This document shows, piece after piece, positions 1-64,000 of a stretch of DNA of 64,000 nt. The notes beneath the pieces were generated by a model that saw nothing but the letters and a program-made list of their open reading frames with translations, was not told the DNA's origin and did no database searches. How positions within the stretch are numbered: position 1 is the first letter of the stretch; every line of letters starts with the position of its first letter. The stretch is taken from sequence record OR836606.1; one strand, given 5' to 3'. Made by a program: the position numbers and the translations under genes. Source of the stretch: Staphylococcus phage LY01.

Positions 1-1
1 C

Positions 2-1192
2 GCAGGAACTTCTAAAGCCACCGGTCTAGAGACTATTCAAGAAGCTATAGATAGAATACCTAAATATATACCTTATGGAAAAAATTGTTATATTCGAGTC
101 TATGGTAGTTATAATAAAGATGAAAGTCGAGTAGGTATATTTGGATTTAATGGTGGTGGAAGCTTAACTATTGAGTTATGGGAGAAAGCTAGTATAAACA
201 CTAGATTTTATCTAAGAGGTAATAGTTGTTATGTGGCATTTATAGGTACTGATGGTCGAGCTTATAATAAAATTACTGAACCTGATGAAGAATATCCTTA
301 TGTATTCCTTATATCTGGGTGTAGTTATGTTTATATATATAAAATATCTCTAGGGAATTTAGGTACTAGGAGTTCAAACGCTATAGTTTCTTCAGAAGGT
401 TCTAAAGTTCGTATAAGGGATATGATGGTATATAATAGTCATATACCTTTTAAAACAGAGTTAATGGGAAGAATATATTCAGGCGGATTAATTTACGGTA
501 AATCTAAAAGTTATTCTTACATTGCCGAATCTGGCTCATTTATTCATTTATATGGTGAATGTGCTGGCACTTACGGTGGAGTTCCCGAAACTAAATCTGC
601 TCACGGTAGTTCAATACTGAAAGATTCAGGTGTTGTTTTCAATAGTGATAAAGCTGTTACTACTCCACCCGCACCTACTTCTAAGACAGTCACTTCATAT
701 GAAACTAAATCATTCTCAGCTTTAAGTGCAGCTCACTATGTAACTAGTGGTTTCTGGAGTCAATGGAACCCTGGTTATGCAATGGGTGGACGTTGGGGAA
801 CTATGCCTGGTGAGATGGGTATATGGATCTTCCCTTCAACTATGAAATCTACGCTTAAAGGTAAAGATATTACTAAAGTACAGATTACTATAACACGTGT
901 TAATGGTATAGGTTTATGGGCACAAGAAATTTCTGGACAATTAAGAATGCATAAACATACTTCTAAGCCTTCAGGTGCTCCATCATTCTCAAACGAATAT
1001 TATACATTCAAGCTTGTTGGAGGTAAGACTAAGACATTTGATATTACAACTAAGTTTAAATCATTACTTAAATCAGGTTCATATGCTGGTTTTGGTATTA
1101 AATCTCCTTATACACAAAGTTATTATGCGGCTTATTCTAAGACTTGTAAAGTAACAGTAACTTATAAAGTTACTAAGACTGTTTATGTCTAG
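2..1192 (+). CDS. tail fibre/tail spike-like structural protein, 5'-partial (runs off the window start)
   Basis: Frame 2 is open from nt 2 with no stop, so the track ORF at 233 (GTG) is only an internal codon. G/S/T/Y-rich beta-rich composition and position next to a fibre-like gene suggest a fibre/spike. Confidence 0.55.
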   Translation, partial: AGTSKATGLETIQEAIDRIPKYIPYGKNCYIRVYGSYNKDESRVGIFGFNGGGSLTIELWEKASINTRFYLRGNSCYVAFIGTDGRAYNKITEPDEEYPYVFLISGCSYVYIYKISLGNLGTRSSNAIVSSEGSKVRIRDMMVYNSHIPFKTELMGRIYSGGLIYGKSKSYSYIAESGSFIHLYGECAGTYGGVPETKSAHGSSILKDSGVVFNSDKAVTTPPAPTSKTVTSYETKSFSALSAAHYVTSGFWSQWNPGYAMGGRWGTMPGEMGIWIFPSTMKSTLKGKDITKVQITITRVNGIGLWAQEISGQLRMHKHTSKPSGAPSFSNEYYTFKLVGGKTKTFDITTKFKSLLKSGSYAGFGIKSPYTQSYYAAYSKTCKVTVTYKVTKTVYV

Positions 1193-1206
1193 AAAGGTGG
1201 CACATT

Positions 1207-1950
1207 ATGTCTGATTATGAAAATATATATGGAGAACTTGTAGAGACTAATGAAGATGATATTTTAATTAACGAAGATCAATATGTCATTACTACGGACG
1301 GAAAAGAAAATTATACTTCCGTCTATAGTTTTGACGATTATTCAAATACTGTTATTAATAATGATCAAAATTTTGTCGATAATGAAAAAGAAATTATTGA
1401 TGAAGAAGTTAAAGAAGAAATTAAGAATGACGACCCAAGAAATACACATCTTTTAATAGTTTTAAATCCTGAAAGTATGACAGTTTTCCAAATTTCATGT
1501 ATAAATAGAATGACACTTGAGAATAATGTAATGGGTATTGGAGATTATTTTGATGATGAAGAGGAATTTTATGAAATTAATACAATGGATAAAGAATCAT
1601 TTATAGTTGTTGAAAAAGATGATGAGTATAATATAAATACTATTAAACCCGGAACTATTTTAGATCCTAAAATTATGGAAAAAGATGTTTCATATGAATT
1701 CATAGAAGATAATAGAGTCAGTTCTAAAAATGAAGTTGATGATCTCAAGAAAAAACTTGAAGAATCAAATAAAGAATTATTATCTACTAGAGAAGAATTG
1801 ATAGAAACTCAAAAAAGACTGGTCGAATCTGAGAAAAAGGCATTACAGTCTTTAAATTCAGTTAAATATGCTGAAAAGATGAATGTAGATATTACAATGC
1901 AATTATTACAGCTTCAAATGACACTCAATCAAGTCTTAGATGATAATTAA
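1207..1950 (+). CDS. hypothetical acidic coiled-coil protein
   Basis: 247 aa ORF with ATG and an upstream GGTGG/AGG-like RBS. D/E-rich N-terminal half, heptad-like C-terminal half. Confidence 0.6.
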   Translation: MSDYENIYGELVETNEDDILINEDQYVITTDGKENYTSVYSFDDYSNTVINNDQNFVDNEKEIIDEEVKEEIKNDDPRNTHLLIVLNPESMTVFQISCINRMTLENNVMGIGDYFDDEEEFYEINTMDKESFIVVEKDDEYNINTIKPGTILDPKIMEKDVSYEFIEDNRVSSKNEVDDLKKKLEESNKELLSTREELIETQKRLVESEKKALQSLNSVKYAEKMNVDITMQLLQLQMTLNQVLDDN

Positions 1951-1987
1951 AACATTAGTTTATAAATTAAAAAGGAGTGTTTTTAAT

Positions 1988-2326
1988 ATGCCATATTTTG
2001 TTTTAGATCCTCGTTCTTACATGGTAATTTATCATGCAGGACTTGTTGTTAAAGGTACTATCACTTTAGATGAAGTTACTGAAATAATGGGATTAAGAAA
2101 ATACGTTATTGAAGTTTTAGAAGAAATGGGTTATAATTTCGAATCAGGTAAAATCGAAGAAACTGAAGTTTTAGAAGAAATTGATCCTATTGAAGCGGAA
2201 CATATGGTTGATGAAGCTGTAGAAGATTCAGAAGTTCAAGGGATCGGACGAGCTACAGAAGTAGACCCTCAAGAAGAAGACCTTGAAAATCCTTCATCAG
2301 CTCAAGGCGGAACTTTGCCGCATTAG
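1988..2326 (+). CDS. hypothetical acidic protein
   Basis: ATG at 1988 has AAAAGGAG 11 nt upstream. The track start at 1940 is a non-ATG codon. The stop is immediately followed by the repeat element. Confidence 0.55.
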   Translation: MPYFVLDPRSYMVIYHAGLVVKGTITLDEVTEIMGLRKYVIEVLEEMGYNFESGKIEETEVLEEIDPIEAEHMVDEAVEDSEVQGIGRATEVDPQEEDLENPSSAQGGTLPH

Positions 2327-2329
2327 TTT

Positions 2330-2617
2330 TAATAACGTTAAATAACATGACAATTATTAAGTTACAATAACCAAGTAACTTAAATCACAAGGGGAGGGCT
2401 GAGCCCTTAGACATATAATAGTGTCAACATGGTTATCTGATGTGAAGCGTTTATATGACTCATATATATATAAGAAGATTATAAATGAATTGATCTAAGC
2501 TAATGTATCTTAGTACAGAAACCGAAAAATCCAGTTTAAAACTGCTACAACAATTAAGTTAATTGATTTTAATTATATTGTTGTAAAATGTTTTAAACGC
2601 TATGAGATTTTACAGCT
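2330..2617 (+). mobile_element. IStron-derived miniature element, copy 1 (lacks ribozyme core and tnpB; keeps the RE/omegaRNA-like scaffold)
   Basis: About 290 bp non-coding repeat, about 90% identical to copy 2 at 4527-4808. Its 3' ~170 bp (ATGGTT(A/C)TCTGATGTGAAGC...TTATGAGATTTT) is near-identical to the reverse complement of 53616-53790, the segment immediately 3' of tnpB. Flanked by imperfect duplications of the upstream gene's 3' end (GGAACTTTGCC / GGAACTTTACC). Confidence 0.6.
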
Positions 2618-2898
2618 GGAACTTTACCTAATCAGTAATTCTTATCAACGTTAATTAAATAAAGAAAATAGAACATATTTATATGAAAGTTATTTACATA
2701 AATATCTTTCATACAATTTCTTTGTTCTTGTCTATCTTTATTCTTTTTTCTTTTAATTTTGGCAAAGTCTTCAAAAAGTCCCTAACATTCTTAATTGAGT
2801 GTTAGGGACTTTATTTTAACCCAGAAATTTGTAAAAAGCATCAATTCTATTAAAGAAACAAAGTTTTATAATAAAAAATAGGATGTGAAAAATAAATT

Positions 2899-3396
2899 AT
2901 GAAGGATGATAATAATAAAAACAATAATAGAGAAGATAATTTAAGTGTTGAAGAAGCAAATAGTTTAGTTATTAGATTCTATTATTTTCTTAAGCAGTTT
3001 AAATATTATATAACTCCTATTTTCTTATCTGTTTATTCTTTAGTTTATGGCTTCCAATTTGTTTTTCGAACAAGAGAAGCTTATAGAACATCAGATATTT
3101 ATGTAGCCATTTCCCATTTTATGGACTTAAGAACCTATGGTTTATTTTTAATTATTGGCGGATTATCCATATCAGCTTCACTATTCTTAGATAATTTTAT
3201 GACTAAACCTTTAATGACTATAGGTGCGTTTATTAACTTCGCTCTATTTTTAATATATGCTATTATATCTATGGATATTGCAGGTATGCAATCAACTATA
3301 ATTTTAAAAATTTTCATCTCTTTTTTAAATTTCTTCTTTGCAGTATTTACAATTCTTGAAATGAGAACGGAATCTATTATAAATGGAAGAAAATAA
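2899..3396 (+). CDS. membrane protein (about 4 predicted TM helices)
   Basis: ORF with AGGATG-type RBS context and several long hydrophobic segments. Confidence 0.55.
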   Translation: MKDDNNKNNNREDNLSVEEANSLVIRFYYFLKQFKYYITPIFLSVYSLVYGFQFVFRTREAYRTSDIYVAISHFMDLRTYGLFLIIGGLSISASLFLDNFMTKPLMTIGAFINFALFLIYAIISMDIAGMQSTIILKIFISFLNFFFAVFTILEMRTESIINGRK

Positions 3397-3940
3397 TAGA
3401 AGATTGTATGAAAATAATAGATCCATAACTGAATTAGAATTACTAAAGTCAAATAATTCATTGAAAGAAGAAATTGAGGAGAAATTTGATAAAAAAATAG
3501 ATGAAGTTAAATCCGAGAGTCGAAAAATGAGTAGCACTTTAGTACGTGTAGAAGTATTACTTGAGAATATGGGTAAAAACACCGAAGAAATTAGAAAAGA
3601 AATGAAAGAAGATAGAGAAAATAGAAAAATTGAAGAAGAAGAAAGAAAAAGAAGACATTATGAATTAGAGTCACAGATACATTCTGTTAAACAGGAATTA
3701 AATCAAAATGTTGAACAAGTTGAAAGAAAAATAACTAGTGACATACAAGATTTAAGATTAGGTTTAGACAGTAAACTTAATATAGAAGACTTTGAACTTG
3801 AGTTTAAAAAAATTGAAGAAAGTTCTAATGATGAAAAAGATAGTAAAACTTTTAAAAGAAATTTATTTGTCAATGTAGTATCTTTAATATTGGCTCCTTC
3901 AGTAATCTTAGATATAATTAGAAGAATATTTGGAGGATAG
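3383..3940 (+). CDS. coiled-coil protein with C-terminal TM anchor
   Basis: K/E-rich heptad sequence ending in a hydrophobic tail (LFVNVVSLILAPSVILDII). Confidence 0.55.
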   Translation: MEENNRRLYENNRSITELELLKSNNSLKEEIEEKFDKKIDEVKSESRKMSSTLVRVEVLLENMGKNTEEIRKEMKEDRENRKIEEEERKRRHYELESQIHSVKQELNQNVEQVERKITSDIQDLRLGLDSKLNIEDFELEFKKIEESSNDEKDSKTFKRNLFVNVVSLILAPSVILDIIRRIFGG

Positions 3941-3976
3941 ATTTAAATATTTATTTTGATAAAAAGGAGAAATGTT

Positions 3977-4513
3977 AAATTGAAAAAAAATTTAAAAATT
4001 GGTAAAGATAAATATATTAATGTATTACTTAGATTTAAAAATAAAGCGTGGACAGCAGCTTTATTAATTCAATTAGTCAACGTAACTATTTTCTTAATTC
4101 GTGCTTTTGGTGGAGAAGTTTCTGGTGATACTGAAACTAATATTTTAAGTATCGTACAAGTTTTAGCAGGTGTCTTATCTAGTTTAGTTGGTCGTTTTGT
4201 AGATAGTACAACTGAAGGTTTAGCTGACTCTGAACGTAACTTAGTTAAAAGTAGTCCTACTACAAATAGTGAAAAATCCCTTCAAGCAATGGACTATGAC
4301 GGTAAAATTCTCCCTCCAGTGAAGCCTTTTTTGGAGCAAGAGAGCAACCAAGAAACTACAAACTTACCAAAGGGTCTAGAAACTTTCGATAATGAATATT
4401 TAGAACATCAAGTTTTTGTGGAAGATGATGAAGGATTAATTGAATCAGTTGTTAGAGCTGATGCTAACTACAATCCTGAAATTTTAGGTGGAGGATCCGG
4501 CGGTGATCTTTAA
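3977..4513 (+). CDS. small 2-TM membrane protein (holin-like candidate)
   Basis: TTG at 3977 sits 8 nt after AAAGGAG, and the nearby upstream ATG hits a stop after 3 codons. Two hydrophobic helices then an acidic tail. The stop is followed by repeat copy 2. Confidence 0.5.
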   Translation, partial: KLKKNLKIGKDKYINVLLRFKNKAWTAALLIQLVNVTIFLIRAFGGEVSGDTETNILSIVQVLAGVLSSLVGRFVDSTTEGLADSERNLVKSSPTTNSEKSLQAMDYDGKILPPVKPFLEQESNQETTNLPKGLETFDNEYLEHQVFVEDDEGLIESVVRADANYNPEILGGGSGGDL

Positions 4514-4526
4514 CGGCAATATTTTT

Positions 4527-4808
4527 ATTAACGTTAAATAACATAACAATTATTAAGTTATAATAACCAAGTAACTTAAATCATAAGGGCGAGCTGAGTC
4601 CTTAGGCGCATAATAGTGTCAACATGGTTCTCTGATGTGAAGCATTTATAAAGATCTTTCTATTAAATTAATAGGAATAACTTTATAAATGAATTGATCT
4701 AAGCTAATGTATCTTAGTACAGAAACCGAAAAATCCAGTTTAAAACTGCTACACAATTTTTAATTATATTGTTGTAAAATGTTTTAAACATTATGAGATT
4801 TTACAGCT
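4527..4808 (+). mobile_element. IStron-derived miniature element, copy 2
   Basis: Same repeat as 2330-2617, identical over the omegaRNA-like part to the tnpB 3' flank. Both flanks carry GGAGGATC(C/T)G..GATC, an imperfect duplication of the 3' end of the preceding gene. Confidence 0.6.
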
Positions 4809-4933
4809 GGAGGATCTGCTGAAGATCAATCAAATTAATATATTTTACGGTAACATTCATTAAATTGAATGTTACCGTTTATTTTATAAAAAATTTTAAT
4901 ATACATATAACGTTATTATTATAAATATACACT

Positions 4934-5596
4934 TTGCTAAAGGAATTGAATAAAAAAATGCCTAAAAAGAAAAAAGAAGTGCCCAAAAAAATATTAAATA
5001 AAATTGAAGAAGTTAAAAATTGTAATATTGAGTATAAAAGTGTAAATGATAATGAAATTATTATTTTTATAGATGGTCATGAAGTTTATCAATATCTTAG
5101 ACATAGAAAAAGCGGAATGAGAACTTATGATCCTTTACACACATATAAAAAAGAATTAAAGAAAAGAATGAAAGAAGAATTAAAAGATAGTTATATAAAG
5201 GATATTATCAAAAATAATTTTGAAAGTCCTATTGAATTTGAATTAATTACAGAAAGAAATCCTTGTAATAATACTGATTCTATAAAGCTTATACTATTTA
5301 AACTTTTAGGATTAATTAAGAGAACAAATACTCCTGATGTTGATAATTTCCAAAAAACTACATTCGATGTTATGAATGAAATGTTTTGGAAAGATGATGC
5401 ACAGATATTTAAAGTAACTTCTCTTAAAAAATACTCTAGTGATTTCAAAGATAAAACATTTATACATATCAAATATGTAAAAGATGATCTAGAAGAATCT
5501 AAAGGTAGAATGAATAAAGTATTATTAAATAAATATAAATTATTAATAGAAAAAATAAAAGAGAAAAGAATGGAGAATAATAACAATGAGAAATAA
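4934..5596 (+). CDS. hypothetical protein
   Basis: 220 aa ORF, lysine-rich, no recognisable motif. Confidence 0.55.
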   Translation: MLKELNKKMPKKKKEVPKKILNKIEEVKNCNIEYKSVNDNEIIIFIDGHEVYQYLRHRKSGMRTYDPLHTYKKELKKRMKEELKDSYIKDIIKNNFESPIEFELITERNPCNNTDSIKLILFKLLGLIKRTNTPDVDNFQKTTFDVMNEMFWKDDAQIFKVTSLKKYSSDFKDKTFIHIKYVKDDLEESKGRMNKVLLNKYKLLIEKIKEKRMENNNNEK

Positions 5597-6092
5597 TAAA
5601 AACGTATTGGTTAATGAAGAAAAAGATATTAGAGATTTACAATTAATAATGAGAATTAGAAATAATATTATGAATTATATTGATTTAGAAAATACAATTG
5701 ATATTATTCGTGATGTTATTAATAAATCTGAAAATTTTAAATTTAGATCCGAGGCGGCAGAAAAACATATTGATGTTAAAAAACCGACATTTGTTATTAA
5801 ATTAGATGATGAAAATCTACATGCTAAAAATAAACAAAGCTTTCAGGGAAGTAATGATGAATATGAAGACTATTTAAGACAATACGAAGAAGATGTAGCT
5901 GATAAATTAGACAAAGAAGTATTGAAATATATTGGTCCAGCTATTTTTGATTCTATTAAAGAAGATACAGAATTGGATGAATTAATGAAAAATAATGAAA
6001 TTGAGATGAAAGATTTAATGGTTACTAATATTTATGTATATAAATTATCAGATCCATACACAAATGTGATCAATCTTTCATTATTCGTTTAA
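5586..6092 (+). CDS. hypothetical protein
   Basis: 168 aa ORF overlapping the previous stop (ATGA), suggesting translational coupling. Confidence 0.55.
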   Translation: MRNNKNVLVNEEKDIRDLQLIMRIRNNIMNYIDLENTIDIIRDVINKSENFKFRSEAAEKHIDVKKPTFVIKLDDENLHAKNKQSFQGSNDEYEDYLRQYEEDVADKLDKEVLKYIGPAIFDSIKEDTELDELMKNNEIEMKDLMVTNIYVYKLSDPYTNVINLSLFV

Positions 6093-6154
6093 TTAAAATC
6101 ATAAAACATCAACTTATTATTTAAATAAAAATGAAAGTTTGGTGAAATTTAATA

Positions 6155-9151
6155 ATGGAAGATAAAGAAAAAAATCTTCTTCAAATAAATGAAGAAATAA
6201 ATTCTATTAAATCAAAAATCAATTCTTTATTACAAGAACAAGATAGCATTAAAAATCTATCAGAAGATAATAAAAATAAGATTAATGTCTTAAATACAAA
6301 TATTGATTCTTTAGATAAAGAAAATGATAATTTAATAGAAAAATTAAGAAATTTAGATGGTAGTCATGATATAGATTTAGATTTATCTAACTATGTTACA
6401 CTTGATACATTAAAAACTGAATTAAGAAAATATCAAAAGTTAAGTATTGATTATATTGATAGTATTGCTGAAAGTGGATGGGATTCTGATATTAAGGGTA
6501 ATCTAGATTCTTTAAATGGAAGAGTTTCATCTAATGAAGAATCTCTATCTGTAACAATGTCTAAAGTTAATAAGTATGAATCATCTATACAATATTTAAG
6601 TACTAAAGTGGAACAAACTGCAGAATCAATTAAGAGTATAGCTACTGATTATACTCTTAATGAAATTAATGATAGTATTACTAAATTAGAATCATTTAGA
6701 GAACAGACAGCTAGGGTTTTACAAGACACGGTTACTAGAACTGATATAGATACAGTTAAGAATAAAGTAACTGAATTTGAAAGTCAGGTATCTCAATTCG
6801 CAGACTTAATAGAGCAAACAGTTTCTAAATCTGAAATTGATGGCATTGTTATTGGCGGTAAAAACTTATTAGAGAATTCTTTAGCTGTTTCGGGTAACTG
6901 GTTATTAAAACCGGATACTTTAAGCTCATCAAATCCAGATGCTTTAACTTTTGGACAAGACAATGATGGTAAAAGTTATTTTACCATTAATACTGAAGGT
7001 ATTGAAGGACAAGTAGGTGCTCAAAGTTATAATGGTTTTAAATTGGAATACAATGAGACTTACACTATTTCATTTGATTTTAGATCAGATACATTTAATA
7101 GACTTGATTATTGTTATTTTATTGATCCTTCTGGAAATTATTCTACACCAATTGCTGAAAAGTATTTAGATATTGATGAAGAATGGCATAGATATTCATT
7201 TGTATACAAACAAACACTGACTGGAAGAAATAATACTAAATTACTTCTTGGAGTGGATACCGACCTTAATGGTTTGAGTGGTACATTTGATATTGCTAGA
7301 GTTAAAATTGAAAGAGGTAGTGTTTCTTCCGACTGGACGGCTGCACCTGAAGATTATGATAACATGCTAGAAAACTATAATAAAACTATTAATGATAAAA
7401 TAGCTAATATCGAAAAGAATGCTGTAGGTTTAGGGGATACTGTCACTGAGGCGTTTAAAGATGGTATCATCTCTAATGCTGAAAAAATTGCTATTGATAA
7501 ACAGAAAAATGTTATTGATAAAGATAAAGCTGAGATAGATAAAATTTTTAATACCCTTTATCCTAATAAAATGATGTCTAATTCAGTAAAAACAGATTTA
7601 AAAAATAAATATGATTTATTTAATGAGAAATACAATATATTAATACAAGATATAACTAATACTATTAGTGACGGTATAGCTAATCAAGAAGAAGTAGCTC
7701 AATTTAATACTAATTACTTAAGATATAATGAAGCTCAATCAGATATTAAAGATTCTATTCAAAAAGCCATTGATAGCATTTCTAATGGTTATGCTGTTAC
7801 AGAAGCTAGTAAAATTACTGTTGGCGGTATGAACTTAATTAGTGTTGGAAATATTACACCTATTGGTTCTGCATCTTTAACTAAAAATAATTATTTAGAA
7901 TATGGAGAACTTAATGTAGCTTTAACTGCTAATGGGCAAGGTATTAAATTTAAATTAGATAAAGTTAGAAGTAGACGTGAACATACATTAAGTTTCAATT
8001 TAGAAAAGAAAACTGGTACATTAACTAACGTTGATATTAATATACCTAATTCAACTATAACTAATATTTTTGTTAATGGCGTTGCTAAAGGTCAAGATTC
8101 ACGTAATATTACTTTTGATGACACTTCTGCTTTAACATTGATAGAAGTGACATTTATTCCTAATGATTCATTTACAACTGATACATTAATTAATATGGTT
8201 ATTAATAAAAACGGAAATTTTCCAATGTCAGTTGATGTTGAAGGGTTAAAAGTTGAAGAAGGTAATAAATCTACTGCTTGGCAACCATCTATTAAAGATA
8301 GTAATGCTAGAATTACTAATATGGAAAGTAGAATTACACAAACAGAAAATAATATCGCTTTAAGTGTTACTAAAGAAACTTATAATGCTGATAAAACTAA
8401 GATAGAAAAAATGGGGTCTGCATTATCTCTATTAGCTGATGGTATTACTATGTCATCATCATCTAATAATAAATTGTCGACCTTTGATATTGACCCTAGT
8501 AGTATTAAATTAAAATCTAATATGGTTGATATTAATGATGGTGATGTTATTATTTCTAATGGAAGAGCTACTATTAAAGAAGCTGCCATTACTAATTTAA
8601 TGTCTAAAAATATTGTAGTTCAAACTATGTTGGATGCTATGGGAGAAGTTAAAGGTGGTATTACTATCAAACGACCTGATGGAGGTTATTTAATATATAA
8701 CGGTATGCCACGATTTACTACATCTTATGTGCGTTCAGAACCAGGGGTCCAAGATTTAATGTCTAATGGTACTCCTAGATTTAAAAATGTTGGCAATGCT
8801 TTTATGTTTAGCGATAAAACTACAGGTAACTATTTTAGACGTGTTATGACACTATATGGTCAACATGAAACTAGATGGTTACACATAGGTATTTGGTATG
8901 CCACTCCTCAATGCGGAATTGATATTAAAGTGGATTCATTTAATGATCAAAATGGAGTGTTCTTTGATAAAACTGTATCTATACCTAAAGACGCATCAAC
9001 TAGCGTAACTAAAACAAAACATAAAGAAATTATTGTAGATATGGGTATTCCGGCACAATCTATAGCTTCTATAGCAATTCGTGCAAGAGTTAAACCGGGT
9101 GAAAAAGGTAATGCTTGGATACTTAACTCATACGTTTATGGTAGAAACTAA
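6155..9151 (+). CDS. tail fibre/receptor-binding protein with N-terminal coiled coil
   Basis: 998 aa. The N-terminal ~250 aa are a heptad coiled coil, followed by beta-rich N/T/S/G-rich repeats. Typical long-fibre architecture. Confidence 0.65.
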   Translation: MEDKEKNLLQINEEINSIKSKINSLLQEQDSIKNLSEDNKNKINVLNTNIDSLDKENDNLIEKLRNLDGSHDIDLDLSNYVTLDTLKTELRKYQKLSIDYIDSIAESGWDSDIKGNLDSLNGRVSSNEESLSVTMSKVNKYESSIQYLSTKVEQTAESIKSIATDYTLNEINDSITKLESFREQTARVLQDTVTRTDIDTVKNKVTEFESQVSQFADLIEQTVSKSEIDGIVIGGKNLLENSLAVSGNWLLKPDTLSSSNPDALTFGQDNDGKSYFTINTEGIEGQVGAQSYNGFKLEYNETYTISFDFRSDTFNRLDYCYFIDPSGNYSTPIAEKYLDIDEEWHRYSFVYKQTLTGRNNTKLLLGVDTDLNGLSGTFDIARVKIERGSVSSDWTAAPEDYDNMLENYNKTINDKIANIEKNAVGLGDTVTEAFKDGIISNAEKIAIDKQKNVIDKDKAEIDKIFNTLYPNKMMSNSVKTDLKNKYDLFNEKYNILIQDITNTISDGIANQEEVAQFNTNYLRYNEAQSDIKDSIQKAIDSISNGYAVTEASKITVGGMNLISVGNITPIGSASLTKNNYLEYGELNVALTANGQGIKFKLDKVRSRREHTLSFNLEKKTGTLTNVDINIPNSTITNIFVNGVAKGQDSRNITFDDTSALTLIEVTFIPNDSFTTDTLINMVINKNGNFPMSVDVEGLKVEEGNKSTAWQPSIKDSNARITNMESRITQTENNIALSVTKETYNADKTKIEKMGSALSLLADGITMSSSSNNKLSTFDIDPSSIKLKSNMVDINDGDVIISNGRATIKEAAITNLMSKNIVVQTMLDAMGEVKGGITIKRPDGGYLIYNGMPRFTTSYVRSEPGVQDLMSNGTPRFKNVGNAFMFSDKTTGNYFRRVMTLYGQHETRWLHIGIWYATPQCGIDIKVDSFNDQNGVFFDKTVSIPKDASTSVTKTKHKEIIVDMGIPAQSIASIAIRARVKPGEKGNAWILNSYVYGRN

Positions 9152-9169
9152 TATTTAATTAGAAAGGAC

Positions 9170-9637
9170 TTGAATATTTTGTCAGAAGAAAAGAATGAAG
9201 AAAAAATTATGATGGATTTAGCAGTAACAGTGGACGATGAAGGAAATATACTTGATTATGAGACTTTACAATATGAAGATGAACCTACAACTCTTCATTT
9301 AAAAACTAAAATTCCTTTCATTTATCAAGATCAAATTGATAAGTTTTACGTATATATGGAAGGTTTTAAACCAGTAGTTAAATTAAAAGAAAATGAGACT
9401 ATTGATGAAAGTAGATTGATGTCAGAAGAAGAAGCAGAATCATATTTACAGCGAAAAAAAGAAAGAGTTAGACACATGAATATGATGAGTAAAGAACTAT
9501 CTAAAGGAGTGGATACTAACTTTAGTGGAACTTATGGTGGAGATGATTTCAAAATAACCGGAGATAAGACAAACCCTTTAGATGGTCTTGATGCTTTTGG
9601 AAGAAAAATAACTGATGATACAAACTATTTCAGATAA
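9170..9637 (+). CDS. hypothetical protein (TTG start)
   Basis: 155 aa ORF with AGAAAGGA RBS-like context. Confidence 0.45.
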   Translation: MNILSEEKNEEKIMMDLAVTVDDEGNILDYETLQYEDEPTTLHLKTKIPFIYQDQIDKFYVYMEGFKPVVKLKENETIDESRLMSEEEAESYLQRKKERVRHMNMMSKELSKGVDTNFSGTYGGDDFKITGDKTNPLDGLDAFGRKITDDTNYFR

Positions 9638-9650
9638 AAAAGCAGTATTA

Positions 9651-9685
9651 ATCCCCTAACCTTAAATTAATAAGGTTAGGGGATA
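9651..9685. terminator. bidirectional rho-independent terminator between convergent genes
   Basis: Perfect 13 bp stem TCCCCTAACCTTA/TAAGGTTAGGGGA with an AATTAA loop. T-run on the plus side and A-run (T-run on the minus strand) on the other. Marks the strand switch. Confidence 0.7.
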
Positions 9686-9710
9686 TTTTAAAGATTAATT
9701 AATTTTTAAT

Positions 9711-10235
9711 TTAACCAAAGATACGATCTAATGTTTCTTCTAATGATTCTTCATCGTCATCTTCTTCTTCGTCTTCATCTTCTGAAGTGATTTTACGTAC
9801 GTCTTCTTCAGGGTGTTCAGTAGATTCAGGTGATTTTTCTGAATTCATATTGTTAGTTTTTGTAGTTTGTTTAGTAACATCCATTTCTGGATTTTCATTT
9901 TCTTCAAATAAACGATTTAATTCTTCTTCTAAAGAATCTTCTTCATCTTCTGACTCTTCATCATCAGATTCTTCTTCATCATCGGATTCTTTAACTGGTT
10001 CTTCAGTATCTTCATCATCAGATTCTTCTTCATCCTCTGATTCTAAGATACTATTAAACTGTTCTTCAACAGAATCTTCTTCTGAATCTTCTTTAGAATC
10101 TTTAACTTCCTCTTCTTCTGTTTTATCTTCATCAGATGATTCGATAATACTTTCGAATTGTTCTTCTAAAGCTTCTTCTTGAGATTGTTCGTATAAAGCT
10201 TCTAATTCTTCAGTTAATTTATCATATTTTTCCAT
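9711..10235 (-). CDS. highly acidic repeat protein (DNA-mimic/anti-restriction candidate)
   Basis: 174 aa, more than 50% D/E/S. Internal repeats EEQF(E/N)SI(I/L)ES(S/E)DE..., EELNRLFEENE, EETLDRIFG. Confidence 0.6.
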   Translation of the reverse strand: MEKYDKLTEELEALYEQSQEEALEEQFESIIESSDEDKTEEEEVKDSKEDSEEDSVEEQFNSILESEDEEESDDEDTEEPVKESDDEEESDDEESEDEEDSLEEELNRLFEENENPEMDVTKQTTKTNNMNSEKSPESTEHPEEDVRKITSEDEDEEEDDDEESLEETLDRIFG

Positions 10236-10433
10236 AAAATTAAATTCTCCTTTTTAAAAATTCTATATTATTTGATATAAAATTTATGTTCTTAAAATAA
10301 ATAAATATTTGCGACTAAGTGCATGATACATTATAAAAATTATTAATATAAATTAGTTTATATTTTTAGAAAAAAAAAATAAAATAATTCATATAGCTTA
10401 AGGAAAATTTCCTCAAACTATATGAATAATGTT

Positions 10434-11144
10434 TTAAATGAAAGTATTTTTTACTTTCTCTTTCTTAACTATATTCTGAAATTCTTTTTCGTCTATGAAA
10501 TCTAAATTATGTGTTAACATTAGTGAGTAAGTGAATGCATTAAATATAGTACTATTTATATAATAATCTTCTCCTAATTCTAATATTATTCTTAATATAG
10601 ATATTGGATCTTCATCATATAAATTTCTAATTTTTATTTTTATTGGTTTATTATTTCTAGTTTTACTCTTTTTAATAGTAAATACTTTTGTATATTTATC
10701 CCTTATATAATTTATTTCTTTATGAATGTCTTTTATTAAAATATTAGCTTGTTTTCTTTGTTTTTCATTACTACTTATGAATTCCAATTCTAAATCTAAT
10801 TGATGTCTTGTTTCTTCTAGACTTTTATATTCGCTATTAGAAATATCTAATAAATTTTTCTTTATATAGTGTATATTTAGTATATCATTAGAAATATATT
10901 TATTCAATAAACCATTATAACTACCTGGCAAAGAATCTATTAAATCTACAATAGTACTAGGTTTTATTTCTGTTTTAAGATATACGAATTTATCATCCTT
11001 AAATTGATACTTATCGAATACATTAAATACTTTAGGAATTCTTAAATATACATATTCATGATACCTATACAAGCTATTGAGTTGTTTAAAACCTAAAGGT
11101 ATAACTTTATCTCCTAATAATTCTTTATTAGCTGAAATCTTCAT
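10434..11144 (-). CDS. hypothetical protein, weak member of the C-terminal KK-x-NF(K/I) paralogue family
   Basis: 236 aa ORF ending ...KKEKVKNTFI. Confidence 0.55.
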   Translation of the reverse strand: MKISANKELLGDKVIPLGFKQLNSLYRYHEYVYLRIPKVFNVFDKYQFKDDKFVYLKTEIKPSTIVDLIDSLPGSYNGLLNKYISNDILNIHYIKKNLLDISNSEYKSLEETRHQLDLELEFISSNEKQRKQANILIKDIHKEINYIRDKYTKVFTIKKSKTRNNKPIKIKIRNLYDEDPISILRIILELGEDYYINSTIFNAFTYSLMLTHNLDFIDEKEFQNIVKKEKVKNTFI

Positions 11145-11157
11145 AGTTAATTTCTCC

Positions 11158-11817
11158 TTAAATAAACATCTCTTTTGTCATTATCTTTTTATATTCTTTA
11201 TATGTTATCTCTTCTATAAAATTTCTATGATCCAAAAGAATATTTATTTCTTCATTAAATTTTTTATAATCATCTGCATATACAGATATAGTGTCTATTA
11301 TAAATTCTATTATCTTTATATAATTAATGTAAAATAGATTTTTAATAAATTCATCTATCTTATTTTTATCTATTAAAAATATTAATGTCATATCTAATAC
11401 ATGATTATTGTCTTGATCTAAAGAAACTGATTTTAAAAATTCTAAATTAAGTTCATTAACACTATCTATAAATTCTTTTTCATTTTCAATTAGATCATTA
11501 TAACTTTTTAAACTAAAATACATATTCATTATATATTTATTCTTGGATGATCTACTTATAAAGAATTCTAATTTACTATTAAAGAAATCCATATGTACTA
11601 TTTTCATATTTTCTTGGTTTAGTATTTCAAATACTTTTCCAGCAATATATTTAGATACTAGTTCCATATTATTGATTTCTTCATCAGTATTTATTAAGTA
11701 TATAGATCTATCTTTATCATTGCTATTATTGAATAACATTTTATGACCATTATTAGTCCTTTTATGATAGAAGATATTTACATTCTCTTTGTTAAAACGA
11801 TATAAATAATTATTCAT
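11158..11817 (-). CDS. hypothetical protein, EKEYKK/NFK-family paralogue
   Basis: Ends ...YKEYKKIMTKEMFI. Confidence 0.6.
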   Translation of the reverse strand: MNNYLYRFNKENVNIFYHKRTNNGHKMLFNNSNDKDRSIYLINTDEEINNMELVSKYIAGKVFEILNQENMKIVHMDFFNSKLEFFISRSSKNKYIMNMYFSLKSYNDLIENEKEFIDSVNELNLEFLKSVSLDQDNNHVLDMTLIFLIDKNKIDEFIKNLFYINYIKIIEFIIDTISVYADDYKKFNEEINILLDHRNFIEEITYKEYKKIMTKEMFI

Positions 11818-11892
11818 AAAAGCATCTCATCCATTCTAAAATTATTATATAATAAAAAGTTATTATACAATAATTTAGTGAGATGCTTTTAA

Positions 11893-12723
11893 TTACTTAA
11901 ATGATTCTTTTATTACCAATTTTTTATATTCTTTTTCATCTATGAATGTAATTTTTTCTTTATCTTTATTAATAATATCATTAAAGCTTATACCGTTTAA
12001 TGTTTCTAATAGGATTTCTTTATTATACAAATAAAAATTAGAATCAATTAAATTCTTATTTTCTATATTACTTTCTATATTACTAAAATTATGAAAATCA
12101 TAATTTAATATTTTATATTTTTCATTTATCATTAATTCAGATATTAGATTTTCTAAACTAATATCATCATCTATAAATAAAAATTCTGAATTAATATTAA
12201 GAACATCTTGATACCTTAAATAAGATTTTATTAAAGATTCTATATTACTATATTTATCTTCATTTTTTATATAGTCACTATTATGCTTATCTGATAAATT
12301 ACCTTTATATTTCTTTTTAAATTTTTTACTAAAGAATTTAGAAATTAATATATAAAAACTAAAACTTTTATCATATTCTACATACAACACAACTATTCTA
12401 TTGTCTATATCATTTTTTATATTTCTAAATAATTTATTTTTATATAATTGAATAACTTCATTAACTTTAATCTTTCCATTAAGCTTGTTAGTAGAAATAT
12501 TCTTTAATATTCTCACTGGCACTATTAATTCTCTGTCAGCAAAATAAAATGAATCATCCATATGATTAGAATTATAATCCAATATAAATCTTATAAATTC
12601 CATAAAGAAATCAAAAGAACTTAATTTTTCATTATAAGGTTTAATCATATCCAATTTTAATTCAGATGTATTAGCTTTGGTTAAATGCTCGTTTATCTTA
12701 AAATATTTCATTATCCTTTTCAA
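11893..12723 (-). CDS. hypothetical protein, EKEYKK/NFK-family paralogue
   Basis: Ends ...EKEYKKLVIKESFK. Confidence 0.6.
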   Translation of the reverse strand: MKRIMKYFKINEHLTKANTSELKLDMIKPYNEKLSSFDFFMEFIRFILDYNSNHMDDSFYFADRELIVPVRILKNISTNKLNGKIKVNEVIQLYKNKLFRNIKNDIDNRIVVLYVEYDKSFSFYILISKFFSKKFKKKYKGNLSDKHNSDYIKNEDKYSNIESLIKSYLRYQDVLNINSEFLFIDDDISLENLISELMINEKYKILNYDFHNFSNIESNIENKNLIDSNFYLYNKEILLETLNGISFNDIINKDKEKITFIDEKEYKKLVIKESFK

Positions 12724-12730
12724 CTCTCTT

Positions 12731-13261
12731 TTATTTAAAATTTTCTTTGATTAAATGTTGTTTATAATCATTTTCATTTGTTTCTTTAATATGAAATTGA
12801 TAAAAATCTAAATTATTTCTATTGAATAACATTTTATCAAATATATTACTATAATCTATATCATAAGAAAAATCAAAGTTGTAATCAATATAAATGTAAA
12901 GCATATCTTCATTTAATCTCATAATTTTTTCATGTATATATTCTTTAATTTCATGAAACTCTTTAAAATTAGTTTTCTTATCTTTATTATTTTCATTCAT
13001 GAACAAAACACTGGTTATTTCTTCTATATAGATTGGTGGTTTTTCCATGGAAAAACTTAATAACTTTTGTTCTTCATTTTTATCATATACAATAATATTA
13101 ATCATACTAGAACTAGGTATTTTTTCAATATAATAATTAAGCATATAATCAAAATAGGATTCTATAATTTTAGAATTACTTATTTCTTCTTCATTTCCTG
13201 AAAATTTAAATACATCATAATCGCTTTTATTATTTAATTTAAATCTAAAATATCTATTCAT
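12731..13261 (-). CDS. hypothetical protein, EKEYKK/NFK-family paralogue
   Basis: Ends ...ENDYKQHLIKENFK. Confidence 0.6.
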   Translation of the reverse strand: MNRYFRFKLNNKSDYDVFKFSGNEEEISNSKIIESYFDYMLNYYIEKIPSSSMINIIVYDKNEEQKLLSFSMEKPPIYIEEITSVLFMNENNKDKKTNFKEFHEIKEYIHEKIMRLNEDMLYIYIDYNFDFSYDIDYSNIFDKMLFNRNNLDFYQFHIKETNENDYKQHLIKENFK

Positions 13262-13309
13262 TTTTTTACCCCTATTCTATTTAAAGTTTTCTTTTACTAA
13301 CTTCATACA

Positions 13310-13921
13310 TTAGAAGAAACTCCTTTTAATTAATTTATTTTTATATTCTTTTTCTGTTATATTTTTTATTCCATTCATATTATTCATTAATCTATATAAA
13401 CTTTCACTTGCAATATTATAGAATACAAATTCATTTGTCAATGTATATCTACTGATGTATTTATTAGTCTTAATCTTAAGAACATATAAAGATAAATAAT
13501 AATTATCAGACTCACATTCTTCTAACCCAAATGTTGTAAATTTAATAGTATATATATTATTTAAATCTTTCTCATTTATATTATCTTTAATAAATTTGAA
13601 TAAGTATTCATAATCCTTATTTATTTTTCTTGATTTAATGTTATTATTTGGATTAATATTGTCATATACTTCGGCAAAGTCTTCATTAATATAAATTTCT
13701 GAATTATTATAACTATGAACGCTTCTTATTTCTATTTTTAGTTTTTTACATAAATCATTATCATCCATGTTATCATTATAAAATTCTTTTAAATACAATT
13801 TAAATAAAATCATATTTAAAAGACCTGATTCAATTTCTTCATTTTCTTGTTTGTGTAAAACGACATTATTTAATTTATTATTGTCAATTAAACCTGTATA
13901 TTCCAATTCAAAATAATTCAT
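13310..13921 (-). CDS. hypothetical protein, EKEYKK/NFK-family paralogue
   Basis: Ends ...EKEYKNKLIKRSFF. Confidence 0.6.
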   Translation of the reverse strand: MNYFELEYTGLIDNNKLNNVVLHKQENEEIESGLLNMILFKLYLKEFYNDNMDDNDLCKKLKIEIRSVHSYNNSEIYINEDFAEVYDNINPNNNIKSRKINKDYEYLFKFIKDNINEKDLNNIYTIKFTTFGLEECESDNYYLSLYVLKIKTNKYISRYTLTNEFVFYNIASESLYRLMNNMNGIKNITEKEYKNKLIKRSFF

Positions 13922-14004
13922 ATTATCCTTTTCATCTCCTCTAAGTAAAAAAATTAAAATAATATAGCTGATATCTTTAACAGATATCAGCTATATTTAA
14001 TTTT

Positions 14005-14298
14005 TTAAATTGCATTTTTATAAATAGTTTGTGGTACATATTCTTCATCATAATCATGAATAGTTAATAGAACACCTTCATGTGAATATTCTAATGTGTA
14101 CATGTTTGTTTCATCATTCTCCTCTGATATTACATAAGAGAATACACTTGAATCTCCATTTAATCCTAATTCTTTAATTAATTCATCTTCAAAAGCTTCA
14201 TCAACACCAAGTTCATCAGATTCTACAACTTCAAATTCTCCGTCAATTTCAGTTCTTACTTGAAAATCTCTTAATACTTCTTCATTTAATTTTGTCAT
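14005..14298 (-). CDS. small acidic hypothetical protein
   Basis: 97 aa ORF. Confidence 0.5.
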   Translation of the reverse strand: MTKLNEEVLRDFQVRTEIDGEFEVVESDELGVDEAFEDELIKELGLNGDSSVFSYVISEENDETNMYTLEYSHEGVLLTIHDYDEEYVPQTIYKNAI

Positions 14299-14393
14299 AA
14301 TATAAAACTCCTTTTAATTTTATTAAAGATAATATTAATAATATTTATCTTCATTATTATAATATATAATTAATTTTCCATTTAATACTTTCA

Positions 14394-14879
14394 TTAATCT
14401 AAATAATAAATTCCTTCCGATATATCAATATCATATTTCTTTAAGTCTTTATCGTTTACTAATTTATTCTTAGCTTTAACTTGATAATCAAATCTATTGC
14501 TGATTATCCCTTTTTTATTTACTTTTTTATTAATATTATGATCTGAAATTCTTACCAATTTAAAATTATTATTTTTTACATATATTGATAAGGATATTTT
14601 ATTTCTAGAGAAGTTAACTATATAACCGCTTCTAGCTAATTCATTAGTTAAATTACCTTTTACTTTACCTAATGTTAATATCGTTTCTTTTGTCTTTCCA
14701 TTAATAAATTTATTACTTATATTTTCGCCTTTCATCACGTGGTCATTTATTTCTTTAATTATATTCATTGTATTATAATCATTTTTCTGTGAGTAGTCTA
14801 GAAGAAAGAATATAATATTTTCCATTCCTTCTTCATTGACTGGAAAGACCTCCCCTTTTTCATTCTTTAAATAATTCAT
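14394..14879 (-). CDS. hypothetical protein
   Basis: 161 aa ORF. Confidence 0.5.
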   Translation of the reverse strand: MNYLKNEKGEVFPVNEEGMENIIFFLLDYSQKNDYNTMNIIKEINDHVMKGENISNKFINGKTKETILTLGKVKGNLTNELARSGYIVNFSRNKISLSIYVKNNNFKLVRISDHNINKKVNKKGIISNRFDYQVKAKNKLVNDKDLKKYDIDISEGIYYLD

Positions 14880-14898
14880 TCCTAATCATCTCCTATAT

Positions 14899-15240
14899 TT
14901 ATTCAACCGAGGTTTTAATCTTTTTTAATTTATAACTACTTAATTCTAATTTCATATAAAAACTTTGTATCATTCTATAACTTAATTTAAATTCTTCTAA
15001 TAATTCTTTATTAATAGTTTCTTCATCAATATTAAGTACTTCATTTAAAGTAAATATATCTGAAGCAACTACAATTAAAGAATCTGCTAAACAATCAAGA
15101 TTTGTCGTTTCTTTGTTATCTTCATTTACAGTGTAATTTAATTCTTCATCCAACAAATCTATACATTCTGAAATAACAATTAAATCACCATTTATTTTGT
15201 CATGCATTCTGTCTAAAACTTTTTTAGTGTCGTTTAACAT
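14899..15240 (-). CDS. hypothetical protein
   Basis: 113 aa ORF. Confidence 0.5.
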   Translation of the reverse strand: MLNDTKKVLDRMHDKINGDLIVISECIDLLDEELNYTVNEDNKETTNLDCLADSLIVVASDIFTLNEVLNIDEETINKELLEEFKLSYRMIQSFYMKLELSSYKLKKIKTSVE

Positions 15241-15301
15241 ATCTAATTCATCTCCTGTATTTTAATTAATTTCATTTATATAATATATATTTAATTATTA
15301 T

Positions 15302-15772
15302 TTAAATGTAAATGTTTTTATTGTAATTATCTTTACCTAATTTATCACTTATATTAATGTCAAATATCAGTTCTCCAGATATTTCTTTATTAATACTATT
15401 TAAATGCTTTATCAACATCATTGTTATAGAATTATTGTATGTTAAAGTTTCTACAATAGTATATATTGTAAGATAACCATTTACACTGTTTTTCTTTACA
15501 CTTCTTTTTAATTTTAAATCTTTTTTATCTATTAAAGTACCTTCATCACTTTTTAATAATTCTAAAATACTATTTATAAAATTATCTGCCTTACTAAATA
15601 ATTCATTTTCATAATTAACTATATAAGTGTGATTTGGTTTTATTTCTTTTTTCTTATTTATACTAGTTAATGACTTGTATATAAAATCATTTATAAAATT
15701 TTCAGTAACCTCGATTGGTAACTCTAGATTATTATTTATCAAGCTGTCTATACTTCTTTTTTTATTTCTCAT
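15302..15772 (-). CDS. hypothetical protein
   Basis: 156 aa ORF. Confidence 0.5.
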   Translation of the reverse strand: MRNKKRSIDSLINNNLELPIEVTENFINDFIYKSLTSINKKKEIKPNHTYIVNYENELFSKADNFINSILELLKSDEGTLIDKKDLKLKRSVKKNSVNGYLTIYTIVETLTYNNSITMMLIKHLNSINKEISGELIFDINISDKLGKDNYNKNIYI

Positions 15773-15791
15773 TATTTTTATTCCTTCCTAG

Positions 15792-16250
15792 TTATTTAAA
15801 GTTATTAACAACTATTGACTTTTTATATTCTTTTTCAGTCAATTCTGTTAATAAAGAATTTATAATTTCATCATAGAAATCACTCATGACTGATTTTATA
15901 CTTTCCATTATTATTTCTGTTAATGTGTATTCTTCATCTTTTATAATACCGTTTATCTCAATATTATCTTTATCACCTAAATCTAAATAATAACATTCTA
16001 AATCTTTAGATTCTAATTCAGATTTAAAACTGTCTAATGATATATATGATTCTAATCCATTTCTAATAACGAATTTATCTTCATTTTCATTAAAGAAAAT
16101 CATTAGAAATTTCTGTCTTTCATTACTTAACATTGTAAAAGACCCTATAGAATCGATTTCTTTTAATGCCAATTCCTTAATTGCATCTTCTTCATTATCT
16201 GCTTTTAAGAAAAATTCTTTACCCGTCACTACACCTTTAAAGTATCTCAT
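15792..16250 (-). CDS. hypothetical protein, EKEYKK/NFK-family paralogue
   Basis: Ends ...EKEYKKSIVVNNFK. Confidence 0.6.
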   Translation of the reverse strand: MRYFKGVVTGKEFFLKADNEEDAIKELALKEIDSIGSFTMLSNERQKFLMIFFNENEDKFVIRNGLESYISLDSFKSELESKDLECYYLDLGDKDNIEINGIIKDEEYTLTEIIMESIKSVMSDFYDEIINSLLTELTEKEYKKSIVVNNFK

Positions 16251-16268
16251 CTTTAATTTCCCCCTTAT

Positions 16269-16733
16269 TTAAATTTTATCTAATACGTTAGCTAGATATT
16301 CATTATGATTAAGTTCAATTCTATTTTCTTCAGGAATTTTATCTTCTATATCGTCTACGAAACTATCAAACATATTATCAAGAAGTTCAATAAATTTGCT
16401 ATCTGAACCTTTTTCTTTATATCTCTCTAAATATAAATTTTTATCTGAACGTTTAGGATAAACTACTACAAAATCTAAATTGGAATCAATTAATTCTTGA
16501 ATAACTTCTTTATGTGTTGATACAAAAATATAATCCATTACATTTTTATAATATAGACTCTTAATATAATGAATATAATTCTTTGGAAATCTAGGGTCTT
16601 TAACTTTTTTTCCATCTTTGATTGACCATGAAAAACTATTTAAATCAGAATCAGATGTTTTTAAAAATGTGATATTATTTTTAATATAAGATTTGCCTGT
16701 ACCTGGGAATGCTGCGATTATTTTAGTATTCAT
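16269..16733 (-). CDS. P-loop nucleotide kinase (dNMP/nucleoside kinase-like)
   Basis: N-terminal Walker A AAFPGTGKS. 154 aa, the size of small (d)NMP kinases. Confidence 0.5.
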   Translation of the reverse strand: MNTKIIAAFPGTGKSYIKNNITFLKTSDSDLNSFSWSIKDGKKVKDPRFPKNYIHYIKSLYYKNVMDYIFVSTHKEVIQELIDSNLDFVVVYPKRSDKNLYLERYKEKGSDSKFIELLDNMFDSFVDDIEDKIPEENRIELNHNEYLANVLDKI

Positions 16734-16768
16734 TTTTAACTTCTCCTTTAGTGTTTAAATTATATTTT

Positions 16769-17269
16769 TTAAAATGCAATATACAATTTCTTAGCTTGTT
16801 TATTACTAATATTGTATTTTTCTCGTAGATCTTCAACTTTATCCATTAATAGATTAATTGTATCTAAATCAAGTTCATAACTCTTTTTATTTTCCTTTTT
16901 AAAATATTCATATTCAATAACAGATTTAATAATTTCACAAGCTCTTTTATCATCTGATTTTTTAATCATGAAATTCTCTAACATATCTTGAACGTCTTCA
17001 TTAAGTGTATACTTGATTTCTTTTTCATTATTAACTTTAAAAATTAATCTTATTTTTAATGACGGATCATAGAATTTTTCTATTTCCTTAAATTCAGCTT
17101 TATTATTTTCAAATTCCCATTCAGATAATAAATTATCTTTTAAAAATCTTAAATTGATTAATATATCTTGACTTAACATTTTTAACACCGTCTCTTCCAT
17201 ATATTTTGTTTTCATTAATTCTTGATTAATAATATCTTGGTTAATTTCAATATTTTTATTTTTTAACAT
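16769..17269 (-). CDS. hypothetical protein
   Basis: 166 aa ORF. Confidence 0.5.
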   Translation of the reverse strand: MLKNKNIEINQDIINQELMKTKYMEETVLKMLSQDILINLRFLKDNLLSEWEFENNKAEFKEIEKFYDPSLKIRLIFKVNNEKEIKYTLNEDVQDMLENFMIKKSDDKRACEIIKSVIEYEYFKKENKKSYELDLDTINLLMDKVEDLREKYNISNKQAKKLYIAF

Positions 17270-17341
17270 ATCCGTTTCAACTCCTAATTAAGTAATTAAA
17301 TAATCCCAATGAGGATAATTCATCTCATTGGGATATAGTTT

Positions 17342-17860
17342 TTAAAGCTCTTTAAATCTATTAAATAATTCATTCAATTCTTTATCATCATATTGTCTAA
17401 CGATATTATCAAATGATTTTTTCTTTTCTAACTTCTGTAATCTCAATCTCATTAATTTTTCAATTTTTTCTTTTTCCTTTTCTCTCTCAATATCTTCAAT
17501 ATAATCATTAATATCATCTTTAATAAAAGACAATAAGTATTTATATTCGACTTTTTCATCTTGATTAATTTTTCTATAATTTAAATCATCTGCATCATTA
17601 ACATAATCTGATTCAATAAAATCATCTTCATTCATTATTTTATTAATTCTTACTGGTTTAATAGCGTTAGCGATATCTTCTGAAAGATCAAGAATAGAAT
17701 TGCTATCTTTATGATTAAAATTAGATACAATTGCAAATCTTTCCAATTCTAAATCATTTTCATCTCTAATAAGTCTTTTAGGCACTTTATAAATATATTC
17801 TCTTCCTTGAAACTGTCTATTACTTTGAAACTGTACAATTGCATAAAATTCTTTTGTCAT
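17342..17860 (-). CDS. hypothetical protein
   Basis: 172 aa ORF preceded (coding strand) by a promoter-like motif, a palindrome and an RBS. Confidence 0.55.
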   Translation of the reverse strand: MTKEFYAIVQFQSNRQFQGREYIYKVPKRLIRDENDLELERFAIVSNFNHKDSNSILDLSEDIANAIKPVRINKIMNEDDFIESDYVNDADDLNYRKINQDEKVEYKYLLSFIKDDINDYIEDIEREKEKEKIEKLMRLRLQKLEKKKSFDNIVRQYDDKELNELFNRFKEL

Positions 17861-17932
17861 AATATTACTCCCGCCTTTTATTTTTTTTTTTAAGTAATAT
17901 TAATTAATATTACTCATTTTTATAATATATAT

Positions 17933-18637
17933 TTAAATTTGAGATAATAAAAAGTATATAGTTAGTAATGCCATTAATATGTGGTAACAATATAATTTTA
18001 TATTTATTTTTTCAGAATATATTTTTTCAATAATTTTATCTAAAAAAAGACTTATTGATTCTTCATCATTATTAAATTTGCTTTCAAGAAAATCATCTAA
18101 TGAAAATACGTTATCATTATTGTCATTTAAATTAACTATTGCTATATTCTGTCTAACTATATTCTTTTTTAAGTCTATATTTTTATATTCTCCGTCAGTC
18201 TGAATTACAATTTCTATTAATTGTAATTCAATTTTAACTAATGGAATTATTAAATTAATTATTACGATAAATATAACAAAGTATAAATCATTAACTATTT
18301 CATAATGGTAATTTATTATGAATAAAGAATAAAATAATGATGTATATACTATAATATCATGAACTTTAAGAAATTTATTTAATAAAAAGTTAATTATTAA
18401 CAATAAGAAATAAAATAAAGCATACTGTATTTCAATATTTATTCCATATACATCGTAAAATATAATAATTATTATTGGAAATAATAAACTAAATGCAAAA
18501 AGTGATGTGGAAAAGAATTTTCCTTTTAATTTTTCTCTATATATGCTCACTAATATTTTATATATCGCATTAAATGAAAAAGTAATTATAATTAAAAGTA
18601 TTAAAGCTAATGAAATTTCATACAAAATTAATATCAT
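17933..18637 (-). CDS. polytopic membrane protein
   Basis: 234 aa with 5-6 hydrophobic helices. Confidence 0.55.
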   Translation of the reverse strand: MILILYEISLALILLIIITFSFNAIYKILVSIYREKLKGKFFSTSLFAFSLLFPIIIIIFYDVYGINIEIQYALFYFLLLIINFLLNKFLKVHDIIVYTSLFYSLFIINYHYEIVNDLYFVIFIVIINLIIPLVKIELQLIEIVIQTDGEYKNIDLKKNIVRQNIAIVNLNDNNDNVFSLDDFLESKFNNDEESISLFLDKIIEKIYSEKINIKLYCYHILMALLTIYFLLSQI

Positions 18638-18715
18638 CTCTCTTTCTTGTCTTTATAAAAAAAAAAATAATTAATAGTCATGAATCTACTTGAAACGATT
18701 CATGACTATAGTGTC

Positions 18716-18961
18716 TTAAATTCCTTTTGTTATTTTGAAAAATAATGAAAACGTATCATCAAATTTAGGATCTACGTTAACTACTTTGAGTAAATTTTCA
18801 TTAAATTTTTCATATACTTCTATCTCATCAAATTCATTTAATTTGATGAATTTAGGGCCTGAAGGAACGCTTACAATAAAACTATCATAGACGTTAGTTA
18901 ATTTCAATTCTGAAATAAATTTGTAAAATAAATATTCAATTTCTGTTTTTGTCTTAATCAT
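18716..18961 (-). CDS. hypothetical protein
   Basis: 81 aa ORF. Confidence 0.45.
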   Translation of the reverse strand: MIKTKTEIEYLFYKFISELKLTNVYDSFIVSVPSGPKFIKLNEFDEIEVYEKFNENLLKVVNVDPKFDDTFSLFFKITKGI

Positions 18962-18984
18962 TATAATTCTCCTTAATATGTTAT

Positions 18985-19437
18985 TTATTCGAGATTTACC
19001 ATTATTTCAGATTCTATTTCTCCAGAATTATTAATATTTTGTACTAATCCTTCTTGGGAAACTCTAAAATTGTAAGAACCATGTCCGCTTTTATTATTTG
19101 CTGAAATAATCCAATCTCCATTTTCATTTTGAATTGGCTCTTGGAAAGTTATTAGATCTTTATCAAAACCATCATACATTTCATTTAATCCGGCAAATAA
19201 ATAATCAAACACATTATCCCTATTTACTTTTTGTTCATTGTTTTCCATTCCATTTTGAACTTGAGTTTCCATTTCTTCTTGATCATTGGAGGAATTTTCT
19301 GAATTCGAAAATTCCTCCTCTTTATTATCTAAATTGTTATTTAATTGAGTTTCTAATTTTGCATATCCAAATAATCCTGTTGATACCAATACGGACAATA
19401 CTGCTAATACAGATAACACGCTTAATAATTTTTTCAT
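18985..19437 (-). CDS. N-terminally membrane-anchored/secreted protein (paralogue of 19462-20064)
   Basis: N-terminus MKKLLSVLSVLAVLSVLVSTGLFGYAK is about 60% identical to the start of the next gene. Confidence 0.55.
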   Translation of the reverse strand: MKKLLSVLSVLAVLSVLVSTGLFGYAKLETQLNNNLDNKEEEFSNSENSSNDQEEMETQVQNGMENNEQKVNRDNVFDYLFAGLNEMYDGFDKDLITFQEPIQNENGDWIISANNKSGHGSYNFRVSQEGLVQNINNSGEIESEIMVNLE

Positions 19438-19461
19438 AATAAAATAATTTCCTTTCTCACT

Positions 19462-20064
19462 TTATTCTTCAATCATATCTTCTTCAGCTACTTCACTTCT
19501 AGGACCTTCGCCTGGTTGAGGAAGTTCTCCTCTTGCTTGTTTTTCATATATTTCCATTTGCTCTTTAGGGATATTAGGATTATATGATTCTTCTCTTTCT
19601 ATTTGTTCCATTTCTCTATCTGATGCTTCAATTGCTGCTTGAACTTCTTCCTCGCTTAATTCATATTTTTTATGAAACTCAGGATCAAGCATTTTAGGAG
19701 AAACTGGCTGGAATTTACCTTCTTTAGCTAATCTATCTAATTCTGGTGTCATTTCATCTGTTGTAATAATTCCATCTCCATTCGTATCAGCTTTACGGAT
19801 TTCTTCATTTATACTTTCTGTATCATCCGCATTAACTTGATCTTGTTGATTATCACTATTGTCTACTTCTTGAGCTTGATCTTGTTGTGCAACTTCTTTA
19901 TTGTTATTTTCTTTTTTATCTTCTTTTTTGCTTACTTCTGTTTTATCTTGTTTCTTACTATCGCTATCGTTTAATCCTTTAATACTACTATAACCAAATA
20001 ACCCTGCTGCAATAATAACTGCTACCAATGCGATTGACGTTAATACATCTAATAATTTTTTCAT
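19462..20064 (-). CDS. membrane-anchored EF-hand calcium-binding protein
   Basis: N-terminal signal/anchor, then a canonical EF-hand loop DTNGDGIITTDE (positions 1,3,5 = D,N,D; G6; I8; E12). Confidence 0.6.
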   Translation of the reverse strand: MKKLLDVLTSIALVAVIIAAGLFGYSSIKGLNDSDSKKQDKTEVSKKEDKKENNNKEVAQQDQAQEVDNSDNQQDQVNADDTESINEEIRKADTNGDGIITTDEMTPELDRLAKEGKFQPVSPKMLDPEFHKKYELSEEEVQAAIEASDREMEQIEREESYNPNIPKEQMEIYEKQARGELPQPGEGPRSEVAEEDMIEE

Positions 20065-20270
20065 AATACAAAACTCCTTTTAATTTTAATATAGAGTGGA
20101 TCATAGAAAATAATCCACTCTTTTTAATGCTACTTATTATCTTTGTTAAACCAAATTTCCTTCATAAATTTAAAACAACCTGTAAATTTCATTAAAGCAA
20201 GTAACGCTATAATTGTAATAAAGTTTTCTAATAACATATCCTTTTCATCTCCTTATAAATTAATTAATTT

Positions 20271-20462
20271 TTATAATTTTCTTTTCTTGATAAATTTCTT
20301 TCTATATTCTCCCACTGTGTAGTTAATTAGTAAAGAAATTCCTGATAACATTAATCCAAGTGCTAGAGATTTACCTTCTACATATCCTAATACGTCTCCA
20401 ATTATAAATCCCAGTATAAATACAGACCAAAACACAATCCATGGTTTAATTTTGATTTTCAT
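20271..20462 (-). CDS. small membrane protein
   Basis: 63 aa with two hydrophobic helices. Confidence 0.45.
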   Translation of the reverse strand: MKIKIKPWIVFWSVFILGFIIGDVLGYVEGKSLALGLMLSGISLLINYTVGEYRKKFIKKRKL

Positions 20463-20691
20463 AATTATTTACTTTCACTCCTTTTCTTTTTTCTCCTATA
20501 AAATGATTAACAGCTACTGTTAATAAAGTTGTCATAAATGCAATATTCAGAGCTAAAAAGAATTCCATAGTTAATAACCCTAATGTAACTCCGATTAACA
20601 TTCCTAATGCAAATGCCCATTCTGTTTTTAATCTAATTTTTCTCATTTTAATTCCTCCATTTATTATTGAATTATTAAATCTTCTTTCCAT
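20446..20691 (-). CDS. small membrane protein
   Basis: 81 aa with two hydrophobic helices. Start overlaps the upstream stop. Confidence 0.45.
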   Translation of the reverse strand: MERRFNNSIINGGIKMRKIRLKTEWAFALGMLIGVTLGLLTMEFFLALNIAFMTTLLTVAVNHFIGEKRKGVKVNNYENQN

Positions 20692-20966
20692 AAATTATGT
20701 TTTTCTTTACCTTGAAAAGATTGATGTAATCTTCCAGCTTTTGCATAATCACTATTATCTTTATATTCTTTAACTTTGCACTTTTTGACATTTCTTAAAT
20801 ATCTTTCCATTCGAATGTCAAATTTTAATTTATCTATTTGTTTCATTAGATACAATTTTCTTTTAAATTCTTTCTTTGTAATTGACTTATCACTAAATTC
20901 AATTTCTTTATCTAATATTACTTGTAATTCTTTTTTCAGTTGTTTAATTTTTTCTTCTCTAACCAT
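20664..20966 (-). CDS. hypothetical protein (paralogue of 22215-22508)
   Basis: Shared C-terminal DY(A/S)KAGRLH(Q/R)...Q(G)K motif and K/E-rich helix. Confidence 0.5.
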   Translation of the reverse strand: MVREEKIKQLKKELQVILDKEIEFSDKSITKKEFKRKLYLMKQIDKLKFDIRMERYLRNVKKCKVKEYKDNSDYAKAGRLHQSFQGKEKHNLWKEDLIIQ

Positions 20967-20967
20967 T

Positions 20968-21174
20968 TTAATTACTCCCCCATTTTCTTAATCCAAAAGC
21001 CGAATTGTCGAAACTTTCTATAATTGAATCTATTTCTCTGTAAGTCTGTTCAGATGGATATCTCGCTTTATCTGAATAATTGATTAATAATTCCTCTTCG
21101 TTAATTTCCTTTTCGTTTACAAATTCAATTCCACTTAAAAATTCTAACATGATAATTTCTCCTTTTGATTTCAA
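20968..21174 (-). CDS. small acidic hypothetical protein
   Basis: 68 aa ORF. Confidence 0.4.
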   Translation of the reverse strand: MKSKGEIIMLEFLSGIEFVNEKEINEEELLINYSDKARYPSEQTYREIDSIIESFDNSAFGLRKWGSN

Positions 21175-21271
21175 TTTTATTTTTTGTTTGGATCATAGAA
21201 AATTATAGACTTAATGAACTTGATCCATATCCATTAAGTCTCTTTAAAACAGTATCCTTTTCAACTCCTAA

Positions 21272-21418
21272 TTAATTATTAATGATACTATTTGCTTTAT
21301 CGAATACTTCTTTCTCTTCGATTTTTGCTAATGTGTACTCATCAATTTTATTGCTCACTAATCCTAATACAATACCTGCCGCAAATCCCAATACTGATTT
21401 CAATACTAAGTTTTTCAT
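21272..21418 (-). CDS. small membrane peptide (48 aa), not in the ORF track
   Basis: ATG at 21418 with AAAGGAG 8 nt upstream. MKNLVLKSVLGFAAGIVLGLVSNKIDE... has one TM helix. Confidence 0.35.
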   Translation of the reverse strand: MKNLVLKSVLGFAAGIVLGLVSNKIDEYTLAKIEEKEVFDKANSIINN

Positions 21419-21506
21419 AATAATTTTTCTCCTTTAATTTTTATTAGAAAGAATTAATGATAATCTCTTTCTTCATTATTATAATATATAATTGAAAATC
21501 ACGTTG

Positions 21507-22163
21507 TTACGCTTTTTCAAATTCAATTGATTTACTAGCAATTAACTGCTCTATAATGATGTCGATATCTTTACCGAAATATTCTTCTATTAATGCATTA
21601 TCCCATTTTTCGTAATTTTTATCTTCAAAGTATTCAACATCAATATCCATATAAAATAAACTAATAATTAATTCTCTAAGGTCTTTAATATTATTAATAT
21701 TTTCCATTTCTTTATTTTTTAAAGTTTGTTGTATAATATAAAAATAATATAAACCGCTTTGCTGTTCAGGACTCTTATTGTTAATTTGAATAATTTCATT
21801 ACATAATCTTATAATATGCTTATGAGTTAATTTCCATTCTTTTTTATTTAATAAAGATTTAACATTTTCTTCTACAATATTTCTAGGATTAAGTATTTCA
21901 TTTTCCATAATTCTCATTAAGAATTTTAAAGAATCATTAACTGAAATAACATCCAATCTGCTTAATTTACCATTATATTTTTCGATAGCTTTTTCTCTTT
22001 CTGATTTCATAAACATTTTAACAAATTCATTACCTTTAATAATATGCTTCTGATTTCCTACATATACAAAATCAATATAATCAATTCCTTTTTGATAAGA
22101 GTCTTTAATTCCTGTAAAGTCTAATTTTGATTCCTTAAGATTATTTTTATTTACTTTTAGCAT
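21507..22163 (-). CDS. hypothetical protein
   Basis: 218 aa ORF. Confidence 0.5.
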   Translation of the reverse strand: MLKVNKNNLKESKLDFTGIKDSYQKGIDYIDFVYVGNQKHIIKGNEFVKMFMKSEREKAIEKYNGKLSRLDVISVNDSLKFLMRIMENEILNPRNIVEENVKSLLNKKEWKLTHKHIIRLCNEIIQINNKSPEQQSGLYYFYIIQQTLKNKEMENINNIKDLRELIISLFYMDIDVEYFEDKNYEKWDNALIEEYFGKDIDIIIEQLIASKSIEFEKA

Positions 22164-22214
22164 AATAATTCTCCTTTATTATTTTATTAAATTATTAAAT
22201 ATTCTGTATTTCTC

Positions 22215-22508
22215 TTATTTCTGATATTTTCTGTGAAGTCTACCTGCTTTAGAAAAATCATCTGTTCCTTTGTAAATATTATCTCGATCTTTAACCTTTG
22301 CTATATGTTTTTCTCTATCAAAAGTACTCTGATTTACTATTTCATTAATTTCTTTAATTAATCTTTCTTTTTTCTTGTGAAGTCTTTCTTTTACTGTACT
22401 TGATTTAGTTAACCCTATATCAGAATACACGATTTTTAATTCTTCTCTTAATTCCTCTAATTTAGTTTTTTTATTCATTGTGTTTAACTCCTTTTTTTGT
22501 TGGATCAT
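22215..22508 (-). CDS. hypothetical protein (paralogue of 20664-20966)
   Basis: Ends DDFSKAGRLHRKYQK. Confidence 0.5.
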   Translation of the reverse strand: MIQQKKELNTMNKKTKLEELREELKIVYSDIGLTKSSTVKERLHKKKERLIKEINEIVNQSTFDREKHIAKVKDRDNIYKGTDDFSKAGRLHRKYQK

Positions 22509-22520
22509 AGAAAATTTTCA

Positions 22521-22796
22521 TTAAAATTTAGTCGCCTTTAGATAAATATCATGAGAAGTTTTATTAAATTTAAATACTTCTCCTGAAACATTTACCATTT
22601 TAATTTCATCATTTTCTTCTCGATCAATTAATTTAATAATTAATTTCTTCATTTTAGGAAAATAGTCAGTTAAAGATAATGGAATACCTTCAATACTTTC
22701 TCCTACAGTATCAGATAAATTGTCAATACCTCGATCAATAAATCTTTTAATTTTCTTCTCCTCTTTTGATAGTTTTTCGTTTTCAAAATTAGTCAT
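22521..22796 (-). CDS. hypothetical protein
   Basis: 91 aa ORF. Confidence 0.45.
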   Translation of the reverse strand: MTNFENEKLSKEEKKIKRFIDRGIDNLSDTVGESIEGIPLSLTDYFPKMKKLIIKLIDREENDEIKMVNVSGEVFKFNKTSHDIYLKATKF

Positions 22797-22889
22797 TTTA
22801 ATTTCTCCTTTATTTTATTAAAGATATAATTAATATTATCATATCTTCATTATTATAATATATAATTAAAATACCGTATGTTACGCTTT

Positions 22890-23237
22890 CTACATCTTTA
22901 ATATTTGTTCTATAATATTTAATTTTATATCAACATATGATTTTATTGACATAAATATTATAATTAACAATAATGAAAAATAAAATAACTTTCTATTTTC
23001 ATTTTTAATTTTATTTTTAATAATATTACCTTTAATATATTTTAATAAAAATAAAGATATGTGAAAAGCTGAAAACCCTAATCCTAAAGAAACAATCGTT
23101 ACATATGAGAATGCTATCAGAATGTTAAATACCATTAATATATTCCTCCTTTCATAATTATAATATATATCTAAAATAACATTAGTTACAAAAAAAAAAG
23201 AGAATAATATTAGGATAATGATCATTAATTTGATCAT
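22890..23237 (-). CDS. membrane protein
   Basis: 115 aa with 3 hydrophobic helices. Confidence 0.45.
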   Translation of the reverse strand: MIKLMIIILILFSFFFVTNVILDIYYNYERRNILMVFNILIAFSYVTIVSLGLGFSAFHISLFLLKYIKGNIIKNKIKNENRKLFYFSLLLIIIFMSIKSYVDIKLNIIEQILKM

Positions 23238-23248
23238 TATCCTAATAT

Positions 23249-23968
23249 TTATTTTTTTCTTTTAAATATTTCTACTATAACAGTATATATGTTAATATTA
23301 AATATTTTAAACATCATTACCGTTAAATTCCATAATAGTAAAAATATTTGTACAACTATAATTAAATACATACTATCAATTTTATTATTAAAACTATTAA
23401 ACTTAATTACATCCATATTTATAACTAAGAGTGACAAAAATAGAGGAAATAAAGTAAAAAATGTAGAAAAAGTTATTTTCATATATTTATCTTTACTATT
23501 TAAATAGTCAACTGCGAAAAATAGTGAAGTTAATATTAATAGAATTGATATGATTAACATAATAATCATATTAAATAATAATGAATCAGATATTAGCAAT
23601 GCAATTAAAAAGATATTCAATAAAATGAATATCTTTAATGAACTTTTCATTCTATCAAATATAAATAATGAAGCATCTAGAATAACATAAATTATTAGAC
23701 TCACTATAATTAAAGTGAGTATTTTAAACGGATGATATACCAAATTACCATATTCAGATAAACTATTAGTTGCCAATTTAAGTATAATTATAGTTATTAT
23801 ACTTAAATAACTTGTAAAAGCTACTGGTGCTACATCGTATATATCATCTTTATTATTTTTAATTTTCGTATAAGTATAAAAATAATAAAATAAGTAAATT
23901 GATATTAAAAAGTAAGGTATATTTAATATTAAACTTATGAAATTTAATTTAAAAATTTCTTCAATCAT
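23249..23968 (-). CDS. polytopic membrane protein
   Basis: 239 aa with about 6 hydrophobic helices. Confidence 0.5.
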   Translation of the reverse strand: MIEEIFKLNFISLILNIPYFLISIYLFYYFYTYTKIKNNKDDIYDVAPVAFTSYLSIITIIILKLATNSLSEYGNLVYHPFKILTLIIVSLIIYVILDASLFIFDRMKSSLKIFILLNIFLIALLISDSLLFNMIIMLIISILLILTSLFFAVDYLNSKDKYMKITFSTFFTLFPLFLSLLVINMDVIKFNSFNNKIDSMYLIIVVQIFLLLWNLTVMMFKIFNINIYTVIVEIFKRKK

Positions 23969-23983
23969 AAATATTAACCCCCT

Positions 23984-24613
23984 TTATTCTTCTGATTTAC
24001 TAAAATCATTAATAAAGTTATAATCTACCATCATATCTCTAAAATATTCATTAATAATTTTATTTTGTCTATCAATAATATTGATATTTGTAATACTAGG
24101 TTTTATTCCTAATAATTTTTGATTAGTTGTTTCAGATTTATAAATATCATTTAGTCTTTTGTTCATAGCTGTAATATCTAAAGATATTAAATCTGAATTT
24201 AACTTTTCAGAAGTGATATTAACTGGAATAATAAAATAAATATTAGTCTTTACAATTTTATTATTACCATCTTTTTTACCTGTATATATTATATTGATTT
24301 TATTGTCACTAATAAGATTAGAGAAAGTTATTTTTTCTAAAGCTTTAGCATTTGAATTTTTAAAATCTGCATCTAAATTGTCCATATAGTTATAAAATTC
24401 ATCTTGTCTAATAATATGACCTGAGTGGAAGTCATATCTCATTTTAAATCTCTTTATTCCCTTATTAAAATACTTAGGAACGTCATCAATATTCTTTATA
24501 TCATGCGTATAATCTATTTTAATTTTTTTATTGAATGTAAAATTCGATAATAGCATATATATGTTATTATCATTATTTTCAAATAATAAAAATTTATCTC
24601 TCATCTTAATCAA
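23984..24613 (-). CDS. hypothetical protein
   Basis: 209 aa ORF. Confidence 0.5.
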   Translation of the reverse strand: MIKMRDKFLLFENNDNNIYMLLSNFTFNKKIKIDYTHDIKNIDDVPKYFNKGIKRFKMRYDFHSGHIIRQDEFYNYMDNLDADFKNSNAKALEKITFSNLISDNKINIIYTGKKDGNNKIVKTNIYFIIPVNITSEKLNSDLISLDITAMNKRLNDIYKSETTNQKLLGIKPSITNINIIDRQNKIINEYFRDMMVDYNFINDFSKSEE

Positions 24614-24633
24614 TCTCCTTATATTAAATTTAT

Positions 24634-25134
24634 TTAAGATATTATGTTATTGAATCCGTTATAAAATTTTAATAATTTGAAAGACATGATTAAAATAGAA
24701 AGATTATTATAGAATTTAATATATAAATCTTTCACTTCTTCATTATAAAAATCATCTTTATTAATTTGATCAATAATTTGATCTAAAGATATTTCTAGAA
24801 TTAAAGATTCCTTAAAATCTTTCATAGTTGAATTATCTTTAACATCTTTAAGATTTTTTAATAGAAAATCAATATTATCTTTATCTTTTTTAATGTCTAT
24901 ATTTTTGCTAAAAGCATCTATCATTCCATCTTCAATAGATTTTAAATTCTTTAAAGATGAATTAATATTTATAGATAGCATCATTAATATTTTTTCTAGA
25001 TTATTTTTACTATCTGCATTTTCTAATAAAGATGTTAAAATATTCTTGTGACTAAATTCATCTAATCTACTTTCTGTGTGGAAATCTGTTAAATCTTTAA
25101 AAATGTCTTCTAAACTAAAAATTTCTTTTGTCAT
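24634..25134 (-). CDS. hypothetical protein
   Basis: 166 aa ORF. Confidence 0.5.
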   Translation of the reverse strand: MTKEIFSLEDIFKDLTDFHTESRLDEFSHKNILTSLLENADSKNNLEKILMMLSININSSLKNLKSIEDGMIDAFSKNIDIKKDKDNIDFLLKNLKDVKDNSTMKDFKESLILEISLDQIIDQINKDDFYNEEVKDLYIKFYNNLSILIMSFKLLKFYNGFNNIIS

Positions 25135-25217
25135 ATCCGATTCACTCTCCTAGTGTAAATAATATTAGAGGTAATGGATATTATATCCATTACCTCACTT
25201 TTATAATATAAATTTAT

Positions 25218-26270
25218 TTATTGATTAAACTTAATTGGTTCTGATAATTTTATTTTATCTTTTGAAACTCCAAAATCCTTTTCATCTTTAAATTCGTTAT
25301 AATATATATTGGCATCATTTAAAATTACTGGTAGCGAATTACCGAGCATTCTCTTACTACGATAATCAGTAATTTTAACATCTCTATCAGAATAAATATT
25401 TATATTCATATTAAGTATACCTAAACTATTTAAGTAGTTTAATACAAATTTATAACCTTTTCCATTATTAGCTATAAATATATCATTATCATTTATTTCT
25501 TTATTATACACATGATTAAATATCCCTAATATATCAAAGAAACCTTCAGCTATATGAATATTATATACCCTTCTATCTAATCTTAATTCGTTTTTAATTG
25601 AATAAAATCTAGTACTTTCATCAGCTAAGTTCTTAAATATTTTTTGTTTAAAATGTTTCTTCCCATTAGTCCCAAATGTATTATTATTCATTAGTCTGCA
25701 ATTAATAGTGTTCTTATCATTTAGCATATAACTAAAATAGTTATTGTTAAGATTATTTATTTGATATTGATTATCTATATCAAATTCATTATTTTTATAA
25801 AAGTCTTCTATATTTAAAATAATTTTATATAGTTCAATATCCTTCTCATCTATGTTAATACCCAATCTTTCATTAATATAATTAATCTTACTTATTTCTA
25901 AATCAGTATATTTATTTGGATAGTAATTTAATTCTTTTGTATTTCTATTAATAAAAGATTTACCATATTTTTTATTCATATTAGAAATATATTCATTATA
26001 TTGATTATTAATATAGCTATTTATTTCTATATTACCGCTATTTAACATAGATAGAACTTTATTGTTCATGACTCCAGAAGCATTACATCTTTGACAGAAG
26101 TATTTAAATGGAGTTTTATTTTGAATATATAAGTGTGTTGAACTTTTAGATTTTTTAGAATCTCCACAGAAAGGACATCGTATCATTGTTTCATCCTGTG
26201 AAGTTGTTAATCTACATGGGTTTACTTCTTTTTTTAAATGATGATATAAAGTTAAATCATATTTGGACAT
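25218..26270 (-). CDS. DNA primase (DnaG-like: zinc ribbon + TOPRIM)
   Basis: N-terminal CPFCGD...CQRC zinc ribbon. Later IHIAEGFFDILGI (TOPRIM E-G-x-x-D) and YSDRDVKITD (DxD). Confidence 0.5.
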   Translation of the reverse strand: MSKYDLTLYHHLKKEVNPCRLTTSQDETMIRCPFCGDSKKSKSSTHLYIQNKTPFKYFCQRCNASGVMNNKVLSMLNSGNIEINSYINNQYNEYISNMNKKYGKSFINRNTKELNYYPNKYTDLEISKINYINERLGINIDEKDIELYKIILNIEDFYKNNEFDIDNQYQINNLNNNYFSYMLNDKNTINCRLMNNNTFGTNGKKHFKQKIFKNLADESTRFYSIKNELRLDRRVYNIHIAEGFFDILGIFNHVYNKEINDNDIFIANNGKGYKFVLNYLNSLGILNMNINIYSDRDVKITDYRSKRMLGNSLPVILNDANIYYNEFKDEKDFGVSKDKIKLSEPIKFNQ

Positions 26271-26288
26271 TTATTATCATCTTTTCTA

Positions 26289-26921
26289 TTATAAAATTTT
26301 TAAAATAAATTTGAAAAATTTATCAAAGATAGTTTCTTGGTTTTTACCAACTTCATGAATATTTTCTTTATCACGATATTCTTTACCAGTTTCTTTATCT
26401 TTTTGAATATTACTCATTTTTTCTTTTACCTGTTCTACTTTTTCTTCGGTAACATTAGATACTTTTTCTACTACAGGCGATTCTTTTACTTTTTTAACTG
26501 TTTCTTCAGTTTTTACACGTGTTTTACTTTTAGGTTTAACTTCTCCACGTAAAATCTTTTTATATTCATTAAATGTAGGATAACCTACTTCAGCAAAGTA
26601 ATAGTTATCGTCTGTAAGTGCTTTAAATGTAGGATGCTCACCACGTCTAATATGCGTGATTGAATGTGATTTACGATCAATTCCAAATTTAGCTTTAAGT
26701 TCTTTTAAAATATAAGTATTTCCATGCCCTTTATCAATTAATTCTGCAATGTAATGTACTTGTTCTTTAGTTAATTTTTTATAAGATCCTTCTCTTTTAA
26801 CTTCTTTACTCATTTTAACTTCATCCTTTTCTTCTTTTAATTTTGGTAAAACTATAATTTCTTCGTTATTTCTTTCTTCTAATTTTTTCTTCTCTAATTT
26901 CTTTTCTTGTCTTTTGTTCAT
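26289..26921 (-). CDS. lysine-rich hypothetical protein
   Basis: ATG at 26921 with a GGAGATTG RBS. The track start at 26930 is TTG. Confidence 0.5.
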   Translation of the reverse strand: MNKRQEKKLEKKKLEERNNEEIIVLPKLKEEKDEVKMSKEVKREGSYKKLTKEQVHYIAELIDKGHGNTYILKELKAKFGIDRKSHSITHIRRGEHPTFKALTDDNYYFAEVGYPTFNEYKKILRGEVKPKSKTRVKTEETVKKVKESPVVEKVSNVTEEKVEQVKEKMSNIQKDKETGKEYRDKENIHEVGKNQETIFDKFFKFILKIL

Positions 26922-27013
26922 AAACAGCAATCTCCAATCGTATTTATTTAATTTTATTTCTTAAAAATATATGATAAGAATAACGATCTAATAAGACCGT
27001 TATTCCAAGAAAC

Positions 27014-27324
27014 CTATTTACTAGCTTTTATACTCACATTTTTTGATTTAGGATTATTTAATAAATAAACCGCAATCTGCGAGTCTTTATTAAGTGAATA
27101 TGTTCTATTAAACAAACCATCATTATATGATATTAATTGATTGACTGGATCTTGTACTTTTAACATATCATACTGCTCTTCTGAAAATAAAGCTATAATA
27201 TTTAAAGTATCACCATCATAATCGGCACCCATTCCAGCTAAGATATTGTTACTAATACCTACTACAGCAGAATCAATATCATTAGTGATATCTTTAATTT
27301 TTAATATTTGAACTGAAGATTCTG
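27014..27324 (-). CDS. RNAP beta-prime N-terminal subunit, exon 2 (catalytic DxDGD loop)
   Basis: Frame is open upstream of the track ATG. Encodes ...ILAGMGADYDGDTLNIIAL, matching bacterial beta-prime ...[19 protein letters not shown]. It continues ...NDGLFNRTYSLNKDSQIAVYLL, like [21 protein letters not shown]. Exon start (about 27324) estimated from the intron 3' end. Confidence 0.7.
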
Positions 27325-27478
27325 AGATTGAAGGGTTCTTTTCATTAGACTATATCATTATCTTTTACTAAGATATATACTATTTAGTCGTTGAACAACT
27401 TATATTAAGTTGATGCTGATTAATTTTAATAAATCTTTTCAGCAATTAAGTATTATTAATTCATTAATATATTACTAT
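27325..27478 (-). ncRNA. group I intron (mini-intron family) splitting the RNAP beta-prime gene
   Basis: On the minus strand: P TTAATTGCTGAAA (27440-27449 rc), Q AATCAGCATC (27412-27422 rc), R GTTCAACGACTAAA (27383-27397 rc), S GATATAGTCT (27347-27356 rc). Exon 1 frame stops inside the intron. A splice after ...GCGLI-U gives an in-frame beta-prime. Confidence 0.7.
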
Positions 27479-28485
27479 ATTAAGCCGCAACCCATTTTAC
27501 GGTTCAAAATTACTCTCATACCGCCTTCAGTTTTATTAACTAATTCTTTCATGTACTTATATACTTTAGGATTAAAGTTATCCAAAGCTTTACCTAATAT
27601 TTCTTCCGCTTTAGGTAATGGAATATTTTCTGTTACATACATTAAATTAGCCAATAATGGTTTATATATTTCTAAGAAGATTGTATAATTCATTCTAATT
27701 TCATTTAATTTTAAGTCAGGTGCTGGAACAATTACTGAACGAGCTGAATATCCTACTCGACTACCCATAATTAATTTACGAATAGTTCCCATTTTACCTT
27801 TAATATTCTCATTAATAATGCGCTCATAGATATTCATATTATCATCTTGAATTTTATTAAGTAAATTTAATTTCTGCAATTCAACTGAATCATCTGTATA
27901 ATGCTCATCTAATTCTTTAAGACTATTACTATGAGCAATTAATAAATTAAATTCTTTATTGATCTCTGAATGTCTAAATGTCTTAGTTGCCTTATTAACT
28001 GTGGCTGGTCTTAATTTAGGACTAAATACGGTTACATAATTTTGAAATAATGTTCCATTTAAATACCACTGAACAACCCTATTGTAATCTTTAGTTGAAC
28101 GTTTATCACGTTTAACTTCTTCTTTAAGAATTTTTAAAAAGTTCTTTCTAAATTCAACTAAACCAATATATGAATTATGATCATCTTCCGGTTCAATTAC
28201 ATTGCCATTCTCATCGATAGGTTTTTCAGAACTAATAATTTCAGCAAATCTTTTTCTACCTATTAGTTTTTTAATTCTATCATATCCTAAAGGCGTAATA
28301 ATATAGTTATTGCCTAAATAAATTATAGCTTCATTTGTAATATTATCTATATCTGAATCAGGTCCAAAGATTTTCTCACTGAAGATACCGTCTTCAGTGA
28401 AATCACCTTTCTTATCAATTGATTCATGATTAGTCACTACTGGTAATTTTGATAAATCTTTATTCTTAAGTAAAAATCTAGCCAT
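27475..28485 (-). CDS. RNAP beta-prime N-terminal subunit, exon 1
   Basis: DGIFSEKIFGP matches DGLFCARIFGP. MGSRVGYSARSVIVPAPDLKLNEIRMNYTIFLEIYKPLL matches LGKRVDYSGRSVI(T/V)VGPxLxLHQCGLPKKMALELFKPF. The last ~9 codons are probably intron read-through. Confidence 0.8.
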   Translation of the reverse strand: MARFLLKNKDLSKLPVVTNHESIDKKGDFTEDGIFSEKIFGPDSDIDNITNEAIIYLGNNYIITPLGYDRIKKLIGRKRFAEIISSEKPIDENGNVIEPEDDHNSYIGLVEFRKNFLKILKEEVKRDKRSTKDYNRVVQWYLNGTLFQNYVTVFSPKLRPATVNKATKTFRHSEINKEFNLLIAHSNSLKELDEHYTDDSVELQKLNLLNKIQDDNMNIYERIINENIKGKMGTIRKLIMGSRVGYSARSVIVPAPDLKLNEIRMNYTIFLEIYKPLLANLMYVTENIPLPKAEEILGKALDNFNPKVYKYMKELVNKTEGGMRVILNRKMGCGLI

Positions 28486-39297: not shown

Positions 39298-39888
39298 TTA
39301 TGAAAAATTATCTTTTACAAATAAATTATTTAACTCTTTAAATAATTTATCAATATTACTTTCTTTATGTGAAGTTAATAAAACTTCTTTTAAAGATTCT
39401 TTAAATTGATTTAATGATAACTGTTTCCATTCCCCTTTAATATTTATATAAGCTGAATGATTTCCAGTATTATACCTTTTATATTCTTCATAGAATGAAT
39501 TAGCTGCCTTTTTATAAGTTAATATATTAATCATAGGAAGAGAATCAATTTTATCCATAAAGAAATAATATAAAGGCGTAACTTCATTTTCTGTATATAT
39601 CAAGTGATCAATAGTATTTACTAATTCTTTTATAGTTATAACTTCACTTGTCTCTTTTGTATTTAAAGATATATCTTCTAAGTTTAAATAATCAATTTCC
39701 ACTTCTTCATCTTCCTTTTCAATTGACATTAGCGTTTCTTTACTATAATGATAGTTAAAACCAGAGTTATGGGATGTGTTATTTTTATTAATTTCAAATT
39801 GATCAAATCTTTTCTTTAAATATTCATTACCCTTTAAATATTCATTAGCCTTTAAATATTCATTATAATCAGAATAAATTTTAAACAC
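39298..39888 (-). CDS. hypothetical protein (weak NFK-family C-terminus)
   Basis: Ends ...LFVKDNFS. N-terminal repeats NEYLKANEYLKGNEYLKK. Confidence 0.5.
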   Translation of the reverse strand: MFKIYSDYNEYLKANEYLKGNEYLKKRFDQFEINKNNTSHNSGFNYHYSKETLMSIEKEDEEVEIDYLNLEDISLNTKETSEVITIKELVNTIDHLIYTENEVTPLYYFFMDKIDSLPMINILTYKKAANSFYEEYKRYNTGNHSAYINIKGEWKQLSLNQFKESLKEVLLTSHKESNIDKLFKELNNLFVKDNFS

Positions 39889-39942
39889 AACCTTTAAATG
39901 TAGGAGTAACGATCAAAATAATAATCATTACTCCAATTTAAT

Positions 39943-40389
39943 TTATTTACTTTCTTCAATAATTTCTTTAACTAAATTATTTATTTCTTGAGGTTTTAAA
40001 TCATTGATATCATCTACATTTTCATATTTTTCCATTAAGAATTCTAATTGATCTTCATTTAAATCCATAATACCTAGTAATTCATCTTCTTCAGGTTCAT
40101 CAAATGTCATACTAACATTTAATGGGCTGAAGTAAGCATTAAGTACTTTAGTATTATTATTTTGAGTTCTTTTTTGTATATCTTTTGTATTGATCTTAAA
40201 TGGATTACCTGTATATAATTCAACTAATAAACGTTTACGCATATCTGGATTATTTGAGTACATATTCGTTAATTGATTGATTGCTTTGATAGAGCCACCG
40301 ATCATCATATTAGTTGTTTCCATTTCACCGATGCGGAGCGGATTGTTGTTAATTCTTGACAAATATTTCTTGGACATGTGTATTAGCTT
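39943..40389 (-). CDS. RNAP beta subunit C-terminal gene, last exon
   Basis: KLIHMSKKYLSRINNNPLRIGEMETTNMMIGG matches DK(M/L)[39 protein letters not shown]. Exon starts immediately after the G that ends mini-intron 4. Confidence 0.75.
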   Translation of the reverse strand, partial: KLIHMSKKYLSRINNNPLRIGEMETTNMMIGGSIKAINQLTNMYSNNPDMRKRLLVELYTGNPFKINTKDIQKRTQNNNTKVLNAYFSPLNVSMTFDEPEEDELLGIMDLNEDQLEFLMEKYENVDDINDLKPQEINNLVKEIIEESK

Positions 40390-40578
40390 CATGCATTTTG
40401 CATAAAGATTAGACTATATCATTACCATTTAAGGTAGAATATATTTAGTCGTTGAACAAGCCTTACCGACTTGATGCTGATTTAATTAATAAATTATTCC
40501 AGCAATTAATATTACTTTTTTATATTATTCTTTCGAATAATACCGGACACAAGAAATTTATCCGGAGTTCTAGTAGGT
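40390..40578 (-). ncRNA. mini group I intron 4 of a tandem array in the RNAP beta gene
   Basis: P TTAATTGCTGGAA (40498-40510 rc), Q AATCAGCATC (40473-40483 rc), R GTTCAACGACTAAAT (40444-40458 rc), S GATATAGTCT (40411-40420 rc). A P9-like hairpin TGCAAAATGCA is followed by a G directly before exon codon AAG (K). Confidence 0.65.
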
Positions 40579-40780
40579 CGTTTATCTTATATTAATTTTA
40601 ATACAAGACAGACTATATCATACTCATTATTATGAGTGAATATATTTAGTCGTTGAACAATTTTCATTGATGCTGATTATTCTTAATAGAACTTTCCAGC
40701 AATTAATATTCTTTTACTGAGACATCTACATATCCCACTGTAATTGTTAAAGTCTAATGATTTTGCACTGATTTTCTTTA
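40579..40780 (-). ncRNA. mini group I intron 3 of the tandem array
   Basis: P 40694-40706, Q 40669-40679, R 40645-40659, S 40610-40619 (all rc). After S comes a hairpin and AAACG (G at 40579). Confidence 0.6.
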
Positions 40781-40961
40781 CGTTAATCTATATAATTTAT
40801 TATATAGAACAGACTATATCTTATACTTTTGAAGCATTAATATATTTAGTCGTTGAACAGTATTTAACTGATGCTAATCAATTTTATTAAATCGTCCTAG
40901 CAATTAATATTATAATTATAAATTATATTTCTATAATAAACGGCAAATTTTTACCTGATGG
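40781..40961 (-). ncRNA. mini group I intron 2 of the tandem array
   Basis: P CCTAGCAATTAA 40896-40907, Q 40870-40880, R 40845-40859, S 40811-40820 (rc). Hairpin TCTATATAA...TTATATAGA, then TAACG (G at 40781). Confidence 0.6.
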
Positions 40962-41148
40962 CGTTATTCATATAATACATTTATTATATGACAGACTATA
41001 TCATAATCTATTAATATAATAGATAATCTTTATTTAGTCGTTGAACACTTAATTGTGATGCTGATTATTCTGATAAGAATTTTCCAGCAATTAAAAGATT
41101 TTCGAATGAATCTTTGCAGATACATAGGAGACATCTAATTTGATTCTC
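40962..41148 (-). ncRNA. mini group I intron 1 of the tandem array
   Basis: P 41082-41094, Q 41057-41067, R 41033-41047, S 40994-41003 (rc). 10 bp hairpin TCATATAATA/TATTATATGA, then ATAACG (G at 40962). Upstream exon homology (GDLYHLKLKH matching GYMYMLKLNH) ends at about 41149. Confidence 0.6.
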
Positions 41149-41666
41149 ATGTTTTAATTTAAGGTGATACAAATCTCCAACCATAAATGTTCTATTACTT
41201 ACGTCTAATCTATTTTTCTTAATATTATATTTATTAAATACGTATCTTAATTGTTCTGAATCAATATTACCAAAAAATGGTGCTTGGTGTAGCACAATAC
41301 CTTCTTTAATAATTTCATCAATAGCTTCTTTAGTTTCAGATAAATCTAATTGATTAAATAATTTAACATAATTGTCATATGAAATTTTATCTACATCTTT
41401 AATATATCCTAATAGATATTCTTTCTGTTGATTAATATCATCTAATTTACTTATACGATGTCTTATTACATTTGACACATGATTTAACTCTAATTCAATT
41501 AAAGCTGATGGATTACCACGGTTAATGATACCCATATTATTATGAATTAAATCTACTCGTTTACTAATTGGTGTTTTAGTAGAATCTTTAGTGAAATCTT
41601 CTCCATCGAACTCTGTGATCATTGGCATTTGATCATCAGGTACAATTTCAGCCACAACGCCTTTGC
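41149..41666 (-). CDS. RNAP beta subunit C-terminal gene, middle exon
   Basis: ...GGKGVVAEIVPDDQMPM...VDLIHNNMGIINRGNPSALIELELNHVS...MVGDLYHLKLKH matches bacterial beta HGNKGVISKINPIEDMPY...[24 protein letters not shown]...VGYMYMLKLNH. The track ORF 41065-41655 extends into intron read-through (LLIAGKFLSE is encoded by the P element). Confidence 0.75.
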
Positions 41667-43128
41667 CGCCATCGAGTCTTCAGCAAAGATCGCTAATCTT
41701 TGCCCGTTCTCTTATGAACTGCTCTAGATTTTCTCTAGAAGACGAGACTATATCTTCACCCTAAAATTTAGGAGAACTATGTTTCCATTTAATAGAATTA
41801 CATTAAGCTAATATCACTTAAAAACTAACCGCTTGGCTGTACTCTACTCATATAGTAATTTTCTTCATTATAATATATACCATTTTGTATATACATTATA
41901 TTTTCACCATACTTATCGATAGTCGTTGAACTAATTAAATTATTGTCTAATATTTCATTCATTAATTTTCTTAATGTATCTAAATATATAGTTCCTTTTA
42001 TTCTTATCATATTATAATTTTTATTTTTTATAATTAAATTTTTAGTATCATCTATTAATACACATCTATTATAATGATCCCAACCTTTTTTAACTTTACT
42101 GTTTTTCCCACCCCAAGGTCGAAAATGTTGATTTCCATCAACTTCAATTATTAAATTTAATTCAGGGATATAAAAATCATATTTATAATACTTAGATTTA
42201 GATACATTTAGATTATTGTTTATTTTAAAATCATATTCATATTTTAGATTATTTGTTTTTAATATTTTAATAATTTCTCTTTCTGCTTTAGAAAAACTTC
42301 TTTCTTTATAACAAAAAGGACATCTTATTCCACCATTAACAAAATTTTTCCTCGTTGTTGTACTATATACTTTTCCACATTTTTTATGTTTTAAAGTTAT
42401 AGGAATTGTCTCTTTTACATATTCACCAAACATCTCATATTCACCATTAGAAACTTTTTCAATATCTTTTTTACAAGATTCCGTTGTCACTTCATAACCT
42501 GAGCATCGTTTACATATTGTTTTTACTCCATCTTTTCTTTTTCTTTTTAAAAGAGTTGTAGGAGATATATTTACAATATGTCCACATTTATGTTTAAATT
42601 TCATAGACTTACTGAATCCTTTATAATCTTCTTTATTAAATGTATATTCTCCTGGTAAAAATTTATTTAGTTTGTATTCAAGATTTTCTGGTGTTTGATT
42701 TTTAGTATAGAAACAATTGGGACAATAACCATGTTCATTATCTCTTTTAAATGTATGAGGTTTGGTTTTAAATTCTAAACCACAATCTAAATGTTTAATT
42801 AATGTAGATGTATCTCCGTTAATGTATTCTCCAAGAAGTACATAATTTTTATTATTTAAAATATTTTCAAAAATTCTTTTATTTTCTTCTCTTTTCATTT
42901 TAATCATTCCTTTCAAAAAGAAATGAATATTAGACAATTTTAATTAGCTGCTGATTAACCATTGCAAAAATACTTAGGTTTTTCAACCATATATTATCTC
43001 ATTTATTATCTTCAACTTTTCAGTAACCATAGAGGTTAAATGAGCTTTAGGCAGTCCCAGCAATTAATAGTTTTTTAATAGCATGTTACCATACTATGAG
43101 ACCTAGTTTGATCTCGTTGTGATTTTCG
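41667..43128 (-). ncRNA. group I intron (about 1.46 kb) in the RNAP beta gene carrying a homing-endonuclease ORF in P6
   Basis: P AATTGCTGGGACTG (43047-43062 rc), Q AATCAGCAGC (42943-42952 rc), then an ORF. R GTTCAACGACTATCGAT (41927-41943 rc) lies inside the ORF's 3' end. S AAGATATAGTCTC (41746-41757 rc) is followed by P9/P9.1 hairpins (TCTAGAGAAAATCTAGA; GCAAAGATTAGCGATCTTTGC). Joining ...HG-(x)-KGVVAEIVP restores the conserved beta HGNKGVISK motif. Confidence 0.7.
41825..42937 (-). CDS. intron-encoded homing endonuclease (zinc-finger repeats + DUF559/Vsr-like PD-(D/E)xK domain)
   Basis: Multiple CxxC...CxxC pairs. C-terminal YDFYIPELNLIIEVDGNQHF matches the DUF559 motif (R/Y)xDF...l(v)IE(v)DG..H. 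The track start is TTG. An ATG with AAAGGA RBS at about 42898 is the more likely start. Confidence 0.65.
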   Translation of the reverse strand: MSNIHFFLKGMIKMKREENKRIFENILNNKNYVLLGEYINGDTSTLIKHLDCGLEFKTKPHTFKRDNEHGYCPNCFYTKNQTPENLEYKLNKFLPGEYTFNKEDYKGFSKSMKFKHKCGHIVNISPTTLLKRKRKDGVKTICKRCSGYEVTTESCKKDIEKVSNGEYEMFGEYVKETIPITLKHKKCGKVYSTTTRKNFVNGGIRCPFCYKERSFSKAEREIIKILKTNNLKYEYDFKINNNLNVSKSKYYKYDFYIPELNLIIEVDGNQHFRPWGGKNSKVKKGWDHYNRCVLIDDTKNLIIKNKNYNMIRIKGTIYLDTLRKLMNEILDNNLISSTTIDKYGENIMYIQNGIYYNEENYYMSRVQPSG

Positions 43129-44221
43129 ATCCATGAACTAAAGGTTTCTTTTCTAAAACTTTAACTCTGAAAATAATCTTATCAAATTGATTGTTATCGT
43201 AAACTAATTTAGCGTTATCATCAATATATCCTTTGAATTTATTATGGATTCTAATTAAGTCATTACTAAATTTCTTTTTACGTACAATATCATCTGTAAC
43301 AGTTACAAATGTTTTATAGAAGTGTCTCAATTCTTTAATATATTTAACAAATTGCTCTGAATATTTTTGATTTTCTAATTTTTCAATATCTTCATTATTA
43401 AGAACATCAATATCAATAACTTTACCGTGAACTTTATAAGCATTATCGTCTTCTAATGTTTTAGTAAGCATTTCATTTTTGAATTTATGAATAATCTCAT
43501 CATAATTCAATCTACGAGTTGCACACAATATTCCATTTTGAACTTCTTCTCCTACATCTGGAAATGATTTATATTCTTCTTCATTACCATATAAATTTAA
43601 TGGAATATCGTTTGTATTAATAGTAATATTGATTACATTCACAAAATAACTTGACATTTTCTCTGCCAATGATTCTGATACTACAATTCCGTCTTCATTC
43701 GTCATACCTTTGAACGGTAAGAATACGGAAGTTGCATTAGCTCCATATTGAAAGTTATTATCTTCATCATAGTTCTGGTCTTTAAATAATACAGTTTCTT
43801 TACTAACCGTATCTCCAACTTTCAATTTATCAATTTCTTCATTATTATATTTATTTCCAAACTTCTCTGCTAAATGGTTAGCTTCTTCTCTAATAATTAC
43901 ATCATATTCATCATTATCTTTGTACTTAATTAAATAATATTTAACATACTTATTTTTTTCAAACTTATAAATAACTTCAAAATCTCTATCAGCTTTCTTA
44001 TATCCAGTTGAATATTTACCCACTTGATTTTCAAAACCAGTCTGAATTAAAGGCGGTTCAGCACCAGTTAATTGAATACATTGACCGATATGAGACGTGA
44101 ACATTTGAGATCTGTTACCATTAGTTCTATTAACATTAGGCATTAATAGAGGTTCTGATAAAAACTCATGACTTCGATTAGCTTCAATTTCTACCATTCT
44201 TTGTGTCTTCTCTTTTGTCAT
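43129..44221 (-). CDS. RNAP beta subunit C-terminal gene, exon 1 (regions D-F)
   Basis: GANATSVFLPFKGMTNEDGIVVSESL matches [26 protein letters not shown]. The end ...LEKKPLVHG matches GDKLAGRHG. The last 8 codons of track ORF 43103-44221 are intron read-through. Own promoter-like motif, hairpin and TAGGAGTG RBS upstream. Confidence 0.75.
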
Positions 44222-44375
44222 ATCTTAATACACACTCCTATAATAATGAATATATTTGTGGAATAATATGCTCTTACTATTCCACATTTTTATAATATAT
44301 ATCTTAACCAAAATTTGAATTAAGGGATTCCAATGAAGTATATTATCTTCATTGGAAATATCCCTCTTTTAAAAA

Positions 44376-45677
44376 TTAATCTTTATCTACTTCTATAGCA
44401 TTCTTATCAGAATCATAATAATTGCCATCTGAACCTAGCCAAATATCTTCTTCTTTATTAACTAGTTCAACTAATTCTAATTCTTCATTATCTAAACTAG
44501 ATTCATGTTCAATATTAGCTAAGAATTTTTCTTTATAGATACCTTTAATATAATTATCAAAGTATTCTTTAAAATCTTTATTTTCATTATATTTGTCTAA
44601 GAAAGTTTTAAGAGTGAAACTAACATCTTCATAGCCATCAATACGATAAGCTCTTGGGTTACCTTTAAGCATTTTTTCACTTTGTAAAAATAATAGATTT
44701 GATAAAGCATTATTAAAACCATTCTTTTGTTCAAAGATTAAATCAAATTTAGCACCAGCTGCATTTGAACGTGATTTAATAACTTCAACTGTATTGATAA
44801 AACCTTTAACTCCGTATTTAGCTTGATTAGAATTACCTTCTGGATCTAAAGCTTGTGATGGACTAATCTTAAACATATTATTTGCCATATAGTTGATTGC
44901 TTTACCACCTGGTAATGCTTCACCTTGTTTAAGATAATTTAATTCTTTAGGTGTAGCTGCATAAGGATTAATATCAATTTTAGTTGTAATGTGATTAATT
45001 AGAATAAGCATAATATTAGCTGAATTCAATGTAGATGAACCGATAATACGTTTAATGAATGTTGTATTATCTTTAGCTTGTTTGGTCGCATTCATTTGAC
45101 CACCCTCACCATCTTTATCATCAATCTCTTTAGAAGCCATTGTGGCAACAGAGTCAATAATAACTACTGTTGGAGCCATGAATGAAACTTTCTCTCCAGT
45201 TTCCGGATCAATTTTATCTGTATGGATAGTGAATTCTTCTTCATTTTCCAGTTTAGTATCACGTATACCACGAATTAACTGATCCACTGAATCTAAACTA
45301 ATCTTTTTATTTAATTTAATGTATTTTTCTTGTTTCATTTCCTTAGACCAACCTGTTACTTGATAAATACGTTCATCAGTAGTCGCATCTTCAAAGTCAT
45401 AATGAATAACACTTGAATTTTCATATTTTTCAACAATTCTTGCTGCCGCTTGAATGGCAAGCGTTGTTTTACCTGAACCTGATCCACCAATAAAGGTAGT
45501 TACTTTACCGCCCATTAATCCAATACGTTCATCGTCTGTAACAGTGTTCAAGAAACCATTTCTATAATCTAATAAATTAATCCCTGATTCATACATAGGC
45601 GTATAATTATCTTCTTTCCCATATACTGATGGATTTGATTTAATCAAATCATTAATTTTGCTCGTTAATTTTGACAT
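44376..45677 (-). CDS. recA: RecA/UvsX-like recombinase
   Basis: Walker A GGSGSGKTTLA. RecA core ...VVIIDSVATM... 433 aa. Confidence 0.8.
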   Translation of the reverse strand: MSKLTSKINDLIKSNPSVYGKEDNYTPMYESGINLLDYRNGFLNTVTDDERIGLMGGKVTTFIGGSGSGKTTLAIQAAARIVEKYENSSVIHYDFEDATTDERIYQVTGWSKEMKQEKYIKLNKKISLDSVDQLIRGIRDTKLENEEEFTIHTDKIDPETGEKVSFMAPTVVIIDSVATMASKEIDDKDGEGGQMNATKQAKDNTTFIKRIIGSSTLNSANIMLILINHITTKIDINPYAATPKELNYLKQGEALPGGKAINYMANNMFKISPSQALDPEGNSNQAKYGVKGFINTVEVIKSRSNAAGAKFDLIFEQKNGFNNALSNLLFLQSEKMLKGNPRAYRIDGYEDVSFTLKTFLDKYNENKDFKEYFDNYIKGIYKEKFLANIEHESSLDNEELELVELVNKEEDIWLGSDGNYYDSDKNAIEVDKD

Positions 45678-45873
45678 TTAACATTCACACTCCAAAAAAT
45701 ATTTAATACTATAACGTTATTTATTATACCAAATTTTTTATAAAAAAGCTAGAAATTTTCCTTAGAAATTAAAAGTTTTTTCTAAGTACATAAAGTCAAT
45801 ATTCACTTATAAAATAAAGAAATTAAATTTAAATAAAAAGATGCAGTAAGTGATATCATTAATATAGTCATAA

Positions 45874-46197
45874 TCATCTTCTCCGATCTTTAATCAATTT
45901 AAAATTATTATCTCTACTTTCATGTACAATATTTCCATTCCAATCAACTTTATCAATTTCATATCCATAATCTTTAAATCTCTTATCATTTTTAAATCTT
46001 TTAATTTGATAATTTAAATAACTTTTAGAATCAGCTTTAATGTAAATCAATTTAGCATTTTTGTTTGCCATAGTATATCTAGGTAGATTTTCTGTTGTAT
46101 TGATATTTTTATCTTTATTTTCTTTATTTAATTTACGAATATAAAATGGTAGCACTGTTAGTAGTGCTACCATTAATGTTATAGTTATTAAAAACAT
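45874..46197 (-). CDS. membrane-anchored hypothetical protein
   Basis: 107 aa with an N-terminal TM helix. Confidence 0.45.
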   Translation of the reverse strand: MFLITITLMVALLTVLPFYIRKLNKENKDKNINTTENLPRYTMANKNAKLIYIKADSKSYLNYQIKRFKNDKRFKDYGYEIDKVDWNGNIVHESRDNNFKLIKDRRR

Positions 46198-46276
46198 TTA
46201 AATTTCCTCCATATTAATAATAAATTTTACTCTGTTCTTTATCAATTTTCTTATTTAAAAGTACTTTAAATATTTA

Positions 46277-46666
46277 TTAAATTTTCAAATCATATAATTT
46301 TTCTATTATATTTTTATTATTTCTTAATAATTCTTTTTCTTCATTACTTAATTCAAGATAATTATCCTTAAAAATTTCTTTAATATTATCAATACAAATA
46401 TCAATATTTTTGTTAATTTTTATTTTCTTTAAATTAGTTGAATATAAATAAATACCTCTATCAATATTTACAACTCTTTCATTTTCTTTAAGAAGATCTC
46501 TCATTGCTGAACTAATTATAGTATGCTTAAATTCTAATCCATATTTTTCTTTAATTTTATATTTTATTAAAATTAAAGGAATTTCTTTATTTTTATTGTC
46601 TTTTAATATTTCTAATGCCAAATCTTTAAATTCGTTAGTTGGAAATTTTTTATCTATATTTAACAT
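46277..46666 (-). CDS. hypothetical protein
   Basis: 129 aa ORF. Confidence 0.45.
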   Translation of the reverse strand: MLNIDKKFPTNEFKDLALEILKDNKNKEIPLILIKYKIKEKYGLEFKHTIISSAMRDLLKENERVVNIDRGIYLYSTNLKKIKINKNIDICIDNIKEIFKDNYLELSNEEKELLRNNKNIIEKLYDLKI

Positions 46667-46884
46667 GAATGATCATTCCTTTTATTATTTTATTCTTCTA
46701 AATCAGCTACTCTTTCTTCTAATTATTCATACTCAATATCAGAAACATCTCTTTTTACATGTTCCCAATAATATTACAGTACTTAACAATAATCTTTTCA
46801 TTTTAAACCCCCCTTATAATAAGAGTAATGACATATAATTTGTCATTGCCTCATCTTTATTTAACTTATATATTTTTTAACCTT

Positions 46885-47274
46885 TTATAGATTATAAAAT
46901 GCTAGTAAAACATCTATCGTTGCTAAAAATAAACTTAACATGTAAATTACATTGTAAAATTTATTACTCTTACTAAAATACTGATTATCTCTCATCAATT
47001 TAAATAGAAAGAATACAAATGTTCCTCCAAATATAATTATCGATAATAATGATACTTGAGCCGATATAATATTTTTAGATAATAATATTAATGATGATAG
47101 AAATAGAATAAAATTAATAGCCATTAAGAATTTCATTCTATTTCTTATTTCTTTTTCAATTGGAATCCAAAAACTATTTTTAAATTTACCCATTCTTCCT
47201 AAGTTACTAAAAATAAAAACTAATACTAATAGTAAATCTACCATTAATATAATTAAAACCATTAAACTTTCCAT
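46885..47274 (-). CDS. membrane protein
   Basis: 129 aa with 3 TM helices. Confidence 0.45.
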   Translation of the reverse strand: MESLMVLIILMVDLLLVLVFIFSNLGRMGKFKNSFWIPIEKEIRNRMKFLMAINFILFLSSLILLSKNIISAQVSLLSIIIFGGTFVFFLFKLMRDNQYFSKSNKFYNVIYMLSLFLATIDVLLAFYNL

Positions 47275-47293
47275 ATCTTCTTCACGCTCCTAA

Positions 47294-47971
47294 TTAAAAT
47301 ACTTCAAGATCATAATCTTTTATTAAAAAATTAGATTCAATGCTGTGGATTGAATAAGTTGTTGGTAAAAATTTTTCTTCAACATTACCTCTTAAAAACC
47401 ATATAGCTCGATAGAATATTGAAGAGAAGTATCTTATATTATCGTCATTACCTAGAATTTTATCTTTTTCAATCTTCATTTCTTTCACATCAAAATAAGC
47501 ATTTATTATATCATCTTTAGTGAATTCAGGAATAAACTTACAAATTGTTAAATATAATATAGCTGAAACTTCAACAGTGTATCTTTCTCTATTTTTGCTA
47601 GTTATTTTTTTATTTCTTATTTCATCTAATCTATCCATTAATTCTTGTTCGTAAGTTTTTGTATCCGTAATCTGTATATTTCCATGCTGTCTTCTATTTA
47701 TTGCTTCTTCATCCAATTCTTTATAATGACTATGACTTGCAGGAGCTATTGAACCAAGATTATATATGCCATTATAAACATCACTCAATCTTTCCTTCAT
47801 TGCACTCTTTTCATTAAAATTCAATTCATTATAAAGTTTATCAAATTTCTCTTTGACTTCATTAACATCCTTATTAACAAATCCTACGTGACCATAATGG
47901 TTAACATCCATAGATTGTTGACTGTAAATTTTATCTAGAACATCATCAAGTTTATCTAAATCTTTACTCAA
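47294..47971 (-). CDS. hypothetical protein
   Basis: 225 aa ORF. Confidence 0.5.
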   Translation of the reverse strand: MSKDLDKLDDVLDKIYSQQSMDVNHYGHVGFVNKDVNEVKEKFDKLYNELNFNEKSAMKERLSDVYNGIYNLGSIAPASHSHYKELDEEAINRRQHGNIQITDTKTYEQELMDRLDEIRNKKITSKNRERYTVEVSAILYLTICKFIPEFTKDDIINAYFDVKEMKIEKDKILGNDDNIRYFSSIFYRAIWFLRGNVEEKFLPTTYSIHSIESNFLIKDYDLEVF

Positions 47972-47978
47972 AGAACTT

Positions 47979-49142
47979 TCACTCCTTTCTTCCTATTTCA
48001 GAATAATTTTTATATTCTTCAATATACTCCATTCTTTTTTCTTCCGCTAATTTATTACGAATACTTTTCATAAATTTCTTTTTATCTCTATAATTCATCA
48101 TATAATTAGTTTCTATTAAATTCGACCAATGATTCTTATCTATATTTCTTTCCACTTTATTTCCTTCAAGGTAAATAAAATCATCATTTTCCCTTTTAAC
48201 ATCATTGTTTAAATAATTTAATAATCCTTCAGTATTAAAAGGTACTTTTTCAACTCTTGTGTCTTCAAAATGTAATCCTATACGCTTATCTTCTATAGGT
48301 CCCGAATTGTAAGATTTAAAGTCAAATATTATTTTTTTATTTCTACCATATGAATTTGAATTTAATATTTGTAATTCTCCGTCATCTAATATATAGAAAT
48401 CTAATGGATGATATAAAAACCTTCTTCCGTCAAAATATTGTAAAGCATCCAACTCTTCACCAAGTTCCATATCTTTAATATAAACGTTTTCTTTTTCATC
48501 TATAATAGTTATATAATAATCACCATGTAAATTAATTAATCCAATTAATATTTTAGTTCCCAAAAATGAATATTTATAAAATACATTTAAATCATCTTTT
48601 GTATACTTGAAACCATCTCTCTCTAATCTTTTTAAATCCTCTATGTTAGTTTCAAGTAAATCTTTAAAATCTTCTATGATTCCATTCTCTTTGTTAATTT
48701 TAAATTTATCATCTTTTTTGTACACTAAAGAGAATGACAATAAATCTAAGGTTTTATCATAAGACTTTTCTCTAGTAAATAAATCCACAGCATATTTATC
48801 TTTAATATCATTTCTTTTATCTAAAACAGCTGAATAAACATCTGTAACAATCTCTTTATAGAATTCCATTTCAGGATGACTTAATAAATAATGTAAAGCA
48901 TAGTATCTCTCTTTACCATCAAAAGTATTTTCTAATTTATAAGAATCATTTAATTTTTCCATTATTTTAGTTTCATTGATTTCAATTAATTCTTCTGTAT
49001 CTTTAAGTTTTAATTCATTTTGTGAAACTCTTTTTTTCTTTGTAATTAACTTATTTCCATTATAAATCGCCATTGCAGAACCTCCTACAATGGCGATACC
49101 AGAAAATGAATAAAGTAAAATATCTAACATGTAATAATACAC
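47979..49142 (-). CDS. membrane-anchored hypothetical protein
   Basis: 387 aa with an N-terminal TM helix. Confidence 0.5.
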   Translation of the reverse strand: MYYYMLDILLYSFSGIAIVGGSAMAIYNGNKLITKKKRVSQNELKLKDTEELIEINETKIMEKLNDSYKLENTFDGKERYYALHYLLSHPEMEFYKEIVTDVYSAVLDKRNDIKDKYAVDLFTREKSYDKTLDLLSFSLVYKKDDKFKINKENGIIEDFKDLLETNIEDLKRLERDGFKYTKDDLNVFYKYSFLGTKILIGLINLHGDYYITIIDEKENVYIKDMELGEELDALQYFDGRRFLYHPLDFYILDDGELQILNSNSYGRNKKIIFDFKSYNSGPIEDKRIGLHFEDTRVEKVPFNTEGLLNYLNNDVKRENDDFIYLEGNKVERNIDKNHWSNLIETNYMMNYRDKKKFMKSIRNKLAEEKRMEYIEEYKNYSEIGRKE

Positions 49143-49146
49143 CTTC

Positions 49147-64000: not shown

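What the first reader, a model, noticed from the sequence alone, without database searches (positions are those of the whole stretch)
2330..2617. Solo IStron-derived mini element carrying an omegaRNA-like scaffold 3' of a plus-strand gene (copy 1)
An about 290 bp non-coding repeat starts right after the stop of 1988-2326. Its 3' ~170 nt are almost identical to the segment immediately downstream of tnpB (the predicted RE/omegaRNA). Its first ~70 nt weakly resemble the 5' end of the IStron (TAAC(A/G)...GTTAYAA..TAACTTAA). It has no ribozyme core and no tnpB, so it looks like a MITE-like deletion derivative.

Both flanks carry near-copies of the host gene's 3' end (GGAACTTTGCCGCATTAG versus GGAACTTTACCTAATCAG). 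Either a long target duplication arose, or the element supplies a replacement gene end.

An orphan omegaRNA expressed from here would carry the guide CAGCTGGAACTTTACC.... It could program the TnpB made by the full element, or act as a decoy or regulator.
Basis: partly seen in the sequence, partly recalled or inferred. Interest (0 to 1): 0.78.

Follow-up and report, generated by a model that had tools for sequence, protein, structure and literature searches.

The report
Guide-RNA mini-transposon rebuilding phage gene ends
A 309-base, protein-less offshoot of an intron-transposon hybrid sits inside the last codons of a Staphylococcus jumbo-phage gene, keeps only the guide-RNA scaffold for the phage's TnpB nuclease, and carries a rewritten copy of the gene end it displaced, so one nuclease may be armed with extra guides against related phages.

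Summary
The window is Staphylococcus jumbo phage LY01. Window 2310-2618 and a second copy at 4491-4809 are insertions that seven related phages lack.

Each copy keeps about 70-80 nt of a left end, the last ~20 nt of tnpB, and a complete omegaRNA scaffold. That scaffold is homologous to the right end of a ~2-kb group-I-intron/tnpB element (IStron) splitting gyrA at 53608-55609. Neither copy has a ribozyme core or tnpB. Both share one internal deletion junction, so the mini element spread after the deletion.

All insertions of this family follow (G/T)GTG and share a TG at both junctions, as IS607-type IStrons do. The downstream gene-end copy is the original; it equals phage MarsHill and would serve as the guide. 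The upstream copy is new. It matches the target in register (14/18 and 13/18), keeps the conserved C-terminal motif and supplies a new stop. Three splicing-competent relatives show no such mimic (5-7/18).

Most likely this is a non-splicing IStron derivative, co-transcribed in the host gene's 3'UTR, whose omegaRNA programs the resident TnpB in trans against uninterrupted alleles of co-infecting phages. Transcription, TnpB loading and cleavage are untested. I rate it a new variant of a known kind.

The parts
1988..2326 (+). Host gene 1 (112 aa, function unknown) in its present form. The last 6 codons including stop TAG 2324-2326 are encoded by the new upstream copy.
   Evidence: ORF list. Exact protein is LY01 WRM43334.1. 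Homologues in 9 phages.
2306..2309 (+). Left junction GGCG. The corresponding empty site reads GGTG in MarsHill and S6, and GGCG in PALS_2. This is the presumed TAM plus the 2-nt core.
2310..2327 (+). 18-nt in-register imperfect copy of the target, GAACTTTGCCGCATTAGT against GAACTTTACCTAATCAGT. It rebuilds the G-T-L-P motif and provides a new stop.
   Evidence: 14/18 in register 0 only, P about 9e-5. Tail motif conserved in all relatives.
2328..2390 (+). Left-end segment shared with copy 2 (about 91% identical), with repeated WTAAC motifs and only weak similarity to the IStron 5' end. The internal guide sequence and ribozyme core are deleted after it.
2391..2410 (+). Remnant of the last ~20 nt of tnpB including its stop (GGGGAGGGCTGAGCCCTTAG against GGGGAAGGTTAATCCCTAG). 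It forms a conserved hairpin at the 5' edge of the omegaRNA.
   Evidence: Alignment A3 and helix 1.
2411..2616 (+). omegaRNA scaffold: a multi-stem structure ending ...GAGATTTT-ACAGC.
   Evidence: 85.5% identical to 53616-53807. 61 pairs, 96.3% of cells paired, 13 pairs with changes on both sides against 3.8 +/- 1.6 in shuffles. Fold z-score -3.9.
2617..2618 (+). Right-junction core dinucleotide TG, present once in empty sites.
2619..2638 (+). Displaced original gene end GAACTTTACCTAATCAG+TAA. This is the presumed guide portion of the omegaRNA and the target in uninterrupted alleles.
   Evidence: Identical to MarsHill, where it follows AAGGTG; 16/16 match.
2778..2817 (+). Native intrinsic terminator of gene 1, downstream of the element. 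The element therefore lies in the 3'UTR of the transcript, in sense orientation.
   Evidence: Sequence. Terminator annotated at the homologous MarsHill position.
4491..4809 (+). Copy 2 of the mini element, inside the last codons of the holin gene (3980-4513). Target mimic GAGGATCCGGCGGTGATC at 4491-4508; new stop at 4511-4513; scaffold end and ACAGC at 4795-4807; TG at 4808-4809.
4810..4838 (+). Displaced original holin end GAGGATCTGCTGAAGATCAATCAAATTAA. This is the presumed guide of copy 2.
   Evidence: Identical to MarsHill, where it follows TAGGTG.
53608..55609 (-). Full IStron splitting the gyrA-like gene. Structured group-I-like RNA about 55050-55607; tnpB 53824-55029; omegaRNA about 53610-53850; TG at both junctions.
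   Evidence: Empty site GATGGTG|ATATACCG in MarsHill and SA1. Pfam OrfB_IS605 and Cas12f TNB domains. ISDra2 TnpB structures match at E=1e-27. 25 compensatory pairs against L006. Ribozyme core 90% identical over about 50 nt (query positions 875-926) to an Rfam-positive intron.
55099..55129 (-). Segment of the IStron RNA complementary to the omegaRNA 3' end (53620-53650). This long-range helix would compete with omegaRNA folding. It is absent from the minis.

Best explanation
Window 2310-2618, and its sister at 4491-4809, is a non-autonomous deletion derivative of an IS607-type ('group B'-like) IStron family that lives in Staphylococcus jumbo phages. It has lost the group I ribozyme core and tnpB. 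It keeps a short left end, the last ~20 nt of tnpB and the whole omegaRNA scaffold.

It sits after a GGTG motif, 6 codons before the end of a late gene, in the sense orientation and upstream of that gene's terminator. It cannot splice, so the host gene is kept intact another way. The first 18 nt on the element's left side are an in-register, mismatched copy of the displaced target. That copy re-encodes the conserved C-terminal motif and adds a new stop.

The displaced original gene end now lies directly 3' of the scaffold. The transcript of the host gene's 3'UTR would therefore yield an omegaRNA whose guide is GAACTTTACCTAATCAG. Loaded in trans onto the TnpB made by the gyrA IStron, it would cut the uninterrupted allele (GGTG + target) of co-infecting relatives such as MarsHill. 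The outcome would be either copying of the element by recombination (homing) or damage to the competitor.

The phage's own upstream copy would escape cutting. It has a GGCG motif and 4 mismatches in 16 for copy 1, and 5 mismatches in 16 for copy 2.

Shown: the anatomy, the insertion polarity, scaffold conservation, the target-site motif, and the presence of perfect targets in relatives. Inferred: transcription and processing, TnpB loading, the TAM identity, cleavage, homing, and how the mimic arose.
For: The element is absent from 7 of 7 related phages at both loci. The downstream copy equals the native sequence. Only LY01 has the altered holin tail among all database homologues.

The same internal deletion junction occurs in both copies.

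The scaffold has 61 pairs with 96.3% of cells paired and 13 compensatory pairs (0 of 500 shuffles reach this; slid controls give 3 or fewer). Core blocks are 95-100% identical to the resident IStron, while the flanking tnpB-tail block is 43-57% identical. About 230 nt of right end are retained. CboIStron cleavage needs nearly the whole right end; activity was lost once 174 nt or more were removed (PMC13521648).

TnpB looks intact: the GVDLG, LEDL and DRDxNAAxN motifs and the zinc finger are present.

Insertion sites of the family: gyrA ATGGTG|, L021 RNase H ATGGTG|, mini1 AAGGTG|, mini2 TAGGTG|, Machias AATGTG|. TG is shared at both junctions, and the scaffold ends (A/G)CTG. This parallels CboIStron, which has TAM TGGG against scaffold end TCGG (10.1101/2023.11.20.567912).

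The in-register mimic is found only in the two non-splicing copies: 14/18 and 13/18, against 5/18, 7/18 and about 7/18 for L021 (read by eye from the sequences) in three splicing-type relatives.

The conserved motifs GG[TSI]LP and GGGS are kept; the codon changes inside them (GGT->GGC, TTA->TTG and CCT->CCG in copy 1; TCT->TCC in copy 2) are all synonymous.

MarsHill carries perfect 16/16 targets behind GGTG for both mini guides.

Both minis are sense-oriented, between the new stop and the native terminator.

Protein-less elements carrying omegaRNAs that must use TnpB in trans are already described as PATEs (PMC10055086).
Against: There is no expression, binding or cleavage data. Only two mini copies exist in one genome, and none was found in any other collection. 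Selection on them therefore cannot be tested properly, and gene conversion with the resident IStron could also explain the conserved core; one block of copy 2 is 49/49 identical.

The last 5-6 scaffold nucleotides differ from every full element (ACAGC against GT(T)AAC). Copy 1 has a shortened first hairpin and copy 2 a shortened third hairpin, which might impair function.

The TAM is inferred from only five sites.

IS607 and IS605 transposition makes no target duplication, so the origin of the 18-nt mimic is unexplained.

Copy 2 also admits another reading: a 7-nt duplication, then CGGCGGTG, then the left end. The sequence after its second GGTG aligns with the IStron left end.

No TnpA recombinase is present in the window, so the route by which the mini reached a second site is unknown.
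Confidence: 0.6

Rival explanations
1. Inert relic. The two minis are decaying, non-functional leftovers of IStron insertions that are tolerated because they sit at the very end of genes. Their RNAs are not used by TnpB. The conserved core reflects recent origin or gene conversion from the resident IStron.
For: Hairpin deletions in both copies and a deviant 3' terminus, ACAGC. A 49/49-identical block between copy 2 and the IStron suggests gene conversion. Only one genome carries them.
Against: Divergence is strongly uneven. The core is 95-100% identical while the adjacent tnpB-tail block is 43-57% identical, and stems are kept. Indels fall in hairpin tips whose length also varies among full elements such as Machias and L006. 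The guide regions are untouched and perfectly match relatives.
Confidence: 0.25
2. The flank copies are a mechanical by-product: a target-site duplication or a microhomology-mediated repair scar. One route is retention of the TAM-proximal ~18 nt on the left end of a TnpB break that cuts at the TAM-distal end of the target. Another is homeologous recombination. In this view the copies were not selected as a replacement gene end.
For: The first 7-8 nt are exact in both copies, and similarity stops at about 18 nt. That is about a TnpB guide length (the cut-site geometry is from my own knowledge of TnpB and Cas12). Copy 2 can be read as a 7-nt duplication plus foreign CGGCGGTG plus the left end. 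A lineage switch from SA1-like to MarsHill-like lies less than 100 nt left of copy 1.
Against: Known IS605 and IS607 transposition and allelic homing leave no duplication. The substitutions inside the conserved motifs are synonymous, while the variable tail residues change and a stop appears in frame in both copies. This is hard to get from a scar alone. Origin as a scar and later selection are not mutually exclusive.
Confidence: 0.3
3. A conserved 3'UTR, terminator or regulatory RNA of the host genes that merely resembles the tnpB-downstream region through AT-rich low complexity.
For: The position is immediately after stop codons. Rfam gives no hit.
Against: The element is absent from the orthologous sites of 7 relatives and of 3 metagenomic SA1-like contigs. 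The match to the tnpB-downstream region has E=1e-56 and includes GC-containing conserved blocks and covarying stems. The native terminators lie further downstream.
Confidence: 0.02
4. Two full IStrons inserted independently at the two sites, and each later lost its ribozyme and tnpB by separate deletions.
For: Full IStrons of this family do insert into many different genes.
Against: Both copies share the same deletion junction and are colinear across it. Both share the ACAGC terminus found in no full element.
Confidence: 0.05

Closest known systems
IS607-type ('group B') IStrons, e.g. Clostridium botulinum CboIStron and Bacillus cereus BcISt1
   Same: The parent element in this window has the same build: a 5' group-I-type ribozyme, then tnpB, then a 3' omegaRNA that reaches the right boundary. 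It inserts after a G-rich motif, and a 2-nt core is shared by both junctions. The 5' exon ends in G. The scaffold end differs from the TAM at position -3 (CTG against GTG here; TCGG against TGGG in Cbo). A helix competes with omegaRNA folding.
   Different: The mini element lacks the ribozyme core and tnpB. Surveys state that the splicing function is always retained when IStrons degenerate (PMC4227781). The core is TG rather than GG. No TnpA serine recombinase is present. Rfam RF00028 does not detect the ribozyme. The host is a phage.
PATE-like protein-less IS200/IS605 elements carrying omegaRNAs (Geobacillus stearothermophilus; Meers et al., PMC10055086)
   Same: Both are non-autonomous elements with no ORF that keep transposon ends and an omegaRNA. 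That RNA would have to be used in trans by a TnpB encoded elsewhere in the genome.
   Different: Those belong to the Y1-transposase IS605 family, with palindromic ends and TTGAT-type TAMs, and they sit mostly between genes. This one derives from an intron-bearing, IS607-like family. It sits inside coding sequence and carries an in-register target mimic that rebuilds the gene end.
ORF-less BcISt1 variants of emetic Bacillus cereus (Tourasse et al. 2014, PMC4227781)
   Same: These are IStron derivatives that lost their ORFs through one ancestral deletion.
   Different: They keep the ribozyme and still splice. Here the opposite part is kept: the guide-RNA scaffold stays and the ribozyme is lost.
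Intronless homing by free-standing phage homing endonucleases (T4 SegF, MobE) and site-specific integrative elements that carry a replacement 3' end of their target gene
   Same: In both, self is told from non-self by sequence differences at the target. The incoming DNA supplies a functional, nuclease-resistant version of the gene segment it displaces (the integrative-element analogy is from my own knowledge).
   Different: Recognition here would be RNA-guided through TnpB acting in trans. No endonuclease or integrase gene lies in the element.

Membership tests
IStron (group I intron + IS605/IS607 element) | Group I ribozyme core within the element | tested here: not met
   The mini has no homology to 55050-55530 and no Rfam hit. 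It keeps only about 70-80 nt left of the deletion. The full element at 53608-55609 does have a structured core: 25 compensatory pairs against L006, and about 50 nt at 90% identity to an RF00028-positive intron. RF00028 itself misses it.
IStron (group I intron + IS605/IS607 element) | tnpB (ORF B) present | tested here: not met
   Only the last ~20 nt of tnpB remain, at 2391-2410. No ORF of 40 aa or more is present.
IStron (group I intron + IS605/IS607 element) | Removal of the element at RNA level restores the host ORF | tested here: inconclusive
   In silico, removing 2310-2618 would restore the native tail. However, no ribozyme or internal guide sequence is present to do it. For the full elements, joining the exons with the TG counted once restores the gyrA ORF (checked against the empty site) and, from my own reading of the junction sequences, the RNase H (L021) and L006 ORFs.
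IS607-type element boundaries | Insertion after a G-rich TAM, with the same core dinucleotide at both junctions and no target duplication | tested here: inconclusive
   The motif (G/T)GTG and a shared TG are met at 5 sites. The minis, however, carry a 7-8-nt exact and 13-14/18 imperfect direct repeat of the target. Copy 1 has CG on the left and TG on the right.
IS607-type element boundaries | Serine-recombinase TnpA available | tested here: not met
   tblastn with the resolvase-domain TnpA next to the closest non-Staphylococcus phage TnpB (Listeria phage LPJP1) finds nothing in the window. The rest of the LY01 genome and the host were not searched.
TnpB omegaRNA | Conserved multi-stem scaffold that starts in the 3' end of tnpB and ends at the right boundary, followed by a flank-derived guide | tested here: met
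   Alignment A3 has 61 pairs with 96.3% of cells paired and 13 compensatory pairs. The scaffold abuts the native target.
TnpB omegaRNA | Bound and used by a TnpB for TAM-dependent DNA cleavage | not testable with these tools
   This needs RIP-seq or cleavage assays. The resident TnpB has intact RuvC and zinc-finger motifs.
MITE/PATE-like non-autonomous element | No coding capacity; two or more copies with the same internal deletion at different loci; absent from orthologous sites | tested here: met
MITE/PATE-like non-autonomous element | Both termini homologous to those of an autonomous or full-length partner | tested here: inconclusive
   The right end is clearly homologous except for its last 5-6 nt (ACAGC against GTTAAC). 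The left end is weakly similar for copy 2 only (2 of 300 shuffles as high) and not for copy 1. Left ends diverge quickly even between IStrons that are 89% identical.

The most novel reading that the evidence does not exclude
LY01 runs a dispersed, three-guide TnpB system. One nuclease gene sits in the gyrA IStron. Two orphan guide modules are embedded in the 3'UTRs of late genes. Each module pairs its guide with a recoded, nuclease-resistant copy of the gene end it displaced.

This would act as an RNA-guided gene drive or exclusion weapon against related jumbo phages during co-infection. It would also be a natural intermediate between a one-guide-in-cis transposon nuclease and a multi-guide-in-trans, CRISPR-like arrangement. 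In this reading, 'replace the gene end' is an alternative to self-splicing for making insertions into coding sequence harmless.
Probability: 0.3. Interest if true: 0.85.

Novelty: new variant of a known kind. Interest (0 to 1): 0.62.

Why it matters
IStrons are thought always to keep splicing, because they live inside genes. Here the ribozyme is lost and the guide-RNA module is kept, with harm to the host gene avoided by a rebuilt gene end instead.

If the orphan omegaRNAs are active, one phage-encoded TnpB is naturally multiplexed in trans with guides aimed at alleles of competing phages. That would extend TnpB homing from transposon maintenance to phage-against-phage competition. It would also give a concrete model for how single-guide TnpB systems could move toward separate guide loci.

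It further predicts a TnpB with a (G/T)GTG TAM, and a testable rule: a mismatched target copy on the left end, possibly easing strand invasion after a TAM-distal cut.

Tried and rejected
- **Rfam.** The gathering threshold on the whole window, and E<=1 on 53500-55700 and 2200-4900, found nothing. No Rfam family covers this omegaRNA, and RF00028 misses this ribozyme.
- **Database pattern scans.** Exact and degenerate scans of IMG/VR, GTDB genomes and JGI metagenomes for the omegaRNA core and the left end found nothing or, with the degenerate pattern, only the one metagenomic IStron already known.
- **Phage collection.** A distant-mode BLAST of the phage collection returned only Machias. A tblastn-based locus search of IMG/VR with the TnpB found nothing.
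- **Rest of LY01.** The remainder of the LY01 genome could not be fetched, so further copies there are unknown.
- **Upstream gene-1 tail as the native tail of an SA1-like parent.** Rejected. The 60 nt immediately left of the insertion are MarsHill-like, not SA1-like, although the lineage switch lies close by.
- **Mini left end as a long (~45-nt) duplicate of the gene-1 tail plus UTR, or copy 2 carrying gene-1 flank (GGCGG..ATCTTTA).** Similarities are borderline, with shuffle P about 0.01-0.03 after many comparisons in 76% AT sequence. Left open, not claimed.
- **GGTG upstream of the Machias tnpB as a TAM.** Rejected. It is the tnpB ribosome-binding site, homologous to GAGGTG in LY01.
- **Engineered-linker idea for GGATCC/GGSGG in copy 2.** Rejected. 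It is one substitution away from the native GGATCT.

Full report
**Source and setting.** The window has 24% G+C. It comes from Staphylococcus jumbo phage LY01. The TnpB, the holin and gene 1 are all 100% identical to LY01 proteins. The closest sequenced relatives are MarsHill, Madawaska, S6, PALS_2 and UFV_DC4 (about 92% identity). SA1, AH12, PB50 and Machias are more distant.

**The observation.** The repeat is real. 2320-2620 matches 4516-4811 at 84.8% over 310 columns. 2429-2611 matches the reverse complement of 53616-53807 at 85.5% over 193 columns (E=1e-56). A profile built from five family members finds exactly three copies in the window. No ORF, ribozyme or tnpB homology lies inside the mini element.

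**The parent element.** The gyrA-like gene on the minus strand is split. The split lies between 55600-58362 (the part that also holds an intein) and 52796-53617. MarsHill and SA1 have the uninterrupted sequence GATGGTG|ATATACCG. LY01 has GATGG[TG]TTTGTTAAC...GAGATTTTGTTAAC[TG]ATATACCG. This is a clean ~2.0-kb insertion with a 2-nt TG that cannot be assigned to either side.
- tnpB lies at 53824-55029. It has the OrfB_IS605 and Cas12f-TNB domains and matches ISDra2 TnpB structures at E=1e-27. The GVDLG, LEDL and DRDxNAAxN motifs are intact.
- A ~550-nt structured RNA lies 5' of tnpB. Rfam does not call it a group I intron.
- Three lines of evidence still support a ribozyme. It shares 25 compensatory pairs with a 69%-identical metagenomic homologue, L006. 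I read classical Q/R/S-like strings in it. About 50 nt of its core are 90% identical to an RF00028-positive (91 bits) intron in an Escherichia phage DNA-polymerase gene.
- Further copies 89-96% identical to it sit in other genes: an RNase H gene (L021, junction AATGG[TG]...GTTAAC[TG]GCAAAT) and an unidentified large gene (L022-L025). Machias has a 5'-truncated copy in a lipoprotein-like gene, where the native site is AATG[TG]GATTCC.
- Together these features match the published IS607-type ('group B') IStrons: insertion after (G/T)GTG, the shared TG, a 5' exon ending in G, and a scaffold ending CTG. Consistent with that, the closest non-Staphylococcus phage TnpB lies next to a resolvase-type TnpA.
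- No such TnpA is in this window.

**Anatomy of the mini element.** Alignment with the empty sites of seven relatives defines the insertions as 2310-2618 and 4491-4809. Three SA1-like metagenomic contigs also have an empty gene-1 site. Among all holin homologues in the protein database, only LY01 has the altered tail. From left to right the element contains:
- an 18-nt locus-specific segment;
- about 65 nt shared by the two copies (about 91% identical), with repeated WTAAC motifs;
- the last ~20 nt of tnpB with its stop, forming a hairpin;
- the omegaRNA scaffold, ending GAGATTTT-ACAGC;
- TG.

Both copies share the same deletion junction and the ACAGC terminus. The deletion therefore happened once, and the mini then reached a second site. 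The minis are not fresh deletions of the resident IStron. The tnpB-tail block is only 15-20/35 identical to it, whereas the scaffold core blocks are 19-20/20, 58/60 and 27/30 identical.

The scaffold model has 61 pairs, 96.3% of cells paired and 13 pairs with changes on both sides. Shuffles give 3.8 +/- 1.6 such pairs (0 of 500 as high), and slid registers give 3 or fewer. The caveat is that the structure was derived from this same alignment. The length differences of the minis fall in hairpins that also vary among full elements. The IStron segment complementary to the omegaRNA 3' end (55099-55129) is missing from the minis. This is the likely basis of the splicing-versus-guide competition described for CboIStron. 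Nothing in the minis would therefore oppose scaffold folding.

**The flank copies.** Empty sites settle the polarity. The downstream copy (2619-2638, GAACTTTACCTAATCAGTAA) is the original gene end and is identical to MarsHill. The upstream copy (2310-2326) is new. The same holds for the holin.
- The left-junction 18-mer matches the target 14/18 in copy 1 and 13/18 in copy 2, only in register 0. Cross-comparisons give 5-6/18.
- Window-wide, only 95 of 63,600 18-mer pairs spaced 309 nt apart (0.15%) reach 13/18.
- Three splicing-type elements show background values: 5/18 for LY01 gyrA and 7/18 for L006, and about 7/18 for L021, which I counted by eye from the sequences.
- The first 7-8 nt are exact. 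Inside the motifs conserved in all relatives (GG[TSI]LP; GGGS), the codon changes are all synonymous: GGT->GGC, TTA->TTG and CCT->CCG in copy 1, and TCT->TCC in copy 2. After the motifs, the variable residues change and an in-frame stop follows.

So the host proteins end ...GGTLPH* instead of ...GGTLPNQ*, and ...GGGSGGDL* instead of ...GGGSAEDQSN*.

I read this as a functional replacement of the gene end for an element that can no longer splice. How the mimic arose is not resolved. One possibility is retention of the TAM-proximal ~18 nt on the left end of a TAM-distal TnpB break, followed by escape mutations. Another is microhomology-mediated repair. For copy 2, a third reading is a 7-nt duplication plus foreign CGGCGGTG, because the sequence after its second GGTG aligns with the IStron left end (score 34 against shuffles 20.3 +/- 3.6).

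**Guide and targets.** ACAGC+TG belongs to the element. MarsHill carries perfect 16/16 matches behind AAGGTG (gene 1) and TAGGTG (holin). S6 and PALS_2 have 1-2 mismatches, and PALS_2 has GGCG at the gene-1 site. In LY01 itself the perfect sites follow CAGCTG (not a TAM), and the upstream copies have 4-5 mismatches in 16.

Both minis are in the sense orientation, between the new stop and the native terminators. This is the same position relative to an upstream ORF that omegaRNAs have after tnpB.

**Mechanism, mostly inferred.** The element is co-transcribed with late genes. The omegaRNA is processed and loaded onto the IStron-encoded TnpB in trans. It then cuts uninterrupted alleles of co-infecting relatives, giving homing with flank co-conversion or damage to the competitor. 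One suggestive observation fits this: a lineage switch from SA1-like to MarsHill-like lies less than 100 nt left of copy 1, and identity to MarsHill dips left of copy 2. This could also be coincidence.

**Comparison with known systems.** Protein-less omegaRNA carriers (PATEs) are known for IS605. ORF-less IStrons are known, but they keep the ribozyme, and surveys state that splicing is always retained. A ribozyme-less IStron derivative inside coding sequence, with an in-register target mimic, is to my knowledge not described in the papers searched. I therefore file it as a new variant of a known kind. It is not a member of the IStrons proper, because the ribozyme and tnpB tests fail.

**Limits.** There are two copies in one genome and no expression or biochemical data. 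The rest of LY01 could not be scanned.

Noticed in passing
window 52796-58362 (minus): The gyrA-like gene carries two different selfish insertions. One is an intein with a LAGLIDADG domain in the N-terminal part (Pfam Intein_splicing, LAGLIDADG_3, Hint). The other is the ~2-kb IStron, between the topoisomerase domain and the C-terminal beta-propeller domain.
   Followed up: partly
window 62344-63483 (minus): A second, unrelated tnpB, 37% aa identical to the IStron TnpB and equal to LY01 'mobile element protein' P0012. LY01 encodes a third one (P0009) outside the window. Their omegaRNAs and any mini derivatives were not examined.
   Followed up: no
window 55099-55129 versus 53620-53650 (minus-strand RNA): A 31-nt inverted repeat inside the IStron. 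A segment between the ribozyme and tnpB is complementary to the omegaRNA 3' end. It is also present in Machias-type, L021 and L022 copies. It probably forms the helix that brings the 3' splice site to the ribozyme and competes with guide-RNA folding.
   Followed up: partly
window 55050-55607 (minus); L016 1380-1654: Rfam RF00028 does not detect this ribozyme even at E<=1. Yet about 50 nt of its core (55275-55326) are 90% identical to an RF00028-positive intron (91 bits) in the DNA polymerase gene of Escherichia phage vB_EcoM_TH18.
   Followed up: partly
window ~2200-2300 and 4300-4500: Mosaic structure. Window 1-2200 is about 90% identical to SA1 and less than 50% identical to MarsHill. From about 2250 onward it is about 92% MarsHill-like. 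The switch lies less than 100 nt left of mini copy 1. Identity to MarsHill also drops to 77-84% just left of copy 2. This may be co-conversion linked to break repair, or coincidence.
   Followed up: partly
L004 (Machias) 2470-3948 versus L014 (PB50) 1071-1445: In Machias, a tnpB + omegaRNA copy without the ribozyme replaces 375 nt of a lipoprotein-like gene that is intact in PB50. Only the right junction (AATG[TG]GATTCC) is a normal element boundary. The left side looks like a secondary deletion.
   Followed up: partly
L021 7600-9627; L022-L025: Sequencing-run assemblies (SRR25936516; ERR138658xx/ERR138655xx) hold IStrons 89-96% identical to the LY01 one, inserted in an RNase H gene and in another large gene. 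The family is therefore actively moving among Staphylococcus-type jumbo phages. One of these samples (ERR13865573) also has an SA1-like empty gene-1 site with GGAG instead of GGTG.
   Followed up: partly
L013 (PALS_2) and L012 (S6) gene-1 and holin tails: Natural polymorphisms fall in the presumed TAM and target: GGCG in PALS_2, A->T at target position 3 in S6 and PALS_2, and A->G at holin target position 13. These would weaken targeting by the LY01 guides. They could be drift or escape.
   Followed up: no

Follow-up and report, generated by a model that had tools for sequence, protein, structure and literature searches.

Non-autonomous IS200/IS605 elements, as described by Meers et al. in 2023, reportedly keep a guide RNA and use TnpB in trans. 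Like the mini elements analysed here, they are said to be short and multicopy and to have both ends and a guide RNA, no protein gene and different guides, but they reportedly differ in their tyrosine/HUH TnpA, their T-rich motif, their location in bacterial chromosomes and the lack of a target duplication. A comparable arrangement is found in phages and islands that integrate in tRNA genes, where the inserted DNA rebuilds the 3' end of the target, the gene remains functional and the original end is displaced downstream.

Group B IStrons (CboIStron, Clostridium botulinum; bioRxiv 10.1101/2023.11.20.567912; PMC4227781) have the layout of group I intron, tnpB and guide-RNA scaffold that is shared by the parent of the elements described here. 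They are also alike in that the 5' exon ends in a G that is paired with C, that the motif and the right end have their last two bases in common and differ at position -3, and that the guide is taken from the 3' flank. In CboIStron, TGGG is set against TCGG with discrimination at -3, and the G at the end of the 5' exon is paired to C (bioRxiv 10.1101/2023.11.20.567912; PMC13565253). IS607-family IStrons without tnpA are common (bioRxiv 10.1101/2023.11.20.567912; Tourasse et al. 2014, PMC4227781), and BcISt1 of emetic Bacillus cereus has ORF-less, internally deleted, non-autonomous variants that, like the element at the centre of this work, keep both ends (Tourasse 2014, PMC4227781). Those variants retain the ribozyme and splice, whereas our element has done the opposite, keeping the guide-RNA scaffold and losing the ribozyme.

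A role of TnpB as a homing nuclease has been published (bioRxiv 10.1101/2023.11.20.567912; PMC13565253). In intronless homing by free-standing phage nucleases such as SegF and SegB, the nuclease cuts the allele of a rival in a mixed infection (PMC13565253), as we propose below. In that system the donor allele escapes cutting because the sequence close to the site differs, and markers on either side undergo co-conversion, which fits a mosaic breakpoint that we found beside one of the mini elements. In contrast to the protein-DNA contacts of SegF and SegB, specificity would here come from an RNA guide, and immunity from an element that replaces the motif.

We analysed a 64,000-nt stretch of the genome of Staphylococcus phage LY01 (OR836606.1), hereafter the window, in which a preliminary description had noted two solo mini elements derived from an IStron, and we focused on the second of these (copy 2). 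Positions 4491-4809 (+ strand) form a 319-bp insertion in the holin gene that has no counterpart in five related Staphylococcus jumbo phages. The uninterrupted gene end that had been suggested as a check in related phages is present in MarsHill, S6, SA1, AH12 and Machias (5/5), in all of which the holin end is continuous and the insert is missing. The genomes nearest to the window in the phage collection were S6, MarsHill, Madawaska, PALS_2 and DC4, at ~92% identity. In MarsHill, the unbroken holin end is ...GGTGGAGGATCTGCTGAAGATCAATCAAATTAA, which encodes GGGSAEDQSN* (also written ...EILGGGSAEDQSN*), and the sequence across the empty site runs ...CCTGAAATCTTAGGTGGAGGATCTGCTGAAGATCAATCAAATTAA and then into a terminator hairpin. 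The left junction in the window reads ...TTAGGTG GAGGATCCGGCGGTGATC TTTAACGG... and the right junction ...GAGATTTTACAGCTG GAGGATCTGCTGAAGATCAATCAAATTAA. Read against MarsHill, these junctions therefore define the insertion as 4491-4809 (319 nt), with the native gene end from 4810 on, and excising this segment would yield the MarsHill sequence exactly.

The holin gene as now read (3980-4513, + strand) encodes 177 aa ending in ...EILGGGSGGDL*, matches Pfam Phage_holin_1 (E 1.2e-8) and is a homologue of MarsHill_047, annotated as 'holin'. Near its end lies the transposon-adjacent motif GGTG (4487-4490), of which TG (4489-4490) is the junction or 'core' dinucleotide that recurs at the right end. 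The inserted DNA, on the same strand, begins with an 18-nt diverged, in-register copy of the protospacer (4491-4508; GAGGATCCGGCGGTGATC vs GAGGATCTGCTGAAGATC), which we call A' and which encodes the new C-terminus G-G-S-G-G-D. It is followed by a left-end remnant (4509-4583) that is homologous to the first ~85 nt of a full IStron and provides an in-frame TAA at 4511-4513, by what is left of the end of tnpB, its final codons and stop (4584-4605; AAGGGCGAGCTGAGTCCTTAG, cf. TTGGGGAAGGTTAATCCCTAG; from alignment and sequence reading) and by a complete tnpB-3' RNA scaffold (4624-4809), an omega-RNA-like right end that closes with ...ACAGC TG, the core being 4808-4809. The displaced native holin end ...GGSAEDQSN* (4810-4838, stop at 4836-4838) is identical to MarsHill; the guide is predicted to be its initial ~20 nt (4810-4829). 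A terminator scan placed the native holin terminator hairpin, which is an annotated terminator in MarsHill, at 4847-4878 (+), now 3' of the element. Because this terminator lies downstream of copy 2, the element is inside the holin transcription unit.

The duplication of the holin 3' end that had been described is thus real, and the sequences indicate that the downstream copy is the original, displaced one, and that the upstream copy, now the translated one, is new and has diverged. The insertion had also been placed exactly at a stop codon; this did not survive the comparison with MarsHill, since the insertion point lies 26 nt (8 codons plus 2 nt) 5' of the native stop and the present stop is itself in inserted DNA. 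It is the insertion that brought a stop codon to this place; the stop codon was not what was targeted. No ORF of at least 40 aa was found in 4514-4933. A DDE transposon or MITE is not indicated by the ends, as copy 2 has no terminal inverted repeats (CGGCGG.../...ACAGC) and no exact short target-site duplication: its duplication is 18 nt long, imperfect and bounded by the motif on one side.

A full IStron splits gyrA at 53608-55607 on the minus strand. Its 2,000 bp comprise a group I core, tnpB (53824-55029, 401 aa) and the same RNA scaffold, which is ~98% identical to that of copy 2 over the first 136 columns. With these 2,000 bp taken out, gyrA is exactly restored; relatives read ...TCAGATGGTGATATACCG... 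across the site. Because the 560 nt located 5' of tnpB carry group I R (GTTCAACGACTA) and S (GATATAGTC) elements, at 55297 and 55172, respectively, the gyrA element is a genuine IStron. The left-end TAA that now ends the holin in copy 2 has its counterpart here, where it terminates the gyrA exon-1 ORF at 55602-55600, and its 5' exon end GGUG pairs with the internal guide CACC. The metagenome contig L019, with a 64%-identical TnpB in the same architecture, has the exon end GUAG with the internal guide CUAC. Because these two pairs (GGUG/CACC and GUAG/CUAC) co-vary, the assignment of the splice site and the element boundary is supported. The 5' exon of gyrA (55600-58362, minus strand) also holds an intein (CLTGEH...HN), annotated in MarsHill and Machias too, and gyrA is therefore interrupted by an intein as well as an IStron.

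The TnpB of the gyrA IStron contains Pfam OrfB_IS605, Cas12f1-like TNB and HTH domains; the motifs GVDLG, LEDL and DRDVNAA and the zinc-binding CxxC...CxC are legible by eye, and by sequence the protein appears intact. It is the only candidate within the window for a predicted partner of the mini elements in trans. The nearest TnpB outside, at 33% identity, is that of Listeria phage LPJP1, where it adjoins an IS607-type serine recombinase, and a tblastn search with this recombinase as query found no tnpA in the 64-kb window. A search for TnpB-related loci returned only ~30%-identical archaeal and actinobacterial matches.

Several other elements of this kind were observed. The only close relative of this tnpB (88.8% aa identity) is in an element of Machias (272146-273715) that has neither the left end nor an intron; it took the place of most of a gene that AH12 still possesses, its right end abuts GATG TG|GATTCC, and it looks like a fixed module of tnpB and guide. 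The metagenome contigs L019-L021 (ERZ27252336 k141_379931, JGI 3300006879 and SRR5699024) carry a complete IStron in which TnpB is 64% identical and ribozyme and scaffold are conserved; the core of this IStron is AG (GTAG|...AACAG|), not TG. The difference points to co-evolution of core dinucleotide, motif and internal guide in the family. In the window, a second tnpB paralogue (62341-63483, minus strand; flanks 62040-63560), intronless and encoding 380 aa at 37% identity, is inserted after TAGGAG at the site of MarsHill gene 221; the flank past its right end keeps ATGACTTTATATGT..., and gene 221 has an internal deletion whose start is ~14-21 nt away from the right end, close to the distance at which TnpB cuts. 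A third TnpB of LY01 (P0009) is encoded outside the window.

The R and S patterns occur ten and nine times, respectively, on the minus strand of the window, with R elements at 27396, 40457, 40658, 40858, 41046, 41931, 50757, 50947, 55297 and 60092 and an S element, (G)ATATAGTC, 28-180 nt downstream of each R element. Because of these ten R elements with S downstream, about ten group I introns appear to be present. Four of the R/S copies, at 40.4-41.05 kb, are spaced only ~200 nt apart, and none of the ten was called by the Rfam gathering scan.

Searching 4400-4950 against the window by blastn confirmed both repeats on which the preliminary description was built: 4516-4811 matched 2320-2620, in copy 1, at 85.5% over 311 columns (E 4e-84), and 4624-4802 matched the tnpB 3' flank at 53807-53616 (minus strand) at 90.6% over 192 columns (E 2e-66). 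An identity of about 150 nt to this flank had been claimed, which is roughly right, although the longest exact run is 87 nt (4624-4710); there are ~3 differences over the first ~136 aligned columns and then a 13-nt gap within a hairpin loop. The right flank after ...GAGATTTTA is indeed CAGCTGGAGGATCTGCTGAAGATC. The string CAGCTGGA at the right junction is common to both minis as stated, but it is a composite of the element end (CAGC), the junction (TG) and native target sequence (GA). Copy 1 is the same mini element in the homologue of gene 050 (2310-2618, + strand; A' at 2310-2327, guide from 2619), for which the MarsHill homologue gives the ancestral sequence ...CAAGGTGGAACTTTACCTAATCAGTAA. 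These two minis were the only ones found: three conserved DNA patterns gave zero matches in viral, genome and metagenome collections and nothing in the plasmid collection.

According to its alignments, copy 2 is an internally deleted derivative of the gyrA-type 2,000-bp IStron in which the full tnpB-3' RNA scaffold has survived together with ~75 nt from the left end and the final ~20 nt of tnpB. The 5' part aligned locally with the full left end over 86 columns, from GGTG on, with z 6.6; an origin of this part in the tnpB 3' coding region was rejected (z ~0). In the consensus fold of the scaffold from five sequences, 10/48 pairs are kept through two-sided changes and every helix is present in copy 2, length differences, including its 13-nt gap, being confined to apical loops. 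The left-end match, the tnpB stop remnant and the near-identical scaffold bear out the earlier reading of copy 2 as a solo IStron derivative, and we consider this identity secure; that it is active is plausible.

Because copy 2 is without a ribozyme and without tnpB, the definition of an IStron does not cover it: it has the end homology, and the ribozyme core, the P1 guide and tnpB are absent. As a guide-RNA element it has a structured scaffold followed by native flank, and a cognate TnpB with catalytic motifs is encoded in the window. Because the ribozyme core is gone, it is no longer an intron, and with both core and tnpB lost, self-splicing is very unlikely. It might nevertheless be argued that the minis continue to be excised from the mRNA, either through a cryptic fold that they form themselves or in trans through the gyrA ribozyme, and that A' is the 5' start of an intron that mimics its 3' exon. 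Such a resemblance of the element start to the 3' flank is formally predicted if P1 extension and P10 compete for one internal guide, the 3' exon is known to affect IStron splicing strongly (PMC13521648), and with ~10 group I cores ribozymes are abundant in this phage. However, no R or S element was found on the + strand of 2310-2618 or 4491-4809 even with loosened patterns, and the exon-binding CACC, which makes the P1 pairing with the 5' exon end, is absent from the minis, its position in the full element corresponding to AAATCA in copy 2. Furthermore, 18 nt far exceeds any P1 extension, the full IStrons, which are the predicted splicers, show no such mimicry, and Rfam matched neither the minis nor the full IStron at gathering or permissive thresholds. 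We thus judge residual splicing to be very improbable.

The motif at the insertion sites rests on four insertions (n=4), namely the two minis, the gyrA IStron and the Machias element compared with AH12. The empty sites are TAGG TG GAGG (holin), AAGG TG GAAC (gene 050), ATGG TG ATAT (gyrA) and GATG TG GATT (AH12), so that the left flanks read AGGTG, AGGTG, TGGTG and TGTG, and the right ends are ...AGCTG or ...AACTG. The left flank and the right end have TG in common and differ at position -3, which is G/T in the flank versus C in the right end, giving the pair (G/T)GTG versus (A/G)CTG. Thus (G/T)GTG precedes all four insertions of the family, which sustains the earlier argument for targeted insertion. 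Compared with IS607 ends, the shared dinucleotide is TG at the four sites and AG in L019, the motif is GTG and not GGG, and the minis have the 18-nt target copy in addition. In sequence terms, the ends appear to follow the logic of IS607 elements and group B IStrons with a TG core, where group B IStrons have a GG core, (A/T)GGG versus CGG.

Under this shared-TG logic, the right end is CTG and the guide of copy 2 therefore starts at 4810, after ...CAGCTG. It had been recognised correctly that copy 2 has a guide of its own, unlike those of copy 1 and the full element, but the start given for it, 4804 after ...TTTTA, was six bases too far to the left. The predicted target of copy 2 is GGTG followed by GAGGATCTGCTGAAGATCAA. 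MarsHill contains targets for all three guides, with TAGGTG plus 20/20 matches (copy 2), AAGGTG plus 20/20 (copy 1) and ATGGTG plus 18/20 (gyrA). S6 has one or two mismatches to the guides (19/20 for copy 2), and SA1 has GGCG or GGAG instead of the GGTG motif, with GGCG at the holin site. No other match to the three guides was found in the window at up to four mismatches. Because the guide sequence of copy 2 in its own genome is preceded by ...GCTG instead of GGTG, the guide is predicted to lack a cleavable self target.

The 18-nt copy at the left junction of the minis was unexpected. Group B IStrons have a ribozyme and tnpB, which copy 2 is without, and we did not find a target copy of this kind described for any IStron in the literature. 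When compared in register, anchored at the TG junctions and evaluated against random window pairs, A' of copy 2 (4491-4508) matches 4810-4827 at 13/18 positions (GAGGATCCGGCGGTGATC vs GAGGATCTGCTGAAGATC; P ~7e-4) and A' of copy 1 matches its own protospacer at 14/18 (GAACTTTGCCGCATTAGT vs GAACTTTACCTAATCAGT; P ~2e-4). The imperfect gene-end repeat that had been noticed upstream is thus more than chance. The same comparison gave 5/18 for the full gyrA IStron, which is the chance level, and ~7/18 for L019 by manual count, so that A' is found in both ribozyme-less copies and in neither full IStron. Past nt 18, both minis continue with TTTAA... and similarity is at chance in the minis and in the full IStron; a similarity between left end and right flank that extends to ~45 nt, or that includes the full element, was accordingly rejected.

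These values also bear on the simplest alternative, in which the ~300 bp are an ordinary conserved intergenic spacer or a chance resemblance and the gene-end repeat is a coincidence. Low-complexity matches are common in a genome of 24% G+C, and a free local alignment of the left end with the right flank was not significant for copy 2 (P 0.43). The in-register test, on the other hand, gave low P values in two independent copies, the segment shares 90% identity with the 3' flank of tnpB, and it is absent from a continuous gene in 5/5 relatives, these empty sites refuting the spacer reading. We give this alternative practically no weight.

Compared with the guides, A' of copy 2 has mismatches at positions 8, 10, 11, 13 and 14 and A' of copy 1 at positions 8, 11, 12 and 15. 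Positions 1-7 and 16-18 are therefore unchanged in both copies, all changes falling within 8-15. In copy 1 the left motif is also changed, to GGCG, a variant that the SA1 allele has too. Third codon positions account for six of the ten changes, and the residues conserved in relatives, GGS in the holin and GTLP in the gene 050 product, are retained. Of the eight changes that start from A or T, seven lead to G or C, in a genome of 24% G+C. Because the 18 nt are a multiple of three and the frame is kept, the left-end TAA ends the holin. In copy 2, A' ends with GGTG directly before ATCTTTAAC and so mimics the boundary between motif and left end of the full element; A' of copy 1 can also be aligned to the left-end start of copy 2. 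The substitute gene end of tRNA-gene integrators is a fixed part of the element, whereas A' differs between the minis and each version matches its own target.

The unchanged positions 1-7 could indicate that A' is a deliberate partial target, consisting of a motif and a 7-nt seed followed by mismatches, that TnpB and its guide bind without cutting, so that read-through from the holin gene into the element is throttled, for example, or TnpB is kept at the left end. The confinement of the changes to positions 8-15 and the intact motif of copy 2 agree with such a role. However, the GGCG motif of copy 1 should prevent binding, positions 1-7 include only two third-codon positions, which makes their conservation not significant, and we found no precedent in the literature on TnpB nucleases. 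A function of this type seems very improbable to us.

Further candidate explanations for A' were considered and set aside. A second TG core used by the recombinase at +18 is not available, as neither target has a TG there. A staggered TnpB cut with fill-in, as in a classic target duplication, has the wrong geometry, because positions 16-21 and not 1-18 would be duplicated. An element-borne guide at a circle junction that directs integration does not agree with A' differing between the copies and fitting in each case its own site only. A stabilising hairpin formed through the A' changes was not supported (z -0.3 to -1.2, about the same as for the ancestral sequence). One minimum-energy fold of copy 2 paired A' with the guide in a long-range helix, which was absent in copy 1.

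We know of no step in IS607 transposition that yields an 18-nt duplication of this kind. ISDra2 TnpB, which is a different TnpB from that of LY01, cuts 15-21 bp from its motif (PMC8612924), and the 18-nt length of A' is inside this range. Because TnpB is the sole activity known to act at ~18 bp, we favour the capture of a TnpB-cut end as the origin of A'.

Putting these features together, we propose that copy 2 is probably a non-autonomous derivative of an IS607-type ('group B-like') IStron that would act as a guide-RNA module for RNA-guided homing or marker exclusion. In this scheme, copy 2 would be transcribed together with the holin gene, and TnpB encoded by the gyrA IStron would bind the transcript and trim it, so that the scaffold and the adjoining ~20 nt of native holin sequence would serve as a guide RNA, one for which LY01 itself would offer nothing to cleave. 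When a rival genome of the MarsHill type is present in a mixed infection, its uninterrupted holin allele would be cut by TnpB, and repair from the element-bearing genome would copy in the element together with its neighbourhood. Because copy 2 cannot splice, a plain insertion would end the holin as ...EILGV*, with the conserved GGS gone. A' between the motif and the left end would restore ...GGGS.. in frame, and its five mismatches to the guide should shield it from cutting. In what is the weakest step of the proposal, A' may have arisen when TnpB cleaved a genome ~18 bp from the motif and the resulting end, still untrimmed, was joined to the left end or primed on it. Selection would then have favoured the in-frame, guide-mismatched version, which could have survived because the element cannot splice. 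Against this origin stand the bias of the changes towards G/C, the constancy of positions 1-7 although changes in the seed would give the best immunity, the GGTG at the end of A' in copy 2, the alternative alignment of A' of copy 1 and the derivation of the 15-21 bp distance from another TnpB. A broader idea, that A' is the regular footprint of a second, transposase-independent route of gene entry for ribozyme-less IStron derivatives, in which target duplication replaces splicing, is one that we put forward as speculative and rather unlikely.

The neighbourhood of copy 1 contains a sharp mosaic breakpoint at ~2245-2260, ~55 nt 5' of the element: window positions 1-2250 are ~90% SA1-like and only ~45% identical to MarsHill/S6, and the sequence to the right is 96-99% MarsHill/S6-like. 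This location is compatible with recombination provoked at the site of copy 1. Breakpoints as a general mark of the elements were rejected, since one was found beside copy 1 only and none at copy 2 or at the gyrA IStron.

The main rival account of A', to which the same breakpoint lends support, is a joint between two parents; A' would then be the native allele of a diverged second phage lineage, with a crossover in or next to the element and a right flank of the MarsHill type. A' diverges mainly at third codon positions and its conserved residues are spared, as would be expected of allelic variation, SA1 has natural GGC-for-GGT alleles, and copy 1 is close to the joint between SA1-like and MarsHill-like sequence. 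Yet neither TCCGGCGGT nor TTGCCGCAT occurs in any sequenced relative, there is no breakpoint at copy 2, and the last ~55 nt 5' of copy 1 are MarsHill-like and not SA1-like. On its own, such a joint also leaves unexplained that both joints lie exactly 18 nt past the core, where no TG core is present. We regard an origin from two parents as unlikely and continue to prefer the captured TnpB-cut end.

Two further patches of divergence were noted. At 2650-2658, three clustered differences from MarsHill/S6 interrupt an otherwise identical 170-nt stretch, changing AACATCAATTGAAT to AACGTTAATTAAAT; the latter resembles the left-end motif AACGTTAAATAAC of the element ~300 nt upstream, and the patch may be a short gene conversion or a protein-binding site. 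The region 49600-51000 is 33-59% identical to MarsHill/S6 and partly SA1-like, has two R/S motif pairs inside and is another mosaic patch, which may be tied to introns.

ORF-less IStron derivatives and guide-only IS200/IS605 derivatives were already known. In the literature we did not find the TG-core motif, a phage setting with three guides aimed at sequenced rivals, or an 18-nt recoded target copy that replaces splicing. In the current view, an IStron strikes a balance between transposition, RNA-guided cutting and splicing, and it is splicing that spares the host. LY01 appears to show the outcome when splicing is abandoned, in that the guide-RNA module persists alone and TnpB is provided from elsewhere in the genome. 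The host gene appears to be spared in a different way, through a recoded version of the cut site that stays in frame. The TG-core variant of the IS607-type motif could serve the engineering of TnpB. Overall, because three guides match rival alleles (20/20, 20/20 and 18/20 in MarsHill), RNA-guided homing or exclusion between jumbo phages would be testable with existing isolates.

Follow-up and report, generated by a model that had tools for sequence, protein, structure and literature searches.

Comparison with intronless alleles and the predicted RNA structure indicate that the gene for the N-terminal part of the non-virion RNA polymerase (nvRNAP) beta-prime subunit of Staphylococcus phage LY01 is very probably interrupted between R329 and N330 by a 161-nt, ORF-less group I intron, which occupies positions 27498..27338 of the window (the whole 64,000-nt stretch of sequence record OR836606.1 that was analysed; 24% GC). 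As deposited, the gene appears as two minus-strand ORFs, one of 336 aa (28485..27475) with the C-terminus ...VILNRKMGCGLI (...GGMRVILNRKMGCGLI) and one of 72 aa (27232..27014) with the N-terminus MGADYDGDTLNIIAL. The end of the upstream ORF and the catalytic loop in the downstream frame, which reads ...ILAGMGADYDGDTLNIIAL, are both as an earlier, sequence-only reading of this DNA had described them. LY01 is most closely related to five Staphylococcus jumbo phages, Madawaska, MarsHill, DC4, S6 and PALS_2 (93-94% nucleotide identity), followed by Machias, PB50, SA1 and AH12 (84-90%). Madawaska, S6 and SA1 each carry the homologue as a single uninterrupted 1311-bp ORF of 436 aa (...GGMRVILNRNPSISESSVQILKIKDI..NNILAGMGADYDGD), whose annotated product is the beta-prime N-terminal subunit of the non-virion ('non-viral') RNAP; the window gene runs to VILNR and, after a gap, resumes with NPSISESSVQILKIKDITNDIDSAVVGISNNILAGMGADYDGD in a different frame. 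Exon 1 shares 94-95% nucleotide identity with the exon-equivalent DNA of Madawaska and S6, and its homologue is annotated in the relatives as 'non-viral RNA polymerase beta-prime subunit'. LY01 and these relatives belong to the AR9-like phages, for which two multisubunit RNA polymerases per phage are described in the preprint by Korn et al. The coordinates of all features are collected in Table 1.

Table 1. Exons, probable intron and predicted RNA elements of the LY01 nvRNAP beta-prime-N gene, in window coordinates
Feature	Position	Strand	Details
Exon 1, nvRNAP beta-prime N-terminal subunit gene	27499..28485	-	codons 1-329; last codons GTA ATT TTG AAC CGT = VILNR
Probable group I intron, ORF-less	27338..27498	-	161 nt, 22% GC; starts AAAAUGGGUUGCGG, ends UAAUGAAAAG; terminal omega-G 27338
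Exon 2	27014..27337	-	codons 330-436 and stop; first codons AAC CCT TCA = NPS; includes GADYDGD
DYDGD codons (translation)	27209..27223	-	Mg-binding catalytic triad of beta-prime; 38 codons 3' of the 3' splice site
P1	27485..27502	-	exon CCGU (27502..27499) and intron AA (27498..27497) with UUGCGG (27490..27485); 6/6 pairs
P10	27493..27489 with 27337..27333	-	GGGUU with exon-2 AACCC; overlaps the P1 strand; 5/5 pairs
P2	27464..27483	-	8-bp hairpin UUAAUAUA/UAUAUUAA; GUAA (GNRA) loop
P3	27377..27453	-	AUACU (27453..27449) with AGUAU (27381..27377); 5/5 pairs; encloses P4-P6
P4 and P5	27414..27444	-	P4 UGCUGA/UCAGCA, 6 pairs (classical P and Q elements); P5 GAUUU/AAAUU, 5 pairs
P6 hairpin	27396..27412	-	CAACUUA/UAAGUUG; 7 pairs
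Catalytic core with guanosine-binding helix	27348..27396	-	R element GUUCAACGACUAAAU (27396..27382); S element GAUAUAGUC
P7	27389..27385 with 27352..27348	-	GACUA with UAGUC; 5 pairs
P8 hairpin	27359..27375	-	UAUCUU/AAGAUA; 6 pairs
3' tail	27338..27347	-	UAAUGAAAAG, 10 nt, without P9 hairpin; last G = omega-G of the 3' splice site

When the window gene was aligned with three alleles that lack the intron, a single gap of exactly 161 nt appeared. Its placement is ambiguous by as many as three positions, MAFFT having put it three bases farther upstream; because a group I intron ends in G and follows an exon-terminal U, the intron is fixed at 27498..27338, so that exon 1 ends at 27499 (CGU, Arg329) and exon 2 begins at 27337 (AAC, Asn330). 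At the R|N site, the genes of Madawaska, S6, SA1, Machias, PB50 and AH12 run on without a break as VILNR-NPSISESSVQILKIKD; six relatives carry an uninterrupted 1311-bp allele, in three others the R|N site itself is uninterrupted, and none of these nine phages has an intron at R329|N330. Since the intronless alleles read VILNR|NPSISESS, the true junction is CGU|AAC (R329|N330), and the window holds exactly these residues, divided by the insert. The predicted ligated junction is ...AACCGU-AACCCU..., that is, ...UUGAACCGU|AACCCUUCA..., and the terminal KMGCGLI* of the upstream ORF represents read-through into the intron, where unspliced translation stops 7 codons past the 5' splice site. The interval first proposed for the intron, 27325-27478, thus omitted its first 20 nt, which carry the P1 guide sequence, and took in 13 nt of exon 2. 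The insertion point falls within the universally conserved LNR|xPT motif (bacterial LLNR|APTLH), 38 codons 5' of the first catalytic Asp, and the Arg of this NR(A/N)P motif corresponds to the E. coli beta-prime residue R425, which contacts the substrate ribose. The sequence-only reading had the phage polymerase depend on self-splicing at its catalytic centre: a full-length beta-prime-N does require removal of the insert at the RNA level, but 'at the catalytic centre' holds only loosely, given the location of the site in LNR|xPT and its distance from the catalytic Asp. Junction patterns gave no match in IMG/VR or in the metagenome collection. The lone GTDB match was rejected as a chance 20-mer from a bacterium of 48% GC without an intron core, about 1.08 such matches being expected by chance.

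Joining the exons yields a 436-aa protein that is colinear with its homologues, exon 2 included. Against the AR9 nvRNAP beta-prime subunit (PDB 7S00/7S01, chain d), the spliced protein aligns with E ~1e-69 and without a gap across the junction (LLNRNPTIS); the aligned segments are LLNRNPTISIGS...GDYDGD in the AR9 chain and LLNRAPTLHRLGIQAF...NADFDGD in bacterial beta-prime, and DYDGD of exon 2 falls on GDYDGD and NADFDGD, respectively. The Pfam domain PF00623 (RNA_pol_Rpb1_2) scores 41.3 bits in the spliced form (residues 241-383) versus 20.8 bits in the unspliced ORF, and only the spliced form passes the cut-off. The 35 codons of exon 2 that precede its first ATG contain no in-frame start, and the two other frames are closed; compared with relatives, these codons show 11-14 synonymous and 2-4 non-synonymous codon differences. 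Coding constraint without an in-frame start implies that translation must run from exon 1 into the 5' codons of exon 2. The tryptic peptide NPSISESSVQILK is predicted to begin exactly at exon 2, without a start codon of its own, and a Glu-C or chymotryptic peptide spanning the junction is predicted to read ...GGMRVILNRNPSISE.

The insert can be folded into helices P1 to P8 and P10 of a group I intron with 53 pairs and zero mismatches, P9 being absent. P1 and P10 are formed by the guide sequence GGGUUGCGG with the ends of the two exons, and U27499 pairs with G27488 as the U.G wobble of the 5' splice site. The position of P1 agrees with the insertion boundary set by the intronless alleles and with the P1 of the Rfam alignment, and the helix is also found in the minimum free energy (MFE) fold. 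P3 is pseudoknotted with P7, and J4/5 and J5/4 are A-rich. The R and S elements match the Rfam consensus GUUCAaAGACUAAA...GAUAUAGUC and are invariant in 12 of 12 aligned family copies, and the G-C pair of P7 that is predicted to form the guanosine-binding site is conserved and present. No P9 or P9.0 element was found in the 10-nt tail downstream of P7; the intron ends ...AAAAG at 27338, and the one other G in the tail would shift the frame if used. An unconstrained MFE fold recovers P1, P2, P4/P5, P6 and P7/P8 (z=-3.04), its frequency in the ensemble being only 0.0011.

The same RNA recurs as a family of ORF-less introns of approximately 160-200 nt in RNAP, DNA polymerase, prohead protease and other genes. 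BLAST located the 161-nt sequence at 100 places in five genomes (Machias 29, AH12 29, PB50 20, Madawaska 12 and MarsHill 10), and at least eight copies lie in the window itself, eight of them full and every one encoded by the minus strand. There are 8 exact occurrences of the R 13-mer in the window, a number of matches reached in 0 of 100 shuffles. When P3 is included as a pseudoknot in an alignment of 12 copies, 90.8% of the cells are paired, versus 34-49% when the partners are slid by 1-3 columns; both sides have changed in a compensatory manner at 22 of 38 pairs, and none of 500 shuffles reached any observed measure. RNAalifold independently finds P2, P4, P5, P6, P7 and P8 in this alignment. 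Changes on both sides occur at all 8 pairs of P2, whose loop is GNRA in those copies where the helix is traceable by eye, and at four of five pairs of P6 and three of four of P8; pairing across the family reaches 100% in P4 and 89% in P5 (three compensatory pairs), and compensatory changes in the P3 of paralogues include GAAUAU/AUAUUC, GAAUUU/AAAUUC and UUUCU/AGAAA. The 3' end of the copy at 40858 lies after AACGUAAAG by comparison with S6; in the 12-copy alignment this copy was cut 5 nt off, after AACG, which affects unpaired tail columns only. A P9 hairpin of 7-11 bp directly 3' of P7 is present in 25 of 25 other copies and missing only from the R329|N330 intron (n=26), which is also the shortest among ten copies with estimated 3' ends, the others measuring about 175-190 nt. 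P8 is missing from three other copies, which sit in essential genes, suggesting that the core tolerates the loss of peripheral helices.

Model-based searches recover the element with a sensitivity that depends on the model. In a search restricted to 901 nt, the full length (positions 1-253) of RF00028, the group I model of Rfam, aligned to 27508..27327 of the minus strand with a score of 32.4 bits (E=2.7e-6), in agreement with the P/Q/R/S core that had been noticed 3' of the ORF on the coding strand; this score lies below Rfam's own criterion, the gathering threshold of 50 bits. The P1 of the Rfam alignment sets cleavage after CCGU, the site given by the intronless alleles. Stretches of 37 and 51 model positions are matched by 14 and 5 nt, and P9 is aligned largely onto exon 2, so that the low score reflects deleted peripheral parts rather than a mismatched core. 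No match was obtained with Rfam over the whole window, either at the gathering threshold or in E-value mode, or over four whole loci; Rfam, which holds a single group I model, recovers these introns only in short local searches. A covariance model (R1) built from 16 paralogues of other phages, with no window sequence, matches the intron at 27345..27481 over model positions 1-134 of 134 with 94 bits (E ~1.3e-17) and finds exactly eight copies in the window, the other seven scoring 82-102 bits. Together with the MFE z-score, this places the match beyond chance. The original suggestion of a mini group I intron within the phage's own beta-prime gene, 5' of DxDGD, is supported. The generic R...S pattern occurs at more than 120 loci in IMG/VR, with a P4 motif no more than 60 nt from R in only 1 of 153 matches, and is therefore no marker for the mini-intron family.

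Several other explanations of the interrupted gene were weighed. It is very improbable that the gene is naturally split, with a 336-aa polypeptide ending in GCGLI and a 72-aa polypeptide starting with MGADYDGD and no RNA splicing. An ATG does stand upstream of GADYDGD, and the beta and beta-prime subunits of jumbo phages are, according to the preprint by Korn et al., already divided into separate genes. However, the conserved NPSISESS...NNILAG stretch of 35 codons could not be translated for want of a start, despite its coding constraint; the same stretch is continuous within one beta-prime chain in the solved AR9 enzyme; no properly spaced Shine-Dalgarno sequence can be read before the ATG (TTAGCTGGAATG); and a complete ribozyme core exactly fills the gap. 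The junction first proposed, with splicing after ...GCGLI-U and before TTCAAATA to give LIFQILKIKD, is refuted by the VILNR|NPSISESS of the intronless alleles and has practically no chance of being correct. It would provide a U before the 5' site and a length that resembles bacterial beta-prime only loosely, but NPSISESSV, a segment that all nine relatives and AR9 have kept, would be lost, and KMGCGLI, which none of these phages has, would be gained; neither splice site lies at a boundary of the insertion gap, and neither P1 nor P10 supports them. A decayed, non-splicing remnant in a broken beta-prime-N gene, whether in a defective genome or as a pseudogene, could account for the loss of P9 from this copy only and for the fact that no second genome with an intron at R329|N330 was found, yet it is improbable: the 53 pairs contain 0 mismatches, R and S are identical to those of other copies, the exon flanks are in frame with mostly synonymous change, and the allele-unique codon choice matches the exon strand of P1 to the guide sequence. 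In addition, beta-prime carries the DxDGD loop by homology to AR9, so that loss of the gene should be lethal.

With a group I intron at R329|N330 as the favoured reading, we infer that splicing occurs and would follow the standard group I pathway. The guide sequence would pair with CCGU of exon 1, forming P1 with the U.G wobble at the cleavage site, and an external guanosine bound in P7 would then attack after U27499. The guide sequence would next align AACCC of exon 2 (P10) with G27338 in the G site, and ligation would give the junction predicted above and hence the 436-aa protein. On this reading, the RNA would accomplish the reaction without protein help. It is possible, although not probable, that the intron is genuine but depends on a maturase or chaperone of phage or host origin for folding and splicing in vivo. 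As the only copy among 26 without P9, it could be impaired; at 22% GC, its helices are weak, so that the RNA may need a protein chaperone, in line with the low ensemble frequency of the MFE structure; and the homing-endonuclease-like proteins of these phages could double as maturases. On the other hand, the core helices and guide pairings are all intact and perfect, and the three P8-less family copies reside in essential genes. The AR9 introns, moreover, have reportedly been shown by Lavysh et al. (2016) to be self-splicing, which also counts against a need for protein.

The distribution of the intron bears on its origin. The intron shows two marks of a mobile (homing) intron, presence or absence at one precise site in close relatives and an altered exon sequence beside it, the junction codons being unique to this allele; the 161-nt element, having no ORF, encodes no homing endonuclease. 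The Arg329 codon is CGT only in the intron-bearing allele and AGG, CGA or AGA in the others, so that this allele alone supplies the CCGU strand of P1 and the U for the U.G pair. The P10 partner AACCC had also been considered as specific to the intron-bearing allele; this was rejected, as AAUCC of the intronless alleles can form the helix as well, with a G.U wobble. The density of mismatches to Madawaska is 7 per 30 nt just 3' of the junction against an exon 1 background of about 1.6, which would be consistent with co-conversion from a diverged donor or with adaptation after insertion. The closest paralogues have the common guide sequence GUCGC and follow CGAU in four different genes, namely those for nvRNAP beta-prime-N, prohead protease, DNA polymerase and vRNAP beta-prime-N, and tandem introns of the family are separated by micro-exons down to 6-9 nt. 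These phages encode many homing-endonuclease-like proteins and are also said to encode a retron-like reverse transcriptase. Hypothetically, the shared GUCGC/CGAU would be the pattern expected if sites were chosen through the guide sequence, and in the reverse-splicing model new sites are picked by pairing of the guide sequence (reviewed in PMC3984707). It may thus be proposed, tentatively and as a rather unlikely combination, that the P9-less 161-nt RNA is an autonomous ribozyme of a family that spreads by guide-directed reverse splicing, possibly via the retron-like reverse transcriptase. Reverse splicing would explain the GUCGC/CGAU shared by four genes, the 10-29 BLAST places per genome and the micro-exon tandems.

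The nearest known counterpart is the g270 intron of AR9, a related uracil-DNA jumbo phage, which is annotated as a two-exon join and shares with the present case the gene (nvRNAP beta-prime-N), the class of element and the catalytic region. Korn et al. report that AR9 beta-prime-N is intron-disrupted and that of MarsHill intact, and that RNAP subunit genes of Staphylococcus jumbo phages and AR9 are often disrupted by introns. The AR9 intron is about 0.9 kb long and encodes the HNH homing endonuclease g271, whereas the intron studied here has 161 nt, no ORF and no P9; the AR9 insertion lies about 50 codons further downstream, about 10 codons past DGD (the tblastn piece ends near residue 380). 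The mini-introns of Madawaska, MarsHill, Machias, PB50 and AH12 belong to the same RNA family, with 75-85% core identity and the same architecture, and likewise occupy RNAP, DNA polymerase and prohead protease genes, none of them at R329|N330. Machias and AH12 carry two tandem mini-introns at GMG|AD|YDGD, and PB50 has an intron at ADYDG| with a 504-aa endonuclease ORF, whose core matches the anchor motifs of the family. GenBank joins are present for several genes of Madawaska and Machias; judging from these joins and the preprint by Korn et al., the introns of the relatives were predicted from protein alignment, without RNA structure analysis. Since introns in RNAP genes of jumbo phages have been published, the kind of element is already known; new are the R329|N330 site, the description of the mini-intron family at the RNA level and the P9-less 161-nt form.

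A literature search returned no statement on the smallest group I intron. The Azoarcus tRNA-Ile intron, of about 205 nt, is usually cited as the smallest self-splicing example. The intron studied here resembles it in the compact P1-P8 core without P5abc or P7.1/7.2 and in the GNRA loop on P2; taking this commonly quoted size, it is about 45 nt shorter, and it differs further in lacking P9, in its extreme AU-richness and in its location in a protein-coding gene. Classical phage introns span several hundred nt to approximately 1 kb, usually bear or once bore a homing endonuclease and number only a few per genome; the window family is unlike them in its 10-29 BLAST places per genome and its tandem arrays. 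In common with classical phage introns (T4 td, nrdB and nrdD; SPO1 DNA polymerase; Twort; PMC3984707), the intron studied here lies in a conserved, functionally critical coding segment of an essential gene, has an in-frame stop soon past the 5' splice site and shows a presence/absence polymorphism between relatives.

These results have consequences for annotation and for the biology of the phages. Because standard annotation and default Rfam searches miss mini-introns, essential genes of Staphylococcus jumbo phages, RNAP genes among them, are deposited as truncated ORFs, as exemplified by the 336-aa fragment described here, by CPT_Machias_002 of Machias and by phage DC4, which has been stated to be intron-free. 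The DC4 genome paper found no introns by Rfam, a result consistent with the sensitivity problem seen here. If the 161-nt RNA proves to be an autonomous ribozyme, it would be smaller than the Azoarcus intron at the size quoted above. The natural P9-less core and its P8-less sister copies form a ready-made deletion series for the minimal requirements of a group I ribozyme. Finally, since the nvRNAP needs at least five introns removed from its beta-prime and beta genes, RNA splicing would be an obligatory early step of infection and, as such, a possible vulnerability of the phage.

The 64-kb window contains at least 8, and probably 10, group I introns; features beyond the beta-prime intron are collected with those of related phages in the table below. 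Screening of the whole window against Rfam returned no group I introns at the gathering threshold, nor in whole-window E-value mode; the introns surface in Rfam only when the searched stretch is shorter than 1 kb. Systematic omission of these introns by annotation pipelines is to be expected.

Group I intron features of the LY01 window and of related phages (copies named by the position of the R core element)
Feature	Location	Strand	Details
Four tandem mini group I introns, nvRNAP beta subunit gene	window 40375-41158	minus	R elements 41046, 40858, 40658, 40457
Ambiguous 5' splice site, 41046 intron	window about 41126-41140	minus	two candidate positions
3' part of larger group I-like intron	window 41743-42937	minus	GAAGAUAUAGUCU and P9-like hairpin
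Two tandem mini-introns, virion RNAP beta subunit gene	window 50671-51059	minus	R elements 50947, 50757
Group I-like core of different, more GC-rich type	window 55161-55330	minus	GUUCAACGACUAUCG ... CAUGAUAUAGUCUAG
Further mini-intron copy	window 60009-60204	minus	101 bits with model R1
Two tandem mini-introns, nvRNAP beta-prime-N gene	L003 (Machias) 2700-3085; L006 (AH12), same coordinates		Rfam 26.8 and 38.8 bits
Insert in beta-prime-N gene, after ADYDG	L004/L007 (PB50), record 90136-91850		encodes 504-aa 'homing endonuclease'

Within the gene for the beta subunit of the non-virion RNA polymerase (nvRNAP), comparison with the intronless S6 allele places micro-exons of 9 nt (CCAUCAGGU, encoding PSG), 44 nt and 19 nt between the four introns. 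Judging from the spans matched in each record, all four introns appear to be absent from S6, PALS_2 and DC4, and some of them appear to be present in MarsHill and Madawaska. For the 41046 intron, colinearity with S6 places the 5' splice site after GAG, with no U at the exon end; the other candidate site follows GAGAAU, an exon end that can base-pair to the guide GUCUC if a single bulge is allowed, and its use would add one Asn codon. The 3' part of the larger group I-like intron scored 29.5 bits (E=0.0017) with model R1, a covariance model built from 16 paralogues in other phages. It is directly preceded by a 370-aa ORF (41825-42937, minus strand) with a weak, below-cut-off match to DUF559/Vsr-like proteins (Pfam, E=0.0047), and the region is probably an endonuclease-bearing intron that either precedes the nvRNAP beta gene or lies inside it.

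In the virion RNAP beta gene, a predicted 18-nt micro-exon (AUUUACACGUUAAGAGGU) separates the two mini-introns, of which the 50947 copy lacks P8 and has an R-to-S distance of just 14 nt. The 101-bit copy lies in a region where a nuclease and an HNH homing endonuclease are annotated in relatives. The more GC-rich core adjoins the DNA gyrase A gene; when the surrounding 1.6 kb served as query, the matches also included four Escherichia phage records.

In Machias and AH12, the tandem beta-prime-N introns interrupt the catalytic GADYDGD motif on either side of a 6-nt micro-exon, GCCGAT, which encodes Ala-Asp, and the GenBank entry for the Machias gene gives only a truncated 373-aa CDS (CPT_Machias_002) without a join. 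The PB50 insert carries at its 3' end a core matching the anchor motifs of the mini-intron family (R element L007:1713), and could be a relative of this ORF-less family that carries an ORF. In IMG/VR, more than 120 viral contigs (L011-L130) contain the generic core pattern TTCAACGACTAAAT-N10-38-ATATAGTCT; many of these contigs are 200-400 kb long, and some are giant-virus MAGs. Several matches form tandem pairs 330-450 bp apart, and the P4 motif lies within 60 nt of R in only 1 of 153.

Five paralogues (L003:3001, L008:20086, L009:11189, L010:20090 and L010:25637) share the guide sequence GUCGC, and each is preceded by a 5' exon ending in CGAU. These copies occupy four different genes, encoding nvRNAP beta-prime-N, the prohead protease, DNA polymerase and vRNAP beta-prime-N. 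The common guide and exon end suggest that guide-sequence pairing selects new intron sites.

Follow-up and report, generated by a model that had tools for sequence, protein, structure and literature searches.

A tightly packed array of four minimal group I introns in the RNA polymerase beta gene of a Staphylococcus jumbo phage

The non-virion RNA polymerase (RNAP) beta gene of Staphylococcus phage LY01 was analysed within a 64,000-nucleotide stretch of sequence record OR836606.1, here called the window. Its 2142-nt reading frame is very probably split by five group I introns, 2137 nt in total. Four of these (I1 to I4) form an array that is confined to 72 nt of coding sequence, with neighbouring introns spaced 188-201 nt apart; the fifth (I0) lies upstream. 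An initial annotation had already proposed that this gene carries four minimal group I introns in tandem, free of ORFs and separated by very short exons, and the core copies, the matches to the Rfam model RF00028 (below its gathering score) and the covariation described below support that proposal. The source of the window is an AT-rich, AR9/PBS1-like Staphylococcus jumbo phage, approximately 94% identical to MarsHill and PALS_2.

Exons and introns of the beta gene

Megablast with window positions 39900-41700 returned matches to nine Staphylococcus jumbo phages only, at about 94% identity for MarsHill, Madawaska, PALS_2, S6 and DC4 and at 81-84% for AH12, PB50, SA1 and Machias. The matched feature in these relatives is the non-virion RNAP beta subunit, and the corresponding window gene runs from 44221 to 39943 on the minus strand. 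In PALS_2 the gene is a single uninterrupted ORF of 2142 nt, and S6, DC4 and SA1 likewise match continuously over the region, with no inserted sequence and with one continuous protein. These four phages were used as intronless reference alleles. When the window gene was aligned to PALS_2 by blastn, the match fell into five blocks:

PALS_2 nt 1-1106: window 44221-43116, minus strand
PALS_2 nt 1112-1637: window 41672-41147, minus strand
PALS_2 nt 1648-1691: window 40775-40732, minus strand
PALS_2 nt 1693-1711: window 40577-40559, minus strand
PALS_2 nt 1714-2142: window 40371-39943, minus strand

The array sits in the most conserved catalytic-site segment of the protein (KLKH-EPSGK-SAKS...RIGEME). 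It had been expected that only about four residues (LVDD) separate the two flanking protein segments, but PALS_2 has 25 residues here, KHEPSGKLSAKSLDFNNYSGIPTRTPDSKKY (EPSGK[L/I]SAKSLDFNNYSGIPTRTPD), and the spacing in AR9 is the same. All 25 residues are found in the window, in order, as three in-frame pieces. With 25 codons to be placed inside the gap, the micro-exons therefore measure 9, 44 and 19 nt. Micro-exons are thus present, as had been suggested, but they are longer than the few nucleotides envisaged, and there is no cooperative or exon-skipping removal to invoke. The array itself is real but was slightly misplaced: it occupies 41145..40375 on the minus strand (771 nt) rather than 41148..40390. 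The resulting map is as follows, with a solidus marking a splice site here and below.

43111..44221, minus strand: exon 1, non-virion RNAP beta (C-terminal half), ending ...ACGAGAT, placed by blastn and tblastn against PALS_2
41673..43110, minus strand: intron I0, group I, 1438 nt; P1 GAGAU with GUCUC, including U.G
41146..41672, minus strand: exon 2, aa 371-546, ...GDLYHLKLKHE; with U.G cleavage of I1 it would reach 3 nt further, to 41143
40962..41145, minus strand: intron I1, 184 nt; guide GAUGUCUC; P3 AAUCUUU with AAAGAUU; end ...AAUAACG
40953..40961, minus strand: micro-exon B, 9 nt, CCAUCAGGU (CCATCAGGT in DNA), Pro-Ser-Gly
40776..40952, minus strand: intron I2, 177 nt; P1 GGU/AA with UUGCC; P4 with a compensatory A-U; end ...UAAAG
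40732..40775, minus strand: micro-exon C, 44 nt, KISAKSLDFNNYSG plus the AU of Ile; in DNA AAAATCAGT...AGTGGGAT
40579..40731, minus strand: intron I3, 153 nt, lacking P2; P1 GGGAU with GUCUC; end ...AUAAACG
40560..40578, minus strand: micro-exon D, 19 nt, ACCTACTAGAACTCCGGAT; A CCU ACU AGA ACU CCG GAU completes Ile, then encodes PTRTPD
40375..40559, minus strand: intron I4, 185 nt; P1 CCGGAU with GUCCGG; P2 with a GAAA loop; end ...ACACAUG
39943..40374, minus strand: last exon, SKKYLSRINNNPLRIGEME...stop, starting TCCAAGAAATAT at 40374

Joined in this order, the six exons give exactly 2142 nt and a protein of 713 aa, 694 of which (97%) are identical to PALS_2, and they contain neither a frameshift nor a stop. 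All four array introns end in G, their excision restores the frame, and intronless alleles exist. Micro-exon C matches PALS_2 nt 1648-1691 at 86% by blastn and aa 550-564 by tblastn. Of the 31 codons around the array, about 12 differ from PALS_2 synonymously and one by a Leu-to-Ile replacement, and this almost exclusively synonymous change indicates that the micro-exons are under purifying selection as coding sequence.

Several boundaries differ from those first drawn. An ...AACG ending does form the 3' splice site of I1 and I3, but I2 ends 5 nt later (TAAAG/), and the last G before AAG is not the final junction, as I4 ends 15 nt further downstream (ACACATG/TCC). The flanking protein segments are as originally described with the exception of 'KLIHM': the MKLIHM start of the called ORF (40392) falls within I4 and represents intron translated from an in-frame ATG. 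For I1 (...TATATG), I2 (...TTAACG) and I4 (...GCATG), other 3' splice sites were considered and rejected, as all of them disrupt the frame or introduce a stop; joint removal of I1 and I2 was rejected as well, as it would delete Pro-Ser-Gly.

I0 alone carries an ORF, of 370 aa (41825..42937), which has a weak DUF559/Vsr-like match. The 3' core match of I0 lies at 41843-41706, and the 3' end of its ORF overlaps the P7 core. The ORF list contains no sense-strand ORF of 40 aa or more within I1-I4.

The two ORFs called on either side of the array, 41065..41655 (with its stop inside I1) and 39943..40392 (with an ATG start), could also be taken at face value. Beta would then be truly split into two polypeptides lacking EPSGKISAKSLDFNNYSGIPTRTPD, and the 770-nt spacer would be an unspliced repetitive or regulatory RNA. 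Split RNAP subunits are known in jumbo phages (Korn et al.), and beta and beta' are split elsewhere in AR9-like phages. We nevertheless find this explanation barely credible for the window gene. The 25 residues that such a protein would lack are present, in the right order and frame, as three pieces with U/ and G/ at their borders, and these pieces have evolved almost solely by synonymous change. In addition, the ATG at 40392 is not preceded by a purine-rich ribosome-binding site, as read from the sequence, and PALS_2, S6, DC4 and SA1 encode one continuous protein.

The group I core

The repeat is evident from a 14-mer, TTCAACGACTAAAT, of which the minus strand has exact copies at 41045-41032, 40857-40844, 40657-40644 and 40456-40443. 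With up to two mismatches allowed, this 14-mer is observed 10 times in the whole window against 1.3 expected, and none of 100 shuffles reached 10. The earlier suggestion of a wider family of copies in the window is supported. A repeat search placed the four copies head to tail and in register, with 201, 200 and 188 nt from one to the next. The copies had been called near-identical, a description that does not survive comparison, as they share only 50-66% identity with each other outside the invariant core; because of this divergence, TRF found no long-period array in the window.

RF00028 (gathering score 50) was searched against 801 nt containing the array, and its alignments were full-length in all four units (model positions 1-253). 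The scores were 46.2 bits for I1 (E 1.7e-10), 34.4 bits for I4 (E 6e-7), 26.5 bits for I3 (E 1.4e-4) and 16.2 bits for I2 (E 0.16), every one of them below 50 bits. Default Rfam scans of the whole window and of a 3-kb sub-region gave no match, and we attribute this silence at the larger search size to the filters. The whole family escapes Rfam scanning at default settings, so that genes of these phages can easily be mistaken for fragments in annotation, as is the case for AH12 and PB50.

Eight window copies and a hand-derived P3-P4-P5-P6-P8-P9 structure were used to build a family covariance model (R1). It matched 24 copies in the window and seven sister-phage loci, and gave 153 bits for I1, which is part of the model seed, and 159 bits for I3. 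In an alignment of these 24 copies, fitted to the model structure and so biased toward the P3-P9 structure, 90.8% of cells were paired, compared with 36-44% when the partners were slid, and 25 of the 34 pairs had changed on both sides; none of 500 shuffles reached the observed values. The alignment excludes I2, I4 and another family copy (c50b), which cmsearch dropped because the flank columns of the full-length model overlap their neighbours. A structure-blind MAFFT alignment analysed with RNAalifold recovered P4, P7 and P8. Single-sequence folds gave the P4-P5, P6, P8 and P9 hairpins in all four array introns.

The core blocks UAAUUGCU, AGCAUC, GUUCAACGACUAAAU and AUAUAGUCU are intact in all four units. 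P7 is formed by GACUA and UAGUC, and GUUCAACGACUAAAU ... (A/G)AUAUAGUCU (J6/7, J8/7) does not vary between them. In I1-I4, GACUAAAU runs straight into P3' and P7.1/P7.2 are absent, which means that these introns are not structural members of subgroup IA2, though their core is related. All four array introns share with the Twort-like group I introns of phages a P3-P4-P5-P6-P7-P8-P9 core, but not P7.1/P7.2, and the window family is thus a miniaturised relative of Twort-type phage introns.

The array introns are 20-27% GC, and other family members in the window are as short as 146-161 nt. Individual members dispense with P2, P8 or P9: P2 is missing from I3, P9 from c27 (161 nt), and P8 from c50b (146 nt) and its Madawaska and Machias counterparts. 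Cores as small as 153 nt and this AT-rich may not fold unaided.

A more sceptical account would make one or more units a decayed, non-splicing remnant, the gene copy a pseudogene, or the genome defective, mis-assembled or chimaeric. I2, which has an altered J4/5, lends some substance to this through its weak RF00028 score, as does I1 through the splice-site anomaly described below; uracil-containing DNA is also hard to sequence, so an assembly fault is plausible. Decay or misassembly nevertheless seems very unlikely to us, as the invariant core blocks are intact in every unit, the helices are kept by compensatory changes, the exons are free of frameshifts and stops, and plaque-forming sister phages carry comparable arrays.

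Splice sites, guides and proposed splicing

The last exon U wobbles with a guide G at I2, I3 and I4. More widely, a P1 with U.G is seen in I0, I2, I3 and I4, as well as in another six family members that were mapped, and every one of them has a terminal G. P10 pairs AAA with UUU at I2, ACCUAC with GUAGAU at I3 (5/6 pairs), and the 3' exon CAAGAAAU with intron nt 3-10 at I4 (8 bp). Read from the sequence, nt 2-5 of micro-exon B can pair with the I1 guide as P10, while nt 7-9 form P1 of I2. Some of the pairings were created by synonymous change relative to PALS_2, with AGA U replacing CGC U at I0, GGG AU replacing GGA AU at I3, CCG GAU replacing CCA GAU at I4, and AAG AAA replacing AAA AAG after I4.

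The 5' junction of I1 is less straightforward. The junction predicted from the protein follows G (GAG/), compared with a U at -1 in all ten other mapped family members. A U.G alternative is available 3 nt downstream, after GAGAAU at 41143, which would shorten I1 to 181 nt and add one Asn codon (KHENPSGK). At its 5' end, I1 shows homology with I0 (GAGAT/CAAACTAGGTCTC) as well as with the MarsHill aa365 intron (GGAT/CAATTAATCGGTCC), and this homology would place the start of I1 at CAAATTAGATGTCTC, after GAGAAU.

Another reading, possible though on balance unlikely, keeps the units as group I introns but takes some of them to be non-autonomous or non-canonical. I1 would cleave either at U.G, adding Asn, or at a non-U.G site, and the cores may need a phage or host RNA chaperone or maturase, or the folding of a neighbour. 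The homology of the I1 5' end and the U at -1 elsewhere in the family point this way, as does the KHEPxxK spacing: AR9 and PALS_2 both keep it, so an extra residue would be abnormal, and the solved AR9 polymerase (7S00 chain C) has the spacing that the protein-predicted I1 junction gives. The loss of P2, P8 or P9 from some family members also points this way. Furthermore, the guide GUCUC is common to I0, I1 and I3 and could allow cross-pairing, by analogy with Twort, for which exon skipping has been reported (PMC3073962). Against this, the GAG/ junction lets the guide 5'-GAUG-U-CUC-3' align the GAG and CCAUC exons side by side, exactly at the protein-predicted site. A poorly spliced intron would hardly be tolerable in an essential gene, and a maturase-like ORF is absent from I1-I4.

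In the splicing pathway that we infer for the array, each intron would fold alone as the pre-mRNA is made, and its internal guide would pair with the 3-6 nt that end the upstream exon to form P1, with U.G at the cleavage site. An external guanosine would open the intron and the freed exon end would attack after the terminal G, the downstream exon being held by P10 during this second step. A micro-exon would then have three roles, as coding sequence, as P10 partner of the preceding intron and as P1 partner of the next one, and sequential 5'-to-3' splicing would restore the beta frame.

A broader reading is offered here tentatively, and we regard it as doubtful in its entirety. The family would include the smallest natural self-splicing group I ribozymes (146-185 nt), and the 9-nt exon would combine codons with P10 of I1 and P1 of I2. 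Correct expression of the essential polymerase would require that co-transcriptional splicing follow a set order, a non-U.G site may be used by I1, and the GUCUC guides of I0, I1 and I3 could allow regulated exon skipping.

Origin of the array and comparison with known systems

Interruptions of beta were predicted by protein alignment by Korn et al. (bioRxiv 10.1101/2020.12.14.422802), who do not describe the ribozymes. In GenBank, the beta gene is annotated as a join of six exons in Machias, four in MarsHill and three in Madawaska. Machias and AH12 carry introns exactly at the I2 site (after ...TCAGGT) and the I4 site (after ...CCGGAT), together with an endonuclease intron at approximately aa 541 and a small intron at aa 585; their micro-exons measure 20, 63 and 44 nt. 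The introns of MarsHill lie at aa 365, 372 and 585, and those of Madawaska at aa 372 and 585. With four introns in the same 45 codons of Machias and AH12, and a 22-nt micro-exon in MarsHill, calling the window array highly unusual was an overstatement. Compared with Machias, the window gene lacks the aa541 endonuclease intron and the aa585 intron, and its shortest exon is 9 nt. The I1 site (aa 546/547) and the I3 site (codon 564) are empty in all nine GenBank relatives; these two insertion sites are new, and an intron array in the beta gene is already annotated in sister phages.

When I1 or I4 was used as a blastn query, the family was found at 21-26 places in AH12, 23-24 in Machias, 14-16 in PB50, 10-12 in Madawaska and 9-10 in MarsHill, and at none in PALS_2, S6, DC4 and SA1. 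The closest relative of I3 is the MarsHill aa365 intron (82%), that of I4 the MarsHill/Madawaska aa585 intron (78%), and that of I1 the MarsHill/Madawaska aa372 intron (69%). By blastn, I4 is also matched from end to end (100%) by the AH12 intron at the same site, at 75.8% identity. None of the array introns is closest to one of its neighbours; in each case an intron from a different site or a different phage is more similar, and the recent intragenomic proliferation put forward in the initial annotation is not supported. The array would rather have been assembled through separate insertions of divergent family members.

Around I2 and I4, whose sites are shared with Machias and AH12, the adjoining exon bases resemble Machias at synonymous positions, and the middle of exon D is PALS_2-like. 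This pattern is compatible with homing accompanied by short co-conversion tracts, or with selection on P1/P10 pairing. I0, I1 and I3, with their common guide, are sited after GAGAU, GAGA(A)U and GGGAU, respectively, which hints that I1 and I3 arrived by guide-directed ectopic insertion at look-alike targets. A retron-like reverse transcriptase was considered as a driver, through reverse-splicing mobility, and set aside: the enzyme is encoded by all nine Staphylococcus jumbo phages, including four without these introns.

A search with a short P7-J8/7 motif returned at least 120 loci in a metagenome collection and at least 120 in IMG/VR, some of which, among the matches listed, have five to seven copies in a few kb. 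Among the matches listed for these approximately 240 loci of metagenomic and viral origin, neighbouring copies are never closer than 280 nt, and the next tightest spacing after the array is the 190-246 nt of the sister phages. Among the matches listed, no other group I introns are packed as tightly as those of the array. A protein-seeded search of IMG/VR found no relatives of the beta exon, and none came from a strict three-block DNA pattern.

The window array is an exceptionally dense case of a kind already annotated, and it belongs to a family of very small ribozymes. It provides a compact natural system in which to address the minimum size of a group I ribozyme, how adjacent ribozymes that share guides avoid mis-pairing, and how ORF-less introns build up in an essential gene, within its most conserved motifs.

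Staphylococcus phage Twort offers an instructive parallel. Landthaler and Shub are said to have described, in 1999, three group I introns in one small gene of this phage, orf142, and we take 1Y0Q to be the crystal structure of the orf142 I2 ribozyme. The likeness lies in a staphylococcal phage with several ORF-less group I introns per gene and with similar guides permitting exon skipping. The Twort core strings are near-identical to those of the window (UAAUU..., CAACGACUA and AAUGAUAUAGUCUG, followed by the P9 hairpin), and the P7, J6/7 and J8/7 strings of the orf142 ribozyme, taken from a query sequence with a 98.3% match to AF132670, are the same as in the array introns. The window-derived model scores 48.4 and 42.2 bits on the Twort orf142 introns, with 79-108-nt insertions at P7.1/P7.2. 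However, the Twort introns are approximately 250-290 nt long and possess P7.1/P7.2 (IA2), whereas the array introns measure 153-185 nt and pass from P7 directly to P3'. The array also differs in placing four introns within 72 nt of exon, and in its host gene.

A compact P3-P9 core with few peripheral elements is likewise found in the Azoarcus tRNA-Ile intron, which is approximately 205 nt long and belongs to subgroup IC3. That intron is GC-rich and lies in a tRNA gene, while the introns of the array are AT-rich and lie in a protein gene. Finally, AR9 and the nucleus-forming phages resemble the window phage in having mobile group I introns in conserved catalytic RNAP segments; in the nucleus-forming phage PhiPA3, the intron endonuclease gp210 is found in an RNAP subunit gene context (PMC11620839). 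Those cases are single introns, often with an endonuclease that has a demonstrated role in phage competition, in contrast to the ORF-less introns I1-I4.

Further copies of the small-intron family

Miniature group I introns of the small-intron family occur as a second tandem pair in the virion RNAP beta gene (51020-50691, minus strand), with junctions mapped against the sister phage DC4, and as two further copies elsewhere in the window.

51020..50875, minus strand: c50b intron, 146 nt
50874..50857, minus strand: exon between c50b and c50a, 18 nt
50856..50691, minus strand: c50a intron
27498-27338, minus strand: family member in the non-virion RNAP beta-prime gene, 161 nt; junction AACCGT|...|AACCCT, mapped against PALS_2
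60202-59996, minus strand: full-scoring family copy, 152.9 bits

The ribozyme core is reduced in two of these introns. The first of the pair, c50b, lacks both P2 and P8, with 7 nt after P3' and then GAUAUAGUC. Madawaska has two examples of this P8-less form and Machias has one; the form looks like a variant that has been kept and is presumably functional. The beta-prime intron has no P9 hairpin, leaving only 9 nt from P7 to the 3' splice site. The full-scoring copy lies directly after an HNH_3/NUMOD4 endonuclease ORF (60168..60530) and precedes a staphylococcal-nuclease-like ORF (59368..59799).

The split gyrA gene and the large intron I0

The gyrA gene is found in two parts on the minus strand, separated by an insert of approximately 2 kb (window 53618-55599).

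55600..58362, minus strand: gyrA N-terminal part
about 55372..55160, minus strand: group-I-like core in the insert, with core strings GTTCAACGACTATCG ... GATATAGTCT
53824..55044, minus strand: TnpB ORF in the insert, 406 aa, with OrfB_IS605 and Cas12f1-like TNB domains
52796..53617, minus strand: gyrA C-terminal beta-propeller part

IStrons combine a group I intron with an IS605-type TnpB. The gyrA insert, in which a GC-richer group-I-type core is followed by TnpB, resembles this layout, and its ribozyme part was matched neither by Rfam nor by the small-intron model. The TnpB of Machias, annotated as 'transposase', is 88.8% identical to that of the insert. Besides this intron-like insert, gyrA has an intein, which lies in the 920-aa N-terminal ORF and includes a LAGLIDADG domain (Intein_splicing 1e-16). 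A LAGLIDADG-containing intein has likewise been reported for MarsHill gp228.

In I0, the large group I intron of the non-virion RNAP beta gene (41673-43110, minus strand), a 370-aa ORF weakly matches DUF559 (Vsr-like). Its final codons (…LISSTTIDKYG) span GTTCAACGACTATCG and so traverse the J6/7-P7 segment of the ribozyme; the coding sequence therefore overlaps the catalytic core.

Annotation and wider distribution

The standard Rfam scan gave no matches to the small-intron family at the gathering threshold, or even at E<=10 on 3 kb. The corresponding genes of AH12 and PB50 appear in their annotations as rows of separate 'hypothetical' or 'RNA polymerase' fragments, and the annotation gap for genes with these introns looks systematic. 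The nine Staphylococcus jumbo phages all share a conserved retron-type reverse transcriptase (MarsHill L008:19090-20595 and homologues, 56-100% identity), and upstream of it lies a non-coding region of 1.2 kb. The reverse transcriptase showed no relation to intron load across these nine genomes.

The P7-J8/7 motif GTTCAACGACTAAAT...ATATAGTCT was found at no fewer than 120 metagenome loci and at least 120 IMG/VR loci (L053, L226, L073 and L017 among them). Those listed include phage contigs of 200-380 kb and giant-virus bins, and among them are clusters of 5-7 motif copies within 3.6-5.4 kb. Dense intron clusters seem to be common in large viral genomes.
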